Shown one piece after another: positions 1 to 63,845 of a DNA stretch of 63,845 nucleotides (positions are counted from its first letter, which is position 1; the number at the start of each line of letters is the position of its first letter). Under the pieces are notes generated by a model, which made no database searches, was not told the DNA's origin, and was given only the letters and a program-made list of their open reading frames with translations. Both the position numbers and the translations under genes were made by a program. The stretch comes from Ylistrum balloti (lineage: Eukaryota), in assembly GCF_031769215.1 (NCBI RefSeq), contig NW_026782215.1, forward strand, positions 992,001 to 1,055,845. Direction: 5' to 3'.

Positions 1-1
1 T

Positions 2-106
2 CCCTATCAACCTCCGGCAACAGCCCCTCCCGGCTACGTACCTCACATCGGTGACAGGGGACCACTTCTCCCTCCGCCTTACACAGGACCACCACCCAAA
101 TACTGA
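2..106 (+). CDS. 3' end (partial terminal exon) of an unidentified gene with a Pro/Tyr-rich C-terminus carrying three PPxY motifs
   Basis: Frame from nt 2 reads PYQPPATAPPGYVPHIGDRGPLLPPPYTGPPPKY* (TGA 104-106). GC-rich relative to flanks and followed by an AT-rich UTR-like stretch with AATAAA at 550-555. The 5' part lies outside the window. Confidence 0.6.
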   Translation, partial: PYQPPATAPPGYVPHIGDRGPLLPPPYTGPPPKY

Positions 107-297
107 GTTTCAAACATGACGGAAGGAAAATAGAATACCAGTCTGGACATTCGGAAAGTAGTCTCCTGGCACGGACTCCGTGTTTCTGGAGTCAGCTATA
201 GGGCGATCTCAATGCATGTTTCAATCAAAAGTACCATATAACGACGTAACGTTACTAGAGGGCGCATCTCCTAATTACTTGTCTCAATGGTAACTGT

Positions 298-318
298 TAT
301 ATATATATATATATATAT
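298..318. repeat. (TA)10 microsatellite
   Basis: Perfect TA run read directly. Confidence 0.95.
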
Positions 319-1233
319 GGGAAGCAACTCACTTTCCAATGACCTTCAGTAACGGTACAACTGGATTGGACTACCTATTAATATGCTACGTTGGTATATT
401 ACATCGAAATACGAAAACATGCTCTGAATTCAGCATTCTTTGGATCTGATATTCGCCTACTATACGGAGCCAATGCCAGTATCATGGCATCATGCATCAA
501 ACGAAGGCTATACAATGAGTTACAATATATCATCGAGCTTCCATTGTTGAATAAATAAATCTAGCAATCATAATTATTTTCCTAAGTACATTTTACTGCC
601 ATGTTGTCATATTTAAGTGTGAAAGCTTGTCTACAATCACATTACTTATCTTAATTTATTCGTATGTATATTTGATACGTTTCAACATATCATGATAATT
701 TATATTTTATAATCCATCACATACCATTGACCATATGTATATATTTGCATTGTTTACATATTGAACAAACAAACAAAGCATCCGGCTTGAGCATACTATC
801 TTACTTTTTTCAATAACATTTAAGCTTTATATGACATTTGTTTTATGCGGTATATACAACTACTTTAAGTCTATGACCATTAACTCGAGAAATCGTCAAA
901 ACTGAATGGTGTGATCCCAATTTCTTATTGTGTTATTTTCATAGCGAGGACTGATTTAAATGTTAATTTACAGCAGTGTGTTTTGTTGAAGTAAAATTTG
1001 ATATATATGTATGAATACATTGTATGTTCTTATTCCAATTTCATAAGTCCGCACGCGCACAACGTCTTTATTATTGAACACTGAATCGCTACAACCAAAC
1101 CTTGGGAAGTTTTCTAATCGATAGATTGTATTAATGAGAAATTAGGTAGTCTTAATTAAAACTATTAACGGACATAAACAACACAACCGCCACACCAAAA
1201 GACACACAATAGAGCCAAACAATGAATTAAACT

Positions 1234-1283
1234 GCAACATACAACTGTTTCGTCCCTTTTTTCATACTAGTCAGTAATGTTAA
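1234..1283 (-). ncRNA. Degenerate type I hammerhead ribozyme, copy A (probably inactive)
   Basis: Minus strand: ttaacatta-CTGACTA-GTATgaaaaaagGGAC-GAAA-CagttG-TA|tgttgc. G12 and the GTA cleavage triplet are retained, position 8 is T and stem II is damaged. Homologous over ~80-90 nt to copy B (1216-1296 vs 10111-10188, first 21 nt identical). Confidence 0.7.
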
Positions 1284-1444
1284 GAACCTCAATATTAAAA
1301 TATAGGTGTCGACTATGGAAAATTCCAAAATGATCGAAAGTAGATTTTACTTAAAAGAAACATTTTAACAGGAAGTATAAATTAAGTTATTGTGTTCTCA
1401 ATGATGTCATTGAACATTTACGCCTAATGATAAATGAATTGGCT

Positions 1445-1624
1445 TTATTTATTTTACAACAACCACTTTTGTTGGCCCGGATCGAAGAGCGAGGGGTCAG
1501 TACCCGGGTAAAACCCACGTAGTCGGACAGATGATCCCATACCTATTCATGTCCGTTCCAGTAATCGTATCCCGGACGACAAGGTGAAAAGCAAGTGCGA
1601 TGCCACAGCGCCATCCGACCACCC
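1445..1624 (-). mobile_element. tRNA-derived SINE with V-domain-like central motif, copy 1
   Basis: Minus strand starts GGGTGGTCGGATGGCGCTGTGG (A-box-like), has a decayed B-box (GATACGATTAC), then GTGGGTTTTACCCGGGTACT (V-SINE-like motif, recalled) and GGGCCAACAA. Collinear with the copy at 2205-2400. Confidence 0.75.
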
Positions 1625-2204
1625 TTCTGCCTCATCCTTAGCTGCCAATAGAAATGAAAATTGACTATCATATATTTTGATTCATACAAAAAAATTCAAA
1701 TGAAATAATATTTTCTTGATCATGTATATATCTTTACTTTTGTTGACCAGGACTACAAAACTATTCACTCATAGGTTGGGATTTTGGGTCTTTTGAAAAC
1801 AGAAAGTCTTAAATATTTCACACATATCAGCCATATAAATGCACTTGTTAGTTCATGGACTTCGCCAAGTAAAAAGCAATATGATAGAGTAGTATATTGC
1901 ACGAACATTTGTCATGCCACGGCACTTGTATACATTTCTGGACGTTCCCATTCCCAGTATCTTATCTTCTCTCTATCGACATATATCTAATCATTTACTC
2001 CTGAAACTAATTTCCATTATGGCCGTTGTCAACGACGCTCCTGTGTTATTATCTACTTCGTCCGGTACAATGAACTCACAGCTATCACGAAGATAAGTAT
2101 AAAGTACACGTATATACCTTGGCTTTATGACTTATGGAAATACGTGGTTATCAAAAATAGTTATTCGTTATTCTAGGAAGAGAAAGCCCTAAAGTAGATA
2201 ATAA

Positions 2205-2400
2205 AACGTTATATCTCGATTATCATTGAGCAGATTTCTGTCGGGTGCGGCATCTCTTGTTGGCCCAGATGGAAGTGCGCGAAGGGAAGAGACCGGACTA
2301 TCCGGGGAAACCCCCACCTTTTCGCGTTCGTTCCTGCAATCCAACCCCGGACGCCTAGATGAAAGGCGAGTGTGTTACTACTTTCGCCAACCGACCACCC
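2205..2400 (-). mobile_element. tRNA-derived SINE, copy 2 (same family as 1445-1624)
   Basis: Minus strand starts GGGTGGTCGGTTGGCGAAAGTAG, B-box-like GGTTGGATTGC, GGGGGTTTCCCCGGATAGTCCGG and GGGCCAACAAGAG. This explains the spurious ORF 2226..2441. Confidence 0.75.
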
Positions 2401-3948
2401 ACTTAGACACCTTTATGTATATTTATATGTATCTATTGTAGAATAAAACAACCAGCAACGTTTGCTCCTTAGTATAAATGTTTACCATATACATTGGTAT
2501 ACAGTGTAGTCTGAATACCACAACTAACAGTTACCAGGTCCATGGCCATTCCAGGACTGACTCTAGTCAGGTTTGTACAAACAGTTCAACTTACAGTAAT
2601 GACATCAGCAAACACAGTGTGGATGGTCAAGCTAATAAGGTACAGTTTCAGCGACTTCATGAAGTTATCGCATTAACTGTTGACCCAGTGGGTCAGATTC
2701 ACACGGACAAGTGTTTTACCATGGCTTGTCACATTCCCACATCAACATGATAGTATAAGATAGATAAATGCATTATTTCCGACTTGTTTTCTCAGAAGGA
2801 AAGATTCACCAATGTGGACGGACTCGGCCCATCTGATAAGATGTTTGGTGTCGCCAGGACAAAAGACGTATATATTTAACTATACTGCGAGTCCATGCCC
2901 GATGCAACACTCCCGATAGACAACGGTAGGTATCATGCCTGTTTACATCAACGGTACATTACGACCTGATTTTTGATAATTAAAAATGTGAATTCCTTGC
3001 TGTAATAATCCGCAGCCTCATATAGTAACATATTTCAGTCGACATGATGACCATGTATATTGTTCGAATGCAAATTTTGTTGAAAATGGGTAAAAAATGT
3101 TCCGAAGTACTCATTCGATATTACCTGCATTTTGTTCTTTTTGTGGAATATACACCAACATAGAAAAACTTCTATCTGATTTAGTGTCTTATTTGATTTT
3201 TTTCTTCTCTCAACGAAAGGTGGCAATATGTATTTAGATATCAATATTTACCGGATAATGTTTTTTTCTTATCACGAGAACTTATCTAGAGACTTTTTTC
3301 AAGTGAAACACATATTTGGATTATCATTAAACTTTAAAAATGGTCAGTGAAAACAAGGCAATAGAATTCATCATTCACTTTAGAAAAAGAGAGTAAAACT
3401 ACTATTTTTCATCCTTTATAAAAATCTAAATGGTTTGGTTTACAACTAAATTCCGGAATGGAGTTATATCATATTACGCCGTAAAATATGATATAATTAG
3501 ACATAACCAACAGTTTTGTAAAAAGTATAACTTTAGCATTCATTGAAAATTCAGTTCAAACTCCAAATGTATACGAGTTATTCCCCTTCATTGTAGACGT
3601 AATTCTTTTCATATTAAGATAATTTGGATGACTTCTGATTTTAAAAAAAAACGACAGGAATCTACAACTGTTTGTGACTTTGATGTGAAAGCAAGTTTCC
3701 CCTTTATATTTCAATCACTGCACTCCGTTATGTCAAGTGTATATATCTACACAAGGCCGAGGTTTTATATAAATACCAACAACACGTGCAAACGACCGTT
3801 GGTAAACAACGTCTATCAGTAGTTATCAGTAAAGTCAATGCATTATATAAATATGATATCAGATACTGTATGAAGTCTTACTGTACTGATATAAGCACAT
3901 CATCACCACATCGTATGTGGTTCTAGCATTTGTGACCAGACCACGAAC

Positions 3949-6900
3949 ATGAAAGGACCTATACAGATATTGCTCCTCTTTGGGACGGCTGCCCTCCTCC
4001 AGGCAGGATGTCCGACCATCCCACCGATGGCTGACTTTAACACCGAGCGGGTAAGTCACGTGTGCATTAGACTAGAAATAGTGCAAAATCAATGCAAAGA
4101 TGATATCGCGGCATTCAACTAAATTGACAAAAAACACAGGTTCCTTACATCACCGAATTTATCTAAAAACAACTTGCCATTAATTGTTATGATAGAAAGT
4201 CTTTATTCCTTTTGATAAGATGGCAACAGAAAACAGATATATTTAAACTTATTTCTGAACCTATGGCAGTGTTTTGGTCACGTGCACCAGACGTTGGTTA
4301 TATAAGTTCACACGTTGGCCCACAGCGATCACGTACCATGACCACCCTTGTTTTAATATCTCTGTATGAAAGGGTTACGACAGCTTTTTCAGTCGATTGT
4401 TGAGGTATTACTTTATTTCTCTAGCTGTACGTGTAGGCCCCAGTTTTAATTTTTTTTGTATTTCACTCATCCACTGTATCGGCAGTTGAAGTTTTCTTAT
4501 TAGTTATCCAACCCATTGTATCGAACGTTGAAGTTTTTTAAAATATTTATTTCTTTAACACATTGTACCGGTCTTTGAAGTTTGTAGTCATACTTCATTA
4601 GTCCATTTTATGTAACTGCGTTTTGGGAGATGGGGAGGGATTCTCGTCGTTGAATTTGACAATTCCTTAATCATTATCCAGAGTGGTCGTTCATTACACT
4701 CACTAGAGTCAGTACGTATGTAACAACATCAATATTCAGAAGCGTCATTTTTCTGTATCTTATCGACAGTACGCAGGCACGTGGTACGAGACGGAGAGGT
4801 TTGACAATCCATTTGAGTGGTATACAAGATGTGTGTCTGACACGTACATTTCACGAGGAGATGGCAGCTACACTGTCCTCTACAATAGAATAGGCACGTG
4901 GTAAGAATCATTTGGAAATGTAATACTAATATGACGTCATGATTTCAAATTACTATATTGTTTTTGCAGTGTCTCATGTTAGGAGAATGAAACAATATTA
5001 ATTGTATCAATCCTTCATAAGAATCAGAGAATATAGATAACTGTAGAGCCATTTGTTTTATAAACACATTTAGTCGGCCATACTTGTACTTAGTAGAAAT
5101 TTATTTTGATTTTTTTTTTCTGTTTTATACCTTTTGTTTTTGTTTTTGTATTTTTTTTTTATCTCTCTCTCTTTCCTTTTCATTTTATGTCGTTACACAT
5201 ACCCCGAGCTTTAACAACACAAACATCAATTTAAATTATTGGCTTACAATATCTTAAAAAGGGAAAATATAAAATTGATATTACACAATGCACAAGATAT
5301 TGATATAAGATTTGAGACCATTATATTTTTTTTATATCCTTGCCTGGTTTAATCATTGATAGGTAACTTAGCAATGTGCTTTTTAAAGAACACTTAAATT
5401 TTTTTAAACATTCGTGTTAAAATAAACCCCAAAACTGATACCATCATTTGTGTTTGGTACTGCAGGACGGGATCGAACCGAACAACAGAAGGTGCCCTAG
5501 ACATTGTCGACGACACGCACCCTGGGTATTTCATAGCCTCATTTTCGGGATGTAAGTAACTGTTGTTTGGTGTCATATCACAAAAACAAATTGAAGGGTA
5601 CATAATTAATCAATCCTAGAAAACGAATAATCCGGGTAACCATTTTCGTTACACCGGGAAATGGAGAATTCGGCTTATGTATAATAAAATATATCCATAA
5701 TAAAGCGATACACGCGCCTTTAACGTCAAATTTGTTGTTTTTGTACATATTTTCGGCGTCGGAACATTGTTTATTTGGACTATTTTACACGCGAAGTTCA
5801 ATCTATGCAAGTAATGTCACGTTCTCAAATGAGAACAAGGTTGATCAAGATTTACATGGCGGGTGTCGTCGATGAAGCAGAAGACGCTTACTTTGAACCA
5901 CAAGGCAAAATAACGAGCATCAAACACGTCAAGCTTCATATCGCACACAAAACAAAAATAGAATATTTATTAATGAAATCACTATGATCGCTGTAAAACT
6001 TCTCCATACTTTTAATTTACCTGAATCTGCTGAAACCCTGTGTTACGAGTTTGTTAAGTTATAGTCCATATATAAATTTAAGAACATCAGTTTGTATGTT
6101 AAAACAATATGCTCTATGTTTAAATACTACATTACTCATTTAATTGGTAACTTCGACTTGCTTAAGTGGAAAGAATTAATAAAGCTTTAGTATATATTCC
6201 ATATGAGAGAATGTGGTAATATTGAATGACCTAAACACAAACCTGTCATGATGTCAGAAAAATAACACTGAGGTTTATTGTATATCAGGGATTCCATCAG
6301 GTGACTACTACATCATTGATACCGACTATGATGACTATTCCATTGTGTACTCGTGCTCCGACATGTTTGGAATCACACAAATCGGTAAGTATACTATTAT
6401 CTTAATTAATTTCAATTACCACAGCTTCTCGATTCAATTTTCAACGTTAAAAATAGACGTTTAAGATTATTTTGAAATTTTTTAAATATTTATTATTTAT
6501 TTTTATTTTATTTATTAATCATTATTATGAGTCATTATGAGATACGTTTCTCTGGTTGCATACACACATTTACACTTGGTATGAAGCCAAACAGTAGTTT
6601 AAATAAATTTCAGATCTGGGCTGATACAACATACTTTTATTTTCCGGGATCAAAAACGGTTTGCATGCAGTCTTGTCAATAAAGTTATTATAAAATGGCA
6701 ATCAGCAACTCACTATAAATGATACATTCACGGGTGTTATAATTGACAGAAAAATCGTTCCAAATTTTCTACGGTGTAACTTTATTGAAAGGTTTGGTCA
6801 AGTTTCGAATTCTATCAAAAGCTATGTCCTTATTTAAGCATCTCATTATGATCGCTATATATGTGGTTAGTGAGTTGGTGGGAGATTCGTAGATCTGAAG

Positions 6901-7413
6901 TTGACTTTAAAGTGCTAGCACACTGAAGTATACTTCCGATTACATCCCGCAGGACACCTCACAATACATTAAAAGATAGTTCCCTATACTGTTAGGGAAG
7001 ACATTAGGAATGTACTTCCAAGACTTTACAGAACGCCCACGTGATCTGAATTAGACTAGGAACCCGCATTGTATCGCTGCCCATCACCAGGGTTTGTGAC
7101 TTTAAGTGAAACTTGCCTTACAATAAGCCGTTCAGTTTAAGTAAAATTTGTCGACTCCGGCGTATTCATCTAAAGGTGTATCAAAATAAAAGTGTTAATT
7201 TGCTACTGATTACCTTTTCTTTGTTGATAGATCGTAAGGAAAAATCTTAATGACATGATGCTTTTCACTGTTCCAGAACTTGCATGGATTATGTCCCGTG
7301 AGAGAAAAAGTTTAACAGGTCGCGAGAGGTCTGGTTTGTACAGGAAGCTAAGAAGGCTTGGGATTGATACTTCTCAATTCATCGTGTCCGATCAGACCGG
7401 ATGTGACGCATAA
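3949..7413 (+). CDS. APOD: Apolipoprotein D-like secreted lipocalin, 183 aa, 5 coding exons
   Basis: Exons 3949-4050, 4770-4900, 5466-5551, 6289-6384, 7277-7413 (552 nt, all GT-AG, phases 0,2,1,1). Signal peptide MKGPIQILLLFGTAALLQA, then CPTIPPMADFNTERYAGTWYE (lipocalin GxW), IIDTDYDDYSIVYSC (TDY), AWIMSR and C-terminal DQTGC. The four Cys are in the ApoD pattern. The symbol denotes family likeness, not proven orthology. Confidence 0.92.
5841..5889 (+). repeat. Dispersed repeat fragment, 42/49 identical to 48289-48337 (reverse complement)
   Basis: ttgatcaagatttacatggcgggtgtcgtcgatgaagcagaagacgctt vs ttgacctagatgtacaaggcaggtgtcgttgatgaagcagaagatgctt. It explains the shared AGVVDEAEDA peptide in ORFs 5775..5987 and 48017..48328. 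It resembles terminal sequence of bivalve Penelope-like repeats (recalled, unverified). Confidence 0.8.
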
Positions 7414-7490
7414 AACTAGCATGGCCAACATCACTTCCATTCTAATATCGCAAACCGGTGTGTTTGTCAGGAACAAAACGTACATACAAC

Positions 7491-7496
7491 AATAAA
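7491..7496 (+). terminator. Probable polyadenylation signal of the ApoD-like gene
   Basis: AATAAA 78 nt after the stop codon, followed by U/GU-rich sequence. Confidence 0.55.
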
Positions 7497-8440
7497 TATA
7501 AGATAAAGCTCCAAATATGTTATTTTTTCGTCTTGTGATTTTATGTTCATTGTACGCGGTGTTTGCTTTGTTCCAATTATTTTACAACTTCAGTCTCCTT
7601 TCATTCTGTGTATGAAACAAAACAGCATCGTCTTATTTAAGACAAAATGCCGAACTGCACATAATATTTGTAATCCTGAATTTGAGTCAATATAAAACAC
7701 ATTTACATGTACAAAATTTCTAGCTCTGTACCAAAGAATCACACTTTACATAGATCAACAATGAAGCTGTAAGACATTTGACTAGATCTGTGTCGGAAAA
7801 CGGGTCTACTCATTTATTTGAGGGGGAAAACTTCAGAAACCTTTATTTCGAAATGAAACATACCAAATACAACTATAACCACGTGTCTTGGTCGATAATG
7901 TTTCAACCCACAACGGTTTTGTGAAGAAATGTACACGAAAAAAGATAAGTATAAGACATTAAACCCGTATGAAAATATTTCAGGACGTAATGAAAGGCGA
8001 ATACTTTTGGTACTGGGTTGGACTATTGGGCGGAACGAGGCGGAATGGCTTAGTAAAGTGCTTCGTTCTCATGTTCTCACACCCTCCTCCTTTGTCATCC
8101 AGATAAGCCATCTTGGTGGCTTTAATGACAACACATCACTAGACGTTTCGAACTGTATGGCCTGGTGTTGCTAATCCTGACGTAATATATACATGTACCA
8201 TTGACAATTTCATGTCATAGACGAACTCCCTTGAATCTGTGCAAATGTCTCCAATAGCGATAACCAGTCAATTGCCGATTTCTGAAGTTGTTTGAGCATG
8301 CGTGAAATTTGAAATATTTCTGGGTTAATGAGTGTCGTCTGCATAGAAAGGCAGTTGAAATTTTAAAAAGGTACGAACATGTACATTTTAACCCCTTGAA
8401 GGGCCGTCTTATCCTTTACTTGTGATTTGCAACCTGTGAC

Positions 8441-8470
8441 ATTGTGTTTCTTGGGCAAGACGCTATAGCC
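8441..8470 (+). mobile_element. CORE-like SINE fragment
   Basis: attgtgtttcttgggcaagacgctatag matches the recalled CORE motif GTGTCCTTGGGCAAGACACTT. Related copies lie at 11640-11666 and 30085-30113. Element boundaries were not determined. Confidence 0.55.
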
Positions 8471-9267
8471 AAATACCTCTGGATGGCATGTGACGGGACT
8501 CGTGTACATTGTTCAGCGAGGTATCCTCTACGAACCACAAAGAGACCTCCCCTCAAAGTGATCATTCTGGTCCTATACAAAGGACAATTCACTTTCCAAC
8601 AATCACTGAACCTTCTTAATGTCGCTATAAACCCTACAAGACTTCAATGGGGCATGATGTGTGGCTATTTTTGTTCTAGATGTGGCTGTTGTTAGTTGTT
8701 TCCTGATAAAATGATAATAATTTTACTCTTGCATGGAGATCAGGTCCTTTGACAGATTCATTTTCGATACAAAGTTGAAACGATTTATAACCGTAATGAC
8801 AGTAAAATAGTAATTTCTTGAACAATATTTTGATTTAAGAATTTTCGAATAATTTCAAAAGTTGTTCGTTTTTTCAATAACATTTATAGTTGTTCCCAAA
8901 AATCTATTCTCATGTTTCAAACGATCTCTTGGAAACTTTTACCTTTGTATATTTGATCCTACCGTCAATCGCATACAGCACGGTTTTCATCTGTAGCATT
9001 GTGGTTAGACATTTTATTTTTGGTAGAGCTACACGATTATGATTTGACATTTCTTGTTACATCATAATACTGAGTTGACACATAAAATTGTTTTTAAAAA
9101 ATTGCATTGGACTCACTCTTTAATTACAAATTGTTTTGTTTCGAACAAAATATTCAATATCAATTTTTCGATAACATATTTTATTGTAAAACATAACAGC
9201 AAATAACATCAAATATACTGTAAATTAAAATAAATTCATCATATATAAAATCTAAAACATACGTTCA

Positions 9268-12200
9268 TCATGTTTCTGTATGTGACTTTTTTTTCTGAAA
9301 CCGTTTGATAAGGATATCATCACTACGGAAAAGGGAATCTTGTCTCTCTAAAGGAATGTCTTCGACATCAAATGCTTCCAACATCAGCTGAAACAAAACA
9401 TTTAAAAATTTTACGATTAAATATGTAGATATGACAACATTTGACACAGAAAGATTGATAACTTGTTATAGTAAACTTATTGGTGACTTGTCAAATTTAT
9501 TACAATGGGTCTTTGAATTATGGCAAGTAATTCCTACAGCAATATACAGACAAGACAAGGACTTGGCTTTGTAAGTGGTAAATTTACTATATCAGAAAGA
9601 GCAAGATGTGTTTATGAAACACTCTGCCCATGGTAACGACAATATTCTGAAGTGGGATATCATATAACTATACTGTGTAAGGCATTTGCTAATTGCATTC
9701 AAACTTTGTCAAAAAACTTTTATCTTCTAACAATGTAATGAACCTGAGAACCTACCTCTAAGAACTTGCGCTCCAGTTCGGGTTTATTCCCTGTGGTTCT
9801 CTGCTCATAACAACATAACACAACTGTTTTGTCTGAACAGAGAGAACAGACAGTTTCCACTAATGGACCAAGAGACTGCAAAAATAAGTATAGATACACA
9901 TTCTTTACAGAGTTTGACCAAAAAAAAATTGAAAACATCAAAATAATGCAATGAAATTGTTATCATGGTGAAAAAATGTTTTTGACTACATGGATCAAAT
10001 AGGTTAGTTATAAGTACCAGTAGGTACTGTATCTATTTGGCAGATTGTACAAAAAACACACAAGTGAATAGCTCCTTTTAATACATAGTTAAGAGTTAGA
10101 TACAGTCAAGCAAACAATGAATTAAACTGCATCATACAGTTGTTTTGTCCTTCTAGGACTTGTCAGTGATGCTAAGGGCCTAAATGTTGAAGCCTAGGAA
10201 ACCATTAAGGAGAGATCAAAAGAAAAGTCAAATCTAAACAGGAAAGTGTACAAGCCCCAAAACTAATTTTCTTGTTTTACAATTTTCATATATCAGTTGA
10301 TTTTAGAACAATGTCAAGTACCTGTGAATGTTCTAAAGTGTGCTATTATTCAAGTGAATTAATATTAACAACAAACCAATGTCAACCACACAAAATACCC
10401 TACAATCACTTCCCAACAAGATAAACTCAATCTTATCATGAGAATCCTACTTTTTCATAGTAGATACAGTCTGCCATGAGAACATAGTCAACAGTCCGTT
10501 CCAGTGACTCTTCTCCCCACTGTAAGGACTGGGCTACAGCAGTCCCTGTTATGTGATGTTTGTTGGTGTTGATGTTCAGATTCATCAGTGGCAGGAACTC
10601 TGGTAAATCTGTGACAGTTACATCAGCTCTATGAAGATAAAATGTTACAGTGAATTTACTACATTAGAAGCAATAGATATAGTGGGGTTGACGAATGATC
10701 CCTGACACAAATTTATTACAGGTTATTCCGTGAAATTTGTATTTGGTCTTATTTATGACCCTACTGTTAAGACATGTTACAATGGAGAGTTCGTAAGTTG
10801 TGAGGGAGTTCAAAGATTTTAGACTTTGGAACAGTTTTTAAAAAATGTACTTTTTTGGTACTATAAAAATAATAATAATAAACATAAAGATGTGGTAAAG
10901 GATTCTCAACATCCAAATACAGTTTTGTTGTTTATTCTGGATAAGATTACTTAGAGATGTTTCCATTGCTATGTGGCCATCACAGCTGAGATATCTAGTG
11001 AACACCACATGGCATTTTACCTGGAATATTATTAATTTTTTAGACTTATGGAGTAATGGTTCTTACGGTATATTATATAACTATAGCACATTAAGATCTT
11101 GTTCTATCTTGTTTCAATCTAGGCATCAATTTAAGATACAGTTATGGCCTGGAGACAAATCTTAACAAAAGACAACTCTGCAATTAGGAAGTTACATGCC
11201 CTTTCTTTGGTTTAATGCATATAATTTTAGTATGAGCAATGTATACAACACCATTCATTATTCTAGTTTCCATATGTTAACAAAGTTATGCTTGAAACAC
11301 AAAATTATAATAAGGGCAATAACCCTAAATAAGGGGTTGTGGGCCTTGAATCCAGTACAATGGACATGAAATTTGAGTAACTAATGTACACACCAACTTT
11401 TATGATTCTTGCTTAACTGTGGACAAGAAAAGGACAGACAAATGGGCAGAAAGGCAACTATATGCTCTCCAGAAAATTTCTGTGGAGTATGAAAATGTAA
11501 AGATAAACACTGTAACAGCTCATTACATATCCATTTATTTGAGCCTGGACAAGGTTGACAAACAGTAAACTACTGTTAGTGTATTGGTAATTAAGATGTT
11601 AAGGCACTGTCAACCTTAACTCGAGTCCATGCTGTCGTCATTGAGTCCTTGGGAAAGACACTTCAGACTAATTGTTTTATATTTTATTCAACATGTCCCC
11701 TGTACTATCAGACCAAATTATTTTGACGTTCTATTGACTTTTTATATCAGTCTGGAGCCGATGAACTCCTGACCCATATTAAAAAGTGGATAAAACATCC
11801 TAATAATTCAGACTTCTGTACTAGATGCTATTTAGTGAGGTAACTGGCACCAGCTACAACAAAGAAGCCTGTATCAAAATGACTTTGTCTGTTCCTGGGA
11901 CGAGAAACACAGAACACAAGTAAAAATAAACTAACTATAACAGACATTGGATTTTCCGGATCTGTACGGCCACATTTTGACTTGACATTTACAATCCATT
12001 TTCAGTTTATTTCACACGCGTTACTAGTTTGCAATCGACGAAGTCACAGTCAGCCGAGTTGTGTTAAAAAGGAACAAATGGTTAACGTAGATATCTATTT
12101 CAAGTATTTATTTACCCGTAAACTGCAGCGTACACACCAAGTACACCTGTGCCGGCTCCCACATCCACAACATCTAATCCGCGCCATGAATTTCCACCGT

Positions 12201-12354
12201 CGAAGTCGGCAGTTTCGAGGTATTTACACAGCACTAGCGCCGCATCCCAAACTACACAACCAACATCACCCACTTCTAACTGATGTATTTTAAGGATTTG
12301 GCCATTTTTCATTTCTAATTCACGAATGAATGTGTTTTCTATGGGCGCAGACAT
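9268..12354 (-). CDS. VCPKMT: VCP lysine methyltransferase (METTL21D), 218 aa, 4 exons
   Basis: Exons (minus) 12354-12116, 10628-10451, 9875-9756, 9387-9268 (657 nt, GT-AG). Motifs GDVGCVVWDAALVLCKYL, VVDVGAGTG (SAM motif I), VTDL, LQWGE, VLMADCIYYE, CYEQRTTGNKPELERKF and FRSDDI are characteristic of METTL21D. Confidence 0.96.
10122..10176 (-). ncRNA. Degenerate type I hammerhead ribozyme, copy B, sense within VCPKMT intron 2
   Basis: Minus strand: cttaGCATCA-CTGACAA-GTCC-tagaa-GGAC-AAAA-CaactG-TA|TGATGC-agtttaa. Stem I is perfect (GCATCA/TGATGC, 6 bp), stem II is perfect (GTCC/GGAC), and there is a 1-bp stem III and a GTA triplet (cleavage would be between 10135 and 10134). Core positions 8 and 12 are A instead of G. 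Confidence 0.8.
11280..11495 (+). mobile_element. Non-autonomous repeat of the pearl/CvA (Helentron-associated, HINE-like) type, 3' portion
   Basis: Ends with a decayed GACA microsatellite (ggacagacaaatgggcagaaag), then caactatatg, a stem-loop ctccagaaaatttctgtggag and tatgaaaa. This is the recalled 3' architecture of such bivalve elements. The left boundary is approximate. Confidence 0.5.
11640..11666 (+). mobile_element. CORE-like SINE fragment
   Basis: attgagtccttgggaaagacacttcag, homologous to 8441-8470 and 30085-30113. Confidence 0.6.
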
Positions 12355-12612
12355 ATTGAAAAGATCAACTTCCGGTTATGTATAGTCTGCACCATATATT
12401 CTTGTTTTAAAAATTGATAAAGGAATATTGAATGCAACATGAGTCACGATGATATATTGAAATTGAATACAGATTTATTATTCGTTTAATGAGTGTGAAT
12501 TTTTTATACATGATAGATATTTTGATTTTTGAATTTTTAGTTGATTTTCTGAAACTAACTATAGATATAAAAATGAGAGGGAAGTACAAAGCAAGTGGTT
12601 GATACTCTCAGC
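12355..12612. promoter_or_regulatory. Short bidirectional promoter region between VCPKMT and RDM1
   Basis: Only 258 nt separate the two divergent start codons. ETS-type motif ACTTCCGGTT at 12368-12377. Confidence 0.75.
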
Positions 12613-15600
12613 ATGTCAAGATTGGAACTAGAAATTTTAGAGTTCATTCGTCCAGAAGGAAATAATAAGAATTTATATATTACCGGTATACCATGGATGG
12701 AAGAAGCTGAGATAATAGTAAGATGTGTAGATGTTAAAAGATGCTTGGATTTATTTTGCTTTCAGTTTCACTTTCAAATACGTACGTACACGTTTGTATA
12801 TTGCATAATAAATGTAAGTTGTATTGTCGTTGTTACTGGGCCACAAGGCTTTTATCATTCTTAGAGATTTTATATTAGCCTATATATCTAATCTGATCTA
12901 CACTGGCACTAATTTCTGGCAATGAATAATCCAAGGAAACATCTATAATTAGCCATGAACTTTGTTAAATATCAGATACAAGTGTAATACATAAACAGAG
13001 GTCATAGGTCATTATTTGTTACAATTAACAAACATACATACATGTACAACTACTCCCACATTAAGAAAATCTAGTATACATATATGAATAGATACCGATG
13101 TAACAGAGGTCATTTATTTCAATCCCTCTGCTGGGTATCAAACCCAGAACCTAGAGTCCTACATTTACATTGTATCTATAAGGTTCATATCATAATATTT
13201 GTTATAAACATGAATGTATTGATGATTCTATTCGCAATGGATGAACCAGAAGTTTCTTGCTAGACATGAAATCAGGTGATTGGTGTAATTGTTTATCGGT
13301 AATATATACATATACTGACAGTCCTGAATACTGTCAAATAATTTTCACAAGTGCTTATATGTCACAATTGGTGCAATAACAACGCTAAAGATCAGACAAC
13401 TAGCAGTCCTTAAGTTACACATTTTAGGAGTAGATAACTACATTACAATGAGGCTAAACATAATGTATATTGTACCTGTATAATTCAGAATTCTCAAAAA
13501 TTTCAGATCATACATTATTGTCATTAAGTCTCTTAACATTTTTGTCTTTTGCATGTTTACAGGATAAGTTCTATCAGCTCTTTACAGTCTTTGGCCCTGT
13601 ATATGGTATACGTCTATGTCCAGCTAGCATAAAAATATCCCGACCCGTGTCTGAGCCAGACACTCCACCTTTCAATAGTCAAAAGAGGGAGGCACCGGCT
13701 GACAGTGACAAAGAAAAATCAACACCCCCTGATTATAACAAAGAACAAAATGGGTACTATGCTTTTGTGACATTTTATCTGGCAATGAGTGCTAAACGAG
13801 CAAAGGATGATTTAAATTGCCGTCTTGTTATTCAAGGGAATGAATGTAAGGTATGTACCTCTATTATACCAGTTTGTGACCCATGGATGCTACACATACT
13901 TACAGTATGACTGTTATTTTCTTAAGACTCTGTGCTGATCTTAAAAATAAAACACCAGGTAAATTTGAAGACGTTTTATTGAACATACAAATCTGTAGTG
14001 TGAAAGAAGCTGATGCAACATTTCTTGAGATGTTAGGTAAAAAAAGTACCTGCAAAGGATAATTGAATTTAAGTAGAATCTCTCTTTAAAACTCTTTTGC
14101 ACACTTTCTGTTCTTCCTGATAAGATTTCAATGTACTATGTTATGAAGTACAGAAGATGAATTAAAATTTGTGACCTACATGTGTAATTAGTCCCATTCT
14201 GGGAACCGGGGCAACATCGTTTTGCATTCTTTCTGTTTGTCATGTTGTGTTTCTTGTGTGGAGTGCAATCTCCTACACTAGTACTAACTTGAACTTTATT
14301 TTTTTAGAGTATGAGTTTACCTTGGTGAGGCAGTGTGCCATGTATTGTATATATAGGCCACTCTGACACACATTTTGACATTGGATTTAAATCAAGAAAA
14401 AAGGTTTTCCTTAATCTATCTTCTATACTATTGGTCACTTGAACTTTACACTTTGGGCAATGGTTCATCTGCTGTGCATTCTTGGTACATAATGTCATAC
14501 TCGGTGGGAAACAGTATAATTTATTGATTCTCTTGTTTTTTTATTTGGATGCTGCTTTAAACTCTCTTACTGTAACAAACACATAGATCATCATATGTAC
14601 TCAGTAAGCTTAAAATTACAAACTAATCAATTACAATGATCCTGTAATGGAGACCAGGGTGGTAACACATTACCAATGGCTTATTCAGAATGTAAAATTT
14701 TCATATTTGAAGGCTTCCCACAAAGTCTGTCTACACATGCTTAATATTATACATTGGTAACCGTACACTGTAATATTAGAGTGCATTTATGAAATGATTG
14801 TGTCATGTATCACTTATTCAATAATTTAACATTACATGTATATTCTAATATTGTGATATTCCAGATTTCCACAGCTAAGAGAAAGAAGGAGATGATTCGA
14901 GCATCTTTACACTTTACTAAGTGTCAGGAACTGGCAAACCACTACATAGGCTTCAACGGATGGTCTACTTCAGTCAAACTGGTACCGTAACATGCCAAAT
15001 GTGTTTGTTTTTATTGTTTTGACTTCAGTACTATAAAATTACTCAGATTTTGGAAATACTTTATTTCACAAAGTTTCCACTTCAGACATATGGATACTCA
15101 TAAGTACACGATTTCCCTAACACTGACTTAGAAATGACTTTAAGTTCACAAATGATATGCTATTAGATACCTGAACTCTTCAATACTGTGATATCTATTA
15201 CCAAGTCAACACGAATGCCATCCATTTTTGTAACATACAGCAAAAGGTTTGAATTCACATTTGGCTCTCCTCGCGTATTAACACAAAAATAAATCCCAGG
15301 TGAAATATACATGATTTACAGAAATTCCAAAACAGGTTTGAATCCCTTAAATTATTTCCATGATATAAAGTGCATTTAAACGACTAAAATACTTTAATTC
15401 AAGGTAAGAATTTAATCACACTAATTTTGTTATTAGAAAAAAAAACCTGCTTTTTACTTTTCCAAATTTAATGACATATAGTGGAACACCATTTTATATA
15501 ACATACCAGTATATAAAATAAATTCACATTAAACAGACATGATTTGGCAGTAGGAGAAAGAGCAAAGTGTTTTCAAATGATTTCACATGTCATCGTTTTA

Positions 15601-17143
15601 TAGACTGCATATTTGCATCAGTGTGTAGATGAATTCTGAAAATAAGGTCCAGCAACACAGAATAAGTATTAGATTGAAGCCAAACCATACTTGTCTGTCA
15701 CAAGAATTTATTCTTAGTACATGTTTAGAAGCATACCTCTTTTCCATTGCAGCTTGATAGTGACTCAGAGGAGCAAGATGGTGACTTGAAAAGGTTGAGG
15801 TTTATGTGTGTAGTAACACTCGACATTCCTGTACATGGTTTAAGTACAGCTGGTCTCGGGGCTTGGGAAGAGGCTTGTCTCACTACAGGTGATCTCATTA
15901 TGTAGGATGGTCCCTCCCTGTGCCATTTCATAACAACATGGAGTACTACATGTACAAGATAATCTTTAACCATGCCAAATACATTGTTTTACCTGAAGGA
16001 AAACAAAAAAAGGAAATGAAGAAACAATTATTGTCCTATGCACAATTTCATGTCTACTAAGTTTGAAAAGAAATCGGTGAAAAAAATGAGGGGATCTACA
16101 GACAAAAACCTTCAGTCAAAATGATTAAAAAGCAATAACCCTTCCAAAAACTGAGAGTGCCTCTGGGTAAAATAGTGCTTTAAATTTTGCTGATAAAGCA
16201 CAGCAAGTTATAAAGAGGTTAGTGAACAACTGACAGAACAAGTCTGCAGGAAGATTAAAGTACTGAAGAGAAACAAATGGCAAGAAATAATGATAAAAAA
16301 CTTTTGTAAAATAATGTTACCAGAGTTACCTCCCTTCCACATTTTAACCGTCTGTCATATGTATCTTCAGATCCCACAAGCAGGGCCAAGGCAGTCTGTA
16401 AGGCTAAGAAACTATCCTACCAGAGAGCTGTGGAAGATGCTTTCTCCAGGGTCCTTCTTATTGTTCTGAACAATGGCAAAGTTTCTGTAGAGATAGATAC
16501 CACTAGACCAGATGCCTTGCTGGCCCAAAAACAAGCCAATGCAGAATCTGTTTTAAAGGTATAGTAAAATTACATGTATTTGTAGGATGAAAAATAATGC
16601 ACACAGTTTTAAATCCACAATCTATAATCCATGATTACTTTTCATTGTAATCACTTCACCAATAATGTAGACCCAAATCCCAGGACACCCATAACCATTC
16701 ATACAACCGTATACACATTCCTTCACATCTGTCCATCAAAATAAGGCATTGGAACTAACTGCCAGCTAGAAGTTGATATGTTTCAATGTAACCTTGTATT
16801 TTCTTTTCACTGACAAGATTTATTTGTCTAAGAAGAAATCCAAACATGGAAGTAACTGTGACACACATTTTTCTGTTCGCATATTTAGTTGAAAGTGTGA
16901 GAGTGACTGAATTTAAGTTATAAAACCTTCTCCAATGCTGACTTAAAAGCCAAAAGCATTTGGTGTTGATATCTTATATTATGCTTTGCTAAACCTTAAT
17001 TTGTAATGGACATATTAATTATCATACAGGTTAATGAATTAGACGAGGAACCAAAGGAAGAACAAGACAATATATCTTTTGATATGGACAATATTGATGA
17101 CATCAACCTTCATATTCTTCATCAGTTGGAAGACGAGATGTAA
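12613..17143 (+). CDS. RDM1: RAD52 motif-containing protein 1, 315 aa, 6 exons
   Basis: Exons 12613-12717, 13563-13850, 14865-14981, 15753-15888, 16371-16558, 17030-17143 (948 nt, GT-AG, phases consistent). RRM (LYITGIP; FTVFGPVYGIRL; GYYAFVTFY), Rad52-like RD motif KCQELANHYIGFNGWS, then AVEDAFSRVLLIVLNNGKV and an acidic tail. Confidence 0.93.
14188..14537 (-). mobile_element. HINE/MITE-like repeat in RDM1 intron 2
   Basis: Ends in tcttgtt (AACAAGA on the minus strand, the terminus shared by the elements at 21224, 24845 and 61308). The opposite end is ttagtccc...ggggc followed by a decayed GTCT tract. Boundaries are approximate. Confidence 0.4.
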
Positions 17144-17535
17144 ATCAGGTCAAGGCATTCTTGAATCAGCTTTTGTCATGGAGTTATGGAGAAAGAACTA
17201 CAACCATTCTTTAAAATAAGATGTGAACCAAAGGTGACTTTAAATAAGTCATTGTCAACAACCAGCATGATTTCCTTGATTTCACTGAAATTCCTCCACA
17301 GTGAAAGAGTTGAAGTCACTTGATTGATTACAACCAATGCCAATATCATGCAAGTTATTTATGTCCAATGAAGATCAAAATTACTTATCAAGTCTGCAAA
17401 TACAAATTATGATGGGGCACCTCAACTCAACTGTTCATTGTTATCTATTTTTTGTTAAATTTTCATTAATCATTTGAAAATGTTATCAATGGCTTTACAT
17501 TTGTAAATTTTCAATACCTTTGTATTTAATATTTC

Positions 17536-17541
17536 AATAAA
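17536..17541 (+). terminator. Probable polyadenylation signal of RDM1
   Basis: AATAAA followed by GU-rich tgtttgtgg. It lies 46 nt before the minisatellite. Confidence 0.55.
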
Positions 17542-17586
17542 TATTTTGCATTTTCATGTTTGTGGAGTTGACGATTTATCATACTG

Positions 17587-19594
17587 CATCCACATGTAGT
17601 TCTTGTCACCTACAGTGTACATCCACATGTAGTTCTTGTCACCTATAGTGTACATCCACATGTAGTTCTTGTCACCTATAGTGTACATCCACATATAGTT
17701 CTTGTCACCTAGTGTACATCCACATGTAGTTCTTGTCACCTATAGCGTATATCCACATGTAGTTCTTGTCACCTATAGTGTACATCCACATGTAGTTCTT
17801 GTCACCTATAGTGTACATCCACATGTAGTTCTTGTCACCTATAGTGTACATCCACACATAGTTCTTGTCACCTAGTGTACATCCACATGTAGTTCTTGTC
17901 ACCTATAGTGTACATCCACATGTAGTTCTTGTCATCTAGTGTACATCCACATGTAGTTCTTATCACCTTTAGTGTACATCCACATGCAGTTCTTGTCACC
18001 CAAAAGTGTACATCCACATGTAGTTTTTGTCATCTATAGTGTACATCCACATGTAGTTCTTGTCACCTTTAGTGTACATCCACATGTAGTGTACATCCAC
18101 ATGTAGTTCTTGTCATCTAGTGTACATCCACATGTAGTTCTTGTCACCTTTAGTGTACATCCACATGTAGTTCTTGTCACCTATAGTGTACATCCACACA
18201 TAGATCTTGTCACCTTTAGTGTACATCCACATGTAGTTCTTGTCATCTAGTGTACATCCACATGTAGTTCTTGTCACCTAAAGTGTACATCCACATGTAG
18301 TTCTTTTGTCATCTATAGTGTACATCCACATGCAGTTCTTGTCACCTATAGTGTACATCTACACATAGTTCTTGTCACCTAGTGTGAATCCACATGTAGT
18401 TCTTGTCACCTTTAGTGTACATCCACATGTAGTTCTTGTCACCTATAGTGTACATCCACATGTAGTTCTTGTTGCCTATAGTGTACATCCACATGTAGTT
18501 CTTGTCATCTAGTGTACATCCACATGTAGTTCTTGTCACCTAGTGTGCATCCACATGTAGTTCTTGTCATCTAGTGTACATCCACATGTAGTTCTTGTCA
18601 CCTAAAGTGTACATCCACACATAGATCTTGTCACCTAGTGTACATTCACATGTAGTTCTTGTCATCTAGTGTACATCCACATGTAGTTCTTGTCACCTAA
18701 AGTGTACATCCACATGTAGTTCTTGTCATCTAGTGTACATCCACATGTAGTTCTTGTCACCTAGTGTACATCCACATGTAGTTCTTGTCATCTAGTGTAC
18801 ATCCACATGTAGTTCTTGTCACCTAAAGTGTACATCCACATGCAGTTCTTGTCACCTTTAGTGTACATCCACACATAGATCTTGTCACCTAGTGTACATC
18901 GACATGTAGTTCTTGTCATCTAGTGTACATCCACATGTAGTTCTTGTCATCTAGTGTACATCCACATGTAGTTCTTATCATCTAGTGTGCATCCATATGT
19001 AGTTCTTGTCATCTAGTTTGCATCCACATGTAGTTCTTGTCACCTATAGTGTACATCTACACATAGTTCTTGTCACCTAGTGTGAATCCACATGTAGTTC
19101 TTGTCACCTATGGTGTACATCCACATGTAGTTCTTGTCACCTAGTGTACATCCACATGTAGTTCTTGTCACCTATAGTTTACATCCACATGTAGTTCTTA
19201 TTTCCTATAGTTTCCATCCACATGTAGTTCTTGTCACCTAGTGTGCATCCACATGTAGTTCTTGTCACCTAGTGTGCATCCACATGTAGTTCTTGTCACC
19301 TATAGTGTACATCCACACATAGTTCTTGTCACCTAGTGTGCATCCACATGTAGTTCTTGTCACCTATAGTGTACATCCACATTTAGTTCTTGTCATCTAG
19401 TGTACTTCCACATGTAGTTCTTGTCATCTAGTGTACATCCACATGTAGTTCTTGTCATCTAGTGTACATCCATATGTAGTTCTTGTCATCTAGTGTGCAT
19501 CCACATGTAGTTCTTGTCACCTATAGTGTACATCCACATGTAGTTCTTGTCATCTAGTGTACATCCACACATAGTTCTTGTCACCTATAATGTA
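17587..19594. repeat. Minisatellite, ~60-63 head-to-tail units of 33 bp (CATCCACATGTAGTTCTTGTCACCTATAGTGTA) and 31 bp (...TCA[C/T]CTAGTGTA)
   Basis: Directly visible. The repeated GDKNYMWMYTI ORFs (11 aa = 33 nt) are its by-product. There are no unique spacers. Confidence 0.98.
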
Positions 19595-20058
19595 TGAGTC
19601 GCATCCACAACCATTTGTAGTTCTTGTGACCTGAAAGGGGTACAGAAACTGATCACTGGACACAGCTTTCATCCATCAGCTTTTCTTTTAACAACTTCTT
19701 CTGAAGAACCAGTTAGTGAAGGATTATGATATTTGGCAAAGTAAAGTTCTAGTCAGGAGTAATATTTTGCCAAAAGGTTTCTTGGATGAAGCCAGATTCA
19801 TCTTTGATCAAAAAGCATTTTGTCAAAAAAATAGCTTTGAGCAATATTCAGTATTAAAGGAATAAAATTTATGAAGAAAACAAAATTACTTCTGAATGAA
19901 CAAGACATATCATGATACTATATAACAGGTTCATTTCACAAGCAACAAATTTCCTGATTTGGTGTCACAATTAAAATAATAGATTTCAGTTGTGTTATGA
20001 TTTGTATAATGTAAGTCATTCTCAAATGAAATTTTGGTTATTTTTGGTTATTAGATAA

Positions 20059-20215
20059 ATGCCATGCCATCTTCAGAGGAAAATCAAAGGCTGGTAAAAA
20101 ATGCCATTATACCAAATTTGCTGAAAGTTCACTGTGATGAAGACTGAAAAGTCTGCAAAGCTTGACACTTTTTCAGTATCATGGGTCACATTTGTTAAAC
20201 AAAATGGCATGGCAT
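20059..20215. repeat. 157-bp segment bounded by a perfect 12-bp inverted repeat (ATGCCATGCCAT / ATGGCATGGCAT); possible MITE
   Basis: Arms at 20059-20070 and 20204-20215. No clean TSD seen. Confidence 0.45.
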
Positions 20216-21223
20216 GATTTGACCAGGATTTTTTTTTATAAACAAGATTCCAGCGGGAACTGTGCACCCACCATCACAGGACTTTTAAGTTGGAATGTTT
20301 CCCTTCTTATCTCTTGTTTTTGATCCCCACAAAAATCAAATATGCAAAATAGAGAACCAAGAGGTGCCAACTGATAAAATCTGCAAAGGATCCATCCAGA
20401 AATTTTCAAGAAATTGCAGTAACAAACTCTAACAGCCAAAATCCTAGGAGGCTGTCTTTCATCTATTTTGTTTTTTCTGATTAGCCACAAAATTGTCAAA
20501 TCATCAATGCAAAATTAAGGTTCATGGATTCCATACATATGAAATTTGAGAATTACACAGCTAAAACTTTATCAAGAAATAACAATAGAAAACTTAAAAC
20601 TGACAAAATTTTGACTGAATATTCAAATGTTAACGTACAGATTTCAGTTTGTAACTTATGAGAATCATGAATGTTAAGAAAAATAAATGCTTTTCTTATA
20701 TCATCAGAAAAGTATTCAAAATTAATGAAACAGGTAGTTCAAAGTTTGGTGAAAAGATGAAATGGCCCAAAAATTCCTTCTAATTTAACAAAATATGTTA
20801 TTCTTTGTTTTGATATTTATATTTGGAAATATTTGTAAATCTATGATTCCTGCTGTTACAGAAGTTCATTCATAGTTTTATGTCATCAGTAAATTTCCAA
20901 ATTTATGTACAAAAAAATGATGCAACACCTTTTTGTAACAAAAATAGATTTAATGAGCACTTCACATTTGTAATAAAATCCACTCCCAAGCACATACAAG
21001 AAATGTACATCAAATATTTCATTTACACATTATCACACATGTTAGTATGGCATTCTGATTTCAAACAATTTATTCCACCATGTTTCATACTATATAATAT
21101 AATTTAAATGTACCTGGTTATAACATTTTATACCAAAACGACATCAATATTTTACCACTTCTATTTTAATTTTCCTAAAACATGTGACTTCTCTATGTAT
21201 GATTTCTTTAAAAATGAAAAACA

Positions 21224-22015
21224 AACAAAAGACCCAAGGACCTTAACAGTCACCTAAGTTCTAAACTGTTGCTGTTGGTCCTGTAATATATATAATACGA
21301 ATAATTTCAATTCTGCTTGTAAAGTAAGATGCTTATGTAAGTAAGTGTATAATATTAACTGACATCCCATGATAAAGATGCTAATTTAGAATGAATTACC
21401 GGGTAAAATAATTTATGCTGAAAACTGCAGTTTTCCTATGTAAACTACAGGTATACTACATTTTACCTCCTTCCCAGGGGGAAATATGAGACCCCATCCA
21501 ATTCCCAACTTTGCTACAGCACCTTTAGATCTATGAAGAAACATCTGATTCTACCATAAAGATTAAATTAATTTGACCCCTTTTGGCCTCACCTATTAGC
21601 CCTTGGGGGTCAGCCAGTATTAGATTGTGCATACCATCAACTTGTCTTCCTTTATTGATCATTTCAACCCAGTTTGAAAATATTTGGAATGGAAATAAAA
21701 TATATTATGCTAAATAATGTAATTTTCCTTTTTTCACAATTTTATACCTAAAACACGTTTGGACCCTTCCATCTATGAAGGGCATTTGATTCTACCATAC
21801 CTGGGCATTGAGAAGAAGATTTTTTAAATCTGAGACAAAATGACTCTTTTGCCCACCATTTACATGTAATTCACAAATCTGGTCCTCCTTTAGCCATGGA
21901 AAGTTTCTGCAAAGTTTCATTGAAAATGAAAGAAAAATGATAAAAGTAAAAGACAAATGATGACAAAAGGCAATTGCAATAGGTCACCATAAGACTTTGT
22001 CCATGTCAACTAAAA
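21224..22015 (+). mobile_element. HINE/MITE-like non-autonomous element
   Basis: Starts aacaaaagacccaaggaccttaacagtcacctaag (recalled consensus AACAAGAGGCCC...TCACCTG) and ends gcaataggtcaccataagactttgtccatgtcaactaaaa. Confidence 0.55.
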
Positions 22016-23129
22016 TGTGCACATTCTTTGAGTTGATTGGAAGTCAAAATCTATACGAGTCAGAATTGAAATTTTTGTCGTATATTTTGTTTACTTATAT
22101 TATCATAATTATTATACAATACATGTTTCCCAATGAAGAAAGCACTGCAAATTTGCTTGAAGAAAATTTACGATTGCTGTAATAAATATGAAACTTGCAT
22201 GAAATAAAACAATGAGATATATTAGCACTATTAAGCAATGCACTGTGTAGCAGCAAGAATGCCTTCAAATCTCAAACAAAATGATATCATTTGGGGATTG
22301 GCATTCCCATATAAGATGGTAAAAATCTGCTACACTTGCACTATTCAAATCTAATATTGGTACAATCCCAATTGTTTTAAATCATCACATCTTCTAAAAA
22401 AAAAATATAAATACACAACAAACAAAACAGGTTAATAACAAACTCTTGCATAATCATCAACATTCACTTCACAATTATCTTCACTGTTATTTACGATAAG
22501 GTAATCTATATATTCCTTTTCTTACCTCGATCATTTATACACACTAAATTATTCCATAATGAAATCAAAGAAATAAACTTAGTTCTCTAAAAGCAAATCT
22601 GGCCCAAGTTAAATTACAATTATGTACACAGTCAGAATTATTCTTATGTTCTATCAACATTTCAAATCTAAAAGTTTTTGAACATCACTTTATTACATTT
22701 CTGGAGCAGCCTTTTTTCATTTGGATTTCCTTTAAACCAAAGAAAACAAATATTAATGGCTTCCCATTTAATATCATATCATTTTTACCCATTACTCATG
22801 AAAAGTACCTATACTTTTCATGAGTGCAAAGCATGAATGAAATATAGATATTCTGTCATTCTTGTGAAATATGTATGATATTAAATGGGAAACTATCAAA
22901 TATCCTCTATATGTATTGGAAAGTAATAAGAATCACATAAAATGCATATTATATTTTCAGGTATGATTTCCAAATAGGCTTTGTATAGGATCAACATTTA
23001 AAATGACCCATATTTCAACTGTATTCAAACCCCATTAACAATTCTTGTTATAACAGATATATCATTAAGCTAATCACTTTTCCATTTTCATCTTTTTGAA
23101 AACCCAAATGTTAAAAAAAAAGGAATTTT

Positions 23130-26100
23130 CTACAAGAGGTCATAGAAGTAGTCAAGCCCTTGACCTATTTCCCAGATGGAGATCCCGGTGCCCATTGTCT
23201 TCGCCAGGTCTAGTCGTACTTGTATAGATTTCAGTGTTGGAAAATGGACATTGTGTGTCACACCTGAAGACCTGGAATAGTAGGTTGCAGACATTTTATT
23301 CTATATATCCAAGGTTTCTGTTGAGTATGTATTGGAATGCTACATTCCTGTCAAAAAGATACATTAGTTGATAAAGTAAATTTTTTCTTGCAGTCCAAAA
23401 GTTTGTCTTCTATGCCAGAGTTAATGAGGTCAAAGTTAACAGGTTTAGTATCTAACATACAGTGAACAGTGACTCAAGGCTACAGACTAAACAGGCATCA
23501 CACAAATATAAATTTAAATGACATATAATTAAAAGGGACAAGTGAAAATTTTTCTTTGTACATTACTGAACGTAAAACCATAAAAGTCATATTTGTTTAA
23601 ACTATATTTATCGTTACTTTTAGCCAATGTTGAAATAACGATTTTTATATTCAACGTATGAGGTTTCTGAAAATCAAAACATTCATTGATACAAACATTA
23701 CTCACTTGTATTCACCAACATGTTCAGCAGTGTCTTCTTTCCACTGTAGCTTTGGCTTGTGTTTCTTCAGTATATCTATGTATCTAAATTAAGAAACATT
23801 CAGATTTTCAATGTGCTTTTCTCTATAACAAGCCATGGAAGTTAGACGATGTATTTCAATATTCTATTACATTTGAAAGAGGTTGAGAGTGTCTTGTTTT
23901 ACACAAACTTAATGATCTTTCACCCATGCAAAGTACAAGCCAAACATAATTTCTTAACACTTTCGAAGATGCATTAGAACTTTTTCTTTCAAGATTGACC
24001 TCTGATCCTCGAAGATGGTACTGGTAATTATCATAAATAAACTCATTCAACCACAAAAACAATAAATGTTTAAAATATTAGGCTACTTACTGACTGCCCA
24101 CAATTGCTCCTCCCTCACCTCCTTTAACCATTGTGAAGTCGTTACCATAAAAGTTGAGTCCTAAAAGAATTTTTGACCTAGATGTTGGATCGTCTTCAGG
24201 CACCAATGCCTCAACACAATCTTTGACCCAGTCAATAGGACTATTGGCTCCTGGTCTGTGGATAAACAATGGTATTCTCTTTATTTCAGTGTGATATCTA
24301 TGATCACTTGGAGATATTCGAGTAAAACATTAACATGACCCCAAGTTTCTAAGATAAATCACCCCTACTTATGGTCTCTATTTACTACATACCAGTATTT
24401 CTTTTAAGAAAAGCAAGAAATAAAATCTATGGGTGGTACCCTCTACACAGGCTGGAGTCCTGGGTAAAGATAGATGTGTTATTGGATTAGCTCTGTATGC
24501 ACATTCAGGTTTTTATCAAAATGGTATACAAATGTTAAAACGATTTTGTGAAAATACAACATTGAAATCCATTATCTCATTTCTTTTTAAAATTATACTG
24601 CTGATATGATTGCAGATAACTATCATTAGTTCTCATGTTTAGATCTCTGATGACAATGCAATGCAACCTAGTCTCATTAACTAAAATATGACCTAACTCT
24701 CAGATACATCTGGGAAGCCCATAAGTTTTCTTAACAGCCCCATGTGTTGAGGATAATTATAATATGCAAAGTCCGAAAAGCAGTCAAACAGGATGGACAG
24801 GGCGTACATCTGATATTGAAGAAAGCCAATGGAATCATATGATTAACAAGAGAACCATAAAATCTGTAATGCTCACCTGGTTAATTCACTGAAATTACTT
24901 CATCTAAATCAAATGAAAAGCATTAGAAGATCTATGGCTATTTCCTCTATTAGGCCTGCCAATCTTGGAGGAATGAGATGCATCGTTTATATAAAATCAA
25001 GTTCTCTTCACCAATGGATGTTTCAGACCAAAAATAGGATAAAGTTTACTATTCCTGAAGAGAAAGAATAATTTCAATCAATTTGCTATATTTACCATAT
25101 TGTGTCCTGTCCCTCATGCCCCTGGGGGCCTAGACTCAAAGTATATACAAAATTGATTCTCCATGAACCTAGCTGGCATGTTTCAGACCTATTTGGTACA
25201 GAATCCTTACAATTCTAAAAACAGAAGGATTTTTAAGAAATTGTCCTATAGACCATTACTGGATCCTGCCCCTCCTGTCCAAGGGAGCCAGGGCCTTTCA
25301 TTTTTACAAAACTGATTCCCTTTCACCCAAGGATGCAGGTCTTATTGTACAATTTCTGATGAGAAACCTAATGGAACATTAAAACAGTTGTTTTGCTTAC
25401 TTCCTCTGACTGGAGAAGTCGTACGTCATTAGACTGAAACCATCAACATTGTTTTCTAGGGCATCAAAGTCCTCCTTAGTGAACATACCTATCACTCCGC
25501 TGTAACAAGTAATTGTATGGTTACTGGTAGGTAAGTTAAGTTACAGTCTATTATATACATCATTGGTAACACACAGTAGTCTTGTTAAATGTATGTTTCT
25601 CTTTACTTACGACAATAAGTAATAGTACCGTGTAACCAATGTGGGTTACCAATTATTACTATTATGTACTACCAGTTTTTTAATTTTCTTATCATATCGA
25701 ATCATGATAAATCTCAAAAGTAGAAAATTCAAATTTTGAAATTTTGCTTTCAGATTCAGTTATATATCTTACAATCAAGTGTACTAGAATTCACATATAT
25801 AATATACAGTGTACATGCAAGAAGGATTTAAGATTCTTATAGTTTGCCATCTATATCCCACATGTATCTTTCTTATCTTCTCAAGCAACACTACAGTGTA
25901 CTAGCTGCATGCTTCATGTTCATTACAGGGATTACTAACCTCAATCTACACATGAATGGCTCAAGGTATTCATATAAGCAGCATGATAGAGATAAGTTTG
26001 AAATGTATGCAAATAGACTATTGTACATCAGCACCAAGTTACATTGAGTTAACAAAGAGGATGCTCTACCACAATTTTCAATGTGGGGAAATGGCTGTAT

Positions 26101-29100
26101 GTACGAATGAAAATGGGTAAAAAAATAAATGGGACATAAAGGATGACTGTAACACAAGGTTATTACTATATCTTTAAACCCAATAAGGTAACATTCTTTG
26201 TTTCTGCATCTCTTTAAAAAGAAATTTTCTCCCTATTTTAGAGGTAAACAAAATCAAAATGCTCTCCTGAAAATAGGTGCATGATAGGGTCAGTACAGAG
26301 TGTGAAATATGATCCGAGGTACTTACCCTGGATACATAGGTGGAGGGATGACAAGAATGAACAATTTCTTTGCTGTGTGGAACATTTCACCTAGGTGATT
26401 CAAGAAGTGTTGCATCTCTCTGAGGAATTAAGAAACAAAATCAGCATAAAACCCTCAAATTTGTTCCTATTTACGTTTGTGATAACCTTATTTGCATCCT
26501 GCAAAAAGTCCTGAGGTCCTGTACATAACCTGTTACTCAAAGGCTTAGTACATGATAAACTTTTTAATTTTAATAGTTCTTAGTACATGTAATACATCTC
26601 AGAGTTTAATGTTATATTTATTGTTTACTATCTGACGCTAAGCCAGGACTAGATTTTTTTTTTTTAATTTCAAAATCTACCAGGAGCATGCTGTCAACTT
26701 TTCTAGATAACCTAGTGAACCCTTGTACATACTTATGAGCCTGTCCTCCAAGCTGTGACCAGATCTCAATCACTACTCCTGCAAACTTGTTCTTCTGCAA
26801 GACGGAACAAACATTATGTCAATTTATAAAAAGTAAGCCTGTTAATATCATGACTCATTTCTTTTTAAAAAGACAATGTGATATCAACAGAAGCTTAATT
26901 AAGTAGTGATAAGTTACAGTAAATAGTTACTTAAAAGTGTCATACATTTATTCATAGTTTCATAATTGCTATAAAGAGTCTAAATATCTATGGTGTTGTT
27001 ATGCTGGAGTATATACCTTTATGAAGTCAAGAATAACTTGTATACAATCCTCCATGGCATCTTCACTACTGAAGAGAGCACCATAATCTTTTCCATTCCA
27101 GCCATCAAAGAACACACGGGGCACTTTTGAAAAGATACAAAATTTCTTAAAAACCAATATCTATGTGCTAAATTTTACAAATGCATTAGAGTTGTAATGA
27201 AAAATAATACCAGTGCACATTGGAAACATCAGTACCTTTATGGAAATATCTGTGTATATCATGATATATGATATTTTAAAAGCCAGGAATTTACGACCTG
27301 AAGTTACAACTTGCTGAAATACTGGTATTTGCAACAAATTCAGTATAATTTTCATAATTTACAATAATGAGGAAAACATTACATTTAAAGACCAAGTATT
27401 CCTAAAATAATTTGATATAACTAATTTATACATTAAATTTTCAGTGTCATATGTTAATCAGGCATTCCTAGATAATAAGTTCAAGTAATTTGTGTTCAAT
27501 CCCTTTGATATACTCATCGTCATGACAATTAATGATAATTATGCTGAAAATATATCATTTGATTCATATGACTCTTACAAATTTTGGCATGCTTTCCTGC
27601 GGTCACCTCATCTGCCCAGCCTGTACACAATATAAAGTTATATCAATAAAATGGACTTAAAATGTATTTGGAAAGTATTATTAGGTTACAATGGATCCAA
27701 CATTTAGACAAAACGTAGTTCAGTTTACACATTGGCAAAAATCATTATGTCATACAACTGTCATAATTCATAGATATAATTTGTATCCGAGAATAACTGT
27801 CCCTCTTTAAAGGAAGTTGTGATATCCTTAGTTACACAAGTAATGACACTCATTCTCTCACATACATGGTGTACACATGTACACCTTACAAATATATTAC
27901 CCATGAAATATGATACATATATTATACATTGTATTTATAAACAAAATTCTGCATACCAATGTACTTCTAAGGTAAAAGCACTGCATTGTATGATGTCTTG
28001 ATGACAAATTACTTGAATTTGTGGTAATTCATCTTTCAAGTATTTGTGATGTGTATCATAAAATAAATGAACATTGTATATCATTTTCAAGAACATACTC
28101 AACATCATGTGATCTCTCAATATCAGATTTAACATGATCAACATCATGTGATCTCTCATTATCAGATTTACCATAATTAACATCATGTGATCGCTCAATG
28201 ACAGACTTACTTTGATCAACATTATTTGATCTTTCAAGAACAGACTTACCATGATCAACATCATGTTATCTCTCAATGATGGACTTACCTCGATCCACAT
28301 CATGCGAACCCTGTATAAGAAAGGCACCTCCAGGTTTGCGCTTGACTTGAAGCCATACAGGTGACACATAGGAAAACTTCTGTGAAAACCTCTTGGCGAT
28401 GTTGTAACCATGAGCATTCCACTGCAAAATCACATAAAAGAAAAAGTCGAAGGTACATCAAATTAAATTTGGGAGGTCAGGATTTTTACTTATGGAGTTA
28501 TTGTTGATATTGTTAATGCAAGCCATAATGTACTTATAGTATGTCTGAAGATAATAATAAACAAGCATTCATTCTTACACTGGTAATCCCTGAGGGCCTA
28601 TAAGCAACCTCTGATTTAAGTTGGGGAATGGGCTTATTACAGGACAATCAAATAGCATTTGTTGGTAACTCTACTGAACAACAAATAATTTGTGTGGTCT
28701 TGTCATCAGGTCAAAGCTTGTATGTGGAAGTTTGCATTAACAGGTGGTATGATAAATGGGAAAGCCAGGGCAAGAAACATTGAAAACATTTGTTTTGGCA
28801 CATTCATATTTCAGTTCATTACTTTTTGGTAAATTAGTACAATGATAAATTCATCAATCCAATACTACCTGGAACAATGTAAGTAAGGATACATGAACTG
28901 CAATTAGTGTAATCATAATTCAGCACAATACTTGAAGCATGAAAAAGCTCAAATACAGTACTGTTGACTTACAGGGGTTACATAGGCCAACGTTTTACCC
29001 GGAAACCTCTTGATTTCTTTTTCTACATCACAGTAAGCCTTGTGTTCTCGCAAGATGTCCTTAATTTTGATATCCTCTGTTACAAGGTCTCTGTCAAACA

Positions 29101-30444
29101 CATTCTTACTGCTGTAGTCTTCCTTCTGTGACTTGAACATGAAATTAAAATGGAATATTATGGAAACATAGATGATCATATATATATTACTTAAAAACTT
29201 ACTTAACATTTGTAAAAGCATATCTTCCAAAATAAGAATTAAAAGTCTCAGATAATCTGCACACTAAATGAAATCACGCAATAAAAACGAAGAAGCAATT
29301 CTTGTAGAAAAGGCATTGAAATATAAGAATAAATAGTAGATGTTTTCAAGTAGAAATTGTATTTACAAAGTTTCAAAATATCTAGTTGGGAGGACAAGAA
29401 GCCAAACACTATTGTTAAAGAGACCACTTACTCAGAAACAGAAAATAGCTAGTATGAAAACTTTGCACCAATTTGCAAAATTGAGCAAATATTGATAAAG
29501 CAGCATTACACAACCTTAACTTCTATATCTACAGGGAAACCTCCATTGAATGCCTACCACAGGCCATTATAGCTGGACTCAACACCCACTTATAGACTTG
29601 AATTAGGTTATATCTTTCAGAGCTTCAGAACATTTTTGACTTAAAATGTTTCCTGTTCCTCCAGTATATAGTTGCCATTATTGCTAGTGGATGTAAACCT
29701 GTTCTTAATCTAAGCAGTAAAAGAAATAAATACCATTCTTGTGTTTTTAATACATATTTTCTTTTTTGCAAAACTGGGGTATATCAGAATACCAAAATGA
29801 CAACTTATGTATATGTACCCAGTTATATTTTCCGAGCACCCAGCTATCCTATAATCCTAGAGAAAACATTTCATGACAACACCTCTAAAGGATGACTGCC
29901 TCAATATCTAATACATTCCATATGAAGATCACTAAAACTGTCTCATCAATATATTTTCATTCCATTTGATTTGGTGTTTATCTGGTAACCTCTCTGAGAA
30001 AGAAGTGTATGATTCCATTGCTACTTTGGGCAGTTTTTATTTCTCAGGAAGCTAAATTCAGTCAGGCTGTCATGTGTTGTCATGATTGTGTCCTTAGGCA
30101 AGACATTTTACCCAAGCTGTTCTATATACCATGTAGTAAGTCGTCTTCATGTTGTTCAGTGGGTAATCCACCAGCTGCGAGAAGACACCACCTAAAGATG
30201 ATTTTGTGGCAAAAGCTGATTTAGTTATCTCTATTTCCTTGTCCTTTTAAGGAGTTACATGTAATGACAACACAAAGTTTTAAATCTCATTTTCATACAT
30301 CTATGCCTTGAAATATATTTGTTATTTAGGACCAATCACCTTTTTCTTTTTCTGACCCTTGGAGAGAGTGGCTTCAGTAGCTATCAAAAGATGGCTGGTG
30401 ATGATCAGACAGATCATGTGTCGACACAGAGTAATGAGGTCCAT
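23130..30444 (-). CDS. CHID1: Chitinase domain-containing protein 1 (SI-CLP, catalytically inactive GH18), 394 aa, 11 coding exons
   Basis: Exons (minus) 30444-30340, 29131-28973, 28421-28289, 27620-27579, 27123-27017, 26794-26733, 26419-26327, 25499-25401, 24255-24091, 23783-23706, 23271-23130 (1185 nt, GT-AG). Signal peptide then [56 protein letters not shown] and terminal [17 protein letters not shown]. Confidence 0.97.
24845..25340 (+). mobile_element. HINE/MITE-like element in a CHID1 intron
   Basis: Starts aacaagagaaccataaaatctgtaatgctcacctgg, the same terminus type as 21224 and 61308. The right boundary is approximate. Confidence 0.5.
28101..28304 (-). repeat. 39-bp tandem array (5 units plus a partial) derived from the CHID1 exon 3 / intron 3 junction
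   Basis: Units start at 28101, 28140, 28179, 28218 and 28257. Minus-strand unit approx GATCATG|GTAAGTCTG(T/A)(C/T)ATTGAGAGATCACATGATGTT, with GT dinucleotides at 28288, 28249, 28210 and 28171. Confidence 0.92.
30085..30113 (+). mobile_element. CORE-like SINE fragment in CHID1 intron 1
   Basis: attgtgtccttaggcaagacattttaccc, homologous to 8441-8470 and 11640-11666. Confidence 0.6.
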
Positions 30445-31547
30445 CTTCAATCAATCTCACCCTCTCTGCATATATAGATTTAAAATATTGAAGACTCATG
30501 TATTTCTAAAACAAGAAAATGACCAAAATGCAATAGAGTAAACTTTCATTATTATTGTTTTAACAAATTCCTATTTTAAATCAATCTGAAAAAGGAGATT
30601 CAAAAGATCTCAGGAGTCTACTATGCATCTATATATCTTCAATGTGATAATTATATGCTACTTATAATAAGCAAATGTGTACAACAGGTTTCGTCATTTT
30701 ATTAAAGGTATAATTCAATCTCCTGTGATAGCAATGAAAAGTTTCTCCACAATTATTTTGAATAAAATGCAACTAACACAGTAGATCACACCTAAAGGAA
30801 TGTTTGGCTTTTAAACAAATTATGGTTGGTCTCTCAATATCAGTGTTAGGTGAATCTGTACATCTGTTTCCATTCTTATAAAAGAGGCCCATATAAAGGA
30901 CCAATCAGAATATTACGCTTGGTCACAATTCCAAAACTGATGTAGAAGAAAATTAAAGGTTTACAATTATTTTCACAATTGGATACTGCCCATAGCAAGG
31001 CCACAGTCATTTTTAATACAAAAATGAATCCCCTTCAATACAATTTCTTCAAATTAAATATGCATCCCTAATGAAGGATTTTAGTGACAATATAATTCAA
31101 TCTTTAATACTTGGCATCCCCCTCTTTGCCCTCGGCGGTCATACAGACCACTGTTTTTTTTGTTATATATTTTAACAAATTTGCTTGTTATTATGTTATA
31201 ACTCTCTGTAATCTGCCAGAAATTCTCTACTGTATGTGATATGAATTTCGTATACCGAATTTCAATTAGTTCTCTCCCATCATCACACTGCCGTCTCTCC
31301 ACCAAACTACACGTTGTTTACAGTATAACCTTTGTCAGCCTCCACATTCAAAAGAGTTCTACGTCATCAGTTTAAAGGCGGTAAACATGAAGTCAATGTT
31401 ACGCAAACGTAGAAGTTACTGTTTATCGTGTATGAAATGTAAATATATCTTACACGTTCATTTGAAATGTTAGTTTCTTATATATTTGTTTGTAATAGTG
31501 TTCAATATTTTACACCTCTTTATTTGAAAGTGAAAAGTGTTTATAAC

Positions 31548-31599
31548 CCATGACCAGGGCAGGGATGTAGATAACTGTTATCTACGTCCCTGCCATGAC
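31548..31599. repeat. Near-perfect 33-bp palindrome flanked by a 7-bp direct repeat
   Basis: CCATGAC-caggg-CAGGGATGTAGATAAC-T-GTTATCTACGTCCCTG-CCATGAC. The arms are 15/16 complementary. Confidence 0.85.
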
Positions 31600-33208
31600 T
31601 GATCAATCAAAATCGATTTTCAAATTATCCGGATGTTCAATAATATAATATGTTTTCAAGCTTAGCATAGATCGCTAGATCAGTGAAGAAATATCTGAGT
31701 TATCAAAATACGTCCCTGGTTCAAGTAAAATCCAGTATGGCTGCCAGATGACCATATTTTCCTCAGATCAGTCCCAAAATAAATCATACAACTCAATATT
31801 ACAAAAGGATAATCTATACATTTGAAGAAATTACGAAACATCGGACCGAAATTCACCCGGGTTTGCGTTTAAATAATACTTGACCTGACAACACTATTTA
31901 AAGTTGTATAAAAATCCGTGGTTGTCAATGACACCTATTTGTGAATCAGGGAAATCTAGTCTATATTGTCTTTTAAAAAGACGACAGATTTTTGTGTTAA
32001 TGATGAATTTATGATTTTCCACAAGTTTTCGATTCCTGAGAGCGCCGCAAAATATCGTCGGGCGTTATATACAATTTTCAATCCAAATCCCGCAGATTTT
32101 ATGAATACCTAACCAACTAATGTTGAAAGGATTATCAGAATGTGATTTCCATTCCCTCGGCCAAAAGACCTAGTTTTATTTAGTTATTTATTTATTTACA
32201 ACGAGCCCCTGACGTTCTACACCAAACCAATGATATGATATCCGGATACATGAATCACTACAGTAAATACCAGTACTGCCATCTGCTTAGAGAGGTTTTT
32301 AATTCCTGATTCAGTGAAACACTTTTATTCCGGAATCGTCATGGATTTTCTTACCAAAGGGTTCCAGGACCAGAGCATACAAAACGGGAGATAATCTGCA
32401 GCCTTGTCTTACACCGTGCGTGATTGAGGAGGGCTCTGATTTAAGTCCATTAGCAATGATAAACATGAAACATCTTTGTATGAACTGCAGACCTATTTAC
32501 ATCATGTAATATAATCAGAATGCGTTAGCAACAGGAGGGTGTCGTAAACAGAGGTTAAGAGCGTCATAGGCTTGTCAGTTTCAAGTCTGACAGCATCCAT
32601 CTTGTCCTAGCTACTTACAAGTCTATACCACAGGCCTCGCCTCTATTCCCGATTCCCTCTTCGCGTATCTTCTCTCTCACTATAGGCCTTTCCCCCTTGC
32701 CGCCTGAACATTTAATCCTCTGGAAATGGGTTGTTCCCAAACATTACCGCCCTGCACAGGTTGCCCAGACAATGCCCTGGTGCCTGAGAGCACCCTCGCC
32801 ATGTTCCATTTTCTCACTCTTTTAAGTAGTTTCACTTTAAAAAAAAAATGCGTCCCTTCTAACCTGCAATCCTGGATCCGCCCCTGAAAATATCAATTTG
32901 ATCTATAATTTCCCCTTTTACCTTCTTCGTGCTCCATCTTTAAGGACTTCTCATTAAAAAAAAAACCAAAAAAGTGAGCCCTCGACTTCCATCATGGATT
33001 CCTGTAAATTCCTAGAATGTAAATCATGTACTGTAAAAAGATTAATTTTCGTGGGGGTTTCATTTTAGCTTATTCTTGTGTACTCTTGATCAGCGCATTT
33101 AAATATCAAAGAGTTCACCAAACACAATTTATTGATAATAACTCACATTTATAGTAACATACACTTTTGTATATGTTGAATATGTTGAATATCTACAACA
33201 ACACGTGA

Positions 33209-35357
33209 TAGTGGGGCGGATATGTGACATTTTTTTGTTGAGTTGTGCACTTCCGGAAAGAAGCATGATAATTTGGCCTAGGGGGGTCTTGGGTATGCTG
33301 ATTTCAAAAATTGCGGGAACCACGACCTTACTCCAGCCGTTCACGCCAGAGGTCAGTGGGCTCATCAAATAACAGCAGCAGCTCTGTTCATCCTGCTTCA
33401 GAGTTCATATGGTGAATATCAAAAGAACACACCAGAAGATGAACAACTATGCTATGATGTTTGATTACTGGTTTAAAGTCTGGCAGTTGGAATGCCTACT
33501 CCTATAGTTCCTTAGATCACAGCGTCAACCAAATTTTATGTCCTACTTGGATTCTCTTGGAAAAATTATTCCATGGATGTTTACCCTTGACCACTTCCAC
33601 TATTCACGATGGATGACAATTCATGTCAAAGATCTTCTTGCCCTGGAGATTAACAGTCCAGACACCTATGCAGAGTTCCTTAAAGGCAACTTCGTCACTC
33701 AGAGAAATCTACACTCAAGTTCTCAGCACTAGCCCATGACCAGGTTCATGAACAGCTGAATGCAATGGTGAAAGGACATGGTGGTGCTATAGGTATCACA
33801 GAGAATGAAGCTGCATTGACACGATGGATGGTGACGGGCCAAGAAACAACTAGGCTTTTGATTGTGTACTATGAAAAACACTACATGAAAAAAGACACAG
33901 ATCGCCACCATGAAGAGATACCAAGTGTACAGAAGGCGTTCATATCACAAGTCAAGAACGTCACTGATGTGATGGAGGAACTAGGAAACCCCTTTGCAGA
34001 TACTGGCACAGATTTGTATACGCTTGACACCAAACGGATAATGCCTGATATCCTTGTAAATGAAATAAAGTCGGCAGAAAATATTCGCAAAACACAATAC
34101 CAGAAGTTCGTTGCAGAGCGTATTAATGCTGATTGCACATCATTCAATGACACAATTCACAAAACCAAACTGCCTCTGTTTAATGCTAGTTTGGGAAAGA
34201 AGCCTACCAAGTCCGCCACCAAAATCTCCGACTTGTGTGATGATGCTAATCTCTTCTCACGAATGTACATATTATGCCAAGCTCGAGACTGTGATATCTT
34301 CATGCATGCAAATCATGCCTGGCCTCCATCACTAGCATCAAATCGCATCATGTACCAATAGAAGAAGTCTGATTTGATGGAATGTTTGGAATCGTTGGCA
34401 CCAAAATCAGAATCTACACCACATGTTCATGTTAAAATTGTTGATGACGCTGCCCTTGTTCAGACACTTGATCCAAAGAAGTCAAAGAAAATTGTGAAAA
34501 CATTCCAGAACTATTCACAGTTGGTGTTCTTGCCCTCTTTAGAACGCATGCTACAGGATGTTGCCCATTTAGATGTTGTTTGGAATATCTATAAGGAAGA
34601 CAGCCTAAAGTCACAAACACGACAGAATTGTGGAACTGGTAACCAAATTCGAGACTTGTCCTGCACTCATGAAGAAGCGGACACCCGGCTCCTGTTTCAT
34701 GCCTCCCATGCATTCCATCAAGGATTAACCAAAGTGATGATACATGCCACTGGTACGGATGTGATGGTTCTCGCAGTTGCTGTGTCAAGCGTTGTAAAAG
34801 ATTGTGAAATGTGGTTCTAAACTGAGATACATCCCCTGTGACCTAATTTCAACTGAACTAGGCAATGATACATCATGGGGTCTTCTGTTTATGCACGCGA
34901 TATCAGGATGTGATACTGCTTCTGCATTCTTCGGAATTGGAAAGAAAACAGCTTGGGCAGTATGCCTCAGCTCACAGCTACATTTGTGCTCCAACTCAAA
35001 CAATGGTACGTCCTAAAGACATTTTGTCACCTAATTGATTCGGATTATGACATTTTAAAAAAAATAAACATATGAAGGAAAACTGTATAAGTCTTGAATT
35101 GCGTTTTATTACATTCCTTGACCTCAAAATATAGGTATAAACATCAAGATAATTGAAATCGGGACACTGAGAGGAATTTCATGGACGAAATCATGTTTTG
35201 TGGCGGCCATTTTTAATTTCCAGATTTTTGGCGGGAACGGCTGGAGTGAGGTCATGGTTCCCGCAATTTTTGAAATCAGCATACCCAAAACCCCCTAGGA
35301 CAAATTATCACGCATCTTTCCGGAAGTGCACGCCCATTTCACATATCCGCCATACTA
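33209..35357 (+). mobile_element. Academ-superfamily DNA transposon, internally deleted non-autonomous copy (2,149 bp)
   Basis: TAG...CTA termini. TIRs of ~140 bp (33209-33348) and ~129 bp (35229-35357). 3-bp TSD TGA at 33206-33208 and 35358-35360. Internal relic transposase with an XPG/FEN-like nuclease region. These match recalled Academ hallmarks. Confidence 0.85.
33349..35016 (+). pseudogene. Disrupted Academ transposase / XPG-like nuclease ORF
   Basis: Fragments WAHQITAAALFILLQ, PWMFTLDHFHYSRW, DQVHEQLNAMVKGHGGAIGITEN, LGNPF, CTHEEADTRLLFHA and HAISGCDTASAFFGIGKKTAW (H3TH-like) lie across different frames. There are in-frame stops (e.g. TAG after MYQ, TAA after MWF), frameshifts and no N-terminus. 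Confidence 0.88.
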
Positions 35358-36721
35358 TGAATATTGTGATTCATTAAAATGCACATCAAACCATTAAACG
35401 AAGTTACAGTCCCGCCTTTCGGAATTCAACACGGTTTATATACATGTAGAGTTTTCAATCAGATTGGAAACCTTTGTCAGCAATAAATTTACAGACAATA
35501 CAATGAGGAACTTATCATAAAAATCAATCATAATACAAATAACAAGAATACCGCCATGGTAAATATAGTACGCCCGTCATTATCCCAGCATGGCTTTGTA
35601 TGTAAAGTTTAATAAGCTTCCTCATATGATAAATATGATATAGTTATTCTTATACTGAACATACATATCTAAGTTGCGAGTACATATTCATCTCCGACTG
35701 TTGTATTTATTTATTTATGTGAATAACCTAGTCATATACCACAAAGATTTTTTTCTTTTCTTTACTCGCATACAAGTCCGCTGATATGACGATGCTTTTT
35801 TTCCCTACAGCTGTCATAAAATGGATAAATGAAACCTCTTTTCTTTGTAGAGATCATTTAACGCTGTACTAGAATTAACATGTTTATATTTTTTATCCAG
35901 TATTTAAATAAAGGTTAGATGAATATAAGACCGAATGCTATGTACTGTTCAATATACATTGTAATAATGAATCAAAGGATTTTGTCATTCATCGGGTACA
36001 AATATATATATATTTCAATATTTTCTTCTGCTATTGTTCAAATGCCAATTTTTTCGGTGACATAATCAATTTAGTTTACAAACAGTACATTCGTTTTCAT
36101 TTTAGTACTGTTTTGAAGGTTACCAATGTATTATATTAGGCATGATAACATTGAAGCTCTGAAGATATCCTTGCTTAAAAAAACAAAACCCCAAAAATAA
36201 AAAAAAAATAAAATAACAAATAAATAAGAAAGTAAAAACAAAACAAATACTGATAGCTTAAAACAAGCATGGAAAATACGAGCTTAAATGTGGGTCATCT
36301 GTATGAAAATCGATAAACGTGTATTTAGAAAATTTAATATGCTATACTTTCTTTCTTATCGTACAAAAATATCGGTAATAAATAAAATGCATCGTATTAA
36401 TAAAATATACCTAACATATAAATAATGTGAATTCTAACCTTAACAAAATGTCATTTCCAATAAAATAGAAAGTATCACCTGTGTAACGTAATTAAAAGAA
36501 AAATTATAGTACTGAATGAAAAGAAAGGGGGAAAAACTAAAAAAAAATTAGTACATAAGGACAAATCAAAAGTCAAGCGCATATCAATGCACAACGACGG
36601 CTGCAATTTGTAGTAGCGGGGGAATGAATGGCGATCGCTACCTCCGACCTAACGTACATTTTAATATCGTCACAATTTAAGTTTTAAAAAAAGTTTCCAT
36701 GGTTCTCCAGGATGTTTTAAC

Positions 36722-36999
36722 CCGGAAGTAAAATGTTGATCTCCCCGTCTAACATATTCACCAATCAAAAGCTCCCACAGATCATGTGTCACTTCCCAGC
36801 CAATGCAGTGCTCCGTCTTGACCGCCTTTAGAAGAGACAGGTATCATGGCGGAAAGATAGCGAGCAGCAGACAGCAATATAAGGCCGACATTGAATAATT
36901 GTAGTTTGCTTTCTAACTTATGCGCAGTGAAATAAGATTGTAGCAGAATCAAAGAAGAGGCACAATACAGTTAACTGTCTGGGTATTCAACAGACTCAG
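36722..36999 (+). promoter_or_regulatory. Probable promoter and non-coding first exon of the C2orf42 homologue
   Basis: CCGGAAGT at 36722-36729, CCAAT boxes near 36760 and 36800, and candidate donors CAG|GTATCA (36840/36841) and CAG|GTATTC (36999/37000). Acceptor CAG at 38067-38069 lies 1 nt before the ATG. Confidence 0.5.
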
Positions 37000-38070
37000 G
37001 TATTCCCAATAATTTATTTCTGACTGAAATCTGCGTAGTCAACAGTGTTTTAAGACATAACAACACGGACGGTTCTTTGGGCGTTTACCCGTTTTCTGGT
37101 TTCGGGATTTACAGTTTAGTTGCTTTTTTAGCAAAATTGTTTCATGGTCTTCTCAATTACGTTGAACCAAAACGTATCCTATTTAATTTGATTTTAGAGT
37201 TGGCAGTGAAATCAGACGTAATGTCGGGCATGCATTCATTATAAATTCGAAAGTGACACAATATACAGAGGTGTGAAAATACTTTTGAGATTTCGGAAGT
37301 CTATCAGTAATGCATAAAGGTAAATTGTTAGAATCCCTGTACAATGTGATCATGCACGCTGTTATGTCCACATTTCAGTTTGTGCAAAATCCCGCATACT
37401 GGTAGGCCTGATTAGAGAAATCAATTGGTTACTCAAAGAATTTTTTGTTGGGTGTTTTTATTTAAAATCTGTATTAGAAATGATCAGATCCATTAATTTT
37501 GCAGAGTTGATGCTTTGTTGATGGCATATGCCATAATTTGGCATATATGTAGCAAGTTATATTACCTTGTACTGAATAATTTGTATAGCATGTATGTGTC
37601 ATTGTTCCCCATTATCCCAGAATGAGAGTACTACCCCTGCCCCCACCCTGAAATTGGCGAAATTCAAGATTTGTACCCATGTTTTTTTTAATTATGACAT
37701 TGTTAGGGATGAACTGTATGCCTAGTTTAAAATTACAAGGTTGGACTCTGATATGTCTATCAATTTCAGTTTCAGAGAGATGTGTTTATTTTGAATAATC
37801 TGATATGGAATAAAAGCAAGCTATTCGAACAATATTGGAACTGTACACAAGATTTAAAGTTGACTTAATCTAGAATCTAGATTGCATAGATGTCAGAAAA
37901 TAGAGCACAAAATTCTTTCATTCATCATGTTTATAAGTGAAACATCAGATAATAGATAAGCTATAGAAGCATACATGCAATTTAACCACCCACTTGACCT
38001 AACCTGTGTGTCATACAACTATATTTATTTCATAATTGTAAAATTTTGATATTTGATATTCTAATGCAGG

Positions 38071-41000
38071 ATGACAACCCCAGACAAGTTAAAAACTTTA
38101 TTTGAAGATCTAGGCAAGCCCACTTTGCGGGGAGTGAGAAAATGTCCGAAATGTGGGACATACAATGGCACTAGAGGCATCAGCTGTAAGAACAAGACTT
38201 GTGATGTTGTATTTAAAGAAAAGGAGAAAAAAAGAGGCCACAGTGCAGATGCTGTAAAGATTATCACTGGATCTACTGTTCAAGTTTTTTCAGTAAGGCT
38301 GCGGGATCGTGGTCCAGACTACAGAGGCTTTGTACAATTGCCATTGGTACAAGACCTTGATGGCAATCCAGCACAAGTGGTTGATCCAGCAATTTTGTCT
38401 CAGAATGCTAGATGCTTTGTTGAAAGTTGCTCACACAGTACTCCATTGGGTTCTCAAGAAGATGCATGCCCTCATATAAAAGCTGCAATCGACTGCAACC
38501 AGGAAGCTCACCCACTGACACTAAAAAATTCTGTACTTAATTCTCTTCAAGTGTCAAATGATACCAAACAAGCCATTTGGCTTCTGGCTACAGAGACAAC
38601 TGGTCCTCTTGTTCAGAGAGTGACAAAGAACATTATGGTTGTGAAGTGTAAAGCTACTACAAAACAGCCACTTGGATTCTTACACTTTTCATTATTTGAA
38701 ACTTCAAGAAATCGTTCACAGCCAGAGCACAAATTCCAATGTAGCTGTAAAGCCTTTAGAGTAAGTAGTGGCTGAAACTGATTTGGAATTTTGCAGTTTC
38801 TGACTTAATGGTTACAGTAACATTTTCTTTTGGTATTATACTAAGACTTGTTCTGTTTGAGGGGTTCAATTCTCGGTTACTTTTAAGGAGGAATAAAACA
38901 AGGAAAAATGAAATATCTGAAAAAAAAATTAACAGAAGAAATTAGAGGCCATTTCATGAGTTGTGATAATAAATCAGGTATAATTCATATTCATTTATTC
39001 TTTAAATCAAATTAGGTTGGTGCAGTTAATCGATTACATCATTGGCTGACAGTGTATTCATAGAACATGAATGCATATTCTGTGGCAGTAATATATTTTT
39101 TGTATCTTTAACTTAAAATATCTCCTGATCATTTACCTAGAATTAATTTTATTGACAATCAGCATCTTTATCGTGAAGAATATGAATTTTGTTTCTGCTA
39201 AAGCACAAAATATCATAGCACTGATGGTTGATGATGAAAAAATTACGATCAAATATGGTATCAGATGAGGTTAAATGGTTAGATAATCAATTATTTATCA
39301 ATTATAACCTGTTATTGTCCCATCATTATTTATTACTAATGGGAAAAAAATGAACAAAAAAATCTTTTTTTTTTTCAACTATCAGGTAAAGCACCAAGAA
39401 TTTTAGTCATCCTAAAAGACCATCAAGGCAATTTCAGTTATAAAATAAATAACTCCCATCTCTCATTTAGTTTAAATTTCTTACTCTTTTCTCCCTACTT
39501 CTTAGGCAAATAATAAGCAATTTAGAGACCATGATATTGGTGTATTGATATTTTAACAATTTTGTTACAATTGAACGTTTGTGAGTGATATTACATGAGC
39601 ATAAAATGTGCACATGTACACTGAAGATCTAATGTATTTATGACTAGATATTATCATTATTACAAAATTTTTAAATGACAATGCAAAATGATGTTATAAC
39701 AATGAGAACTTTCAATAAATGAAAATCAATTTAACAATAAATCTTTAATTCAAATGAAATGAATTCATTGAATATATGTGATGTCCATTGTGTTAAACTT
39801 AGAATGCCAAAGCAGGAGGAAAAGACGACATGATGCGACGATGTGTCCATTTGTATGCTTGTGTTTGCGCATTTGCTAGTGATGAGAAGCTTGCTGAAGA
39901 ATTTGAATATTACATCAACATGGATTCTACTGGAGTTGATGCCTGTAAGTAGTGCTGTTTATGATACTTGTACTAAGAACTTCCAAACTGTCATGTACAC
40001 AAGCTATCACATGTCTTCTGGTAATTTGGCATTGGATGTTCAATGGACAAGAGTTGAATGTAAACCAAAGTGAGTTTTTCATCTAGGTCTTCTCAATTCT
40101 TAACTGCTGTTGAAGTACTTATACAAAGCAAGATATTTTTAGAATTTTGTCTTTTCATGATTTCAAATAAAAGTAGTTGACAGTCCTTCCGTATGAACTG
40201 TTATACTGTTAGTACATTAAGGGAATTCTTCACAGTGGCAGAGTCAGCCCCATCCCCAGAGCGTCAGATTGTGACAATTTATCAGGCCCAGGACACTGGA
40301 CTGGACACTGGAGACCCGACTACACTAGAGGTAGTAGTAGCAGAAGAGGATCTTCTGCCACCAGTGATGAAAAAACAGAAAAAAGATGATACATTAGGTA
40401 AAGTGATCTCAATTGACAAGGGTTGTTTCATGTAGACTATTGCATGTGCAGATACTTTCATATAGTTTAGCAATATTGTCATGATCCTGAATACCCAATA
40501 TAAAATTAGAGTTATACATTTGACCCTCGACAATCCAGATACCTCTGTTCCACACTAAATTTTTTTCTAGATTGCTGACTTTGGCATATGACTGGTCATA
40601 TGTAGTTATTTCCCTTTGTGAATAACAAGAGGCATTTGATAGATGATCAGATTATTAATGTCAGTAGTTCTTTATACTGTTTAGTAATGATGAATCTACT
40701 TTTAGAAATGACCTCATATTCAATCTCTATGTGAATTTGATCGAAGTCTTTTTAAAGAAAAAGAAAGTGATTGAAACATCTAATGACCTTTGTCAGCAGA
40801 GCATTTACTATGTTGGAAATCAAAAGCTTTTTGAATGATAAATGAGCCTCAAATTTATGTGCTGCAAAATATGTTGTTTTCTGGTTACTCCAACTTGTGT
40901 TCAAGTCTTATCCTTCCAATGAGTGACATGTTTCCTTTGTTTATATTACAGTACATGTTCAGTTTTTAGAAATTGAGTAGAGCATCCTCAATATAGGAAA

Positions 41001-44000
41001 ATAGGCATTTGTGATAACACTGCTTGTTAAATACAAATTTTAATATATCTTTATGCCACATTTCTGTGCAAGTGTGAGAATGGGTTGATATTATATTTTG
41101 TTTTCAAACTTACACACAATTCAACTGCAACCGGATAATTGTGTTTTATGTGTTTGTTAATGAAGAGTCATAATTATCATTGATTTTATCATTGAACCAC
41201 TTGCTTTTAATTTTACTCCAAATTCAAGTGATAGATGTTTCACACAGCTACGGAAGCTGGTTCAGCTCTCCAATCAAGTAACAGTGTGTGCAGTATGTGT
41301 TAGTCAGGGTTACGGTATATTATGGAGCTCAGTGCTTTTTTATCATTTGAAATCAGAATCAGTTAGATACTGCTACTTAGGAAGTAGGGTTTGAAATACA
41401 TGATTTCATTCAGAGAAACATTTTCTAAGAAGTTGAACTGTTATAAAATGTTTGCTTATTTTGATGTAAAAACTGGATTCATTTGCACTAAAATTATTTC
41501 TTAATGTGCTGATAAATGGTTGTTTCAGTCCAGGCAAGTAATGCTTTGTTAACGTTACAAGAGGGAAACACACCCGCACCACCTAGTCCAAAGAAAGCTA
41601 GTCCTAATAAAACAGCCCAACTACAGAACAAACCAGCAACTCCTAATGCCAAAAAGCCAGGTACAGGTGAGCACTTTGATATGTCATATACAATTGTACT
41701 AAAATTAATCTTGATATTTTCTTATCTGTGTTAAGTTAAGGAAAACTTCAATACTTTAGTTGATGTAGGTTACTGGAATGATAAAACACATTTTACCAGG
41801 ATGCCTATTGACTTTGTGCAATACAATCTGATCAACCTATGGTGGTGGGTATATAGCTGATAGTATATGTATTGAATTTAAACACCACTTATTTATAATA
41901 CATGTATTAAAATATCAAGGATATTACATATTTGCTCATTACATTAATTTTGTGATATAGGATTGATTAACACTATCTCAACCATTGTACATGTGCCTTG
42001 TGCTGTATTGTTAGGTTCAACAAATAGGTTTATGGTTTAAGGCTGAATTATGATATCCCAGAAAAAAAGCTCACCTGAAAGGATAAACTGATACCTTTTT
42101 TGTTAAATAAACGTCAAATACCACTACTATTATTGAAAATTGATATGACCATTGTTCTACCATTTGGCATAATGTTAAACTGACTTATCCTCATTGTGCT
42201 TATATTTTACAAAGTTTACAGTATATAAATGTGTATGGGTGTTTAGATTGATTTGGATTAGAACAAGTTTTACTATTAAGTGTGTTACTTTTTAATTTCC
42301 ACCTAAAGTGGATTAACTTATAAAGAGTTTTGATGTCTTTCATGCGAATTTGCTTATTTTGAATGCGATACAAGGCACCAAAGTTTCTTTTCTTTTTTTT
42401 TGCAGCAACACTGTCTGCTATTGAAGAGTCTGAGGTAATGGTGTCATTTTACCAGTGGCTTGGAAGTGTCACTGAGCGAGTCAACCAGACTATGCATTAT
42501 CAGTTTGATGGTATGTCAGTATGCTATTTCTTCAGATTTTGTTTGATTTCTCAATTTCCTTTGTCATTACTCTTAGTAATTGTAAAGTATAGCCACAGTG
42601 ATAAAAATGTTCATTTCATAACAGAGAGACACAATTTATATCAAAACTATGAAAGGTGTTATATCGCAATATATATACAATATCTGTGCATCTTGATATA
42701 TTACAGTACTGTATGGTTAAATCCCTTATGTAAAGAAATAACCTAAGGATTAGGTCTAGTTCAGATATCACACATAAGAACACTTATCTGATTAAAATTT
42801 TGCTGTCAGTTCTTGATCTGTTGATGTATGTAATTTTTCTTATATTACAGGTAATCCAGATCCACTGGTGTTCCATGCTCCACAGGTTTTCTTTGATTGT
42901 CTACAACAAAGAATTTCTGTTGGTAATAGAAAGAAACGACTTCCGAACTTTACAACAGGATTTGTACGCAAGGATGCACTTCCGCTAGGAACTTTCACCA
43001 AGTACACATGGCACATCACTAACATTGTCCATGTCAAGCAGATCTTTGACACACAAGCGGTAATTATCTTCATTATTATGCTTTTGCAAAAATTGTTTTC
43101 AAGTTTAATTATGTTGATTATTTCTTAAGTTTGTCTAGATTAACTTCATTAGATTAACAAAATTACATTAGATTTATGAAAGTATATAAACACTTCACTG
43201 TTTTCCTAAGGCTGACTTAGCATGATGGTACTGTAACGCTTGGATTTTGCTTTGTTACGTTTGGCCTAATTACTGTTAAGCATACATGAGGTCAGAAAAA
43301 AATGTATGTATTCAACAGAGAATTTCAGCGTGGAATTATTGTCAGTCAACATTCTGGCTAGGCCAGCCATTCCAAAGGAGACGCTATGAATTGTGACACT
43401 ACCATAATGCGGGCCTTATCACATAGTGGTGGATACCCTATTGTGACTATAGGCTCACGTATGTGACATAGCAAATTCTTGTTTGTACTGCAGAAGATCT
43501 CAAATTTTGGGGTTTTTATGGGTCCTAAATATTGAAGTATAGAAAGTTGTCTCTTTCATTACTTTGAAATCATTCATAGTAGAGCAGTGAAATTTTACAT
43601 AATATGAATTACTGTAAAGTGACAAGTTGCATATTTAATTTGTATTTTCCTTTAAAGGCAAAGGTGAAAAACTTTAGTTTCTCATGATAGCCAATATGAT
43701 TAACTAGAGAAGGTTGTGTCTGCTCTGTAACTTTGCAATCAGTCAAGTCCTGCCATAACAGTGGGGCCTTTAGAGATGGCTTCTTTCTCCATACCATTTA
43801 GTTATACACGCACAGGAGGTGTGGAGCCTTTGGTAAGGCCTAATACATCCTGGTGTCGTGCATGGGTGCTTAAGGGAAGTTGATAATCAGATCATACTGT
43901 TAATTTCATTATCACGGCCAATAAATGATTAGCTTGTGGTTACAATTGAGGCACATTACTTCAAAACCAAAAACTGTTTATGACTGCCAGTTTCATAGAA

Positions 44001-45451
44001 ACATGGAGATGGAGTCTATTTAACAGAAACATGGTGACTGTAAGCAGTTGTACTCATCATGACTTCCATATTCGGGGGGAAAAGTAATTAATAAAGTCGG
44101 AAACAATCATGAAAATCAGGATTTCACCATGACTGCCAGTTTCATAGAAACATGGAGATGGAATCTATTTAACAGAAACATGGTGACTGTAAGCAGTTGT
44201 ACTCATCATGACTTCCATATTCGGGGGGAAAAGTAATTAATAAAGTCGGAAACAATCATGAAAATCAGGATTTCACCAATGGTCTTTTATACAATTAAAA
44301 ACTCAAAAATGCAGTGATCACAATTTCATGTTTTTGAAAAGAAAAATGAAAATACTTTCTTTCAATTTATTAAGATCTTTGAGGAATCATTGCAGTTACT
44401 CGGGTTTGTGAATAACCAACTTAATTTGCATTTTTACGATAGAGCAGTTGATATGACTTATATTTAATAACAGGAATAAGTTTGCATTTTTACGATAGAG
44501 CAGTTGATATGACTTATATTTAATAACAGGAATAAGTGAAAACATACCTACACATTTGCATTACGTGTGCGGTGTAATGTGATCATGGAAAAATATCAGT
44601 AATTGGAGATACCTCAAAAAAAGGTGTAATTTGCCACTGTTTTTTCTCGTCAGTGACCAGGTTATTTACTGACATTGATTTGGTACAAACTACATTGTCA
44701 TAGACATCATATGAATTATTGTGTCCTAGACCTGCAGCTGAACTTTCTTCTTAATATTGTCATTTACTCTTTATACTAATATTTTTCCCCAGATGCCCCT
44801 GGACATTACTAGAAACTTTGTAGAGAATCGAGATGGGACCTATGATTTATATGAAGTTCCCAAAGTAGAAGTTGAAAACATTGATGAGGCTTTTAAAGGG
44901 AAGAGTCCTATGCCTATCAGGCCATTTGAGCTCAAGACCTACCTCAAAGTTGGTAAGTAAACTTGAGTGATAAATTCCATAAATCTTTTGCTATCATTGT
45001 TGGGGCTAGATTGAAATATTAAGGAACTCCAGAAATCCACTTTTATATTTACTTAAAATCATGTCATTGATCAAATATAACTTGAGAATTGTAAATTCAA
45101 GCAAAAAATTATTTTTTGAAGGAAATGAATGAAATATTAGTATTTAAACTCCCTGAATTTTCAAATCATGTAAAAGTTGTGGTATTGTTATTGCTGTTGA
45201 AATGTGTTTACAACAAGGATAATTGTTTTCATACCACTGTTTTATTGCATACAGGAAATTCTACATCAGACCAAAAGGAACCAACTCCATTTATAATAGA
45301 ATGGATACCAGACATCCTTCCAAAGACCAGAATAGGAGAATTGAGGATCAAGTTTGAATATGGACATCAAAGAAATGGACAGATTGAACATAGATTAGTT
45401 GCCACTCCTTCAGAAATTCCTGTTCAGACCATTCATGTACAGGAGTTATGA
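38071..45451 (+). CDS. C2orf42: Uncharacterised conserved C2orf42 homologue with N-terminal treble-clef-type zinc finger, ~600 aa, 8 coding exons
   Basis: Exons 38071-38760, 39803-39944, 40236-40397, 41529-41666 (or 41660), 42406-42510, 42851-43059, 44793-44952, 45255-45451. Motifs [94 protein letters not shown] and [23 protein letters not shown]. Confidence 0.95.
43340..43471 (+). ncRNA. Tentative H/ACA-like guide RNA in C2orf42 intron 6 (could instead be a MITE fragment)
   Basis: 3' hairpin CACATA...CTAT-tgtgact-ATAG...TATGTG followed by ACA (43466-43468) and 3 nt. Possible H box ACACTA at 43396-43401. The 5' hairpin is unconvincing. Confidence 0.3.
43980..44277. repeat. Recent direct tandem duplication, 2 x 149 bp
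   Basis: 43980-44128 and 44129-44277. I found one difference (ggaGtctatt vs ggaAtctatt). Confidence 0.95.
44425..44536. repeat. Direct tandem duplication, 2 x 56 bp
   Basis: tttgcatttttacgatagagcagttgatatgacttatatttaataacaggaataag at 44425-44480 and 44481-44536, identical. Confidence 0.95.
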
Positions 45452-48288
45452 TGATAATTGTATGAATGAGACCTGTATGTTAATTCAGGTTTGCCAGAGG
45501 GTTGTGTGCTAGTTTCGTCAAGTTAGAGTGTGTATGCATGTGTTAACTATCTAGTGACAAGTCATTCAGTAAGATTTGTGAAGATACAAGTGTGACATAG
45601 AGAGAAATGATACAGGCAATTACTCCTGGTTTTGATGAATGTCATTTAGGTGTTTGTATATATCTTAAAGATTGAAAAATAATGTGAAACAACATTTAAA
45701 TTTAGTCTCAATGTTGTAAACATGTTACTGACTAGTAGTACCATCAAAATTGCTAAATTGTCAGATGGGAAAACCACTTATCTGTTTTTCTGAAATATCT
45801 GTATTAGGCGTTTGCAAGTTGTATCCTGAGATAACATAGGTTGATAATTAAATATGAAAATGTTTAGTAATTGCTCTGATATTTGTTCGGGAGACAGACT
45901 TGGAAATGCATTTAAAAGAAACTTGATTGACATGCTGTCAAGGTGGCTATACTTGGCACTAAGAAGCTTTCACCAAATCAAAGGCTTCATTTACACTATT
46001 ATTTTCAAAGTTGTCTACATGTTTTATTGTACTGACGAAAAGTTTATACTGGTCTGTTCTTGGATTAAGAAAAGATCAATTTTAGTATGGAAATTTGAAA
46101 TGTCAGATTCTAAAATTTTCCAAAAGCTAAGGAATACATTGATATTAGACTAATGAAAGAAAATGTTTGCTTCCCTCGCCATAAAATTTAATGAACACAG
46201 ACACAAGCTACTACTTGAATTGTACTTCTCAGGGTACAGTAGATATAGACCTGCGCTGTTAATTATCATGAAAGACAGCAAAGTTTTCCTATATGAGTAA
46301 ATGGGTTTGTGTTCACTTGCACACCTTTCAAACAATTAGTATTCCCCAGGTTTTACCAACAGATCTCGCCACAAATACACTGTAATAAATATAAAACTCT
46401 CCACTTAAATACTTAACATTATTTAAGAGAATATTCATTTATTGTAATTGTACTTTGCCTGTGTTTTCTTTTGACAACAAAATTTCTGCAATACCTGAAT
46501 ATGAGTCATTCACTTCATTTTTAAACAAAAGGGAACTAATTGTTTTTCTTGTTCAATGATACGTTAAAAGATTCACCAACATCTTCATCTAATGACGTAT
46601 GTTGAAATTTAATTGGATTTATTAAAAATAATCTGGAGTTAAATTTAATACTGTTGTCTATGTTGTGAAGTTTTTGCTTTCTGTATATGTAAGTAAGTAC
46701 AGCATTATGTATTGTTGTCCCGAGTCTTAGTAAAATAACAAACTCTTGTAAATATTCCTTGCTTTGCATACTGTTGATAGTGAAAGCTAGATATAAATGT
46801 AAATGGTGGTATGGAAGTAATCTCCAGTGTTGAAAATCTCAGACAATATCCTACTGGCTTTACACTATATGATTCAGTAGCTTTCATCTACTCTTATTCT
46901 TGATGTTTACTGTGATGACTAATACTGGCATAGACATCAACACAAGCCAGTTGAATCCAATACTGTATTGCTGACCAGCTCTACCAGGTTAAATAATTTA
47001 TGGTGACAGTGACCAACCCATTTCCTAGCTGAAGAAAGTGTTGGTTGGTTTTTTTTTTAATTAAAGAATTAAATTTGAAAGTGAACAGTTGAATGAAATA
47101 TTGTCAAGTCTAATTCGAATCCATGCTTCAGCTAGTTTTCTTTCAAAAACAAAAATCAGGGCAGGTTTTGTCCATCTTGGGTTATAGTTCCCAAATTGGA
47201 TCAGTACTCAAATTGAAGCATTTTTCTCAAAGGAAATTCTATTTCTGTATTTACATCACAACTTAAGCTTTCCAATTACATGACTTAAGAACACTTTTGG
47301 TCCATAGTTGATCATTTTATGACGTCAATGTTGTTGAAACTGGCAAATGTTATTTGTTTTCACTGTTAAGAAATGACATGCTAGGACTGCTTTTGTTCTA
47401 GGAAAATTGGAACAAATCTGTGCAAACAAAATATTAAAACTTGACACAGATTCTAAAGATAACCATCAAATACTTATATTCATAATAAAATTGTTAATTT
47501 TGAAATCAAAATACTCAATTTTTTGAGCTAGGATTTGGGATACTGATGTTTCGCAAAAATGAAAAAAAAACAAATTGATAACGTCACAGCATTCTTTGAT
47601 ATTCTACATTTTGTGGTACAGCCTAAAATGTATCTCATTCATCTTCTGAATTTTCAATAAACGAATGAAATGATGGCTTGGTTATCCAATTTAGATACCA
47701 CCACCTTAGCAAAAATTTAAGGAAGTGAAGAGTGTTTGGTTCTTTGGCATTTACTGCTGACCTCCATGCTGTTACGAGAATTAGATATGCATGATCCGTA
47801 ATATTTTAATGTAAAGCAAGGAATATAGCACCAACATGTTGATGTGTCACTTCATTTATCCTCAAAATGTTTGATGCATGTAAACTAAAGAGTTTTATAT
47901 GTAAATACAGGAATAGTAACTTATTGTACTAAATGACATGATTGTCAATACTCTCCAATCAAGACAACCTATAGAGAATTCAGGCACAGGTGATTGTGCC
48001 ATGTTAAAGTTTGGATTTACTTTGAGCTGTTATTAAAATTTGTTAATTGTGATCTTGTCTGTTGTTGTTCTTCAACCCTCAAATTGTGTAGAAGTAATGG
48101 TTTTTGTCCAGACCACAACTGTTTTACTTTTGAAGATGAAACTTGAAAAATGTCAATAAAATCTGAATTCAAAGTCAAATTTGATGAAATAAGGGCAACA
48201 CCTGGAAGAAGAAATAAGGAGGAAAAAAGATTACAACAAGATGCCTTAAGAAGCACATGGAGGATAAAACCAGGTGGTCTGAAAGAGC

Positions 48289-48337
48289 AAGCATCTTCTG
48301 CTTCATCAACGACACCTGCCTTGTACATCTAGGTCAA
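48289..48337 (-). repeat. Dispersed repeat fragment, partner of 5841-5889
   Basis: 42/49 identity to 5841-5889 in reverse orientation. Confidence 0.8.
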
Positions 48338-49077
48338 TACAAGTATGTTTTACATTACCAAATGAAAACAAGTAGAGATGTATATATGTATGTCTCTGAA
48401 ACAGATTAACAATGGAACAGTTTGGTATACTAACAAGCAACATAAATATCCAACATCATATCGCACAAGGAAATAGAATAGTTGGCAATGAGATTATTAA
48501 GATGACTCTTTAATGAGTCATGACCAGTTCTGAAAGGAAAGTGTTCATAAAACATAAAATAACGTTAATCAAGCTTTAAGGTCTAAAAAAATTATCAGGT
48601 TAAACAATTATGATAAAAGTTGTCAACAGAACAGACATAAAATGCAGAGGCTTAAACTTCATATAACAGTGGTGATCTTAAAGGATATTACTTTATATTG
48701 AGAATTATGCTACAAAATTTTACATCTGATATTTTTTCACTTGGCCTCATGTGATAATATGAATTCTTCATTATGGAAATGCTTCATAAATGTAAGTGAA
48801 ATTATATATATTGTAATGTTTTCCTTATCTATAAACTCAAGTCATTTATATTGCTGAGAATTTGTGTTTTGCTTTTTTCAAAAAGGCATAACTCGCTGAT
48901 CATATTTGATTTACCACGACTAACAATTTATAAAATTGTTTATCAAATAATCTACTAATAATAAGGGTGTTTCAGCTACTCATCAGAAAATCGATACATG
49001 GCGGTAACTGTTAACGCTCTCTGTCGACATCTTGGTAACCTTTGTGGCATTTCGTACATTGCTGACTATATTCGATC

Positions 49078-49087
49078 ACTTCCGGTT
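49078..49087. promoter_or_regulatory. ETS-type motif upstream of STX18
   Basis: ACTTCCGGTT 32 nt before the ATG, an identical 10-mer to the one in the VCPKMT/RDM1 promoter. Confidence 0.55.
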
Positions 49088-49119
49088 GAGAAAAAAACAC
49101 GTCGAAAGTACCAGCGAGA

Positions 49120-51424
49120 ATGGCTGATGTAACGAATCTGTTCAAGGCGACGATTAAAACAGTAAAATCAAGGAACAAGGTTCTGGGCGATTTTGCAAAT
49201 GGAGGAAAGAAAAACAATTCGTCTAATTCCATCTTCCCTGCGTCGAAACAGAAAGGAGATTTCGAACAAAAAGCGAAGGAAATGGTAAATGTGTTGCTCT
49301 GTTACCGTTACCGAGCCCAATAAAGAATAAATGACACTGCGAGTGCACTAGCAGTTTGATTGTTATATTCGGAAATATCACCCTTTGTTTGAGTGCAAAC
49401 TTATTTTGTTTTATTCTATGATTTACTCACACTGCACATTTACATTCTATACCATTGATCGGAACAAATGTCCAAATTATAGAAATGGTAGGCCTGTCGA
49501 TAGGTTAGAATTACTTTTACCATCCCAATTAATGAGATTCAATGCTCAGCTGCAGTGGCACATATATCTTGATAAAAAATAGCAGGGATTGCATATATAT
49601 CTAACCATATACCAAATACCATTTCCTGCTTTCTAGTACACACATTCCTTCTATTAACATGAGACAAATATTCACCTTGAACATTTGGAGGATATTAAAC
49701 GGCGAGATACACAACAGTCATCGCTTTAACACCAGTTGTTAAATCGGCCGTCTAACGACCTCTTACATGTATGTTTAAGAGTACATAACCACTGTACTGT
49801 GTATGTAATCATCAGTGTGTTTATTTGTGGAAATGTTCTTCAGGTTGGAAATTAATATGTACAAATAAAAGTTTTTACAACACAACCGGTACAAGATTTA
49901 AGTATTATGTTTAAATGACTACACAGTCACCTTCATCAGACATATGACAATTCTGAAGCATACTTGAAATACTGTAAGAGAGGGTAAGGAATCAATTTTT
50001 GGCAGTATGATAATCCTAGGTACATCAAAGTTGAAAAGAGAGTGACGAGATGGTAAACACTGTAGTCAATTTGGCTATGCTTTGTTTAACACTTGGTCAT
50101 AGTTGCCGCCCCCAACCCCTGCCTCCCATTCTTCTGTTTTAAGAACTTTTGTTTTAATGGTAACTATGTTTGTTTATACATATTTTGGTATTGAAACAAT
50201 TTTAAATACCAAAAAAATGCAATGAAATTTGTTGTCATTGTTTGTTTGGTTGGTTTAATGCAATTTAAATTTCTGTTGAGTAGACTGATGTGTTTTTTTT
50301 CCTTATTAGGTGTCCAATATAACTAGACTGAGAGATTTTCTGCTCGAACACAGGAAAGAGTATGTAAATGCAGGCAGGTGAGTTATACTTAAATCACATA
50401 TTGACATATAGAGTAAAGCATATCAATAAATATCATTCACCCATGGGTAAGATTGGGTCTTTGAACCAGAGGGAGATTATTTAGTTTAACTCTTTTGAAT
50501 TTTCCTTAATATCTTAGAAGTAAAGTTTGAGTTCCCATATAATAAGGGAAAAAGTGAATACATGTATCACACATAGATAAATGTTAATTTAATGGCACAA
50601 CATTTCACTATAAAATAGATGTTAATCTGCAATAAGCCCAACTTCTTACTTAGTTCTAAGTGAGAAGTTACATGTTGTCCCACAGGAAACATACTGCAGA
50701 AAAAGACAACTTTCATGTACCTGTAGAAGAATAAGATCTGATGATCTGATTCTGTTGTACATGTATTGGTATCAACTACTATAGTGTGTCTAAATATTCT
50801 GTTGTTTCCAATGTAGTACCACAACAGTACTGTCAACTTGCAGTAGGACACTACTGTTGAATGTCTTCACAAAGTAAATAGTTCAGTCAAAGAACAGTTA
50901 CAAAGATGATTGATATATGATCAAAGAGATTCTGAAATATATGAGATATAGTTGTGCAAAAATGTGAAAACAGAATCTCGAATGTACCAGGATTTAGTTT
51001 AGTGAAATACTGGCATTGAAATATTTAGTATGAGGAAAATAAAGAACTTCGATCTAGGCAGTAACTAGTATATCAAGATAACAAATGAAATGAGTAATGT
51101 CAGTTGATAATGTTGGTTCATAGTTGAACTGTATTTCAGCCACGTGACTATGGAAGCATCCAGAATGACAGATGCTGAGAGAGATCAGATCGATTCAGAT
51201 GCTCAGGATATCATCAAAACATGTAGGGAAACCATCATGAAACTGAAAACTGAATGTAAGTGTATAGGTTTTGATGGTACTTATTCCTCACACACTGTAA
51301 TACATCTATATGGGCGAAACTCATTTATTCTATCAGAAAATAAGCACAACCACAGCCTCAGAAAGACGACGACGATGACCACGATGACGACGACGACAAC
51401 AACCATGACCACGACCACGACGAC

Positions 51425-51458
<34 letters not shown>

Positions 51459-54400
51459 GACTGTTAAAATCATTTGTGGGCCATCATCTCTCAAACTGCT
51501 TGTTGTCTGTCCTTAAATAAATCTTGTTTTTGCAATTGAATGGCTCTTTTTGAGTTTTTTGAAAGTTCCCCTGGTTACCTGTTGTGTCTAACCAATTTTG
51601 AAATTGAAAGAAAAACCAAAATGGCCAACTTGTACCAGTCTTAGATTGAAAGTTAAGATTGCTATCGCTATTTCTTGAAAAGATTTTTTTTACCAGAATC
51701 TATTCTTAATAAACTGTTCCTCAAAATATCTTTACAGCTGAAGTTCAGAAGGTCCACCCACAAGTGAAAGATCATCGAGATGGAGTTATTCGACTGATAG
51801 AGGAATATCTAAAAGGTGACATATTTGACTGTTGCTCTTGCAGTGTATATACATAGCAGCCAAACCTCAAATTCTGGAATCTTTAACAGACTTTGAATGG
51901 GACATGATTTTATCATTCTACATGACATTTATGGAATTGGATTTTTTTAATGCTACATATGATATTCAACATTTATCTCTATAACAAATTCAAGTATAAT
52001 TTTTAACAGATTTTAATATCAAACAATGTTATTTTAATGTATTGATAAGCATAGAAAGAAGGTGTACTCTTTGTGGATTTATTTAACTGTACATGTGGTT
52101 GGAATTTGTTCCAAATTCCTGTGCCCTACCAACTGATTTACTTTCTCCTTCCTTTCTACAAACCACAATTGTTTTTTTCAAGTGTAAAATGGTAACTACA
52201 TGTAATGTTTTAGAATCTGTCCACCTAAATTTTCCATGTAAAAAAGTACACAGAAACTACAAATGCCACTCTTTACCCCTTCTCCATACACTGTATAACT
52301 CCTAAAATGTTTAGAAAGTCATATAGTCATATTTTCAAAGCATGTTTTTTTTCCCTTTAAAACATCCTAAATCATATCAAGGTCAACTCTGTCTGCTATG
52401 TAGCCGAAACACAACTAGAAAATACAAATTGATAATCATGAAGAGCGTATAATGTACAGCTAGAGCCTGTTTGTTACAAACCAAATAACTTTAATGGTTG
52501 GCTTTAATGTGTTTTAATTTTATCTTTATAGTTGTGTGCAAAATTTATAGTGAACAGAAAGCTGTGCGTGTAAAACGAGTTGTTGATAGGAAACGCATGT
52601 AAGTAGATATTTTATGATCTGATTGGTTCTCAGAATTTCTTGATATTTTCTTAAGATTTTACAAACAAGCAACTCTGATTAACTTCACCAATGAGTGGAT
52701 TTCCATGAATTTTTATTGGTTTCAACCCTGATCTATTACATAAATGGCCTGTTTTGTCCTGTCACATAGCCTTGCATAGATATGCTAAGACACTTGTAAT
52801 AATGCTGCTGTGACATCCTATCTTTTTGGTGTCACATAATTGTCACGGTAGCGAGAAACACACTGTGAACATCAAAATAAATTTGTTTAATAAGGAAATA
52901 AATTAATGAATTCTTACTACATTTTTAAAAAGAAAAACAGGTTATATGATAAATATCTTATACTTGTGCTATTGTGATATGGACTTTATTAAACTCATTA
53001 AACAATTTGTTATGTCACTCACCTAAATATTCTTTATGAAAAATATTCTGATTTTGTGTAATAAGTTGCTTATTTCATACTGATAATCATGGTCCTCAAT
53101 ATTTCTTTTTGGAATAACCATGATTTTTCTGTACATGTATAATATCATAAGGTTGATATTATAAATCCCACCATCACACCTTACAGTGATTATTTCATAT
53201 TTTGTTGGACATATGAATCTGAATGAAGTCAAGAACTCCAGTTGAATATTATTAGAAATTAACCTTATATGCTCTGTGATCAGACTTCTGTAATATACAG
53301 AAAACAGGTAATGTTCAATCAGATTCTCCTTTGTTTCAGTTCTAAATTGGAGCCAGAAAGAAAGAAGAGAAAAGAACTTCTTGATGCAAAAGAGGCAAAA
53401 GAAAGGAAAACAGAAAATAACATGGACAGTATGTAATTCATCAACTACACAAAGTTTTGGATTGTTTTTCTTATCTAAACTAGAATTTGTAATTGGTGCC
53501 TGCCCTTTTCCTTCCTACCTGCTTTGTAAAGTAAATTTCCTTGATTTCAAATATTCATACAAAGAAACATTCAGTTAAACATTTTGAAAACTGATTCCTT
53601 GTAATTGCATATTTTGGCTTTATGTTGCAATATTACAATTTCTTTATTACTTGTCTTGCTTTATAATGAAGCCTAGACCGAGACTTTTTGGAAATTTGTT
53701 TTAATTGGTATAGTCCTTTGCTGCTACTACCATATTGACAGATATGCAAGCTGGTGTTATTTTTTCCATACCATTGTTTTTATTTTAAAAAAACCAACAA
53801 TTTTCAATAATCATCATTCACTGAACACATTCCCATACTATTGATTACAGTATCCAAATAAGAAAATAGGTGATGCTGTTTATAGCCATCTCAGATGTTG
53901 TTTGAATCTACATTACAGTTGTGGAATCAGAAAAGTCCTCAAGGAGTTCTCTTCCACCTGAGAATCCAATGTTTGATGATGATGATAGTGATATTTCACC
54001 AGAGGATGCTCAGATGGTAGGAACCTTGTTCTACAATGTAGAGTTACTTCTCTTTGTACTGCTTGGCTTAACTAGATATATCATGGAGAATTTAGTTTTG
54101 ACATAGAATGTTAACAAATAGTGAAGATAAGATAGTAGGGATCAGTTTGATCCAAAGACATTTAGAAAAATAAATAGATCGATAAACAATAACAAATAAC
54201 CTCAACAGAAGTAAACTTGTCAATGAGTTTTGTATAAGTTGTAACAGGCAAATATTGTGAGAAAAAAAAGCATTGGAGATATTATTTTTCTATGAGAAGG
54301 GACTGCTTTATACAATTTTGGTGACATCTCAGTTAGACTTTATTGGAGGAAATTTGTTGTAAGGTAATCACATTAAATGTAAATATATTTACTTATCTTG

Positions 54401-57400
54401 TTATTTGTTACAGTTTGAGAGAGAGAACCAGACACTGTTTGATGAAATGAACAGTCTGGCTCAGGAAGTTAGGTAAGTTTTTTGTCTTTTATATGGTTAT
54501 CTTTGTATTCTGGTATTGTGTCGTTATACCACCAAAAAAACGACAGCCCATATATATTTTTCCAAAGTTGTTCATTGTTTGAAATTTCTGGATTTCAAGT
54601 CAATTCACTTTAAGCCTTGATTACTTTTGATTAAGTATTCTAAGTATGGATATACTAAATTCTGTGGTTAAGAGGTTTGTATAAAATTTAGGAATCTCCT
54701 CGGATGTTTTATATTTTTTACTTTGCATTATTTTAACATATTTGTTGTGATGGGACAAAGAAACTTTTCTGATATGTAGATCTGATGTACCATATCTTTG
54801 ATTGAATTTAGCACTTTTTTCAAGTTCTCTTGAAGGAATATTAATTTATTATGTTATATCTACAGTCATATTGAAGGTCAGGTTGTGGAGATAGCACGTC
54901 TTCAGGAGATATTCACAGAAAAAGTCTTAGAACAGGTAAGACTTAAAGTCATTATCTACATATAAAAATATATGATATTTGCCCTATTTTGAATTACAGA
55001 TATGGTATTGTATGTAAAATGCTATTGGTGATCTCACATATCGGTAAGTGAAAATAAGTGTAGTTGTATCGAACCTCACTTAATGATGAAATTAAAACAT
55101 ATCAATGAATATATTCTGCAACGGTGGCATTTATCCATCTGTACATTGTAAGAGTTATTGCCCTTTTATTTTTGGTTCTTGTCAGGATTCCATTTTCATC
55201 AGGTTTAAACTTCATTTTCGAAACTTGGACAGCTTTGTAACCAGGATATTGTTTTCCTGTGCAATATTTTGATCTCATGACCTTTTTGGGAGGGTTTTGT
55301 CCCTTTTTCTTTAAAATTGTTCTGTGATTGTGGTCTAAGTTGGTGTGTCAATAAGAAATTCTTCATATGGCTATTTCTTAAAAATACAAGATGGATCTTT
55401 CTCAAATTCCAAGTGCAGAAGCCCCTTGCTCAGTATTTATGCCCTTTTTATTTCAGACTGATCAGAAAAAAACAGAATGGCTGATAAGTGGCAATCTTGG
55501 ATTTTAAAAATCTCTTTTTCTTGAGAAATGTATGGGTCTTTCTCAAATTTTTTTAGGTGCCCCTTGGTCCCTAGTTGTGCCCGTTGAATTGTGAGACAGA
55601 TATGAAAAACAAAATTGCTGACATCTACATATGTAGTTTAGCATTAATCCTGATCTGAAATCTGCTTACTCATTTTCCAATTGATTTCATTTTGAAACTC
55701 AGCAGACTTATATGATGGTGGTAGAATGACAGAATGGAAGGATTTAAATGTTAACAATCAAAAACAAATTAACGAGTTTTGTATTTGCTTCCACAGGAAT
55801 GTAACAAGACATGTCTTTAAACAGATAAATTACCCAAAGCTCAATGCAGTATTTGTTACATGGCACAAACCTTGATTGGATTAGATTAGGCTTGCCCTTT
55901 AAAAAATGAAAATTTTGATATGAGAATTCTATGTTTTGAATTTGTATGGTACTGGAATGAGGTCCATGTTCCTAACTACTTAATTGTAGAAGGGTAGTAG
56001 TCCACTCTTACACAGGTATATTGATAATCAAATAACATTAAGATAGACTTTTAATAGTGTCTGTTGGTAAATTAAAGCCACAATATATGCATCATTTAGC
56101 AAATTTACATGATTCAGAAAATTTCTGAGAAAACTTCCAGTTAATAATTATGCATTGTAAGATGAAAACGAACACTCTGAGGGAATATAAAAACAAATGA
56201 AAATTAATGAAAGTGGGTCCAACTGGAAACACAAACAGAAGGCCGTTACACAAAAACCGCACAGGTGTAGTAGATGTGTTTCCAGGTAAAATGTGATGTG
56301 GCATGATTTTCTGACTACTGTTTGGCAAATTGTAAATAGAGGCATGTTTTATTGTAAATGAATATCAACAGCTTTTATATCAGTTTCAACACATGTTATA
56401 GTCTAGAGTATTTCTGAGATTATTTGAATTTTTGCTCTATAAATATCAATAGGTTACATTTTATCTTCGGTATTTTGGTGAATGGTGCATATTTTGGGAC
56501 TTTAAATCTTATATCTACAAGGTATTTAATCAACTATCACTTTTCATTAAATTGATTTTACTTTTGAAAATATATTTCATTCTATCTGAAGGACAAAGAT
56601 ATTGACAGAATAGCGGAGAACGTTGTTGGTGCTACAGAAAATATCAAGGATGGAAATGAAGAAATTAGAGAGGTAAATAAGTTCTTATATATTTGGTGAT
56701 AATAGGCAAAACTCATCATCAGTCTGAAGTGAGGATCAAAAATACCTATAACTAAGTCAGAGATGGGTTCACCCACAAAGAGGTCAAAGGGCAGGAGCTA
56801 TAAGGGTTCAGTGAGTGCAAAGCACCTTTTTCAATTCTTAAAAGCATTGTTTGTAATTGTCATGGTTTAAACTTGGTTGTAATTATCAGCTATTTGTGAT
56901 GATCAGTTAAGTGACTCATTTTTATATTGTTCACTTGTTAAGTGAAAGTAATCCCTGGAGTATTGAGGTTGATTTTCACTGGGAATGAACAAGGAAAGCC
57001 TTAATGTTCTGTTAAGCAAACTGTCATGACAAATTTTATGATGAGTTTGGCTTTTTACTTGTTAACTTGATTTAAAAGGATTTTAAGCATAGTATACTCC
57101 ATATTTTACTTGCATCAAGGGAGCAAATCTATTTTATTGAGGTGTTCCCAAATGACACCAACTTTTAAATACATGTAGCATTTAAGTGCTTATCTTGTCA
57201 TTTCTGAACAAAACATTATCCACCAATACAGCTTAATGTGTGACCTATTTTTGCATTAATCATTAAATTAAATCATTGAATGAAGACATAATGACGAAAT
57301 GGAGTCCCATCTAAAACTTAAAAGATCTACGCCACATTAACAGATTGGCATTGCAAGAATTCATCCTTGCTTCACAATTTTTTTAATAGCTGTGACAAAG

Positions 57401-57867
57401 TAATCTTTAATTCAATATACTGAAGCATCCCCATTTATCTTGACTGCAAATAGTGATCTAATGAAGGAGCTGATATGTTTTTTTAAAAGTTACTATTAAT
57501 TACGGTGTTGGTTTGTCTCAAACTTGCTTTATTCTCCTTTCAAAGTTGATTTTTTCTTAATGCATTATACATGCTGTTTGTGTGACAAAATATAGCTGAC
57601 TTCTTTTTCTTTCAACAATCATTAAAGATTGATACTGTAACTGAGTTAGGTTTAAGGAATACTTCATTTCCCAATCTTACCTCTTCAGAGATATTCAAGA
57701 ATATATGATTTCGCAAACACTGATCTAGAAATGACATTAAATTCTTTAAATCCTTTTTTTTCTATTTACAGGCTATAAAGAATAGTGCTGGATTACGTGT
57801 GTGGATTTTATTTTTCTTCCTGGTATTACCACTCTCCTTACTCTTCTTACATTGGTACAATGATTAA
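49120..57867 (+). CDS. STX18: Syntaxin-18 (ER Qa-SNARE), 328 aa, 11 exons
   Basis: Exons 49120-49284, 50310-50377, 51140-51255, 51738-51815, 52532-52598, 53340-53428, 53919-54016, 54414-54472, 54866-54935, 56592-56672, 57772-57867 (987 nt, GT-AG). [61 protein letters not shown] helix [22 protein letters not shown] and a C-terminal TM anchor. Confidence 0.97.
51366..51458. repeat. Compound trinucleotide microsatellite (ACG/ACC/ACA-rich then (ATT)11) in STX18 intron 3
   Basis: Directly visible. In the exon 3 frame it reads poly-Thr then poly-Ile. Confidence 0.95.
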
Positions 57868-60800
57868 GTGTCATCATAAATATTGATTATGAAAATACAT
57901 TTCTGTGTATCAAAGCTGCTTTGTGAGATGAATGTTACTTGAATTGCTATTTTCTATTACTTGTAATTAAAAAGTGATTGCTATTGATTGTTCGAACAAT
58001 TAGGATGGGTTAGATAGAAATCTGCATGATTCTAGTAGAACAGCCAGACAGATTGAATTGCTTAAGAATCAAGTGCAACTGTTAAATAATTTATATCTCC
58101 TCCTTCTAAACCAAAGATTTATCTTTTGTTTTTTCCTGTCTGAGAAATTCATTTGATTTTAGATTTTTATTTTTTTTTTAAATATAGTTGATTAAAACAA
58201 ATAAAAAATATTCATGCACAAACAATTTAAGATTAAATGAATGTGCAAGGAAGGTCATCCTAATTTTTTCCTGTTTTAATGTTTAGATTCAAATGATTTA
58301 AATGAGAATGTCCCTGCCAACAGGTACTACATGGTTATGTATTATGCTGAATATACATTGTAGTGTAAGATAAAGTGCTTAATTTTGTTCCAACTTGTGA
58401 TGTTTTGTGGCTTTAGAAATACTGCACAAAGTAAATTCAATCCGTAAGACTTCAGATACAAAATAGAATCTACGAAACATACACTTTAAATAATGTCATA
58501 GCTTATACTAGGATCAAACTAATTTTGAACATTTCATATAGGCAATAATACTATTCTGTAAAAATCTAATGTTAGCAGGTTTTATTATATGAAACAGAAC
58601 TCTTCATTGATGCACAGCTATCATGGATAATCAGTAAAGAAGAATACCTGTTACACAGGGAGCCATTTATATGAATATGCATTATAGATTTTGTAGTAAA
58701 TGACACACTTTACCTTTTGTAAAATACAGATCAGTTGTCATTGTCTCAATTTAAGGTATCGTCACCATATAGTGGGATATTTCCATGGGGATGATATTTT
58801 TGCTTTTTCACAGTACATTAATATAATTGCAAAAATTTAATCCATGAAACAATGAGACACATGTGTATTGGAGATCCTTTTACATACAGATCAGGAAATT
58901 TTAATTTGTTAAAATTTAATTAAAGGGTTTCAAAAAACCTTGACCCATTAAAATTACTAGCTGAACAATTGTACATGAGCCAGTCAATGCCCTATCTTAA
59001 TTACCAGTGTAGACTGTAGGTTTTGATTGTGGTAGGTATGCATGGATGATTTGTTTGTTAGTTGATAAAAACATTTTATATACAGACACCTACACAGAAA
59101 TTGTTATGGGTGTAATGATCTTAGAATGACAGTCTTTTACTAAAGTGAAATTTCATACCTGATAAAGGTTCAATCTGTATAGCATTGCCAAGTACCTACC
59201 GGTATGTTCTTTATTTAGTACCTACATTTATTTTATTTTTTATGTATTTGTCATAATTCATTTTCTAATTTTCCATCAACACAATGTACAAAAGGCAACA
59301 GAGATGACTCATACACATTATCTTACCACATATGCCTACATACCCAATGTCAGATATGCATAATTACAAGCGAGCACACATATACACTTGTTTGTATATG
59401 GTATCAATGTCCACACTTCCAAATAACTGCCTCCTCCTACACACACTTCCACATGTAATGAATAATATGCATGCATTAGTTTATATATTTATACAAATGG
59501 TACTCTCACATATCTGTACACATAATTTCTAATATTTATCTATGTATTTCATACCCATGTACACAAACCTAACCATACACCAGAAAAAGAAAACATTGGA
59601 CATTCAATCATGTACACATGTTTGTACTTTAATTAATTACATTTGTAATGCTGTGTCTCACACAGCAAGGTACAACATATATCCACCTTCATACTGATGA
59701 GTTACATAATAGCAATGGAAAAAACAGACATTCTTCCCTGTATGTATATATGTATATGTAAACACTAATCAAACACATGCAAAAAACACAGTCAATATTT
59801 GTTCAATACTTTCAAATCCACTTACATGGTACATTTCATAGATACATCTATATGCATAGCATTTGACATAACAAGACATTCTGTTATATGTACTGCATAC
59901 AGGTTTAGAAATGATGTACTTAGTAAATCAGTCACATGAGAAAAGACAAACTGAAAAAAAGGGAATTTTTAGGATTTTTTTCATTCTGAGTAGACCAGGG
60001 CCAGGTACTATGTAGATTGTAATGATTTTATGTGAGAAAGTAATTGAAAGATATGTAGGGAATGAAAAAGGGGAAAAAATAGAAAAGTGAGAAGAAAGCT
60101 AAGAAAGATTGGGGATGAGAGAGAGCACTTATAATATTGATCAAGAACCTTATTATACACAGTTATGTCCCTTTATCAGTATTTTTGTAGGAGGTAGGAG
60201 TATGGATTGTTTATATGGTTCTTAGCAGATTTTGAATCCATGTTTATTTATCATTCAAAGGGGTTTACAGCATGCAGCATTTCTATATCAGTTGAAAAAC
60301 TTTGAAACAGAATTCAATTATCATGTTTGTAAATGTGCAATATTTCATGCTTAAAAATAAAAAAAATAAGAAAATGCAAATGATTTAAAAATTTTTTATC
60401 TGTGTGTCAATTTATCAAGCTTATACATATCATCTGTAGGCATATAGGAGTTTTCACTATAATAGTAAATGTGTTGTGGCTGCTGTTTGGTCAGTGGTAA
60501 AATAGAGAAATATAAACACAGTGATTCACTTCAGTATTAACTGATAGCTAAATTGAATATCCAAGGTGACTTCAAATAAAGATTCATTAAATAATTTCAT
60601 AGTCTAGAAATTTTTATCAAAAGTTGAATGGAAATTAAAACATCAGCAATTAAAGTGACAAATTCCAATATTGTCCTTTCTTATGTCCATGTTGATTTTT
60701 ATGACTATTAAAAAAGATTTGCTTATATTGTGGGCTAATCTGTCTTCCATTTTTGTCTTTTACATGGATTTGATCTGCATACTTTCAATGTGATCCAAAG

Positions 60801-61307
60801 CAGGCAGTTCAGTAAGTGAGAATACTGAAATTTGAGTGACTGACCAAAGAGAACTAAAGACAATTAAGTTCTACTTAAGGAAGCAATATAAAAGAAATGA
60901 GAATACTGACATTTTAACAAAAGTTAAATTTAAGAAATAACAACAAGAAGTCTAAAGGGCATGCATCGCTCCAAGTAGCTTTTAAAATTATGATGGATGA
61001 TTGATGTTTCACCCTCATCAATTTTTCAGTAGAAAACAATTTTAAAGTTATTTTAAAAATGACCTTGATGGTTGACCTTCAAACATTCAATAATACAAGG
61101 AAGCAAACAATCAATTTATTAAGTGGATACAATTTTTTTGTAAAAGTTTCCGTTCAAGGATATTTTCAGAAAATGAGTAATGATAGTGATTTTTCTCTTC
61201 TCATTTCTCCTTTCAATTGCTGGAACAATTAAAGCAAGTTTTCAACTTCCAGAAGACATTACATTTGAGAATTCGGGTATCATATGGAGAGGTCCTTTTC
61301 ATTTACT

Positions 61308-61530
61308 AACAAGAGGCCCATGAACCCCGTATCGCTCACCCAGTTCGGTTTGGCAACAATTACTCTGTTTCCGCTATTGGATCCAGCCATTCAGGTCAAT
61401 CCTTTACCAAAGGATGCTTCAAAGCAATATTCGGCAAATTTCTGTCAGTCTTGCAAAGACCAATTAGAATGCTTCATATCAAACTTGGGTCAATTCCCGT
61501 CATTCCGACGAAAGGAATTTAAATAAATTG
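61308..61530 (+). mobile_element. HINE/MITE-like element, 5' portion
   Basis: Starts aacaagaggcccatgaaccccgtatcgctcaccc, close to the recalled bivalve consensus AACAAGAGGCCCATGGGCC...ATCGCTCACCTG. The right boundary is approximate. Confidence 0.55.
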
Positions 61531-63845
61531 CTGTGTATTGTATCGTAAATCGCGTATCAGGTTTATACAAACTTGGTTTTCTTTCTCCTAATGATGCTTT
61601 TAACTAAAATGATCAAAACTTGCGCTATTGCCGTCTATGTCGATTTTTAGAAAACCTCAAGTACTGTTTACGCGTATTCAACCTATCACAAGAAACAGAG
61701 ACCTTCGTTCAGAAGAGAACTTATGTCAAGCAGGAGACCCTCCGCAAATGATACGAAGAAATATTGCAAATTCATAACGATTGCCATTTTCTCTCTTCAA
61801 GTAAACTTTCTCTTAATTGCCACCACAGGTGTCCTAAAATGGAAGTATAACTTTGGTATTCAAAACATATTCCGTAAGGATTTACCATAAAATATCATTA
61901 GGATAACGTGCTGTAAGTACAAGAATTGTGTCTAATTCCCTGATAATAGACTTTAGATCTGATTTTTAATCAATAATCATACTTTACTGAATCGCAAGGG
62001 TCGCTCGTACAATGACTTTCATTACCAGCTAAGTTGATTAAGAACCAACGGCTTGGGATAAGAGGTAGGCAACCATCATGGTATAACTCATTGTCATTAT
62101 TTCTGCTAGTTTCAAATCGAGTAATTATCATCGATAGTGTACAGTAAGTGGTATCCTCTTGGTGGTGTGAAATACGCATAGAAGCAACAACTTTTCATCT
62201 GCATAGATATTTTTCTTCTTAAAATCCATATGTGAATGTAAAGGGATACTTATTTGTATCTTTACATACAGATGTACATTATACTTACAAAAGAAACTAG
62301 CTAATTTGATATCGTATATGCCACGAGACATAATATCTGTGTAACAATTATTACGATAAATGTTAAATCGGGATGTCCTTGTCGTAGCTGTTGGCTACCT
62401 TACTGAACAACATTCGCGAGGGCAGTCACAAATGTTAAACAAAGCCGAATCGACTACAGCACTTTGTTGCCATCTTGTAAACACTTTTCCTATAATCTTT
62501 TTATCACTTTGTCTCATTGTTTTCGACTTTAGTGTACGTCAGTGCAAGGACGCTTAACACTGGTGATTTGTCTGATGGAGATGACCGTGTCCAAACTACG
62601 CAAGTGTGTACTTCATACATTCAAGATATTAGCAATGGAATGCCAAATCACAGACGCTAGATCCACTGTACAATTGTGATGACAATCAAGAAAGTTCAAT
62701 TGGCACAACAATTTTTTATCCTGTCTGATGTTACACTGGAGATATAGCAGTGTAAAGGTATTTGTTTGTCAGCTTGCGAACTGTGTAGTTGAGTCTGAGT
62801 CATAATGTCCACAGGAAATTAGAAAAAAAGGATCTCAACGTACCTGTTCGGGAGCTTAAAAGTCCCTAAAACAGAGGCATATGTGTACAGACGTCAGAAA
62901 GAACGCCACGAGATCGTAAAAGCCAATGTCATATGCAGGCGTTTCTGATTTTGATCAAATATTGCAGAAATTATTTAGATAGGCAATTGACTGGGATATA
63001 TATATATACTTTGTAAAGTAACGTCTGATCCCTTGGGCTCCATACTCCCTCTCACCTTAAGATCAGTCAGCAGTTTTTGGAGTATATATCTCCAACAAGA
63101 CAGTTACATAGGAAAAGCCCAAATCAATTTTCTACTAAGTCAGGCCTATTACCATAATATGTAGTTTATCAAACATTTTACAGAGTCGACCAATTAATAC
63201 CCTATTTGTTAATATACAGTTGTATGAATAAAACTTCACACGACAAGAACGCGGGATCTTTGAATGTAATTAAAATAAATTGAAATCAACGACCTGCACC
63301 ATATCGACTGGAACAGGAAACCTGTCACAATTTTCTTAGACTATGTAGACACTAAACACCAATGCCAAATCAAGAAATAAACTATTTTAGGAAGTAATGA
63401 GATCGTTTCGAGACAAAACATTAGGTCCATATTCAGCAAGTCCTGTCTTTTCTCATAGGAATTTCTCATATTACTGACGACACATATCGATAGAAACTGA
63501 ACAGACCTCTGAGTTAAAAGTAAACATTATAGTAAAGTTTTCATGACTGGAGTGTAGGTTTCAGAGAAGTGTCCATCTGCCCTTTACAGGATTATTGGTG
63601 AATACCATCCACCTTAGGACTCTCTTTATATCTTTTTATCTCTGTGAATCTCTATATAATGTTTTTTTTATAGATAAACACCGTTATCACGGTCTCGAGA
63701 TAAATCATGCAGGCACCGTAACCTTAACCATTTAAACATCTAGTGTTAGCAGTGTCTCCTCAGGTAGGCATACGTGAGGTAAGTGTTTCAAACATCCTAT
63801 GTCTTAATACAAAAAGTACTGGTCACAAGGTATATAATTCTTACC

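What the first reader, a model, noticed from the sequence alone, without database searches (positions are those of the whole stretch)
10111..10188. Sense-oriented hammerhead ribozyme inside VCPKMT intron 2 with exactly the two catalytic guanines knocked out
Seen (minus strand, same as VCPKMT): GCATCA-CTGACAA-GTCC-TAGAA-GGAC-AAAA-CAACTG-TA|TGATGC, with a distal TTA/TAA stem and a 3' bulge. Stems I and II are perfect, yet core positions 8 and 12 are both A. Established: G8 and G12 carry out acid-base catalysis in hammerheads. Both lie in CpG dinucleotides of the ancestral core (CTGACGA, GGACGAAA), so both changes are CpG-to-CpA transitions. Inference: either gene-body methylation decay, or selection against a ribozyme that would cut the pre-mRNA at 10135/10134. 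A CpG-encoded core would make such ribozymes self-disarming in methylated gene bodies.
Basis: partly seen in the sequence, partly recalled or inferred. Interest (0 to 1): 0.78.

Follow-up and report, generated by a model that had tools for sequence, protein, structure and literature searches.

The report
Decayed hammerhead ribozyme in gene intron
This is an old, worn-out copy of a very common ribozyme-carrying mobile element sitting in an intron; it lost its two catalytic guanines, and all its other CpG sites, through ordinary methylation-driven mutation, so it is ordinary.

Summary
On the minus strand at 10172-10129 lies a type-I hammerhead with perfect helices I and II, A at core positions 8 (10161) and 12 (10146), and a would-be cut site at 10135/10134. 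It lies sense in the 575-nt intron between coding exons 2 and 3 of a VCPKMT/METTL21D-like gene.

It is not a stand-alone ribozyme. It is one copy (about 10385-10042) of a roughly 390-400-bp dispersed, 5'-truncated, retrozyme-like repeat. The hammerhead motif occurs about 16,000 times in this 648-Mb bivalve-like genome.

The knock-out is not specific to the ribozyme:
- The copy has lost all 8 consensus CpGs, and the intron has no CpG at all.
- Across 49 copies, the hammerhead CpGs decay at the same rate as the element's other CpGs.
- Their loss tracks CpG-poor flanks (p=3e-5).
- A8 and A12 co-occur genome-wide at the rate expected if independent (50 observed, 52.5 expected).

Neutral methylation decay explains the finding. 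Selection against intronic cleavage is unnecessary but was not tested directly. Earlier notes of this scan had already described this repeat family and its 45-bp arrays on other DNA.

The parts
10129..10172 (-). Hammerhead type-I relic (44 nt). Helix I is 10172-10167 paired with 10134-10129. The core box CTGACAA is 10166-10160. Helix II is 10159-10156 paired with 10150-10147, with loop 2 at 10155-10151. AAAA is 10146-10143. The helix III and loop 3 stretch CAACTG, followed by U16.1, is 10142-10136. A17 is 10135.
   Evidence: Sequence read; homologous to copies that hit Rfam RF00163 at 34.1 bits. The window copy itself gives no hammerhead hit, even at E<=10.
10161..10161 (-). Core position 8: A here, G in the family consensus (CpG to CpA).
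10146..10146 (-). Core position 12: A here, G in the family consensus (CpG to CpA).
10140..10140 (-). Loop-3 G to A change. It breaks the palindrome ACAGCTGT that would build the extended helix III of a dimeric ribozyme.
   Evidence: The dimer model is described in PMC4209133.
10042..10385 (-). One copy of the roughly 390-400-bp retrozyme-like dispersed repeat. The 3' end is fixed at 10042 (...TGTACAATC). The alignment is clear up to about 10385 and weak up to about 10435. Non-CpG divergence from the consensus is 13.3%, and 0 of 8 consensus CpGs are kept.
9876..10450 (-). Intron between coding exons 2 and 3 of the VCPKMT-like gene (575 nt, no CpG). Most of it is the repeat copy.
   Evidence: Donor GT at 10450-10449 after ...YYEK; acceptor ...tgcag at 9880-9876; CpG count 0.
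10451..10628 (-). Coding exon 2 of the VCPKMT/METTL21D-like gene (the acceptor position is approximate).
   Evidence: PF10294 positions 69-134, E=1.5e-12; PDB 4lg1 METTL21D residues 85-145, E=4e-15.
12115..12354 (-). Coding exon 1 with the start ATG (the donor position is approximate).
   Evidence: ORF; PF10294 positions 3-66; PDB 4lg1 residues 9-84, E=1e-17.
9756..9875 (-). Coding exon 3 (SLGPLVETV...KFLE).
1206..1340 (-). A second, partial and decayed copy of the same repeat. It has T at core position 8, a broken helix II and G12 kept. It lies in the CpG-normal part of the window.

Best explanation
A roughly 390-400-bp non-autonomous, hammerhead-bearing retroelement (retrozyme-like, probably Penelope-like-element dependent) inserted long ago, in sense orientation, into a short intron of the VCPKMT-like gene. 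That gene body has been CpG-methylated in the germ line. Spontaneous deamination of 5-methylcytosine then removed every CpG of the copy. The ribozyme's only two CpGs are C7-G8 and C11.1-G12. Deamination on the opposite strand turned both guanines into A. These are the general-acid-bearing and general-base residues, so the relic cannot self-cleave. No selection is required, and the relic is most likely inert intron filler. Shown here: the homology, the ancestral CpG state, the total CpG loss, the CpG-poor gene body, and the family-wide link between CpG-poor flanks and loss of G8/G12. Inferred: actual methylation, the timing, and the loss of activity.
For: Intact copies reach the Rfam RF00163 gathering score (34.1 versus 34 bits). 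The motif is found 16,260 times with a reversed-pattern control of 0. The window copy has 13.3% non-CpG divergence and keeps 0 of 8 CpGs; seven are the transition products CA, TG or TA (read TG at the site scored GG), and the 5'-most site reads AA in a poorly aligned stretch. Intron 2 has 0 CpG, the gene's CpG o/e is 0.40, and window 1-8000 has 0.93-1.02. CpG retention in copies correlates with flank CpG o/e (rho=0.50, p=0.005) and not with age (rho=-0.19, p=0.33). Hammerhead CpGs are kept 3/21 in flanks with o/e<0.5 and 47/71 in flanks with o/e>=0.5, p=3e-5. Hammerhead CpGs are kept as often as the other CpGs: 19% versus 12% (p=0.70) and 65% versus 61% (p=0.65). The A8+A12 state is seen in 4/10 copies in CpG-poor flanks and 2/35 elsewhere, p=0.016. 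Genome-wide exact 25-mers number 6,163, with A8 in 566, A12 in 572 and both in 50 against 52.5 expected. The roles of G12 as general base and of the G8 2'-OH as general acid are from PMC6155905. Mosaic gene-body methylation in a bivalve is from PMC4378273.
Against: Methylation itself was not measured; CpG depletion is only a proxy. The copy sample is small (49), and 29 of the copies were picked by similarity to the window copy, which biases them toward its alleles; the unbiased subset alone (20 fetched, 18 with the ribozyme) is not significant (p=0.09). The non-CpG part of the ribozyme is unusually well kept in this copy (1 change in 40 positions against 13% element-wide, P=0.02). However, the same gradient holds family-wide (7.8% versus 11-16%), and 13 of 44 copies have one change or none.
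Confidence: 0.85

Rival explanations
1. Selection disarmed the ribozyme. An active sense-strand hammerhead would cut the VCPKMT pre-mRNA inside intron 2 and impair splicing, so alleles with A8 or A12 were favoured and fixed.
For: The copy is sense-oriented in a short intron. Both catalytic residues are hit while helices I and II stay perfect. Non-LTR retrozymes are reported as depleted from introns relative to intergenic DNA in Xenopus (bioRxiv 10.64898/2026.07.22.740005). A mussel retrozyme hammerhead cleaves co-transcriptionally at about 0.1 per min (PMC7229834).
Against: All six non-ribozyme CpGs of the copy are lost too. Hammerhead CpGs decay no faster than the other CpGs in either flank class. 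A8 and A12 co-occur at the rate expected if independent. The double loss is seen in 4 of 10 copies in CpG-poor DNA. The ancestral helix III is 2 bp with a palindromic loop, a design reported to cleave poorly as a monomer (PMC4209133), and there is no partner copy in the same transcript: the only other copy found in the window lies at 1206-1340, beyond the end of the CDS at 9268. The monomer's lowest-energy fold pairs C3-U4-G5 with loop 3, which is an inactive fold. The insertion reached fixation while presumably still intact.
Confidence: 0.06
2. The copy was born dead. A8 and/or A12 were already present in the source element that was copied into the intron, so nothing was disarmed in place.
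For: The exact CA/CA 25-mer occurs 50 times, and A8-only or A12-only variants fill whole 45-bp arrays, so inactive variants do get propagated at the DNA level. Some CpG variants look shared among the similarity-picked copies, for example TG at consensus site 126 in 9 of 24.
Against: Every CpG of the copy is gone and the surrounding intron has none, which points to decay in place. Loss of G8/G12 depends on the flank CpG o/e of each insertion site, which an inherited state would not. The family consensus and 64% of exact 25-mers are CG/CG.
Confidence: 0.07
3. It is a domesticated, non-cleaving RNA element: the hammerhead fold is kept for a role in splicing or regulation of VCPKMT.
For: Only 1 of the 40 non-CpG ribozyme positions has changed in this copy.
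Against: The same low divergence of the ribozyme segment is seen family-wide. The fold is not thermodynamically favoured in context (z=-0.25). No Rfam intronic-hammerhead family is hit. The rest of the element decays at the neutral-looking 7-17%.
Confidence: 0.02

Closest known systems
Type-I hammerhead ribozymes of metazoan non-LTR retrozymes (e.g. the Mytilus galloprovincialis 350-390-bp repeats; PMC7229834)
   Same: It is a bivalve-type genome. The unit of about 390-400 bp carries one type-I hammerhead with 6-bp helix I, 4-bp helix II and a short helix III with a palindromic loop. There are thousands of copies, and head-to-tail junctions occur.
   Different: Here most sampled copies are dispersed, 5'-truncated monomers with a fixed 3' end rather than long unit-length tandems. 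The ribozyme alone is often expanded into 45-bp arrays. CircRNA expression is untested. The window copy is catalytically dead.
Minimal hammerheads in the pseudo-LTRs of Penelope-like elements (PMC4209133; bioRxiv 10.64898/2026.07.22.740005)
   Same: The hammerhead has a short palindromic helix III and is expected to act as a dimer. The copy structure of 5' truncations and partial tandems is typical of PLE-type integration.
   Different: No PLE ORF was linked to this repeat here (not tested). The core here is a canonical Rfam Hammerhead_1 core rather than the relaxed minimal variant.
Conserved intronic hammerheads of amniotes (HH9/HH10 in RECK, CTCL, DTNB; reviewed in PMC6155905)
   Same: It is a type-I hammerhead lying sense in an intron of a protein-coding gene, thought to derive from retroelement ribozymes.
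   Different: Those have intact cores and are conserved across species. This one has lost G8 and G12, shows neutral-type decay, and gives no Rfam hit.
Schistosome Sm-alpha and newt satellite-2 hammerheads
   Same: They are repeat-borne type-I hammerheads with a weak helix III that are reported to work as dimers (Forster et al. 1988, as cited in PMC4209133).
   Different: They come from different host lineages and repeat units. There is no evidence here of transcription or cleavage.

Membership tests
Hammerhead ribozyme, type I (Rfam RF00163) | Three helices around the core in type-I order (open helix I, closed helices II and III) | tested here: met
   The sequence shows helix I at 6 bp, helix II at 4 bp, and helix III as A15.1-U16.1 plus C15.2-G16.2. 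The layout is the same as the Rfam alignment of intact copies.
Hammerhead ribozyme, type I (Rfam RF00163) | Conserved catalytic core C3 U4 G5 A6 N7 G8 A9 / G12 A13 A14 / A15.1-U16.1 H17 | tested here: not met
   The window copy has A8 (10161) and A12 (10146), with all other core positions kept. The family consensus and 3,918 exact 25-mer genomic copies have the full core.
Hammerhead ribozyme, type I (Rfam RF00163) | Covariance-model score at or above the gathering threshold (34 bits) | tested here: not met
   The window copy gives no hit at gathering nor at E<=10 on 501 nt. Sister copies L011, L019 and L027 score 34.1 bits.
Hammerhead ribozyme, type I (Rfam RF00163) | Site-specific self-cleavage after H17 | not testable with these tools
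   This needs in vitro transcription. Loss of activity is expected because G12 is the general base and the G8 2'-OH the general acid (PMC6155905).
Metazoan non-LTR retrozyme / PLE-derived non-autonomous element | Short non-coding unit (about 170-400 bp) carrying one type-I hammerhead | tested here: met
   The unit is about 390-400 bp from head (AAGATAGCAGG...) to tail (...TGTACAATC). The largest blocks shared between copies are about 385-440 bp.
Metazoan non-LTR retrozyme / PLE-derived non-autonomous element | Head-to-tail tandem organisation of units | tested here: inconclusive
   Tail-to-head junctions occur in L009, L011 and L024, but most sampled copies are single and 5'-truncated. The window copy is a single copy.
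Metazoan non-LTR retrozyme / PLE-derived non-autonomous element | Expression as self-cleaved, circularised RNA | not testable with these tools
   No transcript data were available.
Metazoan non-LTR retrozyme / PLE-derived non-autonomous element | Sequence relationship to the pseudo-LTR of an autonomous Penelope-like element in the same genome | not tested
Domesticated intronic hammerhead (HH9/HH10 type) | Intact core kept under purifying selection at an orthologous intronic site | tested here: not met
   The core is mutated, the copy shows family-typical decay, and no RF02275 or RF02277 hit was found. Orthologues were not examined.

The most novel reading that the evidence does not exclude
The two catalytic guanines of this hammerhead family sit in its only two CpGs. 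G12 always follows the conserved C11.1, and G8 follows C7 in this family and in the Rfam consensus. Hammerhead-bearing retroelements that land in germ-line-methylated gene bodies would therefore be inactivated systematically faster, and at predictable positions, than copies in unmethylated DNA. This would be a built-in mutational fuse that lets hosts with mosaic methylation tolerate sense-intronic ribozymes. The small sample here fits this (3/21 versus 47/71 catalytic CpGs kept, p=3e-5). I found no paper making this point.
Probability: 0.6. Interest if true: 0.35.

Novelty: new member of a known kind. Interest (0 to 1): 0.15.

Why it matters
On its own it matters little: it is one dead copy among thousands of a retrozyme-like repeat. 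Two modest points have some value. First, this genome holds a very large family of canonical type-I hammerheads, with about 16,000 motif matches and 3,918 copies with a perfect 25-nt core. That makes it a good system for studying animal retrozymes. Second, the data give a clean small-scale demonstration that the catalytic G8 and G12 of such ribozymes are CpG-encoded, and are lost in step with local CpG depletion at the same rate as neutral CpGs. This should be taken into account before reading 'catalytic-site knock-outs' in genomic ribozyme copies as evidence of selection.

Tried and rejected
- The Rfam scan of the whole window at gathering thresholds, and of 9900-10400 at E<=10, gave no hammerhead hit for this copy. 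The sub-threshold snoRNA-like hits are noise.
- A loose core descriptor (CTGANRA...RAAA) matches the window at chance level (11 hits versus 9.6 expected), so descriptor matching alone proves nothing. Homology to the repeat family carries the case.
- Minimum-energy folding of the region is not special (z=-0.25) and does not give the hammerhead fold in context.
- An apparent excess of CpA over TpG at the two ribozyme CpGs (23 versus 7) was rejected as ascertainment. Those copies were picked by similarity to the window copy, and in the unbiased set the count is 7 versus 3.
- The well-kept non-CpG part of the ribozyme (1 change in 40) was considered as a sign of constraint and rejected, because the same pattern holds family-wide.
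- A literature search for hammerhead plus CpG, methylation and intron found nothing relevant.
- The VCPKMT exons were searched one by one by reference. The joined protein was not built or searched.
- The window is not human: it is a 648-Mb genome with mosaic CpG depletion and about 16,000 hammerhead repeats, and earlier scan notes call it a scallop or bivalve.

Full report
**What is there.**
- The minus strand of the window at 10172..10129 reads GCATCA CTGACAA GTCC TAGAA GGAC AAAA CAACTG TA TGATGC.
- In hammerhead numbering, helix I is 6 bp (10172-10167 with 10134-10129) and helix II is 4 bp. Helix III is A15.1-U16.1 plus C15.2-G16.2, capped by a 4-nt loop. H17 is A at 10135.
- Rfam gives no hammerhead hit for this copy at gathering thresholds, nor at E<=10 on a 501-nt slice.
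- The local minimum-energy fold is unremarkable (z=-0.25).

**It is a repeat copy, and the family carries a real hammerhead.**
- A 251-nt query around the motif finds at least 3,653 first-look candidates in the window's own 648.5-Mb assembly. The 40 that were scored have E-values down to 1e-46.
- The copies share a fixed 3' end (window 10042...TGTACAATC) and have variable 5' ends.
- The longest copies show a tail fragment joined directly to the head of the next unit. This defines a unit of about 390-400 bp.
- The consensus of 29 other copies through the motif is GCATCA CTGACGA GTCC TAGAA GGAC GAAAC AGCT GTA TGATGC.
- Three copies with this exact sequence reach the Rfam Hammerhead_1 gathering score (34.1 versus 34 bits).
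- A 34-mer of the ribozyme, with N at the two CpGs and up to 2 mismatches, occurs 16,260 times in the genome against 0 for the reversed control. Many of these lie in 45-bp tandem arrays.
- The exact 25-nt core with free CpG positions occurs 6,163 times, of which 3,918 are fully intact.
- This layout closely matches the 350-390-bp mussel retrozyme repeats (PMC7229834) and the PLE-derived view of animal retrozymes (bioRxiv 10.64898/2026.07.22.740005). The shared features are unit size, the type-I hammerhead, the 2-bp helix III with palindromic loop ACAGCUGU, 5' truncation and partial tandems.
- Earlier notes of this scan on other pieces of the same genome reached the same description.

**Gene context.**
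- Pfam Methyltransf_16 matches two minus-strand exons at window 12306-12121 and 10633-10451.
- Searched separately by reference, these exons best match human METTL21D/VCPKMT among solved structures. Exon 1 aligns to residues 9-84 and exon 2 to residues 85-145 of 4lg1, far better than to METTL21A, B or C.
- I did not build or search the joined protein.
- Exon 2 ends at 10451 (...YYEK, with the GT donor at 10450-10449).
- Exon 3 starts at 9875, after ...tgcag.
- The ribozyme relic therefore lies in sense orientation in the 575-nt intron between coding exons 2 and 3, and the repeat copy makes up most of that intron. Whether an untranslated exon lies upstream was not examined.

**Why the two guanines are gone.**
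- The consensus element has eight CpGs. The ribozyme contains exactly two of them, C7-G8 and C11.1-G12.
- The window copy keeps none of the eight. Seven are the transition products CA, TG or TA (the automated call scored one of these sites as GG, but read it as TG), and the 5'-most site reads AA in a poorly aligned stretch. Its non-CpG divergence from the consensus is 13.3%.
- The intron has no CpG at all.
- The VCPKMT gene has a CpG o/e of 0.40, whereas window 1-8000 has 0.93-1.02. This is the mosaic pattern expected of germ-line gene-body methylation in bivalves (PMC4378273).
- The second, partial copy in the window (1340..1206, in the CpG-normal part) still has its G12 CpG.

**Family-wide test.**
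- I used 29 copies picked by similarity to the window copy, plus 20 loci (18 with the ribozyme) picked only by a CpG-free 17-mer in the tail.
- CpG retention correlates with flank CpG o/e (rho=0.50, p=0.005) and not with copy age.
- The two ribozyme CpGs are kept 3/21 times where flank o/e is below 0.5 and 47/71 times elsewhere (p=3e-5).
- They are kept as often as the element's other CpGs in both classes: 19% versus 12%, and 65% versus 61%.
- A8 together with A12 is seen in 4 of 10 copies in CpG-poor flanks, against 2 of 35 elsewhere (p=0.016).
- Among the 6,163 exact cores genome-wide, A8 occurs 566 times, A12 572 times and both 50 times. Independence predicts 52.5.
- The perfect stems are not special. 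The ribozyme segment is the least divergent part of the element family-wide (7.8% versus 11-16%), and 13 of 44 copies have at most one non-CpG change in it.

**Mechanism and rivals.**
- The best explanation is neutral CpG decay in a methylated gene body. G12 is the general base and the 2'-OH of G8 the proposed general acid (PMC6155905). The relic is therefore expected to be inactive, and a third change at 10140 also spoils the palindromic loop needed for a dimeric helix III.
- Selection against pre-mRNA cleavage is not needed, for four reasons.
  - The ribozyme CpGs behave like neutral CpGs.
  - The two losses are statistically independent.
  - Hammerheads of this design are reported to cleave poorly as single copies (PMC4209133). 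The intact monomer's lowest-energy fold pairs C3-U4-G5 with loop 3.
  - No partner copy lies in the same transcript.
- Selection is not excluded, because the orientation-by-context comparison could not be run without an annotation.
- A 'born dead' origin is a minor rival. Inactive variants do spread within arrays, but the site-dependence of CpG loss argues for decay in place.

**Limits.**
- Methylation is inferred from CpG depletion only.
- The copy sample is small and partly biased toward the window's alleles.
- Cleavage, transcription, and the element's autonomous partner are untested.

**Verdict.**
- The object is an ordinary decayed member of a known kind of element.

Noticed in passing
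L070:2575-4305 and L061:2580-2952 (genome C30 and C7): Arrays of 45-bp units, each one whole hammerhead with no spacer (about 38 and about 8 copies). Each array lies right next to the repeat's 3' tail at about 2501-2540 of the locus, so the ribozyme segment has expanded inside the element. Whole arrays can be fixed for A8, A12, C8 or T11.1 variants. Earlier notes of this scan already describe such arrays.
   Followed up: partly
window 1206-1340 (-): A second, partial copy of the same repeat with a more broken ribozyme: CTGACTA, helix II disrupted, GACGAAAC kept. It lies in the CpG-normal part of the window, downstream of the VCPKMT-like gene.
   Followed up: partly
window 1-63845: A sharp mosaic of CpG o/e: 0.93-1.02 at 1-8000, 0.08 at 16001-20000, and 0.18-0.65 elsewhere, with a matching TpG+CpA excess. 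This is a textbook footprint of mosaic germ-line methylation.
   Followed up: no
L011:1577-1620 (-) and other intact copies: The intact 44-nt monomer's minimum-energy fold (-13.6 kcal/mol, z=-3.35) extends helix I by pairing core C3-U4-G5 with CAG of loop 3. This is an inactive fold, consistent with a ribozyme that needs a second copy to form helix III.
   Followed up: no
genome C49:954856-955004 and C55:974702-975156: The CpG-free tail 17-mer GCTATTCACTTGTGTGT recurs at spacings of 33 bp, and of 44 bp and its multiples. The element's tail has therefore also been expanded into short arrays in places.
   Followed up: no
L070:1-1662: An unrelated 31-bp satellite (53 copies, 88% matches) lies 0.9 kb from a hammerhead array.
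   Followed up: no
window 11226-11416 and L002:1755-1945: Another repeated sequence (71% identity over 195 bp) inside intron 1 of the VCPKMT-like gene. In L002 it abuts a copy of the hammerhead repeat. Its nature was not examined.
   Followed up: no
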